From positions 47,678,001 to 47,742,000 of the forward strand of contig NC_135758.1 of assembly GCF_052425735.1 (NCBI RefSeq): DNA of 64,000 nt, read 5' to 3'. Below the pieces are notes generated by a model. The model ran no database searches, was not told the origin of the DNA, and saw nothing but the letters and a program-made list of their open reading frames with translations. Of the stretch, positions 1 through 64,000 are shown piece by piece. The DNA comes from Oculina patagonica. Its lineage: Eukaryota. Within the stretch, counting starts at the first letter, position 1. Each line of letters starts with the position of its first letter. Both the position numbers and the translations under genes were made by a program.

Positions 1-12467: not shown

Positions 12468-14222
12468 ATGAATACTGAAAGACCTGTTCAACAATATTTT
12501 AGCCCTTATACATTCAATGGAGGGTAAGTAAACGTTAAGTTTCAAGTTTTATTTGCAGTGTAACATTGTGATCCCCATGAGTCAGCATATGACTAAGTTG
12601 TCAAACAGAACCTTGTGCAGATCTTTCTATTCTATGATATTTTTTTTCCTGTTTAGAAATGTGGAATACTTTATATATGGAATGATAGACTGTGTATCAT
12701 CCCGAACAATGCTTTAAGAGAAATATATAATAAGTTATATATTAAATTAACTGTAATAAAACCTACATCATCACTACATGGTGAGAACTCCTGTTGAAGA
12801 TCAGACCAGACTATACTGCATTATCCTCCCTTCAGTGGCTCTCTCTATGATATCTCTGATGTGAAATGAAATTCTGTGATCATCAACACAGTATAAAGAC
12901 ATAGAAACTGTAGATATATATTTTTGTAAACTGTTGCTTTATGTTGCTGTTTTTGAGTAGACACAGAAATGACGGGCCGGGCATGGCAGAAGTGTAGCAA
13001 GTAACATTAGCAACAGACTTGTTGTTTGTTGCTTGTTGATTTAATTATTGAAATTATGCAAAGTTGCTGATGCTTAATTTATTAGGACTAAAAAATGCTA
13101 AGTGCTAATGCTTAATTCATTACTAGGTACATGTAATTATATTTCATTTTGTTTTCCTCTTTAGGACTGTACTAGCTATTGCAGGAGAGGATTTCTCTGT
13201 CATTGCTGCAGATACACGTTTAAGTCAGGGATTTGCCATTCACACTAGAGACAGCCCCAAGACTTATAAACTGTAAGTGAGACTTGCTTGTAAAGGTCAT
13301 CTCTGTTTTCTGTTGTGAAATTATGTTAATCAAAAATAAAAATTTTCCAGATTATGGTATTGCTATCGTGCCATACAAAAGTTACAGGGTTATTGTATCA
13401 ATTTCTTGTGTTATAGACATTAAAGCTCTGAGCATAATTGTTGAACTCCCAAGTGTTGTCAAAACAGGAATGCTTTTCTCTGGGGTTTCCCTGTCTTCCT
13501 CTGATGTGTTGTTGATTTGACTGAGGAGGCAGGCTATATAATATATGTGGAATTATACACTCGTGTTAGTACACTCCCAGATCTGTCTATTTGCTTTACA
13601 AAAACTTTCTTGTTTTGATGTCACAGCTTAACTGACCCCACTTTGCGTGGTTTGTAAACAACCAGTAGTGAAATTTCTCGACTTAGACAACTAAAACATG
13701 GTGAAGTCTACAACAAAATTTGATTTTCCTCAATGTTCACATCAGGATCCCACACAGATTCTATCAAGCAAATAAAAAAATCTGTTATGTACACTTTAAT
13801 TAATAGAAACAAAATCTAAGTTGAGTAAGAATGTGATTTCCATGGACACGCATTTTAAGTTTCAATTTTTGTTTGCCTTTAGAACCAATTCAACTGTTCT
13901 TGGATGTGCTGGTTTTCATGGGGATTGCCTTACTCTGACCAAACTTATCACAGCAAGGCTTCAGGTGTGCTGACTTAATTAACTTGTAAATTAGGATTGC
14001 TGTATTTATTATCCAGGTTCACAACATGTCTTGAAGTCAATCATAAGTGCTGTAGGCTTTTTTAGGTTTTATTTTGGCTTTCCCACACTGTTTTCTCTGT
14101 TATCTTTCATTGTTTGTCCATCACAAGTGAAGGAGATGTGCTTCATTGTACACCTCAGTTATTATGAATGGTCTGCTAACATTTCACAATACCTTCAATA
14201 TGTTTTTTTGAACAACACTCAG

Positions 14223-14253
<31 letters not shown>

Positions 14254-15486
14254 CATACATACATACATACTTTATTGCATAGCTCCCCCTTGGGGGCTCT
14301 TCCGCCATACAGAAATTAAAAAGATAAAAGATAAAAATATTTACAATAAAGAAGAAAAAAGAAAAAAAAAATCAGAAAAAAAGGGGTATAGTTGAAATAA
14401 AAAATTCGCAATTAAAATTATATACATTACAGTTAAAGGGGCATTTACAAATTTATAATATGTTTAAAAATTCTCTTTTTAAAAAGGTTCAGGTCATTTG
14501 TCTCTCTAATGTTCTTAGGCAAGTTATTAAAGAGCTTCGCTCCACGGTAGGCAAAAGATCTCTGCCCTGTCTTTAGTCTACACTTCGGCAGCTCAAGATC
14601 GTTTTTCTGCCTGGTGTTACGTGTGTGTGTTATTGAACGTCGCTGAAAACGAAGATAGCTTGGAGTGGCATTATTTAAACATTTCCTTACCATTACTAGG
14701 TCGTTTCATAATTATATGTTTCCAGAAATAGGAAATTAAGTTCAGGGTTTGATGGATTTTGTTTTGTGGGTGAAAGAAGGGTGTGGCCACTTGATGTGCT
14801 TATGTTCATCATAAATTACTTACTTTCTCAACTTCCAGGAAAAATAACTTGGTCAATATTTTTCCAATTAATTTGATTTTTTTTGCCACCAAAATTGCCT
14901 TGGAAAGATCTGCATTTTGAAAGCATAAAATTGTTCCTCCCCCCTATTTGTGACTTGATTGACCACCCCTTTAACTTTTGAAACTTTTTTCCTGATACGT
15001 ATGTGAGATGCAACATAACTGAAATTAACCACAACAGTAAGAGCTGCACAATAAGCTATAGTTTTAGGGTGTACCTACTATACAGGGAGATACACACATT
15101 TTTAAAACTTTTTCTTTTTCATTTTACAGCAAGGCGCCCAAAAGTGTGACCACCTTTAATTAATTCACATTCTTTCGTGCAACCACCATCCAGTCAGAAG
15201 CCAAGGACAAGTTCCAGTTGACTTCTGATTGGATTAGATCTGCACAGAAGAATGTGAATAAATTATCACACTTTTGGGCGCCTTGCTGTAAAGCAATTTC
15301 TTTTAAGGCCATAACTTTCTTATTAATTGTTGACATTTTTTATGAACTATTCTGATCATTACCATTCAAATGGTGTATCATACATGGTCAACCAGTTAAT
15401 ATTTATTGATTTAGGAAAAGAGACCAGTTGCGTCTGGGCTTAAAGGGTTAATAATAAAGCCTCTGCCTGCAGAAAACTATTGAGTA

Positions 15487-15524
<38 letters not shown>

Positions 15525-17253
15525 TGATGATGATGATGATAATGACGGTTTAATGATGATTCCACGAGGTGGCTCTAAACCCATTGTACATTTGTTTTAG
15601 ATGTATGAACATGAACATGGAAGTAAAATGAGGTATGGATATATACATGAATCATTATTTTTATGTTTAGAACTAGTCTAGGAACAATATTGTCTGTTAT
15701 TTATTTATCAGTCTTTGCAAATAATACTGGCTAGCATCAGGCCTCTATGTGCATTGCAGGCCTATAGTTCTAGCCAATAATTAGCTTATTATTTGGGCTA
15801 TATTAAAACTTTCTAACTTTATACTAACAGTTTTACCTATTTATACACTTTTATTTTTTAGCTCACCAGCCATTGCTCAGATGTTGTCAACTGTTTTGTA
15901 CTATCGGCGATTTTTCCCTTACTATACATACAATATCCTGGCTGGGTTGGACAATGAAGGTAATACATGCTGCTCACATGCAATGTTTATCGTAAATAGA
16001 CCTGCAATCCTCCATTTTGCTCTGACAAAAACAAAACCAAAAAAGCGACAAACAGACCTCAGACAGAACGACTTAATTTGACTAACAATAGTCAGATCGA
16101 AACTGTCTGGACAATTATTTTTGACTAACTTTACATGAGTCTTACAGCCAATAACATTGCAGCTTAACTGACCAATCAGCTTCAATGGATGAGACTTAAA
16201 AATCATTAAATGACAACAACTTTCAACTTGACTCTGAAGATGACTTCACCCAGGTTGTCAAATTTCAGCCGCCAACTACAGTTCTTTTGAGAGCCACTCT
16301 CATCCGGACTGTGACACTACACAAACTACTGATACTCCTGGGTTCAAACTATTTACTAAACAAGTTAATGATGATTGTTTGTTTGCTTCAGGTAAAGGAT
16401 GTGTGTATAGTTTTGACCCAGTGGGCTCTTATGAAAGAGAGACTTACAGAGCTGGTGGCTCAGCATCAGCACTTCTACAACCACTACTTGACAATCAGGT
16501 AAACAATGGGATGAACCAGTACCAAATAGTTATACATGTAGTAATGGGATGAATTGGGCCAGCGATGCATGCAATAAAACGATGAATTTCTCCTCTCAAT
16601 TGACCTTCCCTACCACTGTCAGTTTTAGTTAATAATGCTCAATTTTCTTGACCTTAGATGAAAACTTTTCCAATGCGAACAAAAGCGACAGAAGACTAAC
16701 AAAACCACAAAAGAATGCGAGAAAAAGTAAATGAAAAAAAGGACAAAAAAAGCCTGACAGTAATTGTCTATATTTCTCTTGTTCAAATTTTCCTTTTGTG
16801 CGCAAGCCCCAAACAAAATATTGACAAACTTGCCTCAGACTAAAAAGAAATGTTACTTTTTCTCTTTAAAAGATGTTTTGGACAGTTTGGCTGCAATCTT
16901 TCAAGAAAAAGGAAAGAAAAAGGCGTGTTTATTGTCCAATTGCCGTTTTGGAGGAAAATCCTATCAGAAACTTAAATCGGATGAAAATTAAACAAAAGAC
17001 AACACATGGTATTTGTTATTAGTTACTATTTTTTCTATTAATCTGGTTACCTTGTTTGATTTTGAAGATTGGATTTAAAAACCAACAAGGGGTAACAGAG
17101 GTGCCTTTGACTAAAGATAAAGCAGTTTTCCTGGTAAAAGATGTTTTTACAGCTGCTGCTGAGCGAGATATCTACACTGGAGATGCAGTCATTATTAGTG
17201 TTATCACAAAAGATGGCGTCACAGAAGAAGCTTTCCCGCTTAGAAGAGATTAA
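12468..17253 (+). CDS. PSMB1: Proteasome subunit beta type-1 (7 exons)
   Basis: Exons 12468-12523, 13165-13272, 13883-13964, 15601-15632, 15862-15959, 16392-16498, 17068-17253. Motifs [63 protein letters not shown] and C-terminal LRRD. Confidence 0.97.
14224..14705 (-). mobile_element. 5'-truncated CR1/L2-clade LINE 3' end with (TATG)n tail
   Basis: ORF 14445-14693 (PSYL...HTRNTR...[28 protein letters not shown]...L..FKK) is a typical ORF2 C-terminus. It is followed by a stem-loop, AATAAA and a (TATG)n microsatellite tail. Confidence 0.88.
15125..15290. mobile_element. MITE (TA-flanked)
   Basis: TACAGCAAGGCGCCCAAAAGTGTGA ... TCACACTTTTGGGCGCCTTGCTGTA. Confidence 0.85.
16090..16358 (+). mobile_element. 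Degenerate retrozyme/Penelope-derived repeat with eroded hammerhead core
   Basis: TGACT-CTGAAGA-TGACTTCACCCAGGTTGTC-AAATTTC-AGCCG (16229-16272) followed by ACTACTGATACTCCTGGGTTCAAAC. The GAAAC/GTC core is mutated. Confidence 0.6.
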
Positions 17254-18495
17254 AATGTAAAATGGACTTTGCAACTTTGTTAACAAACTTATTTTGAATG
17301 TCAATGTGTTACCAGAAGCATCCCAGATTTACTGCATTTTTTTCTTGTTTCGTGCCTTTTAAATGCGTCTTTATTTAATTATAACTGACATCAGCCGTTA
17401 CTGTGTTAAGGCGCACCACGCGGCTTGATCGCCAGGCGCTCGAGACTGCCTTTTCCTGGTAGGAACGAAGACAACATCAGAAAGCAGCAGACAATTGACT
17501 ACCTGTTACATCTTGGGTGCTTCTGTCGTCCTCAATGTATTGTTTGTAGACAATAAAAATACTCTTCTGAAGAACAACTGTTTGCCTGATTTCATTTCTG
17601 GGACATAGACTGTAGACCAACAAAATAGGTCTGTATGTTATGGGGTGAAAGTCTTTTCTTCAATCAAAACCATCTTTTCCATAAGCTGGAAAAAGTTTAT
17701 AGAAAACCTCCACTAACTTCATAGCTTCGTCCCGACTCCTCGTCTTTTCCTTGCCCGCTCGCTGTTTTCGCTCTTCCCACAAACCGAGAGCCTGGTACAG
17801 GCTACTAACGGCCTCCACTCTGTAACGTCCAGGATTTTGTATTGCAACTGTGGGCCGATCTTTACACTTAACTCTCACTGAAACCCCCATACAGCAGCCA
17901 GTAAATTCTGCGCCAGGGTTGCCACTTAATCGAGGTTCGACTGAAAGTAAATGGAAAGCCATGTAAAGGATTTACACCAACATTGCAGAAAAAGCTGACT
18001 AATGCTCAATCAAGTCCTCCTCTCCGTCTCACTTTAAACACTCCTCTCTAATGGAAGTTAAATTTTTTAATAGCCCCACACCAAGATGGTAATCATGAAC
18101 AAATTTGCGCATCAATAAAAGGTATTCATCCAGCAAATTTACTTATTGATAATGCAATTTTGTAAAATGTGTCCCAAATAGCACTAAAACATTAAAAAGC
18201 CACTTCGCTTCCTTTATATATAATTTGAAATAAGCCTCCCCTCTCTAACAATAAAAAATTGCGAAAAATGGCGAGCCGCTGGCATAGTTCTGAATTTTAG
18301 CCTTACTGGTCTGTTCCTATATCTTGCTCGCTACAGGTCCCTCTATCTTGAGAATTAGCTAAAACCACGGTTGATTAAGTGATTAAAAACGCAAAAGATC
18401 GTTTACAAGACTTGTACTCAAGTGGCTCAACACCGGAGTATTTTCAGTTCTTTATCGAGCAAGATGCAAAGGCTCTGAGAAACTCTACGCGGATA

Positions 18496-18563
18496 TAGCC
18501 TGCGTTACAGACGAACAAAACCCCGGTTATATCCGGGGTTTTGTTCGTCTGCAACGCAGGCTA
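18496..18563. mobile_element. 68-bp near-perfect palindromic TAGCCTG...CAGGCTA insertion
   Basis: Hairpin TAGCCTGCGTTACAGACGAACAAAACCCCGG/CCGGGGTTTTGTTCGTCTGCAACGCAGGCTA. Flanked by duplicated CGCGGATA. Confidence 0.85.
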
Positions 18564-19966
18564 CGCGGATATAGCCAAAAAATTTGGTTAGAGCGCATGC
18601 TCCACAGTCCCAAAAAGCAAGACCAATAACGGCGGCGCCAGATACAAGCAGTAACGTTCCTTTATCGTGTTTATTAGCTAAATATGGCAAAATTTAATTC
18701 CTGAAAAAAAGCGGAAAAAAAAATTCCAAATTTTTCTACACTTTTCAGAGTTTTGGCCCAGGGAAATTAGCATCTTATAGCCCATTTGTCCCAGAATAGC
18801 CTGCAGTCATGCGTGTGTTTTGGCTAACGAACGCTGAGTATTCTCTCGCGAAATGGGTGCAAATACTGCTCCCGGAGAGGCGGCTGTATTTGGTAAATGG
18901 GTGGCCGCGTTCTTAGATTTTGAAAGCTGAGGAAGATTGGGAGAAAGAAATTGCGACCAAGGATGTGGTCATCAGGCGGTGAATCTACTTGATCACGAGC
19001 TAATCATGGCCGGTAAATCACGCTCCTCAGAACACGCCTGCGATTCAGGCTAGCCCGAAAGGCGCTCTGTTGATTTGGTAGCCTGTTTTAGGGTCTCGGT
19101 CAGTGGAGCTATAGGGCGGGAAAGAGAGGAAACTGGGAGGGATAAAAATGGCGGAGGCAGAGACCGAGGGCCTGGAACAGGCCATTGATTGGACTGCTGT
19201 CAGTCTTGAGCATCAAACTGTATGGCGTTATGGCGGTAATCTTCCAAAATACATTACTAAGAAGAGATCTACTGTAGTGAGTTTGACTTTGAGTGAGACT
19301 CACCCAAAGCGGCCTCCAGGAACCTCCTAGCCTGTGTACAGCCACACAGCCCGAATTTTTGAGGGGAGGGGACGGCTGTACACAGGCTTGCAACCTCCCA
19401 GAAGAGGAAAAAACAGGAAAAGACAAAAGTCGAAAACTTTTATTCACTTTATGTACAACTTTTTCAATCAAATTTCAGATGCATAAAAACTTTTATAATA
19501 CACTAATAGAACGCTTTGGCTACCTGTGTGCATTTTTCCAGTAAAACATCACTAACTTCGTTGACAAAACGACATTTATTGCTTGAGTTAATTTAGGAGA
19601 ACACTCGAGTAGAACATTTTCTCAGCGCAAATCGTATTAAACTTGAGACATTTGTACCACATATTGCGATCAGCAGAACCAGAAACAAACTCGTTAGGAA
19701 ACGTTCGACTCAACATCTCGTTTAGAGTCAGTAAGTTTCTGTTTTAATCATTTTTTTAAATCCTGCCCTTGACGAAGAAATCCATCCAAAGCCAATTCCT
19801 TCGCAAGGAGGCTGTCCTTGACAAGAAGATATCGTCAAATGCCTTGTTTCTTTAGTTTGATAAATCCTCTTTCCGTGGACATAATTCTTTCTTTCATTAT
19901 ACTTACTTGAACAATTTCCAAATTCCTCGCGCTTATTCTTTTTCTAGTCACTTTACGACAATATCG

Positions 19967-22900
19967 TTAACCTACTGCGTTATCTATAGATTTCTTTTGT
20001 ATTTTTGGAGCAGGAACAAAGTTCAATCTTTGTCGCAGATCATGTATCGGTTCCTCAAAGTGTTTCTCAAAGTAAACATTCATAAAGAACTTGGATTGAT
20101 AGCCACAGTACACAGCCCAGGGGATGTAATATCTCCTCAGATGTGCACGCTCTCTGTAAATAAATACACAACAGGAAAACATATTAACAGCAGATAATTA
20201 GTTTTAACAAATTATTAAAGAAAGACAGAAAGACTGACATGACAAATAATAAGTACATGCATCTATTTTCCTATAACCAGCCAATAATCTGGCAAGTAAG
20301 GTGTCACAAAACAGGGACAAATCCAGGAAATTCTTGACAACTTAGGGAGAGAGAGAGTGGTATGCTACCCGGAAAAATCTGGATTCTCTGAGATGATACT
20401 TCCTGCATTCGGGGAGCATTCGTGATGACACATTTTAGGCTTTAACAGACAGATTTTAACATTCCCCAGATGAAAGTGGCGTGACTGCACCCTCTCAGAC
20501 TTCTCCATCAAAATTGGCCTGTGCCAAACTAGAGAAACTACAACTCAATATTTTGCAAAAGTTCATTAAAAATTAGTGAAACTTGCTTTAGCCAACCAGA
20601 AAAGGTCGCAGAACGAAGACCAATAACTGCTTGGCGGCTCAGCAAGCTATTTGCATTTGTTGTCAGTGATTGGCTAGATCTGACAACTATATAATACGTC
20701 ATATTGTTTTGAAACATTTGTGCTGAAAACGGCAGGCTCAAAAGAAATTGATAAACACTTGGATACCTTACCTTGACGTTAGTCTGACAGGTGCAACAAA
20801 CGAGCTCAATGCACACATTGGAAGTCCTGTCTGAATCATTTCATACCACTTGACGGCTATTTCATGAGGTACACTGATACAGAGATAAGGAAACTGTTAT
20901 TCACTAACAAGTCACTAGCCTGATGAAGGCTTATACATCCATAGACTTAAATATGCATTATTCTATTATGCTATCATTACATTGTAGCTCATTCAGATCA
21001 ACACTCTCCGAATTTTAACTTTTTTTATGGGAGGCATGGTGGCCTAATGGTTAGTGCACCGGACTCCTGATCGAGACGTCAAGTTCGTGCCCTGGCTGGG
21101 GTACTGTGTTGTATTCTTGGGCAAGACACTTTACTCTCATAGTGCCCCTCTCCACCCAGGTGTATAAATGGGTTCCGGCGATTATGTCAGGGGGGGGGAG
21201 GGGGTACCCTGTGATGGACTATCATCCCATTCAGGGGGGAGTAGAAATATTCCTAGCTACTTAATGCTATGGAAACCGGGATAAACTCCGGCAATGTGGG
21301 CGGTGCCCCCCCCCCCCCCTCTCCTTAAAGGATGATTTTAATGAAAAATGAGGTTTTGGATGAATTGAGATAACAATGTCAGCTTTTAGCAATGTTAGTT
21401 TTGAGCATGGGATTTTATTTTATCAAAGTTGAACTTAATATAAATTTTGGTTACTAAGAATCCCTCAGAAATGGAAAGAAGAAGCCATATTAATATAAAG
21501 GTAGTGAGCACTTGGCTTTAGGAGAGGTGAATACTTTGTACATTGATAAAAAGAACACAACTGTTGTGTCACGCTTCAGACCTGATTGAAAGGCCAGCAA
21601 GAGTGTGAACAAAGTCATGAACTTCTCTGTATCTTTGCATCACATATGCAAGATCCATGTCGTCAATAAACTTGACCTGAATAAGAGAACAAAGGTATAC
21701 AAAATAATGCTACCGGTATTTACTACTTTCAACAGATGGATTTAAACTAGCTGTCAATATGCTGAGGGTTTTTTCTCATGCAATTTAGCAACATTTGTGA
21801 TTGACTGGAGGCTGTTAAGTTTTTCTACTAATTGCTATATTCTGGTATTTCTGCCTTTTTTTCTTTTCTTACTATTATCTTTTTTATTGTACATCATGCT
21901 TATGAATTATTTGTTCTGTAATCTACCTCCTTAATAAAGTGTGTAAAATGTAAAATGCCTCTTTTCTGACCTTTAATATATTTACTTTAAATTAATAAAT
22001 GGTGGTCACCCAACTAGTTAAGCTTTTTAGTTATTTTGGGTAACCAGCAACTGTATGTATTTTTAATTTATTTATTGTTTAAGTAAAAAACTTGTAATTT
22101 TTTTGCAGTTCAAATAAACCTTGTTGTTTAAGCATTGTTGGCTGAAGGTTGGGGAAACAAGCAAGTGACAAAGACTAATTAAATAGACTTGGCTTAGACC
22201 AGAGGCAACACAAGAAAAGCTTCTAAGCTTTTTTTCTGTTGAAAGAATACCAAGAACACTAAAAAAAAATATGGAGTGTTAAGAGTGTGTCCATGAGAGA
22301 ACAGGGCAGAACCAGGCAACAGGTGATACAGCTCAAATCACTGATTTCGCCCAAACTTAGCATAAATGTTGGGTATGAGGAGCTATTCACTGTGGCAAAA
22401 CATCAGCTTAAAATATATTATATTCCCTTGGAGTTATGGCACCTTTTGCAAAAATGGCCATTTTTCACTAATTTATGCATATTTAATTAGCTGACTTTGA
22501 TTGACCAGTTCCACAAGAAAAAAAAGACTTCTGAAAATAAAATTCACTTCAACCGTCCGATTTGATCTCTTCTCCTCAAACGGTCTTTTAGAAGGTACAC
22601 ATTTCGTACTGCTGGAAATAGCCTTTAACTAGTGCCCAATATCTCCCATGAGCAACAACTTAATATATACGTTATTCTTACATGGGTAATGAAATCCATC
22701 ATTAAACTTCACAAAAATGCCACAAAATGTTTGGGGACTTCAATATTTTATTCGTACTGAGGAACTAACACTCGAAGATAAATTTCATATCTCCGCGCAA
22801 CCATGTATTATCCTCTATTTAACGCGTAGTTTGTTTTATCAACAGTTATCCTCAGGATAGCGATTTATACGGTGGATAGGGTTATTCATTTTATGAACAA

Positions 22901-23447
22901 CTGCGCCCAGGTTGCCTGGTCCTCTTATGGACACACTCTTAAAATGTAAACAAAGAACAATGTAAATTGCATCTCTTACCTCATCTCTACCATCAGGTGA
23001 AATTCGCTTTCAAAATAATAAAAAAAGAAATAAAAGATTATGGTTTGTTGGCGAGCTATATAAGAAGCTGAAAACACCTCCCCTTTGCAGTCAATAGAGA
23101 GCTGTAATGGATGGTGATTCATGACAGAGCTCTACCAGGTGCTGGGTGTTATTAAAACTCCTGCTCATATGTACACTTAAGGATACATTTCAGTGAAGGA
23201 AGTAATAAATCAAACACAAGAGACAGTGTTTCATCCAAACACTGAGAAGAGAGTTGAAACTATGCTGTGCAGTGCAGTAATTTATGACGAAAATTCGAGG
23301 TATTTGGATAGCCAATGAAATACTGTCTCAAGTGTTTGATATATCTTCTCAATCAAAACAAAAACTACGGAGAAATGGGAGAAATAAAATCGTAAATGCC
23401 TATAGATGTATTAAGACCAGGTATCAAAACCGTCTTCGCAGTTATGT

Positions 23448-23481
<34 letters not shown>

Positions 23482-25808
23482 GTTTGAGAAGAAGTAAATG
23501 AAAAGTAGGAAAGTCCAAGGGGGACGGGTCCTTTAGTATACATCAAGCACTCCCCTAACCCTTTTCGTACTACATCAACTTTAGGCGTAGCTTTACTTCA
23601 TTTACTTTTTCAACTTCAATTCTCTCCATTCCCAAGCAACTGATTGAAATGCATGTTAACTGAATTCCTGAAGCAATTTCTCATTAACAAGTATCCTAGC
23701 ACATGGTGGCACTTAAAAAGTTTGCTGGTAGATAAGCATTCAAAGAAACTTACATTACAGTCCAGCTGTCTGACATATTCTCGTCCAAACAATCCATCTG
23801 GGAATTGTCGGAGTTTATCAAGGTCAATTATAGATGAGTTTATGCGAGGACGCTCTCTAAAAGTAAGATGTGCGAAATAAGTCACCAATGAAATAAGTCA
23901 ATAAATGAAAAACTGAACAACAAATAAGACATCTGGTATACAGACTGTTCATATTTATATTTTTTTTTGCAAAAACTGTAAATTAGGGCCTACTGCAATA
24001 TTTCTTGTCCAACTGGATCTTGTATCATTCTTTGGTGCATGTTCTTAAGTGCAACAAGTCCTGTTGTTTCTCCAAGTGTTGCCACCATATCTGCAAAATT
24101 GACAGACATTAAATATTAATCTCAATATTTTTTCAGGCCTCCTCCTTCCTAGGGGAGGAGCGGAGACTGTAAAACAAAAGACACCACTACCTTTTTTAAA
24201 TAAAATAAATAAATAAAATGGGAATTTGCAGTGGCACTTCAACAGAGTGGCTCTTTGTCCACTGTTCCCGATTGAATTAGAATTTAGCAGTGTTGGTTTT
24301 AAGTCCTAGGCATTATACTTTCCCCCTTTGTTTGTCTGACAGTTTCTTCCAACCTTAAAAACCATAGATTGAATGATATCTAATTCAACAGTATATCCCT
24401 TACCAGCCCTTGTTGGATCATACAATGCCATAACAGCAGAGCCTGCTGTTAATAACACCTTCTGCATCATCGAAGTAGGGACATGGGATTCATAGAGTTG
24501 AAATGATCCATCTGAATGATTGTCCTCTTCATCCTCCTCTTGCCAAGCAGTACTGTCACTACTACCATCTTCAAATTTTAATCCTTGCAGAAAAATAAAA
24601 AAACAAACAAATCGTATTTAGAATTACTCAACACCATATATAAGCAGGCCTTAACACCATAGGCAGCCCCCAGGGGGACTCCCCTTTTGGCCTCTACAGG
24701 GACATGCCCCTGGATAGAACACTCAACAGGGTATGTAATTTCATGCAAGTCTGTTGGGGCCAAGGAAATTGTGAAGAGAGCGCATGTCCCCGCCCCTCTC
24801 CTTCCACTAATTAAAAATTCAAGTTTGTGGAGATTCTGGGAGCATTTGCAACCGAAAGTCAAGGCTCGGAAGAAAAAGGGGGGGCTGCACCCCTCTCGGC
24901 CCCCGTTTAAATCCGCCCCTGGGACTGTCCAAGACAGGGTATGGCTGCAAGACTGACGTTAAGAATTTAGCAATTCGAATTTGGAGACGTTTATCTGCAT
25001 TTATTTAGCGGGTCATCAGTCAACATTACATCATAATTTTTTCAGGACCAGATTTAAACGCAATTGCATTTGTTAAACAAAACAAAATAATCCCAAGCGA
25101 CACAGGATGTTCTTTGTCCTAAATAGGGCCTTAAAATAAAGGGTGTTGTCCTACACAGGGTAGGTATTTAAGGCTATTTTTGTCCTATTTTAAAGCTGAT
25201 TTCCAGTCCGTACTGCGCAGACTCGGGGTTTGTTTTCGTTTTTGTTTTGAATTCGTTGAAACGTTACACTTCGTTGACAGCATACATGAAGTTTTTTAGT
25301 CCGCCATTACAGTTCGCTTCGTTCAAGAATTTCCGATGAGCTGAAACGTCGGTTTGAAATAGCGTCAAGGTTCTTCTACTTGTTATTATTTGTTCTGCAA
25401 GGATATCTGGCGTTAATAATGAAGAAACAGGTAAGTTTGTCACGTAATTTTTAGTTTTGCTTTGTTTGTGAGGCTCACATAAACATTGCAGCCGAGATTG
25501 CGCAGTACGGACTGTAATTCATCTTTAAACCCCCAGCGGCACCCCTTTACCCAAACATGGGTCAAGTATTCCCCCGGGAGAGCAGCCGCCTGACGCGTAC
25601 GTGCAGTGCGAGTGCGCGCAAAATTCATCAAACCTAGGTGTTCTCTCTCTTGAAATTCGACCTATGAAAGCAGTCTAGATCTAGAACATTAAAATGTAAG
25701 CTACTGAAGCTTACCTGCTGATATGAAACGCTTTCCCTTAGAACGCCTGAGCCATGGATCAAGGAAAAGACTCAAGGCACGGCGATTTCTGACTCCGACT
25801 GCCGCCAT
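19967..25808 (-). CDS. COQ4: Ubiquinone biosynthesis protein COQ4 (8 exons)
   Basis: Exons 25715-25808, 24404-24583, 23994-24090, 23754-23856, 22980-23006 (27-nt microexon), 21582-21676, 20772-20873, 19967-20153. Contains [30 protein letters not shown]-x11-E (metal motif) and [13 protein letters not shown]. The Arg-rich N-terminus resembles a mitochondrial targeting peptide. Confidence 0.95.
21029..21300 (+). mobile_element. tRNA-derived SINE (SINE2) in COQ4 intron
   Basis: A-box GGTGGCCTAATGG and B-box-like AAGTTCG, followed by the body TGTGTTGTATTCTTGGGCAAGACACTTTACTCTCATAGTGCC..CCACCCAGGTGTATAAATGGGT. Confidence 0.85.
25204..25514. mobile_element. MITE in COQ4 intron 1
   Basis: TIR CAGTCCGTACTGCGCAGACTCGG ... 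CCGAGATTGCGCAGTACGGACTG. Confidence 0.75.
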
Positions 25809-25951
25809 TTTGGATTTTTCCTTATCCCAGACCTTCCTCGGCCTGAAACAGAGAAGGGTCTGGGGGGGGGATCTCTGGCGCCATTATTTACTAGGTACTT
25901 CATGTAATTCACAATTTAGTCTCCAAACAACGTGGAAAAATTTATCGAAAG
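25809..25951. promoter_or_regulatory. Bidirectional promoter COQ4/DHPS
   Basis: Divergent ATGs 143 bp apart. Each start is embedded in a YY1-like motif (GCCGCCATTTT, AAGATGGCCG). Confidence 0.75.
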
Positions 25952-28900
25952 ATGGCCGAAGTACCGCAGTTAGTGAAGGATGCAATTCTAGCAACAAGTG
26001 AACCAATGCCTCCAGGGTCCGAGGAAGTGAAAGGTTATGACTTCAGTAATGGAGTAGATTATCACGCATTACTAGAGTCGTACAGAACCACAGGATTTCA
26101 GGCCAGCAACTTTGGAAAAGCAGTAGCAGAAATTAACAAAATGGTAAAACTTTAGCTTATAGTACGGGCGAGGGTAAGATCTGGTTCAGGTGAAAGCAGC
26201 AGCTGTCTTTCTGCCCGTAATTAAACATTTTTGAGATTATAATCAAGACTGACCGAGAGAACAACAAAGTTATTCAAAATAACATTCGGTTTACAGGTGG
26301 AGAGGGTTGATGGTGTATGGGGAACTGAGGGGGTGGAGGAGGGGAAGAGGTTTACAAAGTAAACACATAAGAGTTAATTTTAGGTGCAACTGTCCAAGGG
26401 CTCACTTGATCCATTTGGTGCAATTAAAGGGTCACATAAAATATCTTAAAGTTTAAGATATTTTATATGACCCTTTAAAATTATAACAGTTTCCCTACCT
26501 TTTCTATACTCTCACTCATCAAATTCCTACCCTTTTAGAGGGGGGCGTAAGGGTTTGCGGTGATGCAGTTTTGCTTCATTTTTCGTGCAGTTTTTGCAGT
26601 AATTTTTATTAAACCTGCTGTATCGCGGTTTTACAAGACTACGCAATGTGCGGATACTACAAATTCTAGGTTGCGACAGTCGGTTTCCACTTTTTACATT
26701 TGGTTGTTTTGCTTCATTTAAACAAGCTTGAGCCAAGTGTTTGTTTTACAGCGTATCGGCTTACACAATCAGGGTTTGTTATTAAGCAAATTTGCCCTGT
26801 GGTTTGTATTTGCAGCCTCTTCCAGTAAATACTTGAAGTGTTTCTGTTTTATCCAACGATGCGTTGATTTGATAACATTTCAGACCAGATCTTGTTGGTC
26901 ATTTGAAACTGCGGTTTCAGTATTTTGGAAAAATTTTGATACGGTTTGCAGTTTATTGCGTATTTCTGTGCGGTCTTGCGGTTTTCAGATCCCCCTTACC
27001 CCCCTCCTTTTATATGCCTCTAGCCTGAGAAAGGTACACCTATTGAGCAGGGCTTCCTGGTGTTGTCCATTATATGGAGTACCTTTTGCTTTGGCCCCAG
27101 GTGCTTTGGTTAAATCAGAAAATATATCAACTGTTAGGTTGTACACATGCTGATAAGACTTGAATCAGACTTTAACTTGTGAATCAGGGCATTTTTAAGC
27201 AAGTATGTGTTTTGGTTCAGTTTTATCTTTGGTACAAATTAGTATTTGTTTGATAAGGATTACCACTCACATACACAAATCGCCCTCAAATGGGTGAGAC
27301 ATGGAGAAGAACAGTGGAAAAGGGGCTGAAGGAGAATGGATCATGAACCTAGGCAGAGGCAGCATCGGCTGCAGAAGATAGAACAGCCTGGAGGCAGAGG
27401 GCCTTCAGCCCAATTTTCCACCAGGAAAATGATTAAATGATGATGATGACAATCTGGTATTTTCTTTTGTTTTATATTCATTATCGTATATTACCATAAA
27501 CCAAAACAAAGGAAACACCAAATTGTATCAATGGTAAAAAAGAACCATAACATACGGGTATATATAAAAATGTAGACTGTGCACAGATACCATGGCCTTA
27601 TGCAGCTGGCATGAAGGGGAAGAATGATAATAATGATGATGACGATGACGATGATAATAATGACACACAGACTGTTTTGACAGAATAAATGAAATTATTT
27701 TTAAGTAATGTTTAATAAATGAGCAGCAGTGTTTTATCAAGTTTAAAACACGAGGCGCAGTCGAGTGTTTTAGACTTGATAAAACACGAACTGCGAATTT
27801 ATTGAACGGCTTAAAAATCTTCTGATGTAGATCAACTCATTCTTGTACTAATATTTAGATTTGGGGTTATTTTGACCTAGAAAATTGGACGTAAAGTTTA
27901 GCCGTGTCTTTATCAGATATAAAGACACTCATTAAACATTAATTTCTTTTGTATTTTCTTTATGAATTATTAATGAGTTTTTTAATTATTACAGATTGAT
28001 TTGCTGTGCAGTCAATCTGGGGAACAAGCTTGCTGCACAGCAAAGTGCTTGTCAGTTTTGTAGTAATCTTATCATTTAGTTTTTTTTCCCTTTTTTGTTG
28101 TATCATTTAGATAAAAAAGAAGTTAGAGCCTCTTCCAGAACCTGAAGATGGTATAAATAGTAATTATCTTGATCCTGGTCAGCGACCAATCGACAACTGT
28201 ACGATATTCTTAGGATTTACATCTAATATGATTTCAAGTGGTGTACGTGAAACAATTAAATACCTGGTCAAGAATAATATGGTAGGTAAGCAAATTATGC
28301 TGTTAAGGTTATATTTAATATTTAAGAGGCTGTCTTTCTTTAAAACAGAAAGAGAGACTCTGGCAACTGAAAGACTTTACTGATGCTGGAACTAAAACAG
28401 ATTTGATTTGATTCAAAATGATTTTTAGGCTGCGTTAGGAGCCATCAAATATTTGGCCCCTTCGGGACCCGCCACAACGTAGAAAATAGGCATTTTTTGA
28501 GCCCCTGTCAAATATTTCATTCGCATCGAACACCGACAATTTTAAAATCAATTTGTTCATAAACATTTCTAGTTTTCTAAGAGTGTAGCAACTTTTCCCT
28601 CGATTTATCTAGAAACGCGAAATCAACAATATAATGACCACTACTGATTGGCATCGAACGAAGGTTGAAAAATGGCCTTGATTTAGATTGAAGTGAATAT
28701 TTATTTCAATTTCGGGACCTAGCTGATAATTTTACTATACACAGCCGAAAAGTGTAGTCCTTTATCTGCTAAAATATGCAAAATCAAATGCACGTTTTCA
28801 GTATCAGCCTGGTATCAGCTCGTGTGAGTAATAACAGCATTTCCACTTATATTGTCATCATTACTCGCACATGTGCTGATGCAAACGGTCATAAGCGATT

Positions 28901-31593
28901 GAGATTTAACATCTAAGTGAATCTTTCAGGTTGACTGTATAGCTACAACAGCTGGAGGTATTGAAGAGGACCTTATAAAATGTATGGCTCCTTCGTATCT
29001 TGGTGATTTTTCGTTACGCGGTGCTGAACTGAGAAAAAAGGGAATCAACAGAATTGGTAACTTGCTTGTACCAAACAATAATTACTGTAGATTAGAGGAG
29101 TGGATTCTACCTGTTTGGGATAAAATGCTGGAAGAGCAAAAAACACAGGTACCTAAAATCTGCGATCTTTTATTACAAAGGAAAGTTTCTAAATAAGCTT
29201 TAACCTAGCCATATTCTCAAAACTTAGTTGTGAGAATTCAAAGGCTTATGTAAACAAGACATTATATCCTCTAGTACATGTGGATGATTGTCTAAACTTC
29301 CTTCTTACCTCTTTGTTAGACATGGACATAAAATTTTTAACGAAAAATATAATCTGGACCACACTTGGGGATTAATAAATCTAAACTCTCAATGTAGTTA
29401 GTTATTTAATTTTCCAAACTCAAGTTTAACCCTTTACCCCCTAAAGCAAATGGCCTTTTTTTCGTAAATTAAAAAATATAAACCTGATATCCATATATGA
29501 TACACCATTTGAAAGTTCTTGATCAGAAAATTTCATAAAACGCTTGAACAAATAAGAAAGAAGTTACAGTTTTGAAAGAAGTTGGTTGAAACATTAAAAA
29601 TAAAAAGATTTAAAAAATTGTATATACCGGTAGTATATAGTAGGTATACCCCTAAACTATAGCTTATTGTGCAGCTCTCAGTTTACTGGTAAATTTCAGT
29701 AATGATGTTGCATGTCACTTATGTGTCAGGCAAAAAAGTTGCAAAAGTTATTGGGGTGGTCAATCACGTTACAAATAGGGGGGAGGTACAATTTTATGCT
29801 TTCAACATGCAGATTTTTTGAGACAAGTGTGGTGTCAAAAATTTAAATAAATTGGACAAATATTGACCAATTTATGGCACTATGTGCCAATTGGCACTCT
29901 TAGGGGTTAAAGGGTAAGGTAAGAATATAAAAACATAAAAATATAACATCTTCTCATCAAGTAGCAGTGGCAGATCTAGGGGAGGGGCCCAGGGGACCTG
30001 GGCCCCTGCCTTATTTTTTGGGCAAATAGAGGCCCTAAGGGCCGAGAAAAATTATTTTCGAGAGTGGGCCCCCTCCTTATCCCAGGCCCTGGATGATTGG
30101 GCCCCTCACTTAGCTGAAGGTCTGGATCCGCTATTGATTAGAAGTAGTACACATGTACAGCTGTAGTAGGCAACATAATGGGAGCAGTAGACATCAAGCA
30201 CCAGGTCTTCTTGTTTCGCTAGTAGGGCTGGGCTTAAAACAAGCGTCAAGTGGTTTTTCTTGCTGGACAAGTAACTTTTCATGCTTACTATGCAAGTTGT
30301 ATGCTGACAAACTGTAAAAAAATAAACTAAGAATGGCATGCAACTGCCCCAGGCAAGCAAATAATTTTATTTTTAGAGCTGTTGGTCAGAGCAGTGATAA
30401 TCATGCTTCATTTCCAAGATTAGGATAATCTACTAAAATGCAAGTTTGTGTGGCTTACTGCATGTATTCTGTTTATTGTCAGGGAATAAAGTGGACTCCA
30501 TCTCAAGTTATTGCAAGGTTAGGAAAAGAAATAAATCACCCTGACTCAGTTTGCTACTGGGCCTATAAGGTATGAATTTATTAATATTCTGTTGACCAGT
30601 GAGATATATTTGGTTATTGACCACCTGAGGGGTGAAGATGGCTGCATATTCGTCAAGTTTTTTTTCTGTATTTATGGACTGAGACACAGCCTAGGACTAT
30701 AAATCACACAGGAAAAGAAAACAGGGCCAATGTCCAGCCACCTTCACTGAACAAGCTTGGTCAATAAAGGATTTACTACATAGTATAAAGAACACCCTTT
30801 TTCTTGCAGAATGCACTGGGCAATCCCCAACAGGATATCTTGAACCAAAAGTTGTCTCCCTTCCCTCAGTCTAACACTTCAATTTACCTCCGATTTCTCA
30901 AACTCCCTGATTTCTTTTCTGAACCAATTTTCTTTTCCCTTGGAGGCTCAAGAAATCAGGATTCTAATGTACTTTCAAACTTGCTTATTACATTATCATC
31001 CTTCTTCTCCTCCTCGTCATCATTATCATCACCATCTTCATGGATTCTTTCCACTCTCACTCTGTCCTCCACCTTACATGGGTCTGTGCTTTGGTTTGCT
31101 CTGTCCCAGGTGTGGCTTTCACTCTTCAGCACCCACTGGATATACTACTTCCAGTTGTTAGTAACAGACAACCCTCCCTTTAGAACACAGAGGAAGGCAG
31201 TTATGCTAAAATTGTAGTAGTTCATCAGACAATATGGTGCTGTAAAAAATAATTTCTTTTTATTAGCTAGTTTAAGACACTCTCACATACTCACTCAGGC
31301 CCTTAGTCCTGGGTGGAGCATGGGCTGTTGATGACTTCTCTCAATTTGATTCTGTCTTGGGCTAGTTAAATGACCCTTTGCCCACCTCACCCCCACTAAG
31401 CCCCGTCTTTTGTGTTGGAACTAATGTCTTCATTGACTGTTCCCGTTTTCTCAACAGAATAACATTCCCATATTTAGTCCTGCCCTTACTGATGGTGCAC
31501 TGGGGGATACATTATACTTTCATTCTTACAAGAATCCTGGTTTAGTAATTGATATTGTAGAAGGTAAATATATCCATCACCAATTTTAAATTT

Positions 31594-31630
<37 letters not shown>

Positions 31631-33220
31631 ACTGATAAATAAATGTGATATATCCATCACCATACTGAGAGTATTCATCATACTGACGCGTGATATGGCT
31701 GAGAAACATTGGATTGGTATTCATCAGAATATACCAATTCAAAGAGAAAGCACAATGTCTTCTTGTTTGCATCGTAATGTGTACACTATAGTTCAGAAGC
31801 TAGACTGCATGCATAGTCTTTACTTTCAATTGTTGTTTAATTGTGTGCAGTGCTGGTAGTGTGATAGAGGTTTCTTGAAATATATTTTTTTCCTTTTTCA
31901 TTTCAGATATTAGAAAAATGAACAATATATCAGTGTATGCTAAACATACTGGAATGATAATTATAGGAGGAGGTCTTATAAAACATCATATATGTAATGC
32001 CAACTTAATGGTAAGTACTGATTCCTAAAAATTGTAGTTTAAAAAGAAAGTATTTCATGTATGTTAATGGTGCTGTGAGATCTTGAACTTTACTGTCCCT
32101 CATGAGCTTACCTCCTTTACCCTACCCTACTCTACCCAACCCCTCCCTACCCTTCCCTACCCTACTCTACTCCCAACCCCCTCCCTACCCTTCCCTACCC
32201 TACTCTACCCAACCCCTCCCTACCCTTCCCTACCCTACTCTACCCAACCCCCTCCCTACCCTTCCCTACCCTACTCTACCCAACCCCTCCCTACCCTTCC
32301 CTACCCTACTCTACCCAACCCCCTCCCTACCCTACCCTACCCTACTCTACCCAACCCCCTCCCTACCCTTCCCTACCCTACTCTACTCCCAACTCTACCT
32401 ACCCACCACCTACCCTACCCTGATTGATTGTTTGTTTGTTTGTTTTCATAGCGTAATGGAGCCGATTTCTCCGTGTTTGTGAACACTGGGCAGGAATTTG
32501 ATGGCAGTGACTCGGGAGCAAGACCTGATGAGGCTGTGTCCTGGGGAAAAATCAAAATGACCGCTTCACCAGTAAAGGTGAGGAATGTAAAACAATACAA
32601 AGTAGAAACATAAGAACTTACAAAGTTTCTTCATGAAATGTGTTGGCAAGAAAAAAAAACTGTGAATACCTTATTGTTACTTATTTTCGCGGGAACTTAA
32701 TTTCGCGATTTCGCGATTTTTTGAAAATCGCGAAAATCGCAAAAATTAAGTCCCGCGAAAATAAGTAACAATAAGGTAAGTAGTGATTCAAATATTAGCT
32801 TATACGGGCTACAATCCTGATAATTGAAACGTATCAGCCTTTTAGTACCCCATCTCCTTTTCAGTGTTGTTCGAGTACGGGGATAAAGCAACACAAACGC
32901 CCAAGATGGTCAGTGGTTATGGTCAGTTCATTATCGAGACAAGTTCGCAAACTGGCTAATGTTATCCCACAACAACATCTCTCCCCCCCCGGTCCCACCC
33001 CTCCGACCCACTCTCTCAGAAAAACCAGTCGCTTTGACTTTGGTCTGAACACAGACTCGCAATTACGGACAGGTTGATAATCAGACAAAAAAGTGAACTG
33101 AACCATTCCGCACCGATGCTGACATAGTTGTTTATGTTTTAGGTGTACGCTGATGCCTCTCTTGTTTTTCCGCTCCTGGTAGCCGAGACCTTTGCGCGGA
33201 ATTTCAAAATAAACAGCTAG
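25952..33220 (+). CDS. DHPS: Deoxyhypusine synthase (8 exons)
   Basis: Exons 25952-26143, 28111-28281, 28930-29148, 30483-30569, 31458-31563, 31907-32010, 32452-32577, 33143-33220. Motifs [78 protein letters not shown] (catalytic Lys retained). Confidence 0.98.
26538..27007. mobile_element. MITE with GCGGTTT subterminal repeats
   Basis: GAGGGGGGCGTAAGGG ... CCCCTTACCCCCCTC termini. Confidence 0.65.
27280..27450 (+). mobile_element. RTE-clade LINE 3' fragment
   Basis: Degenerate [12 protein letters not shown]....[13 protein letters not shown] followed by a (GAT)n tail. Similar minus-strand tails at ~30990-31170 and ~31290-31440. Confidence 0.65.
29427..29917. mobile_element. piggyBac-type MITE (TTAA-CCCTTTA termini)
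   Basis: TTAACCCTTTACCCC ... GGGGTTAAAGGGTAA. The internal part is shared in reverse orientation with ~14850-15080, which has a TAAAGGGTTAA end at ~15441-15451. Confidence 0.7.
29965..30136. mobile_element. hAT-like GC-rich MITE
   Basis: CAGTGGCAGATCTAG ... CTGGATCCGCTATTG with GGGCCC repeats. Confidence 0.7.
32108..32420 (+). repeat. C-rich minisatellite (~35-36-bp unit built from CCCTA-like pentamers)
   Basis: Tandem CCCTACTCTACCCAACCCCCTCCCTACCCTTCCCTA in DHPS intron 6. Confidence 0.92.
32669..32776. mobile_element. Palindromic TA-flanked MITE
   Basis: CCTTATTGTTACTTATTTTCGCGGGA ... TCCCGCGAAAATAAGTAACAATAAGG. A diverged copy lies at ~63490-63701. Confidence 0.85.
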
Positions 33221-35288
33221 AAAGTAAGCAACGAAGCCCTTTTCTTAGCGCAAATAGTCGCCTCTAGAAAGTGTTCCTTTATCGTTTGTCAATCAAGTGT
33301 TTCAAGATGGCTGGACTTGGATTAGCCGGGGACAAGATAGATGAAGGACATTTTTAAATATGTACAAGGGACATCCACATGCTGTCATTTCAAATCTACG
33401 CATTAAAGTGTTAATAAAAGCATGCAGTCAGAAACGTTTTTATACGAAATTTTAATATACACATGATCTTGTATGTGACAAGAATTTGACAAAACCACTG
33501 TGACAGCAATATATGCAAACCTTAGGTTCTTGGTGCAATTAACAAGAAATGCCGCGAAGGATAAATCGTAATTTCACAGTGCGGCCAGTGCCACCTTAAT
33601 ATTCGATGAATTTTTGAAAATTTAAAGTAGCACTGATGGTATTGCGTACAGCCTGTTAAATCTTGTAAAATGTTTTATCGGAACTTGCTAATAAAATCCT
33701 CCGATAAGAATTGGCATTGTTGGTAGTCGTTCTTGTTTTATTAGTTCAAAGCAAACATAAAATACATCATTATTGTTTTGCAATTTAGATTTTGAATTTC
33801 CACTGAACTATGAAGCTACTGGGAGTTGAGCCCATGGCGCGACATATCTCAAGAAATCTTAATCATTCTTTTGCCTGCAGTTCATTTATTATATTCATAT
33901 TCGTATACAGTATTTATTTATTTCATACGTTTCCAGGTATAAATAAAGTGCTTGCGTAATTGATCAACTTTGGAGTTTAAATCCTGTGGAACTTTAAATT
34001 TTAGAGGTCTCTTCCCCAAATGCTGCATTTAACCAGGAAGATCTCTTCTGCCGTTTAAAATTTCACCTTTTTAATGACGTATACAAGTCAATAAATGATA
34101 TGTGTATTTAGACAGGTTTCTGTTCTGTGGTAAACATTCTTGATTAAAAATTTGTTCGTAGACAAGCTCGTTTAAAGATGAATATTACTCAATGTTAGAA
34201 CTTGAAAAAATTAAGAATTTTACAAATCGAGAGGGAAAACAATCTGTTCTGAATGTGATGGAGCTGGGATCGAGAAGATGTTAAAAATGATAGCATCTGT
34301 GTAATTTAAGTTTTACAGAAACTCATGAGAGTTGAAAACCCTTATGGGTTTCTGATTTTTATCAATTAACGAAGGAACAAGGAGCTTAATATCGCTTCGA
34401 ATTCTTGTCCTTCGTATTTTATATTAAATTTGTGTCGTATCTCAGGGTAGAGTTATGAGAAAAGCTATAACACAAGTCCGTCAAGTGTAAAGTAGTTGTC
34501 ATTGGCTGAGGTGATGACATGACATGTGATTAATTAGTTTCGCGAGATCGTTTTGTGTTTATCATCTGAGCAGATGACCACTTGTTGTGCATTATCCACG
34601 TAATGTATTGTTGAACTCATGCCCTAAACATTCCTGTCACGAAGAACAGTTACCTAGATCGCAAATCCAACTGGACTGCTTTTACAAAGTTCTCCTGACC
34701 AAATCCCTCAGGTAAGCTACTTGCAGTTAAATATTGCTATACTCTTTGGCCATGTTTACACTGAATAGCCCAGCTAATAACTTGAAAGCGGGAGAGGAAC
34801 CCTTCCGCAAAGCTTTTTATTTGCCTGCATTAGCATTTTTCTTGCTGTCCGTATTTTGTTGTTGTTCGAATTCAGTATTATGTATTGTACAATGAATCGC
34901 TAACCTGATAAAATATCGCTTATCTATAACACACGTTGGACGATTGCAATTGGTCAAGAAAGCTTTTGGTGAATAGGTTTTTGTGAGTGGTTTTACATTT
35001 TGGTTAAAGACTTTAATACCGCCTGAACTTGATATGAGAGCATAACAGTGTGAAATGACACAAGCCTTTTAGACCACGCAGGTTATGAATTAATTCCAAC
35101 TTTGCAGCACGTTCAGGGTTCGAGGCGTTTTGGTTTTGCAGATTAATTGCCACGGCCTGTATTTTTAGACAAAGAAATTACAGTTGTTTTTTGCCCCGTG
35201 TTTGTGGATATATTATTTTCTTTGTCTAGCCAGTGTACAGCCACCCGTTCACTCTCCTCAAAGAAAACGAATGGCGCTCAGCCTCACT

Positions 35289-35448
35289 TAGCCTGCGTGG
35301 CCGGCGTTCAAAGGGGAGTTCGAGCGCGAAGCGCAAGGTGTTCCCCCTTCCCCGATCGCGCTTCGCGCTCTCTTCTAGTTCTCGCACCTCGCGCTTCGCG
35401 CTCGAACTCCCCTTCTCCTTCCCCTTTGAACGCCGGCCACGCAGGCTA
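35289..35448. mobile_element. TAGCCTG...CAGGCTA MITE with perfect 9-bp TSD
   Basis: TIR TAGCCTGCGTGGCCGGCGTTCAAAGGGG, TSD AGCCTCACT. Confidence 0.9.
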
Positions 35449-36665
35449 AGCCTCACTAAAATAGAATTTACATCTTTTAGATTCACAGATAGATTTTATT
35501 TCAACTACACATTTTCCTCTCCCTATTTTTAAATAAGCAACAGGCTATAACAATATTGGAAATGTAAGGGGGGAAATTAGCAGAGCAAGTCGGCGTTTTA
35601 AAAAGGATTGCAAAGCGAGCAAGTTCCTGGTTACCATTTAAAAAACGTAAAACCATCAGTTGCAACAATTTTCCCCACAACTATTGAATATTTCGTGTAT
35701 TAATAATAAATACAACTATCCTTTCAGCGACTGTTTTTCAATTTAAAAAATGAAAAACGCTTTCTTTGGACAGGAAGTTATTTTCAAGGTTGACTTCTTC
35801 TGCGCGGAACTTGGATGTTTTCCTGTGACGTTCATGTCGCCATGGTGACCTGGGCGAAATTCAATCACCTTCCCAAAAGAAAAGATCGACATTTCATGAT
35901 TTGAGGTCCCTAAACAGAAGGAATTTTTAAATTGACTGATTCCTTGGAGTTTCAACTAAAATGCATGTTAAATTCATTATCGCTTTATAAACCGTTTCAG
36001 TTTGAAATTATATAGACGTGGTTTGAATAGTGTTATTGCAAACATTTTTCTCGCTGTCGAATCAGATAGGCATATCATTATTAAGAGTTGTTATTAGTTC
36101 CTTCAAAAACTAAACCAAATACATCACTGGCAATGAAAACATGATTAGTGAATTGTCAGTAAACTTTACTCACGCTGTGAAGATTAAATCATTATTGATT
36201 CATTATTACGAGTTTTATTTTCTTTTGGTTTTATCTGATGTTGTCGGTGACAAAATGGTAATTAATTGTTGCTTGAAAATGTCCAGCGAAATTACGTATT
36301 GGCGCCCGAATTTCAAGTTACACCTGCCAGAATTAATTCCACCACTTTAGGCGTTGATCCAGGAGTGGTTATTTCTTTAATGCACGCAACGTTTGTAATA
36401 TTATAAGTTTAACTGACTTTTTATGCGATCTTTCCGGACTGTAAATAATTAATCAGTATTAAATTGGTTATCAGTATAGTACGTCAGCTATACTTCAGTT
36501 GAAAAGCACTTAACTGATCGAATGCAAATTGGGTAGGGTATTTTATTTATGAAATATAGCTTCAGGCATCACAACAGAATTTTTAAGTGGCAAAGACGCC
36601 TGTTGTGTTCTAACGAACTGTTTTAAACTTAAATATAGGTGACTTGCCATCTAAAGAAGGACAAA

Positions 36666-37736
36666 ATGAACTTGTTTAACAATAGTACCATCACAAATGA
36701 AACGGCTCCCGTTGGTGTGGAACAGTACGAAGAATCTAAAGGTCTTCGCATTTTTCGCCTTGTTCTTTTCTCGGTGATAATCTTGGCCAGTGTGGTCGGC
36801 AACTCGATGGTTTGTTATGCTGTGTGGAGCATACCTTCCCGGAAGCCTTTCTCGTATTATCTCGTCGCAAACATGGCTTTAGCAGAAATCTTGAGCAGCG
36901 TATGTTTGGCAGTCATGCAAACGAACTTAGAAAACAACAGTTTACTCGCTCATGCCAGGTGCAGTGTAAACCCTTTTCAAGTCCTCGCAATCCTAGTGGT
37001 GACATACTCACTGTCCGCGATAGCTTTCTATCGCTACAGAGTCATGGCTGACCCGATTTCACGATTGCTTTCAACCAGGATAAAACTTCTGGCGATTTTT
37101 GGGGTGTGGTTGGTGTCACTGGCCATCTCTTTCCCCGTGTTCATAGGGCTCAAGTTTGAAGATGGCCGATGCAAGGAACTCCCTGTCGCAAGCAACGACG
37201 CATATGTCCTGATCAAATTTATCCTAAATTATGCCGTGCCTTATGTTATAATGTTGGCGTCTTACGGAGCAGTGGCGTGGAATTTAAGAAAGCGAATTGT
37301 AGAGAAAACAGTACAGGCTCGAAACTCTATGGTCCCGTCTTCGTGCATTATCGAAGCTGAAGACCAAATCGAACTCCAAGACTTGGCAAGAAAGGCAGAT
37401 GAAGCTGCTCGCTTCAGAGAACAGAGACAACCGCTGACTGAGGAGAAAAACCGCAGAGGTAGCAGGCCCGAAAACTTAGATCTGGAAAGAGATTTAATTA
37501 AGATGATATTCGTGCTTATTCTTGTATTTGTGGTTTGTTATTTTCCATATCAAGCCATGTTTTTGTGGACAAGGATTTATAACATTAAAACGTATCAATT
37601 TCGGTATCATGCCCTTTTGATAAAGTATGTGTTTATTTTAATTTGCCTTCCTGGGGCTCTGCACCCTTTGTGTTACGGAACAATGAACAGTTTTTACGCC
37701 AAGGCATTTTCAAAAATTGTTCTCTGTAGAAAATAA
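36666..37736 (+). CDS. Rhodopsin-family (class A) GPCR, peptide-receptor-like, intronless CDS
   Basis: Seven hydrophobic segments, N-terminal N-glycosylation sequons, TM1 GN, TM3 YRY, TM4 W, TM6 CYFP, TM7 HPLCY. First ATG at 36666. An acceptor just upstream (~36638) and a candidate 5'UTR donor near 34711 suggest a 5'UTR intron. Confidence 0.92.
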   Translation: MNLFNNSTITNETAPVGVEQYEESKGLRIFRLVLFSVIILASVVGNSMVCYAVWSIPSRKPFSYYLVANMALAEILSSVCLAVMQTNLENNSLLAHARCSVNPFQVLAILVVTYSLSAIAFYRYRVMADPISRLLSTRIKLLAIFGVWLVSLAISFPVFIGLKFEDGRCKELPVASNDAYVLIKFILNYAVPYVIMLASYGAVAWNLRKRIVEKTVQARNSMVPSSCIIEAEDQIELQDLARKADEAARFREQRQPLTEEKNRRGSRPENLDLERDLIKMIFVLILVFVVCYFPYQAMFLWTRIYNIKTYQFRYHALLIKYVFILICLPGALHPLCYGTMNSFYAKAFSKIVLCRK

Positions 37737-40700
37737 ATTCGAATGCACAACGTTTACTGAAAGAAAGAAAGAAGAAAAAAAAAAGAAAGAAAACTAAATG
37801 CATGTTAGGTTCTTTGTTTGCTGTATATTTTGATTGAATAAACGAAAGAATGTACAGTTTTAAATCGGCTAGAAATCTACAAATTAAAGCCGCCAAGATA
37901 AGATTTCAAAAAATATATAAAAAAAATTAAAAATTGATTTACAATTGTATAAAGTTTAATTTTACTTTGTATATTGGTAGTACTGCTTGCAAAGATCGCT
38001 TTCAATAATTTTTAAGCCAGCTTAAAACTTTTGTTTAGTAATATGTTTAAGTGATGTACATGCTGTATTAAGGTGATGAAACAATAAATTTATCAGAATA
38101 TAGGCTTTATTTGAGCTTCAAAAGAGATTATTATAACTACATTATATTATAACTACAAGGAAAACGCGTGTGGAGTAAACCAAGCACGCGAAGGTTTGCA
38201 ATCAGTTGTTTTTAAATCCCTCATTGTTTTGAATAATTTAACTTGTTCTTGCACCTCTTTCCTTGCATCTTTCTTGAAAACGGCGAGCTAAGCTGGCTGT
38301 GTGTTACAGGCAGAGATTAACTGAATTCAGCTGCTAAAAAATACACGCAGCTTAATTAGGGTGTCTGTGATGACACACCATAAGTCATGTTAGCGTTTCC
38401 CCTTACGAAGGTAACTAAAGTTAGAAAGTAATTTGAGGATCGGTGTCGAACTGTCGACCGCGACTATTTTACGATGACATGTTTGCTATTTTCCATAACA
38501 AAAACTTAATTGCACTTTACCACAAGTGGAGGAAGCGAAGAATTAGAAGAACATTATTTAGCTCATTCTCTAGAAAAGGGGAAAAATAGAATTGTGACTG
38601 AAATGTATTTATCATTTGTCTTGCAAACTCGCCCTAAGGAAGATTTTCGTAAATAAAACCGAAAACAGCAACACATTTCCAGCCGCGTTTGTTTAATTCG
38701 TCTATTGACTTGTTATGAAATGACGATATTATTAATATATTTTGATCAAATAATTTCTGACAATTTGTCTCACCATGTAGTAACAACCTCGTAAGGTAAT
38801 ACTTTTAATTATTTTGGATGTCATGAATGTTACTTTAATTTACCCGAATTTACCGCGCTGAACAACCACCTTTTATCGGGAAACACGAGACGCTATTCTG
38901 AAGTCCTTCAGTACAATTTCCTTAGCTTTTAGCCATCGTATTTTGCAATTTGCATGAAAAAGCTGCCGTTGTGACGAATAAGTCAGTTCCGTTAGAAGTT
39001 TATGAAGCTCCGTGTACCAGCTGGAAACCATTTATAATTTCTTTTTTCATAAAATGATCTCGCTTTTTGATTGCGTGGGTGTGTTTATATCACAACCGCC
39101 GAAGAAAAAAAATCAAGAAATTAAACAAAATATTAAATATGTCCAAGAAAAAACCCCTGCAAATTACTGGATCTGCCTTTTTTTATGATGAAACTTGATT
39201 CTTTCTATTTCCTTGAATATTTTTCCGGAAGAAGTTCATAATACAAATGCATATGCAGGAGAATTCACTTTCCGTAAGTGTTATCGGTCCTCCAAATGAG
39301 ACAGCGGAAGCATTTCAGTCTCGTTTTAATGAATTTAACTCAGCTCGTCTTTCGGCACTTTTGAAATAAAATATTCAGTAGATTAAGAGTTTCAATGATT
39401 TTGACCTAATGGTTACTGAAAACACTACTTTTAATTACTCACGGCGGAGAAAAACATACTAACGTCGACGCGGCGATCCGGTTAAGATAGATATCCTTTG
39501 TGAATTAATCAACAATTTGACACTTTAATATTGTATTTAGCTCGAGACAATTCGTGGATTTTTCCCCGGTTCATGTATTGAATACTGGGTTCCTGTAATT
39601 TATCGTCAACTCTCATGATACTATAAAATCCTGGTCGAACCGAATTCCAAATTATAACCCCAATGCTTGTAGTTTTTCCAGTTGTAAGACCAGCTAGTCT
39701 TGTTATTAAGTAATAAATATAATGGGCAATAATTCGGTCATAAACGCCCCCACCCCTCCCAACAGACCGGATGGAAACACATAATTAAAACTTTGCACAA
39801 ATACACCAGCTTTAGTCTGAGTTAGATAAATTGACTGCAGTGACTTTTCCGTAACGAATTTCTTGACGTCTACGCAAATTTGGCCCGGAGAAATTAAGGA
39901 TTTCAAAGTTAATTTTAGGTGGTACCGAAGGCTAATTTAGTGAATTTTCTTTGCTGTCGAAATTGGCAAAATATTTTAGCAAAAGGTGCGATAATATTCG
40001 TCGATGATGATTGAAAAACATTGCAAGTTCCGGAGGGAGTCAGACGTTCGCTTTTTTTCGCAATTTTCAGCCCGCCATCTTTAAATATCCCATGAGCGAA
40101 AGACGCTCTCTGATTGGTTCATTTTAACAAAATTGCATAACAAGTTTTGATTGACATGTCGCACCTAACAACTTGTCTACGAAAGCAATCGAGGATAGTT
40201 GTAATTTTCACAACGCAACATTTTGCTGTATTGCAGTTTGCAAAAAATGGTGTTTAATGCGTCAATATTTTTGGCAAGCACCGGCAATGCAACGTTTGTT
40301 GCCTTGCAAGTTGCAAGGAAAATTGCCTCATGTAACATGGGCCTTACCACTAAACTTCTCGATTTTCTCGTGACCTCCCCCTCAGCAGTTAACTGAACTA
40401 CACTGGAACATAAATTGGGAGCGGGCAGCTGTGAGTTAATTGATATAAATAGAAAGATCATCGTGCTTATTCTTTCCTGATCAGCAGTTCAGTTTTGTTT
40501 CTATTTTAAGTATTCTGACTATAGTTGCACACAAAAAGGAGTGTAGAAGTTAGTAAAGAGTGACCAGGCTTTCGTAGTGCCGAAGAAGCCGTTATAATAC
40601 CTAGTTTGTTATTATTTTCTCACAGTTTTCTACACGTCATCATGTAAGTCATGTACACACAGAGAAGCGTGGTACTAAATACAGAATGACAAGGGTTTTG

Positions 40701-41606
40701 TGCAGGTCCCAGAAAGCGTCGCTATATAATCCTTAGCTTAAAACAGTATTGTACATTGTCATGCAGAGGGAAGCGTGGAACTGGAAAGAATTGCAGAGTC
40801 CTGGGATTTCCTGGCCAGGGTACGACATTAATGGTCCTAACTGAAGCTCTCGCTGGAGAAAATCGTCATTCCTCAGTGCAATTAAACCGACAATCTTTAC
40901 ATGTACAGTTTCAGTTTTATTAATTCATATTTGCGTAAAGTTAAACTACTTACATTAAGAATTAAAAAGTCAGAATTAAACAAACGAATTTGCTTTTGGG
41001 ACACTGTAAAGACAGCTAAAAAAGTGAATGTGTTTTTTTTGTAAGCTATTACTTTCGATTTACACAACTCTTTTTCTTCTCGGCTAGACTCGACCACTCC
41101 ATAAAACTTTATCAGAAGCTACGGTACCTCTGGACACATTTACAACATTACCCGCAGCTAAGCTTTATACAAAACCGGGCGGGCTTAATAATTATTCACT
41201 ACAAAATAACTATTCATTTTGTTATGTATTGAATAATATGAACAACTGAAACTGAACTATTTTGATGAAAAACACATATTTACAAAATATTTTACTCAAC
41301 AAAACATTTAAACTAGCGTAGATACCCGATAATTAATCATATTCGAGCTAAGCTCTCTTTTAAGTTTTTTCTTTCGTTTCTGTTTTTTTTTTTAATTCAA
41401 AAGCTCTTATTTCCTGTAATCTGTTATTCTAAACTTTCCTTTCAGTTCATAGTCACACTGAGACGGCATTTTAACCTCAGTCTCTTAATTAGAGTTACAC
41501 TCTCGCATATCTCGACTTTGAACTAGTTTATTCGATGAGAAGCTTCATTTATCGGCGTTCTGAACAGAACATTATCCGCTGATATCTTCCAAGAAGCCAG
41601 CCACTC

Positions 41607-44600
41607 TTAGTATTGTGACAAATCGTGTAGTTTTAAATGAAGTGGAAGAGGAACGTGTGTGGAGTCCGCTGTTCTCTCAACATTTCTTGTCGTCGAGAAG
41701 CAAAGCCCGTTCAAAGAAGACTGGGAACTATCCGACGCATCTTCTCTCTGGTCATAAGGGAGATATCTGCGTCTGGAATAAAAAAAGAAAAAGAAATAAT
41801 TACTATGCACTTGAAAGCTTGAATTTCGAAACTTGAAGAAACTCACTTTCAATATTGTTGATTCTAACCGTCCCAAACATTTTTACCTTTTCTATTTGAA
41901 TAGAATATTGATCGTTTATTAGTTTAACTTATTCTCTATTACTTTCTTTCAAAGATCTTACAAAGATGTACTACTTTAAAGGAACTTCGTTAGTTTATGA
42001 GTTCAAGTCTAATTTTTTAGGCATCTTTACAGTTGCGTAAAAATTCCGAGACACAATTGCAAGAATTATTCTTGACTATACGCAGTTCATATATGAATTC
42101 TTTCGTCCTTTTCAAGTGTTGTATTTGTCAAGTTTTGTACTTCTGTATGTGTTTAGACAATCCTTATATTTCTATTGCATTTTTGGGGAAGTAACCCCAC
42201 CTCAGTAACCAAACAAAAATAAAATATGGACGCCTCACGAAATTCCTTTCTTTGACCACAACGCAGAGTCAAGGAGGTTTAATCAAAGAAATATTCTTTT
42301 AAATTATTGAGCTATGCTGCTACATTTGCTGAAAATTTAACCCAAATATCAGGTCACTGTTCAGTGCAACATCTAAATTGAGTGACCTACAGTATCAACT
42401 TTTGGTGTCATCTCCCATTTTTTTTCCTATAAAGTTTAATTGCTCTTAAGTGGACATTATCATTAAACCACTATGGAATTAGAGACAAAAAGGTTCGACA
42501 TCTTTTTACATGAAGTGATTTGAGGAGGAACAGCCTTCAAGATAAGATACACGTGCCAACACATGCGCAAATGTAGTGGGAATAATAACGAACAGTAGCT
42601 CAGCTGGGCGCTCAAACATGGCGCACGTTCATGCTACAATAGTGATACTCACTCCAGTAGGAGTCTTGCTGCGAGGTATTTTACGGAAAATTAACTTTAA
42701 TTAGTTGTTTTAGTGGCACGCGACACGAGGGTAAACAAACAGAAAACAACATATCTTTCATAAGTAAACGTGGTGTGCTTTTGCTAAAACTGCAACAAAT
42801 GCGATTTAAACTTTTTAGTTTGTAACAAGTTTGTATATAAAATACAAACTTTTGTATCACAGTGTTAAATTATCGAAAGCTCTCCAATTAATGGTCAAAC
42901 ATTTTTCAGATTTTAAACAGAGGTCGCTGAATACAATACAGTCACCCCTTTAGAAGGAAATGTCAGAATTTCACATTTCAAAATTTTCATAGTGTTTTGC
43001 ACTTGTTAGCTTTACTTTAAACAATTTTACAGTTAATTAGTCTGAAGCCATGTGTTAGATTGAGAGCAATACATCAAATATACCTCACGCAGGCATTTCA
43101 TCTCTAAGTAAGATGAAGCACGCACACATTCTAAATTCTTGATAATTATAACTATAAATGAGTTTTCGGTGTGTAACACGCGGACTTAACCTAAACCTTT
43201 GTCTTCAAGAAGAAACTAAACAAAGAAAATTTCAGCAAATGCACGGCTTTAGTTACGAGAAAGTTCCAAGATGGAAGACTTCCAGGTGTTACGATTTTTT
43301 TTTTTTGAGACATCTATAAGAGAACAGTTTCAGTTGGTTTATCGTTTTCAGGTTAAGACAAACACCGGCATTTTTATTCCAGATGTGAAGAGTAAAATTT
43401 GTGTTCACTGCAGGGGGTCTTTAGGGGCGTTAGTGGCACGAGCCATCACATTTTGATTAATAAATTTAAAAAATGAAAAACAAATCTCTTGTTCTTAATG
43501 TTTCTGTTAAATTGGTTTGGTGAGTACGTTCGATTCTCTGATAACACGAGTTTTTTTGCTGGTGTCAACGGTATGGAAAGTACTTTGGATGAATAAAAAG
43601 TGATCTTCATTTATGATTACAGCACCTAGTTTAATGCTTTATATATCGACACAGAGCAATAAAGTATGACAGAAATTGATTAATCTTTGCTTGAATTTAA
43701 CTGAAATATGTATACAGTTTGATACTTGATATCAAAAGCTTATTTAAAAAATTAATTTTCGTTTGTAAGTAGAACATGAAGTAACAAGTTAGTTACCAAA
43801 TGGATGTGTACTATGGATGATATTAATAAAAATAGAATCAAAAAGCCTATTGTCAAGCTTGAGTACATGTGTAAAGTGAGCCTTATTTTTTCAAAGATTG
43901 AACTCTAAAGTATCTCAATTAGAATGTGCCAATTATCCCAAACACTCATAGAACTTGATGGCTAATATGAGCTGAGGAAATATTTGATACAGCCAATTGG
44001 AAGAGTGAGCTTTAAAAAATTTGAGCTACAATCCATTTTTTAGGCTTGCCATTGTCTTTTTAAAAACAATGTTTCTTTTTGGAAAGTTTTAAGAATTTGT
44101 GTGATCGTTGTGAACTTCTATCTACATAAAAACTGTTTTCTTAGAAACACGTTCATACAGTAAAGGGAGTTGCTACTAAATTTAGCACCACCCTTTTCCT
44201 TTTAGGTCTGTTTGAATTGTTGCCTAGTGCTTCCAGTCTTATCTTTTCCCACAAAATAGATGGAGAGGCTCGTAGGTTTAATTCTTGTATATTATGTAAT
44301 GTTGGATGGGTCATTAACAGCTTGAGCTGTGTTCTAATTGGCTAATTCTGCGGCGTGGCACGCGACACGAGGGTCAAATAATAAGAGTTTATTATATTGA
44401 ACAAATTAAATCCTTAACTCTCTTGAATTTAACTTTTTGATAATTATAATCAAGTCTGAAGGGAGCTATGTGTTGTGTGTACATAATAATGATTCTAGAA
44501 ATTTCCCCGAAGTGTAGATGAAATCAAAAAGATATAATTTAGTAGAATGAAAACGAATTTTTGTCACAAATCTAATTTTCAAAATTCTTTCAGCTTACAA

Positions 44601-47600
44601 CGGGAACTGGGAATTTCTGATGTTTTTGATGTTTCGTGTATTTGTTCCTCATTCACAGGAACATTCTGTAAAGCAAAGCATTTTGCTTAATTTTCCTTTG
44701 TTTGTTAAAGCAAAAGGAATATAATGGAGTAAAGTCGGCACGCGACACGAGGCGACTACAAAAAAATCTTTTGTCAAAACTTTCATAGTAGAAGTAACTT
44801 TAACGGAGACTTTCTGAATACGGCTTTAACTAAAAGTTAAGCAAGCATGTAAATAAATCTTAATCCTAAAAAATGTCAAAATTTTAACAAGCTGATCGTA
44901 ATTTCATACATGCACAGAGAAGACAGCGTCAATAAAATCGTCATCCCAATAAATGCATAACCAAATTTATACAAATTTAGCAGTTTTTATTTTATTTTAT
45001 TTTTTACACGAAATCAGTTCTAGCAAAGCTTAGTTGCATCATTCGAAATCATGTTATAATCGCGCACATGAAAACACTGTATATGATACTGTCTTAAGTT
45101 TTAAATCTATGGCTTTATTCAAAGCGTGAGCACCTTAAGTGACAATTCAGTAATACGATTTTCCTTACAATACAAGATTTTCAGTGCATAACTTATCCAG
45201 GCGTTGAATTTGATAGTGTGCAAACCCTTTTTAGGTTAAACCTCGGCTTTTTGAATTTATCCCTAAATTTGATGTCAGTAAAAACCACAAATATGTTAAT
45301 TACTATTCTTTCACAAAAAGCAGTTTCACGCACGTTAGGCGAGGACAATTACCCACGTGGCAGTAAGTGAGTATATTTCAATAGATTCAATAATGAATGC
45401 GCACTAGACGGCGAAAGAACTTCGAATGTTCCTGTATATAGGCTTGTGTGGCTTTCCTTTAGAATCACAACAATAACTAAGCATTCTAAGTACACTATTA
45501 AGTAAATCAAACAATAGTTCTGTTTGATACAGCGTACGAATGAGAAGAAACAGTGTTCAGATTTCGTACTAGTGAAGTTAACCGCCCGAACGACCCGAGG
45601 GCACATAGCTAAATCAAATTAGCCTCCGCCGTTTCTAATGCCTTGACATATCTTTTTAATGCGTTTGGCACAAATAGGGGTGATTAATTATCCTGCTTTG
45701 TGTCTAGAGAGCAAAAACACTATTATTGACTTGGAGTATTCTGTTACCTTGAATGGACACACTTGTGAGCTAACCCTATATCGCATTATGCTAGCATTGA
45801 TTGGCAGTCCAGGGAATAACTAGTGTATCATTTAAAAGCTCTCGGAAACGTTCCGAAATCTAAGCGATTTCAAACAAGGTAAGGGTGTGTAACTAACTCC
45901 ATCAGCTAAGGAAACGCTTCGTCTACGCTACTCTAAGGTGGTTCAGTTAATTTCAAAACAAATGGCCCTGTTATGATAATTCAACATTCCGGTGGCAGTT
46001 CTTACTAACTTTTGCTTCTGCAATGTGTAAATCTCAGTCATTAGTCTTTCGGTCTATCTTAACTGTTTGAGAGTGAAACATTGCCGCGTCAATGTCTGGG
46101 AGTTGTGAATTTTTGAGACCATATTTCTACTGAAAGTACCCCTACCTCGGAAAACCCACGACCACGTGGCTTATATCGAAAAATATTTAGTTTATGCTGA
46201 GATATATATAATAAAGAGGTGAAAACAACTAAGCTTTTTTACTTTGAAGTTATATTTCGTGAAGTCTTCCCGCTCTAAGTTCTTCGTAACACAACAAAAG
46301 CATACCTTTGTGAATAACAATTCTTATCATTCTTTTCTTTCAAAAATTGCATTGTACTTTATCGTTATTGCTTGTCACATTGTCAGCTCAAATGGATCTT
46401 AACAAAGCTTTCGAAATGCATATGTAAATTTACTACAGTTTAGTTTCAAGTTACAAAGTGCAGTAGTTAGATGTGAACAAAAAGTCCATAAGTAAAACGT
46501 GAGAGTGAAATCAAGAAAAACATCGATATATTTGATAGTAAAGCAATAGTAGATTCATAGAAAGCTCTAGCTGCGATCGACGTTCAATGAATCGATATTT
46601 CGCAAGAAGGCACAACTCGGATAAGGTAAGGCACGGTATGCCCTTGAGAATGGATACTCCTCGTGTCGAAGTCTTCTGTAAAAGCCGTGATAAATATTCC
46701 CTCCACTCATATAAACTTGAAATTATGTAGCAAATTAGCAAATGTTCATTACTGTATATGTATCAGTTTAAGATTCACGGAAATACGTGTATTCAGTGTA
46801 AAGCATATTATATTTTCATCATTTGGAAATATAAAGTGTACAAAATTGTTCAATTTGACTAAACAGTGTTTCATTCTGAGATTGATGAACTGTGGCTGTC
46901 AGTAGCTCTCAAAGCAAGGGAATGTACTGGTATTGATTTTAAGTAAATTGCTGATGTCTTGGATTGCACGATCTTACGCTATTGATGAATCTAAAACATT
47001 CATTTTTCGGAGACAGATTGTTTGGAATTGTATTAACCCTACAATACTAGTTGAATTGAAATCAAACAAACCTCAAAAACAGTCTTGTGAATATAACTTA
47101 AGATCGTAGACAAAATTTTCATGCTAGGATAGGCTTAGTACTTAGCAGACGAAAAAAGCAAATGGCTTATTAACTTTCAATTACTGAGTAGAGTGCAAAA
47201 CATGCAAGTGAAAATTGTCTTAGTAGGGCTGATCAATAGAAAGTGATAAATTGTATAAATCTGACTTTAAGTGAAAGTATTTCCGAAACGGAATGTTTGA
47301 GTTATTTGTGAAATAAATTATATTATTCTTTGTATTGTTTCAAAACCTACGGTTCTGTGATAATTTCAGAATTTACTTATCGATCGTTCAGATTTTTACG
47401 ATATAAAAGTTCTTTAAAAGCTATCTCGTTTGTGTGGTTTTCGATAAAATAAAACAAACATATCTTGTACTTTGTCGGGTTTGCGATCTTTTCAGTGATG
47501 TTTAGATTTAAAAGGTGCAAGTGTCAATCACTTCCAGCTGCCTGCATTGACAAAACTTTATCAAAAAGTCATAAAAAATTTAATATTTACCTCGTTCCTT

Positions 47601-50600
47601 TGTCTCGAAATCCTTTGGCAAAGGGGTTATGGTCGATTTTCATTTGAATCAGCTAAAAATAAATAACAACAAACGTTAGCAAATAAACAAGAATCGTGTC
47701 AAAAGGAAAATTAGTTATGAAGCGATTTGAAACTTTATTTTAGGGGATTAAACATTGTTAAAGTACTTGAAATTATGAGTTTTAAATAGGATTGTATTCC
47801 CCTCCTTTCAGGTGAGAATAGGTTGCGGCATAAAATGTTAAACTTTAACTGCATTTTAAAAACAGCTTGTTCCACAAGATTCCTTCGTTATTTGATATTT
47901 GGTATGTAACTTTTATTAGCAAACATTGCTGTAAAACGTACACGTACGGATATACAAAACCAACAGCTAAGAATGCTTTGAGACTGATACCCTTACGATA
48001 TCAGCTGTCTTCAGCTTTTGGGGTAAGATATCGTTTAGACTAACGTTCAAGTAAAAGCTAAAGTCAATCAATTTGCTATCCTTACCTCTTCGTTTTGGTA
48101 TGTCGTTACAGCAATGAATGTTGTTTCAGGAAAAACATACGTCGAGCACGAAACCTTGACACCTTCTTCTGTTTCTTCAACGACATGAATTCTTGGCTGG
48201 TATTTTCTATTCGGACTTAAATGAAGCTGAAAAAATAATTTTAAAGCACACAGCTTAGGAGAGCAGGAAAGTGCTACAAAGAAGTATCTCATTGTAGACC
48301 TGTTTGTCAGGGGCAGATCGAGAGATAATCTTAATTCAGAATCGTATAAAAAGATAAATTTTCGCGCGAAGAAGAAACTCTTATTATAGATCTATAAAAA
48401 TCTGCCGTGTGCATGAAATCCACTCAAAACAACTTTGTTTTTAAGAAACTAACTTTGCTCGCCGTAGCTAGTCTTCACAAGTCTTTCATAATGCAGGCCA
48501 CGCTAAAATTAAGCGAGCTGAAGTTGGAAATATCGTGGCTTCATACGGGGCGAAAACATTTTACGTGTTGAAAATAAGGCGGGTTTCAATTGAAAATTAC
48601 CCAAGAAGTTTGGTTTACTTTGGTTTCTCGCGTTTTATTTCATGGTGCGAAAATTTGCATCAAAAGATTTTTGGCGTACGCGGTTTGTAATTTGAGGTTT
48701 TTTTATGCATCACATTCGCTTGCCTTAATTCATTTGACATAACTTGAACGTTTTGAATTTTTAAATTGCTATTTGAAGTCGGGTTAGCCGAGCGGTGGTT
48801 TAAAAATTGTAGTTGAAAGGTTTGACTTTCTAACATAAAAGGAAACAGCAGAAACACGAGGTAACGCAAAAGACAATGAAAGCGCTTCATGAATAAGTTA
48901 TGAGCTCGGTCAGTCTGAAAATTACAAAAATCGCCATCTCGCTATCGCTAAAAAGTCCTTTAATACCTCATGACAACTCTTGTGGCTTGAGGCACGCGGC
49001 GAGCTTAACCCACAGTAACTTAGAAACATTTGATCTCTTCGTTCTGTTGGTTTTAAGAGATAAAAAACAGCTGGAAGTTCGACGTGAGTTGCTGTGTTTC
49101 GTTTGCCAGACATTACGGCTCTAAACAACACATGCGTACTAGAAGCACTTCCCATAATTCCCTGGTTTTCTTTATTCGTACTTTCTTGCTAAGCGCTATG
49201 TTTTAAAACAGTGTTTGGATACAAGAAACCCGCGAGTCACAAAGAAATTTATTTTCGTGAGGAAAATATCAACACACAACAGATTTCTTTCGAGTTAAAT
49301 TAAATCTTGAACTTTGATTAGATATTTTTAGATGTAATCATAAACAGCATTATTTACCTCGCCATCTTTGAATGGGCCAACTCGGCGATTTGTGAGGCGC
49401 ACTTTCTTGAAGTCCACGCCATTTTTCATCCAGTACAGTCCAGTGTGGGCCACTTCGTCCGCTTGGTATGACTGTATATAAGGTAATGCATGCATCTCGC
49501 TCGCCATCCCGTTCACTTGCCACATATTGTTCACAAAAGTGTAGGCATACCCATCGACAGGAACAATGTCGACATGAACAGAATAGTAACGCCTTGGATC
49601 CATACCAAGGAAGGAAAGAGCCAGTGTTGGAAACATCCGTCTGCAAAGAAAGTCAATCGCTTTAGCATCAGATAAGTTGAAATAAATGATAAAATGTCAG
49701 CACTGTGGGGTTTTGTGCTTAATAAACAATCTAGGCGTATTTACCGCGATAGGCAAAAAGCAGGTGACTGCGAAATAAACATGCGCTTTCATGACGAAAG
49801 CCTTGTGTTGAAGCCGTTTGATAACAGACAGCTAGCTAGCAATAGAGACTCGAGGTTCTGTGATCTAAAGACGCTGACAAAACCCCTCGTGAGGGGTTAA
49901 CGTGCAGGTTGAGTAGCTATGCGTGGCACGCGCACCATCACTGTCGAATAAGTCAGGCTAAGTACACAATGAGGGTGAAGTACAAAGCTTTAAAGGAGAG
50001 TAATCTAAAGCACATGCTAGGCGATCGCTGTCATCTGTTTAAATGATCTCTCCTCTCATTAGCAGAAGCAAAACATCGTTCATTACTTTAAGAGTCGCGA
50101 ACAATGAGACACACCCATAAAAAGAGGGGCACGTGGGAAACACAATCTGCGCTAAACCCTTAAGTGGTTGTTTACTTTGCGCTATCCATATGCCTTTCTC
50201 CTTTTGTGCTTTTGTTGCTATCTGCAGCTCCCTCCACCTACGCTTTCATGATTTACAGATCGACAAGTTGAACAAACAAGCCATGCCTCGAAACACAGCT
50301 TATCAAAGCGGCGATGTTGCTAATATCACTTTCCTTGCGATGACGGGTAGCTTTATTGGTATAAGTTTGTATATAGAAATTCAGACGCAAGTGAGGGAAA
50401 AACAAGGGGAAACAAGGCTTTCTGATAATAAAACACTCAAAAAAACAAAGAACTTTCACCTCAACTTAACATGTCCCATCAAGACCCTTCGTGTTCCACA
50501 TGTGTACAGTTTGTTTGCATAAGCATTCCTAGCTGAATCACGCCAATGGACAAACTGATCTCATAGTCTGTCGAAGGTGTTCTTCAAAACTCTTTTGGTT

Positions 50601-52806
50601 ATCTCTTTATTTTGATACCCCAGGGCATACTGTTTGTATAACTATCGGCTCTTGCTATGACTTTGGACTTTTTGTTTGAACGTGATTTATCAAAGAGGAC
50701 ATGCAATTGAATTACTTTTCGCTGATATTCTGCCCTCGGAAAGATAAGCGATCAAAAAAGTCTTTGTGCCCACATGTGAATAATTCTTATCTTCATTATA
50801 TCTGGTATTTTTTTGCATATTAAAAGTAACTAACCCGAATTTTAATAACACTACACCTGGGTCTAATAATAGTAATCTTTAAAAGATTCAAGTCATTTCA
50901 GAACTCTGTAACTTCCTCAATTTACCCAGTCTCAAATCACCTTACACGATAAAAAAAAACTTATCTGTGGTGATTTTTTACAATACGAGCTGAAAAACGT
51001 TTTTTTTGTCAAAACTAAAACATAGTTTGAAACTACTGTTGTCAATAGGCGTTTATTTTTTAAAATCGAATCGTTTGATTTCAATGAAATATCAAAGAGA
51101 AGAGAAGTGAAAAATTCTTATCTACTAATATATTCAGACCCAGTTCGAATTTCTTCACGAGTCATTGTCTAGCTAGAGACGAAAGTTGGTACTGCAAAAG
51201 TTAAATTTTCTGCTCAGAAAGTGCTTCAATAGGATTTTAATTGCACATAATAAACTCAATGTTTGATGGTCCCAATTTCGGCTCCATGCCTAAAACAATT
51301 GTTTTGTGAAAGAAGAAAGGACCCAGTATCAAAGGCACATGCAGAGAAAGCAAATCAACAGTTTAAAAGAAACCCAAAAGAGATTTGTTTTGTTATTTGC
51401 ACCTGGGGAAATTATAGAACTTAGAAAATAAAACTCTTGTGGCACGCGACCGCATTCTTAACATTGAAAAGCGCGCGTGGACACGGAAAAGTATCTTTGA
51501 ATATGACGTCACGTACTGGTAGAAAGCTATAAGCGAAATATCAGAAAACAACTTAGGAGCTAAACGGATATATTATTTTTCATATTTTTGGAAAGGAATT
51601 AGCAAGGTCGGATGTTTTGTGCAATTATCGAACACGAATTAAGAAAACCGAGTTACCCGCAGCGAAAATAATCCTTGACTGAATTAAATGCAAAAAGACA
51701 ATTATTCTGCTGGCGAGTTAGCTTTAGTTTGCATTTCAAAGACAACACCAATTTGAACGACAATGAATTTGAAGAGTGAAAATTTCTTTTTACAAAGTCG
51801 TTTCTTGACAGCCATGGTCTATTTCGGTCGGATAAATGTTCTTAATTCAAAGCAAGTTAGTTGTTTCAGAAGAGCGGTTAAAGAATTTACACCAAAACCG
51901 CTGAAGTTTCATTCGTTTGAAAATTAAGTCTCTTAAAGTTTCTGCTATTCAACAAAAATTCAACAAGAAAGGTTTGAAAACTTTTGTTGTTGAGCGAAAA
52001 ATTTGTATACGCGCTTTCGGTAAGGCGTAAAATTTAGTAAAATGTGGCGGAATTCCTTACCAATTTAATAACATTTCATTTCGGATAATTTGTGTAATTT
52101 TCGCTGGTGTCTCAAGAAACATAATAACGAATTTTAGCAGATTTGTTTTTCCCGATAAGTGGATCAAAAACATTTGAAGTGACTTTTGAAGCAGTCATAA
52201 TTCAACATGTTTGACTTTAACTCCTGTAAAACGTCTTCAGCTCGTTTTTTCTAAGAAGGAATTAAAAAACAATCTTTCTCACCTTCCCGTGCGTGTAATC
52301 ACCATTTCGGTACCGCAAGCGTAAAATTTCCACCACAGATCGCTCTGTTGCATGGCGACTTGCACTTCACGCTGGACCTCCGTAACTCTCATTTGCGGCG
52401 GACAATATGAAGCAGTGTTCTTTAAACAGTCTAGATTTCTAACCAGGTCACAACAAGCGGCGAATTGCTGCAAAGGATCCAGTGAAGTACTTCTTGCCAA
52501 TCCACGCCTTTTATCGTCTCCGCATTTCTCACTTTGCGTCTGTTCACTGTTCAATATGTTCTGGATTGAGTGGTCTTCGCAAACGTTTCTTGAAAGCGCA
52601 CAGAATTTCGCCTTCTGTGCTAATCGATCATTTTGGCAGCCATTCCACCAATTTCCTTTCTCTTTGTGATCCATTAAGGGCGGATTTAGTTCACTTGTTT
52701 TCCGAGTGTTGGAATTTTCATTAAAATCTTTGGTCAGCAAACTTGCGATCGAGAAAGCTGCAGCCTTCGGCGAGAGGTTGTCATTCTCGTCCCCCTGTAA
52801 GCTCAT
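41607..52806 (-). CDS. T-box transcription factor, Tbx20/Tbx15-like, divergent (5 exons)
   Basis: Exons 52283-52806, 49358-49640, 48086-48226, 47591-47652, 41607-41772 in consistent phase. Motifs LWWKF..GTEMVITRTGRRMFP, KVRLTN, KYQPRIHVV, FPETTFIAVTTYQNEE, KIDHNPFAKGFRD, plus N-terminal eh1 motif LSPKAAAFSIASLL. The last exon is less certain. Confidence 0.92.
42713..51450 (+). promoter_or_regulatory. Cluster of Hairy/E(spl)-HES class C / N-box motifs in T-box introns
   Basis: GTGGCACGCGACACGAGGGT at 42713 and 44355, GGCACGCGACACGAGG at 44737, GTGGCACGCGAC at 51439, GTGGCACGCG at 49923, GTGGCACGAGCC at 43433. Confidence 0.6.
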
Positions 52807-54478
52807 AGTTTTGCTTTCGTTTTCTCCTTGCGTTCTATCAGAGATGCTAACTTCAGAAGTCAGTGAGTGACCTGGTGGGTTTTAGCATGTATCACCTTTT
52901 ACCGCGTTTATGTTAACAGTGGCTCACGATGAAAACTAGCTTGCCCTTGTGAGACGTGTAAATTGATTGGCTGATCATATAAACAATCGCCTTAATTGAC
53001 CCCCGAGACATCAAGTTTATACAAAACTGCTTTGAAGTGAGAAAGGTGTCACACTAACAATTCGCTGTTGGGCGTTAATTGCTCAGAAAGTCTGCATTCA
53101 ACGACTTGTGATTGGGCGGGCCGGCTTAGCGCACGACAATCTGCGTGAAATATTTTGCCTGTGGTATGCGCAGGTGTAAAACGTTTGGTTTTTGGGTTTT
53201 GTGTCTTATCGCTTAGTATTAATACCATCCAATTAAAACTTTTTTAAACTGGCTTATGACGCAGCTGATCCAGCTCGGATAAAGCGAGTGCAACAAAGAA
53301 TCCCTGTGGTTGCAATAATTTAAAAGTTAGGGAAGTAGCTAAATTATTTGCGCAAATGACTTTGATGATAGTAATTCATCGGCGCAAGTGAAAAAGACTC
53401 ATAATAAAGAAAAAACACGGCGCGCTAACTTGGCACACTTTGCGCGCAAACATGACATCAACAATGGCAAGAAAATTTAATTGTTTCCTATCAAATGTAG
53501 TCAATCAAGAGATTTTTTCGTGAAAAAAGAAACACCGACTTCTTTAAAGATATTTGGAAAGAAATTTGATCTGACGTTTTGGTGTATTATGCCAATAATC
53601 ACTCTGGTTATTTGGTGCGGACAAATTTTTTTCTCAGGTCTTTGTGTGTTGTAAAACAATGCTTCGTCACACTCAATCATCTTTTGCAAATTGTCACACC
53701 AAAACTGATCTAATTAATCGGCGAAGTTTAATTTAACTTTTTCATCATTCAACAGCGAAAACATGCCTTTCTTCAAAGTGCTTTAAAGTTTGCTCTGATT
53801 ATTCTGTTTCTTAAAATGTTGAAAAATTCCCAGAAAAGTTTTAATCTTCTTTTTCAGCGCGTTTCTCTGACGAAAGTAACCCGCGAAAATTATGACCGCG
53901 GCAACACTGTAAAGAACACAATAGGTGTGAGATGAAGAGATTGCCCTTTGGGATTTACGGATTCTTACAAGCACACTTCCATAAAACTTGTGAAAACAGT
54001 CATTAAAGAAACGAAAGCGAAGTTATTTCTGAACCTCTGTCTTCTTGAATTGACGTCCGCGCATGCTAAATTGAAAACAGGAACGGAGTCTGGAACGACC
54101 ACTGAAAAGGAGCGTGGACGCTGGGGCGAGATTAAGATTGACGTCTGTAAATGTGAAATAAAACCTATGTTTAATAGCGTCTATTTCTTATTTTGAATGA
54201 CATTCAACGGGCAATCATCAACTAATCTCAACGGAGCCTCATGTCAAACCTCCCGGCACGACTACTTTAAACAGGTTCCTTAGAGTCCTTTTATTCCTTC
54301 TGACCGCGCGAAAATTATAAAAAAAGGTTGAATGTCGGATTTCGTTAAAAGGAAACGTTGGATAAGTAATATGATGTGTTATCGTTGTTTGTATTTTGAC
54401 TCATTCTTCGTGCTCGCCAAAATACTGCAAGACTTGTAAAAATATACAGCAATAGTACAAGGCACTAAAATGTCCTTA

Positions 54479-54773
54479 TTAGAGCGGTTTTCACTTTAGT
54501 GTCGAAAGTAATTCCCATTTCTTTGCATTACTACGCTTTATAGTGATTGAGTGATTGGTTTAAAAAAACTCCCGCCAATTTCCATTGATGACTCCACAAC
54601 CAAAACCAATCGTGTCTCGCACGCGCACGTTTTCCGCCCGCGCTTTCCCCGGGCTACACGTATTTGCTTCGAGTTTTGCTGTTTGGTTTACTAAATTGTT
54701 TGCCTCCTTTGTAATTGATCAGAGTGATTAATTTGGTTGTGATTTTATGACACTCAACTGAAAACTGCTCTAA
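54479..54773. mobile_element. MITE
   Basis: TTAGAGCGGTTTTCA ... TGAAAACTGCTCTAA termini. Confidence 0.7.
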
Positions 54774-55352
54774 GACATATGTATTTAACTATTTCGAAAG
54801 CCTGCGTTCCTATGTAAAGATACAGAAAGATATTATCACAGATCTAAGAACTGCTGCGTTGTCTTTCGAGCCGGGGAAGTAAATTCCCATCCGTATAAAG
54901 ACTTTTACGCCGAAGTTTTTGACTTCGTGCTTCACTGCTTTCTTCACATAACCCTAAACATACAAATTAAAATCGTCTCACGCAGTCCGTAAATCCACAC
55001 ATTTGATTTTCCAAGTTGACCGGGTGGCCCTCTTCCATCCCTGGTACGAGGCCAAGAAAACTGGGTTCCACTAGGCCGACAGGACCTGGAAACGAGATAC
55101 TTTGTGCCAGCCTCGTCCCCAGGCCATACCGCGCTATGCGAGTGAGCGGAGGAGGACTGGAACCGAGCGCGATAGCGCGAGGCCTGGCACAAAATGGCAA
55201 AAAAGTCCCAGTTTAGCGAGAAAAAGTCCCAGATATAGTTCGACGAAAATATACGTTTTTCTGCGAGGAAAAGAAAATATTTCTGGTTCATGAGAAAACT
55301 GCATCCCTTTTGAACATTTGTGGACTATTTTAGATGGCGGAGACAAACTGTA

Positions 55353-55980
55353 ATGCCGTTTTTTCCTGCCTTGCAGAATGGTATTGGTCGTATTAGAGTT
55401 AAGAAAATTATTCTGTTATTTATATTGTTTTCGTTCACTACTCGTCGTGATACATGGGTCTACATGTATCTAGAAGTTCTTTGTGGTAAGCAAATTACGT
55501 TCGCCAGGTACTAGTAACTGTGGTAGTTTTATTTAAACCTAAAAGGCGTCGATCTCAATTTTTATAGACCTAGGGTCGGGATTTTCGACCTTTGTTATTT
55601 ACAAATTTATGTGCGAAAACAAAGAAACAATTCAGCTTACTTGAGAGAAGAGGGCTGATCCCCCGATGCATGTAAGCTTGTCATTGATTACCTGTAAATT
55701 TTTATTTCGCTTTTTAGAGAAAAAAAATCTAACTCTCGTAAACCAAAACTTTATTTGATCTTGTTGTAGCCTGTCTTTTTCTTGTATACTCTGGCTCATT
55801 TCATTAGCAGGAGATGTTAATCCAAATCCTGGGCCATGTTCAGGTAATATATAACAAGTATGCTTCAATCATTTTCGTCAATTCAATGAGCTTATTAAAT
55901 AAAAAATACAGCTGGTCATGCTTATTGCAGATTCCGAGTGTGAATTGATATCATTTCTATTGTGTAGCACCACTAAATAG
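55353..55980 (+). pseudogene. Decayed spliced ORF encoding a 2A/StopGo-like peptide (WLISLAGDVNPNPGP)
   Basis: Putative exons 55353-55485, 55718-55843, 55931-55980 are phase-compatible. There is one in-frame TGA at 55756. The GDVNPNPGP motif is at 55810-55836. Confidence 0.55.
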
Positions 55981-56221
55981 CCAACAGTTCTTGTCAGCCC
56001 AAAAGGTGTGGAAATTTATTTCAATTTCCCTCAAATGCAGAGTTAGCATTTCAGCTGAAGTTTATATATTTTGCTGCCAATTTCGTGTGCACTGCTTTCC
56101 CCTCTAGACAAGGTACATACTGCATCATTGTAGACACAGCTTGTTTAACAAAGTATGATTCTTCTGCTATTCTCTCTGACATTTACTTGCAAAGAAACAC
56201 ATAAACACAATATATATACTA

Positions 56222-56810
56222 ACTGAGCTAAGCAAATACATATGGAAGCTCAAAGAGGAGGACAAGGATTTTAATGTTACCTGGAAAGTTCTCTCTAAGG
56301 CCAAACCGTACACGAACACTTTAAAACGTTGTGACCAGTGTACTACTGAGAAATTGTTTCTAATTTGTTGGCCACATATGGCAACTCTTAATAAGCGGAA
56401 CGAGCTTATTTCTACGTGTAGGCACAGGCGAAAATTTATTTTAAAGTTTAATTTTAAGGTTTAATTTAGAATTTCATACACTAATTTTAGCGCGAGCAAT
56501 TAGTGATGCTTTTCAAGCTCTGATATGACAACTGAGCACGCGCGCGTGCTCTACAGTGTAAAATTTAAATTGTAACGGTTAACAGTGCGATCAAAACAAT
56601 GATGTAGACTGTAACAAACTAGTGTACATGCTGTTTAACTGAAGAGTGGGTCACCTTTATGGTGGCCTACAAAACTGATTTGTAACGGTTAACAGTGCGA
56701 TCAAAACAATGATGTAGACTGTAACAAACTAGTGTACATGCTGTTTAACTGAAGAGTGGGTCACCTTTATGGTGGCCTACAAAACAGATTTGTACTGAAT
56801 GGTAGTCAAC
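56222..56810 (+). mobile_element. Penelope-like retroelement 3' fragment (GIY-YIG C-terminus plus pseudo-LTR with 110-bp tandem duplication)
   Basis: 56222-56464 reads TELSKYIWKLKEEDKDFNVTWKVLSKAKPYTNTLKRCDQCTTEKLFLICWPHMATLNKRNELISTCRHRRKFIL, typical of a PLE endonuclease end. Followed by a direct repeat 56571-56680/56681-56790. Confidence 0.85.
56740..56803 (+). ncRNA. Degenerate minimal type I hammerhead ribozyme (second partial copy at 56630-56684)
   Basis: Stem I gctgttta/tgaatggt, core CTGAAGA, stem II GTGGGTCACC-tttat-GGTGGCCTAC, AAAAC in place of GAAAC, near-palindromic stem III ACAGATTTGT, GTA cleavage triplet. Confidence 0.6.
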
Positions 56811-57985
56811 TGAATTTGAGTTGTTCATTAGAAAAAAGATTATACTGTGTTTATATGTTTATTTACAAATAAATTAAAATATCAAAATATATAATGTTTA
56901 AATATTGTTTGAACCGCTCCAGAAAAGCTGGTTACTGGGGCTTTTAGACCAGCTTCTTTTTAATTTGTGACCCCCATTCTGCATTCTTGATAGCCCAAAA
57001 ATATTTGTATTTTTCCTCACATGGGTACATTGACTTTTTATCCCATTCCTTAAACTACCACCTTTTTAACTCCTACTTGCAGAGATATTAAACTGAGCTT
57101 GACTGACACACACACACACACACACATAAACACAGTACAGTATACAAAAGTATTTACATGTATTCAACTCTTGCAATACATACTAAAACTAGTAGTAATT
57201 GGAATTTAGGGGAGTGCATTTGGTAGGGTGGGGTGATTTGGGGGAGGAGGCAGTGGAAAGTGTTATATTATGTTTTCATATTCTCTTGATATTTGAGGTC
57301 TGTCCATAGAAAATGTATGACATTGCCAGCTGATTAAACCTGATCTGCTTGTACCAACCCATCTTTCTAAAGCATAAGAGAAGAATAAAGCCTTTTGATT
57401 GATTGTGCCAAGCTAAGTGGCTAAAGGTCTTTAATGAATCCAAATAGAATACATTGTATATCTAGAAGATACTCTGGATAATGTTTGTATAGTAACAATA
57501 TAAATATAACATTAACTAACAGTAACATACGACTTTTAAACTGAAATGTAGCCATTCTAAACATTTTGATACCAGTCCATTAGGAACAGTTTTTTGTTTC
57601 CTTACAATCATAATCTTGTCAATGCTTAGTGGTCGAAGGGAATTTGATATGTTATAGAGTCTCACAAGTCTGAAGTTCACAAGAGAGAAGTTGAATCTGT
57701 TAAGCAGCTGAGTTGACACATCACAACTCGGTATCGTCACCTAGGCGAATTGCAGCGTTTGTTTCCCAGAAAACAAACCACTACACAGCTTTCTAATTTT
57801 CTGATAAGTAGCTTTAGTCATATATTTTGCTACTGATACTTCGAATAAATAGTTACAACTTCACTTACCTTGGAGAAAACTGCGAAAAATATTCGAAAAA
57901 AGCGAAGGCAAAGGAACAAAGAAAGCACACACGAAAGCACAGTTGAAAGTACTGAAGGATTATCAGCTTTGAGCCTTTTATCTTA

Positions 57986-58333
57986 TCACCGCTGTTGTTG
58001 TTGTGTCAGCGAGAAGCAAAAATACTCATCATACGACTTTCCACGAACGGCCACTATTCTATCTCCGTTCACCAACAGAGAAATCGATCGATAGAGACAG
58101 CTCCCATCGCCAGTTACAGTTAGTGGAACATATTCTTCTTCAAGCTCTTTAGATGGTACAATTTGTTGCGCATAAAAATCGACATTTAATGTTTCTACCT
58201 TAAATAAAAAATCTCCAATTACTTCACGAGTTTGCTGGCAGACATGGATGAAGGAATCCCAGCCAAATTCTGACGCGTTTTTAAGTTCTTCAAGAAGTTG
58301 ACTGAAGTTCAATCGTTGGACAGCCTCCGCCAT
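57986..58333 (-). pseudogene. Truncated vertnin-like / OTU-like cysteine protease ORF
   Basis: MAEAVQRL...DFYAQQIVP...YVPLTVTGDGSCLYRSISLLVNGD carries the OTU catalytic Cys-loop GDGxCLYRS. It ends before any His-loop and lies inside the TIR element. Confidence 0.65.
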
Positions 58334-58512
58334 ATTGGATTTGCCGTTTATTGCCAGGCGTCCTAGGCGAACTTTCCCGACAAGCTTGACGGGTGACGTC
58401 ACATCCAAATTCGCCGGGGACGACTGGGGACGAGGCTGACTTTGTGCGCTTGTACTCAAAACGTTACCGCTGGCATCTGAAGAACACGAAAACTTTTGAA
58501 AACACCAGAAGG

Positions 58513-61500
58513 ATGAGGCGAAGTAAGCGTTTAGAGGCGAAAAAAGCGGGGATATTTTCCGAAACTGAAGGAAGCAGTCAAGAAGAAACTGCAGATATCG
58601 AAAGTCTTGATCTAGAAGCCTTAGTTTCAAAAGCTTATGATTACATTAAACAAAAAATTGCAACGAATGAGCAAGAACAAGTTGATGATCAAGATGTCTC
58701 CAGTGAAAGAATTGCGAGCTCGAGCTCACAAGAAGAAGAAGAAGAGCCTGGAAAAGCAGAGGAATTTATAACTCTTCCAACTGAATTCAAAAGAAAATTA
58801 AAAGAGTAAGTCGATTTTGAGATATTTGAATAGATTTTGCAAATTAAGTTTAAGTCTTAGAGAAGAGATCAAAAAGGCAATAAGCCCACGTGTTTATACA
58901 TCTAAGCTTAAGCTTAATTTGCTTTTATTCAAGTACACACTGGTACCAGTTATTTAACAGTTGTCCTGCAAAATAGTACAGAATATCACCTGATACCTTA
59001 ATAACTGATGAGGCCTTCAGCCAAGTGGGCTAAAATCAGATGATATTCACAAGAATGAGCAGGATAATTGTTTTATTATTCAACAAATTGCCAGCGAATA
59101 ATATTTTACTGCTTAAAATACTGTGGTTATGCAGTGTTTTGCAAGACTTTGGAAATCTTGGCAACCTATGCATATTTAACAATTATTTCACGATTGGGGT
59201 TGGATATGATCTCATAAATAATTGTTTTATTAAAAACGTCCAAACAATTGCAGTAATTTAGCTCCCCGGTTGTTTCCATTGACACGTATCAACTGCATTT
59301 TGTGGACAATGGTATATGAGCTCATATATCATTGCCTGTTAACCAATCAAAATGCAGGATTTGCAATATACCATTGCTAGTTTTTAATAATGCAGGATAT
59401 GTGTTACTGTACCTATGGATGATTGATAACTTACACTGGAAAGATGAATGTTTATTTGTTTTTCTCATGGTGGAAAAGCTTTGAGGCATTGATCGTGACG
59501 TTTCGTCTGCTATACTGCTAGTCTTCATCAGGTGATGAAGACTGGCAGTATATTGATTGTTTAGGTATCGCTATTTGTAGCATGTTGGTTCACTGCAATT
59601 CTGAGCCCAGTTAACTAATACTCTCACTGACCCCGTCTCAAATTTACAGGAACAGCATAACCAAAGTTAAAACTATATAACAGGACTGAATCTTTGTTTG
59701 TTGTAGGCCTTCACAACTCTCATCTGAGCTGCAAGTGGGCATGAACACAGAGGACTTATATCTCAAGTTTGACAAAACCAGCTTCAAACCTGCTATAACT
59801 AGTAGAAACTTTGATGATGTTGCTGGTAATAACAAAGAGGTAAACAATTCAAGAGTTTCAGACTTGAGAAATTAAATTTTGGTGCTTCTAGGCAAAAGAA
59901 TTATCTTTGGTGACTCATCCAGTGACTGTCTAGTGGAGTAAATGTCATTAATGTCAATCTGCTGTTCTTTGTCATTTTGTTACCTAAAATTCCATGTATC
60001 TCTCCTGAATTTCATGACCTTATATATACTAGTTATGCAATGCTTTCGAGTGGTATACTATGGAATATCCCACGAGTCACTTGTATTTTATCGGTATACA
60101 CACAAGCCTTTAGGCGAGTGTGTATATACCAAGAAAATACAAGTGACAAGTGGGATATATCATAGTATACCACGAGAAAGTGTTGTGTAACTATTTTATA
60201 CCATGCCATAGAAAATACGCTTACTAAATTTCGTCGAGAATACAATCGCAGCGCACGATGGGAAGGTTGGGTTGAATACCGTTGAATATACAACGGCTTT
60301 CCTGTATTCTGATTGGCTGTATTTTCTATGGCATGGTATAAAGCACAATCTATTACTTTTGATCTCCTGAGCTGAGGATGATGGATCATAAAGTTTTTTG
60401 GATTAAAATGAGACTGCAAAGATTTGACTAAGAATATTTATTTATAACTGTCCATGAGTTATCCTAATTCTCCAAAATTTCCAGGTTTTTTTTTTTTAAA
60501 TTTTTAAATTCCTTTGTAGTTTCTGGAATTTTCATGATCTGTCTGAACTGTGAATGTTATCAGATTGCGTATTGATTGGATTTTATTTTTATTCTTGACC
60601 TTTATTTTCTTGTTTACCTTGGTCCCTATATTGAGATTTTCAGATCTGCAAAAGAGTGGTTAATAGAAAGGAGTACTTTGACTCTTATTGTCTCTAGGAT
60701 AAAAAAAAAATTAAAAAAAATTACCTTTATCTATACACAGTTGTATTTTTAAAAAAGCTAGAAGCTTGTGGGACCGTTTATCCCTGATCAAAATATTGGA
60801 AGTGTTGGTTTTTTGTGGAGGAAGGAAAACCAGAAAACCTGGAAAAAACTCTGTGTAAAGAGAAGAATCAACAACAAACCCAACCCACTTATGACGCGGG
60901 GTCTGGGATTTGAACTTGGGACACATTGTTGGGAGGGCGAGTTCTCTCACCCTGCTCCCCAGGATTGTTTGAACAGTAACATTGCAATTTTTGTCCTTGT
61001 TTCTTTCAGCTGATGAAACGAAGTGTCATTACAAGTGACTTTGAAAAGAGACACTCTGTTCCCCCAATGCATGTTTCACAGTATGCTAACAGGAAACAAA
61101 AGAAGGTAATGTTCAAAAGCCAATCAAGTTAAATTTTACATGTTTGTGTTATCAGTTGTTAACTGTTGCTGACCTTAAATCCCTCACAAATACTAAAAGA
61201 ACGCCGACATTTTAAAATTGCACTGAATTGAACTTTGAAAACAGGTCTTTACTAGGAGATAAGATGCTCATTATCAGTGTTGTGACATATAATTAATTTT
61301 GTTGACATGTAATGAGATGTCTTCATGGATATTTCAGAAAACCAAAGAGGAGTCTGCAGGGCCAATGTGGTTCAACCTTCCTGCAACTCAAATAACACCA
61401 GAAATTGAACAGGACATGAAGATAATAAAGATGCGAAATATCTTGGACAGAAAACGGCATTACAAGAAGAATGACTCTTCTGCATTACCTAAATATTTCC

Positions 61501-62808
61501 AGGTATGTTGAAAATTCAATTTTGGTTTATCAGGTTATATTCTGGGCCAGGTTCAAAGCATGGTCAAGCTAATCCAGGATTAGTGCGAATTTTGATTTCA
61601 GATTTTTAACATTTTAGTGAGGTTTTTATGTTTACATGTCCTGCCCTCCAGTTTTAATGTTGACTAATCTCAAACTATGCAAAACATTCGCAGTAAGAAC
61701 ACTCATAAAAAAGAAATTGAATCCTTGGTCAACTTTTAATCCTGGCTTAGTGTTAATCGGCTTTCGAACAACCCCTGCCCTGGATTGCTTTTCAGGTTCC
61801 CAGTCAATACATAGTAAGCACTGAAAACCCTCTCCACACAACACATCACAAGTTGCAAAAAAAACTGTACTATCATCAACCCTACTAATAAATTGCTGTA
61901 TTGTTTAGATTGGTACTGTGGTGGAGGGTTCTGCAGAATTCTACACTTCTCGTATTCCTAAACGCCAACGAAAAAATAACATGATTGATGAGTTACTTTC
62001 AGATGCTGAATTTAGAAGGTATGTCCCATTTGTGACCCGCATACAAACAAAATGCTATTTCAAATTACTGGTATACTGTCCATTGTTATACAGTCAACTC
62101 TCTCTTAACGTACACGTCTATAAGACAGACATCTCTTTAAGACAGACACCTGGTGACGGTTTCATCCCTGCCATTTTTCAGTCATTTTACTGTAACTAAA
62201 CTCCCTTTAAGACGGACACCTTTCTAAGACAGACAGTTGGAGCTGGTCCCGACAACATCCGTTTTAGAGAGAGTTGACTGTATCTCTCATTGCTAGAATA
62301 TGGACAGCCTTCGACTTTCCTCCTTTGAAAAAGACAACATTTTGGTGTGCTACATACTGTAAGATAAAGGTTGTTCATGCCCTTTACAAAAATTTTCCTT
62401 TCTTACCCACAAAAGCTTACAAGTGTAAAATATTTCACCTTTTGAGAGAAACTAAATGACACACCTTTGAACCTTGTCAGCCACTTGGTTTGGTGTAATG
62501 AACAATAACTCAAAATCAAGCTGATAAATTTCTTTCTTCTTAGCAACTGTTTGCTTAACATTGTATTGATTACATTAGGAGAAAGTAGATGGTGATCACC
62601 ATTGGAAAACTTGTTGCTCTTAGATGCAAGGCTGAATAATATTCGTGATGTAATTTCCGTAATCAATTTGGTGATGCATTGTGTTTGCTTCTGTTACAGA
62701 TACAACAAGAAAAAATACTTAGAAATACAGGCTGCAAAGCAAAGTGGAAAGAAAGGATTTCACAAAAAGAAAATGAACAAAAGAAAACCAACTGCAACAA
62801 GGACTTAG
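58513..62808 (+). CDS. DNTTIP2: Deoxynucleotidyltransferase terminal-interacting protein 2 / Fcf2 pre-rRNA processing factor (6 exons)
   Basis: Exons 58513-58805, 59707-59839, 61010-61105, 61338-61502, 61909-62018, 62700-62808. Fcf2 domain AGPMWFNLPATQITPEIEQDMKIIKMRNILDRKRHYKK...PKYFQIGTVVEGSAEFYTSRIPKRQRKNNMIDELLSD. Confidence 0.92.
60750..60960 (-). mobile_element. tRNA-derived SINE in DNTTIP2 intron
   Basis: Minus strand shows a B-box GTTCAAATCCC, then GTGGGTTGGGTTTGTTGTTGATTCT...GGTTTTCC. Confidence 0.7.
62091..62280. mobile_element. Tc1/mariner-type MITE (TA TSD)
   Basis: TA|CAGTCAACTCTCTCT ... AGAGAGAGTTGACTG|TA with AAGACGGACA repeats. Confidence 0.88.
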
Positions 62809-63866
62809 CTAATTAAAAGCTGTTTGTTACAGCATATTTACATTGCCAAGACATATTGGACAAATTGCTATTTACGAATTGTAATTCCAGAGATATTAAA
62901 GACTGTTATTTATTTATGTTTTGGGGTGTTGCGGCTTCTTTTGCACATTGTTCCTTCAATCTCTTTTACCCTTGAGTTAGACTGCAAAATAATTGTATCT
63001 CTTGTGAATGCATGCAGTCTGAAGCGAGAGTGAGGCTTGAGGCTCGCCCGTGAGATCCACACTTCGTGCCTTGCTAGAAGCGATGAAAGAGAGAGAAAAA
63101 AACGATTTTTTGCAGTGTATCCTTAATTGACCCTCCCTCTATTTTGCATAATGAGAACACTGAAGAGACTATTTAAGTGCAATTTTTATTTAGATGGTAG
63201 GATGAAGGGTGATCTTTCCAGTGCCTGTTTGATAAGTCTGATAAAGAGAGGCTAATCTAATTGCTAGCAATGGCAATCTGGTTACCAGGGAGCAAAAACC
63301 TCTCCGGCAATGCACTCCTATCATATTTGTCATAGCTAAAGGAGTCCTAAAGGCTTCGTGCAGAAACACATTCTATCATAACATATTACATCTTCAGCAG
63401 AAACTGGAAAACAAGCAAGAAAGGCTAGGGATGGGTAGGTTGAGGTGTTGTGGGCCCCAACCAAAGGCATGGGAAAATCAACAGCAGGCTACATTGTTGT
63501 TACTTTAATATTTTGGCGGGAACTTCATTTTCGTGATTTGGCCAAAAATACGTTTAAAACACACACACACACAAAAAAAATAAATAACATTAAAAATAAA
63601 TAAATTAAAAATAAATTAAATTAAAATAAATTTTCACAGGTCTTTACTTTCGCGAATCGCGAAAATTAAGTCCCACAAAAATATTAGGTAACAATAAGGT
63701 AATCAATTCCTATCATCTCGTGTAGGAGGCGCCTGTGTACCTTACCTTGTTTTTGAGCGCGCGTTTGGGAAACGCGAAAGGCGCTTTTCGCGTTTTTTAA
63801 ATACGCTTGCAGAACTACACCTGCGCCTGCTACGCACACGTGGCCACCTTTCGCGTTTTCCAAATA

Positions 63867-64000
63867 CCGTATTTATTCGATTAAGCGCCCACCTCGAATA
63901 AGCGCCCACCCTGTAGGTAGGAAAAGTTTATAAGCGCCCAGCCTCGAATAAGCGCCCACCCCAACCCCCCCCCCCCGCCCCCCTTCAAGGATTGAAATTG
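63867..64000. mobile_element. Related MITE left end (truncated by window)
   Basis: TA|CCGTATTTATTCGATTAAGCGCCC with CGAATAAGCGCCCACC repeats. Confidence 0.7.

Follow-up and report, generated by a model that had tools for sequence, protein, structure and literature searches.

The window, by which we mean the whole 64,000-nucleotide stretch of Oculina patagonica DNA that was analysed, contains an element of ~3.3 kb at positions 55108-58438 that has perfect 15-bp terminal inverted repeats (TIRs) and a perfect 9-bp target-site duplication (TSD). An earlier note on this DNA, made from the sequence alone, had claimed both, and both could be located exactly. The features of the element and its borders are as follows.

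55099-55107, no strand: left TSD, ACTTTGTGC, identical to 58439-58447; the flanks outside these 9 bp are unlike
55108-55122, plus strand: left TIR, CAGCCTCGTCCCCAG, 15 bp, with 240 exact occurrences in the genome versus 0 for the control
55108-56225, plus strand: left arm, colinear with the leftmost ~1.2 kb of the full-length element described below
55108-55333, plus strand: left subterminal region; the left ends of L073, L085 and L087, three relatives, match it at 75-82% identity
55200-55211 and 55221-55232, plus strand: two AAAAAGTCCCAG repeats, kept in L073
55334-55380, plus strand: relic exon 1 (47 nt) of the left-arm, putatively transposase-side, gene; ATG, 15 codons and 2 nt, with a GT donor
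55770-55843, plus strand: relic exon 2 (74 nt) with the 2A-like peptide ...LAGDVNPNPG/P; AG acceptor and GT donor conserved
56217-56840, plus strand: 624-bp segment of the 3.3-kb subfamily only, missing from the 2.8-kb form
56841-58060, no strand: filler of ~1.2 kb with no counterpart in relatives and no domain signal
57989-58333, minus strand: truncated OTU-like ORF of 115 codons, stop codon at 57986-57988
58061-58438, minus strand: right arm, homologous to relatives, with 73-74% identity to L085 and L087
58394-58401, minus strand: TGACGTCA box, conserved, upstream of the OTU ATG
58424-58438, minus strand: right TIR, 15 bp, exact complement of the left TIR
58439-58447, no strand: right TSD, the second copy of ACTTTGTGC

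The left subterminal region likely represents transposase-binding and promoter sequence, and we infer a promoter role for the TGACGTCA box. The inward-pointing ATGGCGGAG starts that the earlier note had remarked upon are both present, at 55334 (plus strand), where the 47-nt exon starts, and at 58333 (minus strand), the conserved start of the OTU-like ORF; that both share this 9-mer carries no significance of its own. The 624-bp segment is a fragment of another repeat and includes two 110-bp tandem units at 56561-56780, and the form without it appears in public runs as a joint from 56216 to 56841. An open frame at 56180-56461 codes for a C-terminal piece of a small protein of the GIY-YIG family; it shares up to 79% identity with proteins of 130-165 aa, one of them with PF01541. 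A Pfam search of 13 interior ORF pieces of the element gave nothing above cutoff, and no helicase or DUF6589 remnant was found in the window copy.

Copy number, age and size classes of the family

The TIR 15-mer has 121 forward and 119 reverse exact sites in the 529-Mb genome while its reversed-sequence control gave 0/0, so its recurrence is far beyond chance. Among the first 100 of the 240 sites, those that were listed, there were 38 pairs and 24 unpaired TIRs. The listed pairs were of 94-155 bp (n = 9), 576 bp (n = 1), 2.76-3.6 kb (n = 23) and 4-7.3 kb (n = 5), and the family includes MITE-size derivatives of 94-155 bp in addition to the 3.3-kb subfamily and the 2.8-kb form that lacks the 624-bp segment. 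In all 28 copies examined the TSD was 9 bp long (27 perfect, one with an 8/9 match), and its sequence differed from copy to copy. The earlier note had asked whether the two ends occur together elsewhere; they pair dozens of times at the same spacing, each pair with its own 9-bp TSD, which leaves a practically negligible probability that the window holds two unrelated solo ends that by chance surround ordinary DNA. In a set of copies that favours the best matches, median pairwise divergence was 1.1% over the left 650 bp and 2.2% over the right 650 bp. The family is young and has ~120 copies. Internally deleted forms that join both ends also occur in public runs under four organism labels.

As the earlier note had observed for the window copy, no transposase is recognisable, and Pfam and ORF searches of the element's interior and the family copies revealed none in any copy examined. 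Nor did the longer copies (7.3, 7.2, 4.6, 4.3, 4.0, 3.7, 3.6 and 3.5 kb) include an autonomous one: their additional length was nested DNA only, consisting of one Copia-type gag-pol and otherwise ORF-poor inserts. On contigs C1-C5, among the first 100 of the 240 sites, no DUF6589 or helicase match fell inside a TIR pair, and the helicase of the relatives, used as a probe, gave only generic RecQ-like matches of 32-43% identity in this genome. A source in trans with these TIRs was thus found neither among those first 100 sites nor with the helicase probe in this assembly. The window copy is an inert, ordinary, recently mobile non-autonomous transposon.

Full-length relatives

A full-length relative of 14,260 bp was found in Porites evermanni (L085:6321-20580), with a perfect 9-bp TSD, GTTCCATGG, and TIRs that are identical at 14/15 positions, and both of its ends are homologous to the ends of the window element. 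On one strand L085 carries an OTU gene (28.4 bits, plus an exon with NHFVPL, i.e., the distal part is present) and a complete RecQ helicase in a 652-aa ORF with DEAD, Helicase_C, RecQ_Zn_bind and RQC domains. The other strand carries a gene with ankyrin repeats and DUF6589 that is convergent to the OTU-RecQ arm. L085 also has the 2A-like exon. In sensitive blastn comparisons, positions 1-943 of the window element align with positions 1-986 of the P. evermanni element, and positions 1-1173 of the 2.8-kb core form with positions 1-1195, each at ~60% identity. A further relative lies in the O. patagonica genome itself (C3:9403607-9414844); this 11,238-bp cousin has a perfect 9-bp TSD and TIRs identical at 13/15 positions, and carries convergent DUF6589 and RecQ genes.

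Among other relatives, the exact TIR is common to L072 and L087, and L073 differs from it at one position (14/15). OTU followed by helicase occurs in L072 and L073; L087 has both exact TIRs and no TSD, and holds OTU with an incomplete helicase gene, and L086 has a helicase fragment only. No TIRs were recognisable within 10-kb pieces of two other loci with DUF6589 and RecQ (L081 and L082).

We consider it very probable that window 55108-58438 is a copy of a young, ~120-copy non-autonomous family that arose by internal deletion from an autonomous element of ~14 kb belonging to AcademH or a neighbouring group. The deletion from this element, which is intact in P. evermanni, would have removed ~12.7 kb. 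Reading inward from its left TIR, the intact element has a two-exon 2A-like leader and then the ankyrin and DUF6589 gene, to which the leader may be spliced; reading inward from its right TIR, and convergent with the first unit, it has a gene for an OTU-like cysteine protease and then the complete RecQ helicase. The window copy has retained just the cis-acting ends and dead relics, namely the leader exons and the first ~95 OTU codons, together with ~1.2 kb of unrelated filler and the 624-bp fragment of another repeat, and would move only if transposase is supplied in trans. The description in the earlier note of an internally deleted, non-autonomous DNA transposon with a 9-bp TSD is thus supported by the family copies and by the full-length relative. 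That note had also made its reading depend on full-length copies not lacking the 2A and OTU segments, and on this point the reading passed because the full-length relatives contain both, as exemplified by L085.

The OTU-like ORF and the 2A-like leader exons

The earlier note had proposed an OTU-like ORF in the right arm and spliced exons with a 2A-like motif in the left arm, and had called both cargo genes. For the former, the ORF is open for 115 codons and its Cys loop, GDGSCLYRS, aligns with the start of the OTU profile (PF02338) and with the GDGxC(L/F)FR loop of the relatives, but the distal part with the catalytic His is missing, and the Pfam scores are below cutoff (OTU E = 0.18, 12.8 bits versus a cutoff of 23.3; C65 E = 0.035). 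The similarity of the ORF to the relative P0004 (195 aa) is confined to residues ~7-97 of the latter, and beyond about codon 92-97, just past the Cys loop, homology to the family stops. A later OTU exon was sought in the window element with no match, and a full-length OTU probe found no copy in this genome that extends beyond residue ~107 of 195, all matches ending at ~90-107. In the 2.8-kb subfamily the ORF is frameshifted directly after the Cys loop.

For the left arm the splice sites, an in-frame indel and a conserved motif bear out the proposed exons, but they are relics with Asn at the essential Glu of the 2A core. Exon 1 of L087 agrees with that of the window copy in length (47 nt), ATG, phase and position of the donor; the donor is also kept in L085 and L073, in both of which the ATG is lost. 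In exon 2, LAGDVNPNPGP is encoded at 55804-55836 within a frame of 29-31 codons bounded by AG and GT, and an indel of 6 nt between this exon and that of P. evermanni preserves the frame. The window copy has the motif DVNPNPGP and relatives have DIHPNPGP and DVHRNPGP, so that, measured against the 2A core D(V/I)ExNPG/P, Asn (window copy) or His (relatives) takes the place of the essential Glu. Judged by this conservation, which extends over three lineages, the 2A-like exon is real. When P2A and F2A were scanned by mutation, E14H in P2A was the one substitution at E14 to reach the threshold for activity (10.64898/2026.09.24.754024), and a 2A-like sequence with Glu changed to Ser was inactive when tested (PMC3708506). 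A genome-wide search with the 2A peptide gave 59 matches, all of them family copies with frames of 27-59 codons, and among these there was no long ORF from which the peptide could have come.

Might the window copy nonetheless express convergent cargo genes, for a 2A-processed polyprotein on one side and for an OTU deubiquitinase on the other? Inward ATGs do lie behind conserved subterminal sequence that includes the TGACGTCA box, and the ORF with the OTU fragment is open, but two thirds of the domain, the part that bears the His, are missing from it, and the frameshift past the Cys loop in the 2.8-kb subfamily speaks against it as well. Likewise, the short 2A frame is followed by nothing recognisable as coding 3' of it (Pfam on the interior ORF pieces), and it has Asn where Glu is essential (PMC3708506). 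Four public runs cover the whole element evenly and have 0 joints with GT..AG or CT..AC ends; these runs behave as DNA and carry no information on splicing. We regard such expression as very improbable, and the term cargo genes is not appropriate for an OTU piece cut after the Cys loop in every copy and a 2A frame of this length. The coupling of 2A polyprotein processing with a deubiquitinase-like protease that the earlier note envisaged also has to be given up: the two features lie in different transcription units of the intact element, the 2A-like exon on the transposase side and the OTU gene in the opposite unit with the helicase, and so they do not form one polyprotein-processing system.

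Lineage of the element and its wider relationships

To which superfamily does the intact element belong? The earlier note had named Mutator/MuDR and AcademH; the second fits and the first does not, because the full-length relatives lack a MULE domain but have a RecQ helicase. A Mutator-like or Pack-MULE-type element that captured an OTU piece and a 2A-bearing exon would account for the 9-bp TSD, which is typical of MuDR, and for gene fragments and unrelated filler inside one element in a genome that does contain MULE domains. MuDR/Mutator elements, including Pack-MULEs and protease-carrying MULEs, further resemble the present family in their convergent end genes and many non-autonomous forms. 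However, both fragments are relics of the element itself rather than captures, because they align colinearly with the arms of L085, a full-length element with OTU, RecQ and DUF6589 genes of its own. In addition, Pfam detected neither a MULE nor a Transposase_mut domain in family copies or in L085, of which seven long ORFs of 103-755 aa were scanned, and none of the 18 PF10551 MULE matches in this genome (0/18) is near any of the first 100 of the 240 TIR sites listed. A Mutator origin is, in our view, highly improbable.

AcademH elements have 9-10-bp TSDs and encode a superfamily-2 helicase with DEAD and Helicase_C domains (PMC10045372, PMC10799480). The family copies, L085 and the C3 cousin all have TSDs of 9 bp, and DEAD and Helicase_C domains are present in L085, L072 and L073. 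From the TIRs, the 9-bp TSD and the helicase we infer a lineage in or next to AcademH. The only transposase candidate in the relatives is the ankyrin and DUF6589 gene, which we presume to encode a DDE transposase. An unlikely alternative is that the DUF6589 transposase marks a separate, undescribed helicase-bearing group, DDE or other, that is not AcademH and of which the window copy would be a non-autonomous derivative. DUF6589 is without an annotated function, and its AlphaFold model (pLDDT 67) is all-helical where confident, with a C2H2 finger and no PDB match (best Foldseek E = 0.25). On the other hand, of the DDE superfamilies named in PMC9587614 and PMC10045372, only AcademH and KolobokH are reported to have RecQ helicases and only AcademH has 9-10-bp TSDs. 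Furthermore, DUF6589 is reported to be enriched in rust fungi, the group in which Academ reaches its highest abundance (PMC5751038). It is also present in cnidarians, and this pattern fits the distribution of AcademH in animals and fungi.

Compared with the AcademH lineage of the Academ superfamily (Kojima 2020, Mob DNA 11:15, as cited in PMC10045372 and PMC10799480), the lineage we favour shares cut-and-paste transposition with TIRs, a 9-bp TSD, a RecQ-type helicase in full-length relatives and an animal host. It differs in that its full-length members have an OTU gene upstream of the helicase and a 2A-like leader, neither of which we found reported for Academ, and in that the window copy has neither transposase nor helicase. 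As an accessory domain, OTU is already known from DNA transposons (PMC5751038). Helitrons with an N-terminal OTU domain carry the same OTU-like subfamily, and P0026, which is 31% identical to the window ORF, heads a protein with Helitron_like_N and PIF1; Helitrons, however, are without TIRs and TSDs and have a Rep/PIF1 helicase, whereas here there are TIRs, a 9-bp TSD and RecQ. The leader resembles the N-terminal 2A-like (StopGo) peptides known from APE-type non-LTR retrotransposons and from NOD-like receptor genes, in which a hydrophobic tract and then G-D-(V/I)-x-x-N-P-G-P lie within the first ~40 residues (PMC3708506, PMC4981915), but its host is a DNA transposon, its peptide is split over two short exons, and Glu is replaced by His (relatives) or Asn (window family). 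No DNA transposon appears to have been reported so far with a conserved 2A-like leader.

The value of the window copy is as a route to an intact 14-kb element type, in which a DUF6589/ankyrin gene converges on OTU and RecQ genes within a 9-bp TSD. This element type offers a way to give Pfam DUF6589 a function, that of a transposase, and to add cnidarian members to AcademH, a lineage that is poorly known. Tentatively, we suggest that in a coral AcademH-like lineage a two-exon, His-variant 2A-like leader (...LAGD(V/I)HxNPG/P) may open the transposase-side transcript and release or throttle the transposase co-translationally, with a deubiquitinase-like OTU gene in tandem with RecQ, and that the window may hold a decayed trace of this arrangement. 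The conserved variant of the leader carries His, the one substitution reported to be tolerated in P2A. If this reading is true, it would be the first 2A-type recoding signal for a cut-and-paste transposon; if the leader is active, 2A recoding would extend past RNA viruses, non-LTR retrotransposons and NLR genes, and DNA transposons would be a natural test bed for non-canonical StopGo cores.

At the insertion site, the left flank is single-copy except for a short common repeat, and a search of this genome by means of that flank found no empty-site haplotig. Because the family is young, it is a candidate insertion-polymorphism marker in this animal. The window copy is inserted ~65 bp upstream of an Fcf2-type gene, a housekeeping gene whose promoter region it occupies.

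Termini, copies and interior of the window family

Perfect terminal inverted repeats (TIRs) and a 9-bp target site duplication (TSD) had been claimed for the window element, and both are present:

window 55099-55107 and 58439-58447: TSD ACTTTGTGC, identical at both places
window 55108-55122, with its perfect complement at 58424-58438: 15-bp TIR CAGCCTCGTCCCCAG

The exact 15-mer occurs 121 times in forward and 119 times in reverse orientation in the 529-Mb O. patagonica genome, and as the reversed pattern, used as control, gives 0 occurrences, these 240 are not due to chance. Each 230-bp end of the element gave more than 148 candidate matches in a genome search, with 97-100% identity among the 40 scored matches per end. 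As the earlier note had proposed, we followed the ends genome-wide and found that they pair repeatedly; among the first 100 of the 240 TIRs listed, on which the pairing census rests, there were 38 pairs, the remaining 24 TIRs being without a partner.

Sizes of TIR pairs among the first 100 TIRs listed
94-155 bp (MITE size): 9
576 bp: 1
2.76-3.6 kb: 23
4-7.3 kb: 5

Duplications of 9 bp, differing in sequence from copy to copy, flank all 28 copies with both flanks readable (27 perfect, one 8/9), and in these a tenth duplicated base was never seen. In a sample biased to the best matches, copies differ pairwise by a median of 1.1% in the leftmost 650 bp and 2.2% in the rightmost 650 bp. Public runs under four organism labels contain the element at many different flanks, together with internally deleted forms that join both termini. 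From the TIR counts, their pairing, the TSDs, the low divergence and the varied flanks and deleted forms in public runs, we conclude that the element belongs to a genuine cut-and-paste family with recent activity. The genome search found no empty site of the window insertion. Across 17 paired insertion sites there is a weak palindromic preference, with A at -4 and T at +12 (TSD = 0-8), each in 11/17.

The usual form of the family is 2.8 kb. A 3.3-kb subfamily, of which the window copy is a member, shares 94-95% identity with this form and has an additional 624 bp at 56217-56840. The extra length of longer copies is nested DNA, in one case a Copia-type gag-pol and otherwise ORF-poor. The lack of a recognizable transposase reported for the window copy extends to every family copy examined; Pfam gave no signal in thirteen interior ORF pieces except the OTU-like ORF, and no autonomous partner with the window TIRs was found in the O. 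patagonica assembly among the first 100 of 240 TIR sites listed. The copy with the Copia-type element (G000:C4:20939037-20946310) carries it as a 1,234-codon open frame nested at element position ~825 and retains its own perfect TSD. At the junction of left arm and filler, overlapping 56217-56840, lies a 94-codon open frame (56180-56461, plus strand) with up to 79% identity to the C-terminal portion of proteins of 130-165 aa, one with GIY-YIG (PF01541); the frame is a piece of a different repeat family.

A complete relative and the superfamily

Two OTU relatives (loci L072 and L073) derive from an ENA assembly. L072 has an identical 15-bp TIR 72 bp upstream of its OTU start. L073 has one with 14/15 positions identical, upstream of the position homologous to that start, at which it carries a mutated ATG. 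On the same strand, the OTU gene is followed in both loci by a RecQ-like DEAD helicase. Directly where the helicase ORF of L072 breaks off there is a Buster-type hAT transposase (DUF4371 + Dimer_Tnp_hAT; L072:13716-16276, minus strand), probably a nested insertion.

Through the helicase of these relatives we reached a contig of Porites evermanni (GCA_942486025.1, locus L085) with a complete element of 14,260 bp at L085:6321-20580, which has a perfect 9-bp TSD (GTTCCATGG) and TIRs identical to the window TIR at 14/15 positions. Its right ~370 bp are 73% identical to the window right arm, and its left ~1-1.2 kb are colinear with the left arm of the window family with ~60% identity, which reaches 78% in the outermost 225 bp. 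From the right end inward there are an OTU gene above the Pfam cutoff, with a later exon bearing an NHFVPL His motif, and then a 652-aa RecQ ORF with DEAD, Helicase_C, RecQ_Zn_bind and RQC; inward from the left end, on the opposite strand, are exons ending in a 755-aa ankyrin + DUF6589 ORF. The window family is therefore a derivative from which ~12.7 kb have been lost, with both arms retained and ~1.2 kb of filler gained; this filler has no counterpart in any relative. We judge the core of the earlier note, an internally deleted DNA transposon, to be right, with AcademH the better-fitting of the two superfamilies it named. The case that the note gave as its own refutation, full-length copies without the 2A and OTU segments, does not apply, because the L085 element contains both. 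A further relative of 7.1 kb (L087:7428-14526) has both exact TIRs between differing 9-mers (GGGATACAC vs GGGGAGGCT); two copies may have recombined there, or part of a flank may have been deleted.

In the O. patagonica genome itself, many DUF6589 genes form convergent pairs with a RecQ helicase: there are at least 54 DUF6589 matches, many convergent with RecQ-like helicases (615-647-codon frames, in several identical copies). One delimited pair (G000:C3:9403607-9414844; loci L083 and L084) spans 11,238 bp. Its 9-bp TSD (CCCCAGTCT) is perfect and its TIRs (CTGCCTCCTCCTCAG / CTGCCTCGTACCCAG) are imperfect, the right one being 13/15 identical to that of the window. It has an Ank + DUF6589 gene convergent with a RecQ helicase, no OTU, and a second copy on contig C1358, and may be an autonomous AcademH-like element of O. 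patagonica.

Kojima's later papers give AcademH 9- or 10-bp TSDs and an encoded helicase, and the only other DDE lineage they report with a RecQ helicase is KolobokH, plus one red-algal Kolobok (PMC10045372, PMC9587614, PMC10799480). Since the lineage combines 9-bp TSDs with a RecQ helicase, and Pfam found no MULE domains in seven long ORFs of the L085 relative, we file it as AcademH-like, with the DUF6589 protein as the presumed Academ-type DDE transposase. DUF6589 is common in cnidarians. It is also reported to be enriched in rust fungi, the group with the most abundant Academ, and Academ had no Pfam model in 2017 (PMC5751038); this distribution supports the identification circumstantially. 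A structure model of a 647-aa Exaiptasia DUF6589 homologue is helical where confident and has no PDB match. The homologues that carry a name consistently indicate a cnidarian host.

The OTU-like ORF and the 2A-like exon

The earlier note regarded two features as convergent cargo genes:

window 58333-57989, minus strand: OTU-like ORF, 115 codons
exon 1 at window 55334-55380 and a following exon 2, plus strand: exon 2 has the 2A-like sequence

Pfam OTU and otubain touch the ORF only at the catalytic Cys loop, both with scores below cutoff, and only 28 relatives turned up among 1.8 billion representative proteins. Those of them that are complete measure 190-300 aa; they have the Cys loop at around residue 90 and, distally, a His region. 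In the window ORF, in both subfamilies and in every genomic copy, homology ends at residue ~90-107, and no later exon matching the remainder was found in the window family, so the ORF is what remains of an OTU gene cut down to its 5' third, and it cannot be an active protease. In the 2.8-kb form an 8-bp duplication directly after the Cys loop shifts the frame. Genome-wide, O. patagonica has at least 145 OTU-domain matches, many within open frames of 2,000-2,500 codons. As a Helitron_like_N + PIF1 gene begins with a distant OTU relative, these frames probably encode Helitron-type proteins.

Exon 2 of the window copy encodes LAGDVNPNPGP within a 31-codon frame that lacks an ATG and is bounded by AG and GT. 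In the O. patagonica genome the 2A-like peptide occurs only in copies of the window family, always in 27-59-codon frames, and the tight pattern GD[VI]xxNPGP has a chance expectation of ~0.3 per genome. The exon is conserved in relatives at an equal distance from the left end: the P. evermanni element has LAGDIHPNPGP, with acceptor and donor as in the window and a 6-nt frame-preserving indel, and L087, a third lineage, has LAGDVHRNPGP. An exon 1 of 47 nt, with an ATG and a phase-matched donor, is common to the window family and L087, and the two exons together would encode a leader of ~40 residues ending NPG/P. Given this conservation of position, splice sites, frame and exon 1, the 2A-like exon is a true coding remnant of the transcription unit on the transposase side, not a capture. 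Position and orientation suggest that the leader was spliced to the DUF6589 exons.

The essential Glu of the 2A core is replaced by His in the relatives and by Asn in the window family. Deep mutational scanning found no substitution tolerated at this Glu, except His in P2A (10.64898/2026.09.24.754024), and a 2A-like sequence with E->S was inactive (PMC3708506). The version in the window copy is probably inactive; in any event, no recognizable sequence follows its exon. The cargo gene reading thus fails for the window copy, as both features appear to be dead relics, and in the intact element they sit in opposite transcription units rather than forming a coupled cargo. The window copy is ordinary. 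What deserves attention in the lineage is that a DNA transposon with a helicase and an OTU gene has, in addition, a 2A-like leader that is conserved. In the surveys consulted on 2A-like peptides of eukaryotes, the contexts named are confined to non-LTR retrotransposons and NLR genes.

Host-gene neighbourhood

Downstream of the element lie the following exons, which we infer to be parts of one gene:

window 58513-58806, plus strand: acidic exon opened by an ATG at 58513
window 61299-61508 and 61918-62030 (the second from 61918 onward), plus strand: exons encoding an Fcf2 pre-rRNA-processing domain (DNTTIP2-like)

With 65 bp between the end of the right TSD and this putative start codon downstream, the insertion is in the promoter or 5'-UTR region of an Fcf2-type host gene. 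In the left flank, window 54705-54790 belongs to a high-copy repeat of ~70-90 bp, with 498 first-look candidates that are 83-90% identical.

Follow-up and report, generated by a model that had tools for sequence, protein, structure and literature searches.

Class-A 2A, or StopGo, peptides follow the consensus (G/H)D(V/I)ExNPG/P, in which the slash marks the skipping site, and D(V/I)ExNPGP causes ribosomal skipping. The activity needs a hydrophobic tract upstream of the motif, and the Glu residue is essential. Leaders of the 2A-like kind are documented in RNA viruses, in non-LTR retrotransposons and in a few host genes. In viral class-A 2A, the peptide is situated between polyprotein domains of an RNA virus; the FMDV 2A tail (...LLKLAGDVESNPG/P) serves as the reference here.

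At the Glu position (E14), saturation mutagenesis of P2A and F2A identified no tolerated substitution except E14H in P2A (bioRxiv 10.64898/2026.09.24.754024), and earlier mutagenesis found that E to Q alone is tolerated (PMC3708506). N-terminal 2A-like leaders are established in other transposable elements (PMC3708506). All of the 2A-like sequences of Nematostella non-LTR elements carry substitutions of key residues, mostly at Glu, and the two that were tested were inactive in vitro (PMC3708506). The iflavirus sequence MDNPNPGP was also inactive when tested (PMC2885027). With many 2A-like peptides of eukaryotes, the outcome is less protein instead of clean skipping (PMC13405545), and N-terminal 2A-like sequences can double as signal sequences (PMC4981915). 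DNA transposons and transposases go unmentioned in a recent survey of 4,218 2A peptides, and among the papers returned by full-text literature searches, none reports in its listed title or abstract a 2A-like sequence that occurs naturally in the gene of a DNA transposon.

A degenerate nucleotide pattern that encodes D(V/I)xxNPGP matches once in the 64-kb stretch of Oculina patagonica DNA analysed here, termed the window, and not at all in 100 dinucleotide-preserving shuffles. The match lies in a transposon copy at 55108-58438, the frame of which is as follows.

55099-55107, no strand: left target-site duplication ACTTTGTGC, with an identical 9-mer at 58439-58447
55108-55122, plus strand: left terminal inverted repeat CAGCCTCGTCCCCAG, 100% complementary to 58424-58438 and exact in the relatives L032 and L044
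56218-56841, no strand: segment of ~620 bp absent from most copies, with the joint 56216>56841
57986-58333, minus strand: first exon of an OTU-like cysteine-protease gene with a DGSCLYR motif and weak Pfam OTU/C65 matches
58424-58438, minus strand: right terminal inverted repeat, complementary to the left one at 15/15 positions
58439-58447, no strand: right target-site duplication ACTTTGTGC, matching the left 9-mer

The 15-bp perfect terminal inverted repeats (TIRs) and the flanking 9-bp target-site duplications (TSDs) identify the host of the motif as a class II TIR cut-and-paste DNA transposon. Homology between copies ends at the TIRs, starting at 55104-55108, and perfect 9-bp TSDs of different sequences flank all seven O. 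patagonica copies checked, the window copy and six others. The length of the TSD brought the Mutator/MULE superfamily into consideration; the only Pfam matches were DUF6589 and ankyrin repeats (Ank), and no named transposase family, MULE/MuDR, hAT and P included, was among them. The window element, L032 and L044 contain neither an ORF nor a Pfam match for an APE endonuclease or a reverse transcriptase.

The family is numerous. Of 61 candidate sites, at least 40 match 55700-55950 at 93-100% identity, and the O. patagonica genome holds ~150 left and ~150 right candidate element ends, which pair mostly into 2.8-kb units. The window copy measures 3.3 kb on account of the extra segment at 56218-56841, which includes a tandem duplication of 115 bp as well as an unrelated repeat, the latter found outside the family too. 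The window copy is an internally deleted, non-autonomous derivative, which keeps only the first four exons of the left-end gene and, at the other end, the first exon of the OTU-protease gene, whose ORF (57986-58333) is 67% identical to P0004, located at the same end of the full-length element L032. We also note that the window copy lies upstream of a T-box gene as a dead repeat copy; no host gene is involved. A longer copy, L021 (7.3 kb), was considered as the autonomous element and rejected, as a nested Ty1/copia insertion explains its length. The data likewise speak against a cargo gene as the source of the 2A-like exon, which is better placed at the 5' end of the large gene of the element itself and was left behind by internal deletion.

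Full-length relatives were reached through P0004, an OTU-like protein of the ENA assembly ERZ25067872, followed by a TIR search around it. Two elements were recovered.

L032:5028-17630, 12.6 kb: identical 15-bp TIRs in inverted orientation, no clear TSD
L044:698-16025, 15.3 kb: 95-99% identical to L032, with a perfect 9-bp TSD GGAGGTACA

Other repeat families are common to this assembly and O. patagonica, at 86-87% identity, which suggests that the species behind it is a related coral. In both elements, as in the window, ~700 bp separate the left TIR from the NPGP codon string. The plus strand carries several conserved coding exons, among them L044:4314-5117; the last one (8001-10250 in L044) encodes 749 aa, in which ankyrin repeats and the C-terminal portion of DUF6589 are recognised, and the leader exons lie upstream of these Ank/DUF6589 exons on the same strand. 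The minus strand encodes, in convergent orientation, a RecQ-type helicase (DEAD, Helicase_C, RecQ_Zn_bind and RQC) and the OTU protease. The group of elements defined by DUF6589 and RecQ, with or without OTU, and by a 9-bp TSD has no match to named Pfam transposase families; one of its members, L034, has no clear TSD.

Side-by-side reading of the two species gave a model of four exons, with splice sites picked by eye and GT-AG in both. The exons and the motif are located in the window as listed below, and the corresponding exons 1/2/3/4 of L032 are at 5252-5298, 5674-5747, 5855-5929 and 6048-6110; the predicted junctions in L044 are 969/1342, 1415/1523 and 1597/1712.

55334-55380, plus strand: exon 1, ATG, 15 codons and TG, with donor g/gtattg; 47 nt, ATG position and phase as in L032 and L044
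55770-55843, plus strand: exon 2, hydrophobic tract and 2A-like motif (...ILWLISLAGDVNPNPGPCS), with acceptor ttgttgtag/ and donor CAG/gtaat
55810-55836, plus strand: GDVNPNPGP codons, with the predicted skipping site between Gly 55831-55833 and Pro 55834-55836
55931-56005, plus strand: exon 3, Ser/Asp/Cys-rich, with TAG 55978-55980 in the window copy; 75 nt in both species
56041-56112, plus strand: remnant of exon 4, ending ...CTAFPSRQ at donor AAG/gtacat, with 48 nt of most copies missing

Exon 2 is 74 nt long in both species, and only one of its frames is open in both. The TG at the end of exon 1 and the first C of exon 2 form a Cys codon in the motif frame; the exon-1 donor reads ATG/gtaagt in L032 and L044. 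In L032, as in the majority of O. patagonica copies, exon 4 encodes a Lys-rich stretch (...KKKQKCTA...). The four GT-AG exons of L032 and L044 form an open frame of 86 codons. The lengths of exons 1-3 agree exactly between the two species (47/74/75 nt), and the introns are rich in indels and differ in length by 14-86 nt (389 vs 375, 87 vs 107 and 69 vs 155 nt). Nucleotide identity between the species is no higher in the exons than in the introns, and substitution in exons 1-3 is near neutral (pN/pS ~0.8). It is mainly the conservation of frame and length amid indel-rich introns that leads us to read exons 1-3 as coding.

The original prediction of a spliced 2A-like exon in an intron-containing gene of a DNA transposon stands in its core reading, in its TIR host and in an exon-intron structure that the full-length relatives share, and has to be corrected in the exon boundaries and the upstream exon. 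The donor CAG/GTAAT at 55843/55844 and the acceptor (ttgcag/) at 55930/55931 are present as proposed, and both are conserved in the related species. The proposed exon start at 55718 fails, since a TGA at 55756-55758 lies in the motif frame in 19/19 copies aligned there, and the frame is therefore open only from 55759. In addition, the A-run at 55720-55727 varies in length among copies by non-multiples of 3. The upstream exon proposed at 55353-55485 fits in phase on paper only; indels of +1, +4, -4 and -10 occur in it among copies, and neither its ATG nor its sequence is conserved in the related full-length element. The in-frame TGA, the indels that are not multiples of 3 and the non-conservation led us to discard both 55718-55843 and 55353-55485 as exons.

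Logan contigs of uncertain library type, whose RNA origin is a guess, are collinear with the genome over 55099-58447. None of the 15 joints listed for them, out of 18, has GT..AG ends; the listed joints are internal-deletion variants such as 55166>58380 and 56216>56841. These contigs neither support nor exclude splicing, and the joining of exons 1-4 is a prediction of the four-exon model.

The codons on the plus strand bear out the earlier description of GDVNPNPGP at 55810-55836 behind a hydrophobic run. GDV is encoded at 55810-55818 and NPGP at 55825-55836, the preceding residues are ...SCILWLISLA, and Asn occupies the Glu position, the non-canonical E to N change for which uncertain activity had been foreseen. 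In the supported model, the spliced leader is a hydrophobic peptide of 37 residues ending ...LISLAGDVNPNPG/P, and the Gly of NPG/P is residue 37 in the window family and in the full-length relatives alike. O. patagonica has LISLAGDVNPNPGP as its leader tail. The corresponding tail is LTMLAGDVHRNPGP in the relatives L032 and L044, whose 37 residues end in LAGDVHRNPG/P and are followed by Ser/Asp-rich and Lys-rich segments, the latter resembling a nuclear localisation signal. Changes in the tail between O. patagonica and the relatives are confined to the Glu position and the variable position, and LAGDVxxNPGP is kept. The Glu position holds Asn in the window and in the consensus-matching O. patagonica copies, and His in L032 and L044.

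With respect to the features of class-A 2A, both the NPGP C-terminus and Gly-Asp-(Val/Ile) are present in the window, and NPGP also in L032 and L044. A helix-prone hydrophobic tract (...CILWLISLAG), judged from sequence, is present with a Kyte-Doolittle maximum of 2.34 over 11 residues. The Glu after Val/Ile is found neither in the window (Asn) nor in L032 and L044 (His). The window copy lacks a continuous ORF with a product after Pro, as 19 residues follow the Gly before TAG 55978-55980; in the two full-length elements, L032 and L044, the Gly is followed by 49 residues or more, and no stop intervenes before the exon-4 donor.

Comparison with FMDV 2A reveals NPG/P, Asp-Val, the Gly before Asp and a Leu-rich tract upstream as common features, LAGDV being identical. 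This is in contrast to the Glu of viral class-A 2A, at which the leader has Asn (His in the relatives), the variable position of the leader being Pro (Arg in the relatives). Furthermore, the leader motif is placed 37 residues from the Met, in an intron-containing gene of cellular type, rather than between polyprotein domains. As regards expected behaviour, the closest counterparts of the leader are the 2A-like N-terminal leaders found in APE-type non-LTR elements (Odon et al. 2013, PMC3708506), which also belong to a transposable-element gene, lie near the N-terminus of the main ORF and include the Nematostella variants with E to S, A or I. It nevertheless falls outside that group: the coral element has TIRs and a 9-bp TSD, lacks reverse transcriptase and APE, and has its leader split over two exons.

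A Helentron of O. patagonica (L028:4476-4751) provides a second comparison, in which a hydrophobic leader that closes with a 2A sequence also forms the start of a DNA transposon's large protein. The Helentron leader is 91 aa long and intronless, carries the canonical ANDVEMNPGP, shares nothing but NPGP with the present leader, and belongs to a rolling-circle element without TIR or TSD. The absence of any sequence relation to the Helentron leader makes the present leader an independent second case of 2A, in another class of DNA transposon. A Helentron origin of the leader or of the OTU gene was rejected, the leader sequences being unrelated and the element having TIRs and a TSD.

Among genes treated as host genes, the signal sequences of sea-urchin NLR proteins (Roulston et al. 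2016, PMC4981915) are likewise N-terminal, hydrophobic and 2A-like in a gene of cellular type. Ankyrin-like proteins of the sponge Halichondria with 2A-like peptides are also treated as host genes (PMC13405545); the protein downstream of the coral leader has ankyrin repeats as well. The iflavirus MDNPNPGP (Luke et al. 2008, PMC2885027) likewise has an NPNPGP tail, close to where its polyprotein begins, and is inactive; its Asp, however, is one position out of register with D(V/I)ExNPGP, and the LAGDV context is absent.

In O. patagonica, the 42-nt segment around the motif was found in 53 copies, 36 of them exact, and the changes in the non-exact copies fall irregularly on D, N, P or G. Copies diverge from the majority sequence of the family by 0.6% in exon 2 vs 1.3% in introns, so that the invariance of exon 2 mostly reflects youth. 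The window TAG at 55978-55980 is CAG in copies L002 and L013, in which exons 1-3 can be read without interruption. In the largest subfamily, one additional T in exon 1 shifts the frame, and another subfamily has a 5-nt insertion in exon 2. The reading frame of the window copy is broken by TAG 55978-55980 and by the loss of 48 nt in exon 4; the motif at this locus is therefore a fossil. The four exons are intact, upstream of Ank/DUF6589, in L032 and L044, and the O. patagonica assembly contains no autonomous copy of this subfamily. Nor does the O. patagonica genome contain a close Ank/DUF6589 homologue; the best match is 38% identical and sits in an 11.2-kb element (C3:9403607-9414844) that lacks NPGP; the TIR of this element is similar and its 9-bp TSD perfect. 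The lack of a close homologue indicates that the family persists there as decaying non-autonomous derivatives.

The reading that we prefer, to which we assign a probability of about 0.7, is that the 2A-like codons form exon 2 of a 5'-terminal, intron-containing gene of a TIR family, of which the window copy is an internally deleted derivative. The leader would act as follows. In active elements, translation would begin at the exon-1 ATG. The nascent leader, with a tail LAGDV..NPG like that of FMDV 2A, would stall the ribosome at Gly-Pro, and the ribosome would then either free the leader and resume at Pro (StopGo) or abort, lowering the output. With either outcome, the leader would be parted from a nuclear protein whose dose it sets. 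Against this reading stand the near-neutral substitution in exons 1-3, the free mutation of D, N, P and G among O. patagonica copies, the replaced Glu, the splice chains available in every phase, the leaderless distant members of the group and the lack of an autonomous copy of this subfamily in the assembly.

The leader exons stand at the 5' end of the large gene and on its strand, which carries no further ORF of substantial size, and we infer that exons 1-4 are part of the DUF6589 mRNA. The Lys-rich, NLS-like segment after the leader points the same way. The DUF6589 protein, the sole candidate, is the presumed transposase. An AlphaFold model of the DUF6589 C-terminal part has a mean pLDDT of 45, too low for a reading of the fold, and a PDB profile search with the Ank/DUF6589 protein returned ankyrin repeats only. 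A relative in GCA_015852565.1 (P0064), an intronless protein of 1,243 aa, combines ankyrin repeats with DUF6589, and a convergent RecQ gene comes after it. Its N-terminal part, acidic with many Ser and Asp residues and then basic, lies ~250 aa before the first block that it has in common with the coral exons. This N-terminus also favors a place of exons 1-4 in the DUF6589 gene.

The rival explanation that survives best places exons 1-4 outside the DUF6589 gene, as a separate short gene, an upstream ORF or 5' leader, or a captured 2A-bearing 5' end, for example of a non-LTR or Penelope-like element. Between exon 4 and the first conserved exon extend ~2.5 kb that contain no detectable conserved coding sequence, a gap that favors a separate gene; a 71-aa ORF (L044:3043-3258) was tried as an intermediate exon and found no confirmation, as it has no detectable similarity to P0064. 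In-silico chaining of exon 4 to the DUF6589 exons yields in-frame splice chains in all three phases, and the first conserved downstream exon carries its own in-frame ATG (MKEKSEDM...), both of which would also suit a separate gene. The NPGP leader is absent from the more distant members, namely L034, the C3 element and P0064, which would agree with a separate gene or with capture. A D(V/I)xxNPGP leader occurs in 0/209 proteins examined, a count of little weight since nearly all of them are single-ORF fragments. Capture gains further from the 174 GD(V/I)xxNPGP sites of the O. patagonica genome, against 0 for a reversed-pattern control, since these include other NPNPGP variants at retroelement-like N-termini. 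Yet those NPNPGP sites (L027/L029 and L030), which stand in retroelement-like contexts, differ in sequence and have no homology to exon 2, so that capture from a retroelement was rejected, and the region has no similarity to reverse transcriptase or endonuclease. Strand and order match the large gene, and position, phase and exon lengths are common to two species, which argues against a separate gene, as does the Ser/Asp-rich-then-basic composition of the segments after the leader, which fits the N-terminus of P0064. We regard a place outside the DUF6589 gene as unlikely, though to be taken seriously.

Somewhat less probable is that the leader is kept for another role, as a cleavable or uncleaved signal, a membrane anchor or a leucine stall-helix attenuator without productive restart, with NPGP as an inactive or weak remnant. 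A hydrophobic core of ~15 residues, with Kyte-Doolittle values of 2.3-2.4 over 11 residues, sits at the extreme N-terminus, in keeping with this role, and a signal function of N-terminal 2A-like sequences is described in PMC4981915. The frequent loss of abundance without clean skipping among eukaryotic 2A-like peptides (PMC13405545) suits an attenuator, and the change of E to N or H speaks against efficient StopGo. On the other hand, the strongest conservation is in LAGDV..NPGP, which a signal peptide does not need, and secretion is at odds with the nuclear appearance of the downstream segments (Lys-rich KKKQK, followed by the candidate transposase).

A chance match in non-coding transposon DNA, with exons that are artefacts of fitted splice sites, is already disfavoured and very improbable: splice sites chosen by eye, a pN/pS near neutrality and the lack of transcripts among Logan contigs of uncertain type would allow it, but the shuffles and the reversed-pattern control gave no matches, the likeness extends to LAGDV as in FMDV 2A, 86 codons are open in two full-length copies against a random-codon expectation of ~0.016 by our own estimate, and exon lengths are conserved exactly beside indel-rich introns.

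The 2A-like leader is thus probably a real feature of the transposon's main gene, as far as comparison of sequences can tell, and it may have recoding activity. Published mutagenesis of Glu, together with the inactive natural cases that lack it, suggests that the N form is probably inactive in standard systems. By analogy with P2A, the H form of the full-length elements carries the one substitution (E14H) tolerated in the saturation mutagenesis. As eukaryotic 2A-like peptides often lower abundance, attenuation of the transposase is as plausible as clean StopGo. A more specific version of the preferred reading holds that the leader is the working N-terminus of an Ank/DUF6589 transposase in an undescribed large-TIR group (9-bp TSD, RecQ and OTU), and that DVHRNPGP or DVNPNPGP still gives StopGo or programmed drop-off on cnidarian ribosomes, setting the dose of transposase; taken as a whole, it is doubtful.

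The motif thus lies in a predicted spliced 5' exon of a TIR element, with the frame kept in two species, O. patagonica and what appears to be a related coral. The association of 2A with mobile elements would be widened by this to a third mechanistic class, after Helentrons. For annotation, the locus is to be treated as a repeat and not as a host gene. The combination of DUF6589, RecQ and OTU in an element with a 9-bp TSD offers a transposon context for the uncharacterised DUF6589 family. The natural pair of E to H and E to N in one context constitutes a clean test of cnidarian Glu-less motifs on cnidarian ribosomes. If a Glu-less motif does work on these ribosomes, a cut-and-paste transposon would set the dose of its transposase by nascent-peptide recoding, and many of the Glu-less 2A-like motifs of cnidarian mobile elements that are regarded as inactive would be functional in their own hosts.

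The O. patagonica genome (G000, contigs numbered C) is unusually rich in 2A-like motifs, with GD(V/I)xxNPGP encoded at 174 sites and the control, a reversed pattern, at none. Beyond the window family, several multi-copy DNA variants are present among these sites, including GDIELNPGP, GDIEKNPGP and GDVEENPGP. Variants lacking Glu are numerous and carry S, A, C, H or N at that position. An ORF of 180 aa beginning MDVNPNPGP (locus L030, G000:C5:12161317-12164339, positions 984-1526, minus strand) continues into a retroelement-like N-terminal region; here an independent NPNPGP variant opens the reading frame.

Within the transposon copy, window 56218-56841 is missing in most family copies. The following features lie in or overlap it.

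56570-56684 / 56680-56794: 115-bp tandem duplication within the segment
56180-56461, plus strand: 94-codon open frame, motif ...KRCDQC...EKL...LNKRNELISTCRH...

A Pfam search with the 94-codon frame gave no match. Since pieces of 56218-56841 are also found outside the transposon family, e.g., at C6:22298665 and C13:14683592, the segment is a repeat in its own right that one subfamily has captured or that has become nested in it.

Contigs of four public runs link ~55134-55173 straight to ~58361-58411 (window 55134-58411 and neighbours); therefore, short MITE-like derivatives, comprising little beyond the two transposon ends, exist in the sampled organisms. One family copy is interrupted at intron 2/exon 3 by a Ty1/copia retrotransposon (L021:2829-6851, G000:C4:20938500-20946800), the pol frame of which is open over 1,227 aa. 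In two annotated O. patagonica "hypothetical proteins", P0006 and P0007, the N-terminus comes from exon 1 of the OTU gene in copies of the element and includes residues read from the TIR, whereas the rest is unrelated. Either transposon ends have been exonised in these proteins, or the gene models are artefacts. The window copy itself lies ~2.3 kb upstream of a probable T-box gene exon (52279-52806, minus strand), an ORF ending ...LWWKFYACGTEMVITRTGR that resembles the beginning of the Pfam T-box domain with an E of 6e-05, under the curated cut-off.

The two-gene module of DUF6589 protein and RecQ helicase found in the coral elements recurs in a distant genome (L045, NCBI GCA_015852565.1, CM027634.1:7977237-8000968), where the intronless gene of P0064, a DUF6589 protein of 1,243 aa, is followed by a convergently oriented RecQ helicase gene. 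A large gene with Ig domains spans the pair, and a search for clear TIRs around it found none. An 11.2-kb transposon relative that looks intact is located at G000:C3:9403607-9414844 (L042/L043), with a second copy on C1358. Its termini are as follows.

TIRs: CTGCCTCCTCCTCAG / CTGCCTCGTACCCAG
TSD, 9 bp, perfect: CCCCAGTCT

It encodes an Ank/DUF6589 frame open over 728 codons and RecQ ORFs; no OTU was seen in it and the NPGP leader is absent. This C3 relative might cross-mobilise the non-autonomous window family.
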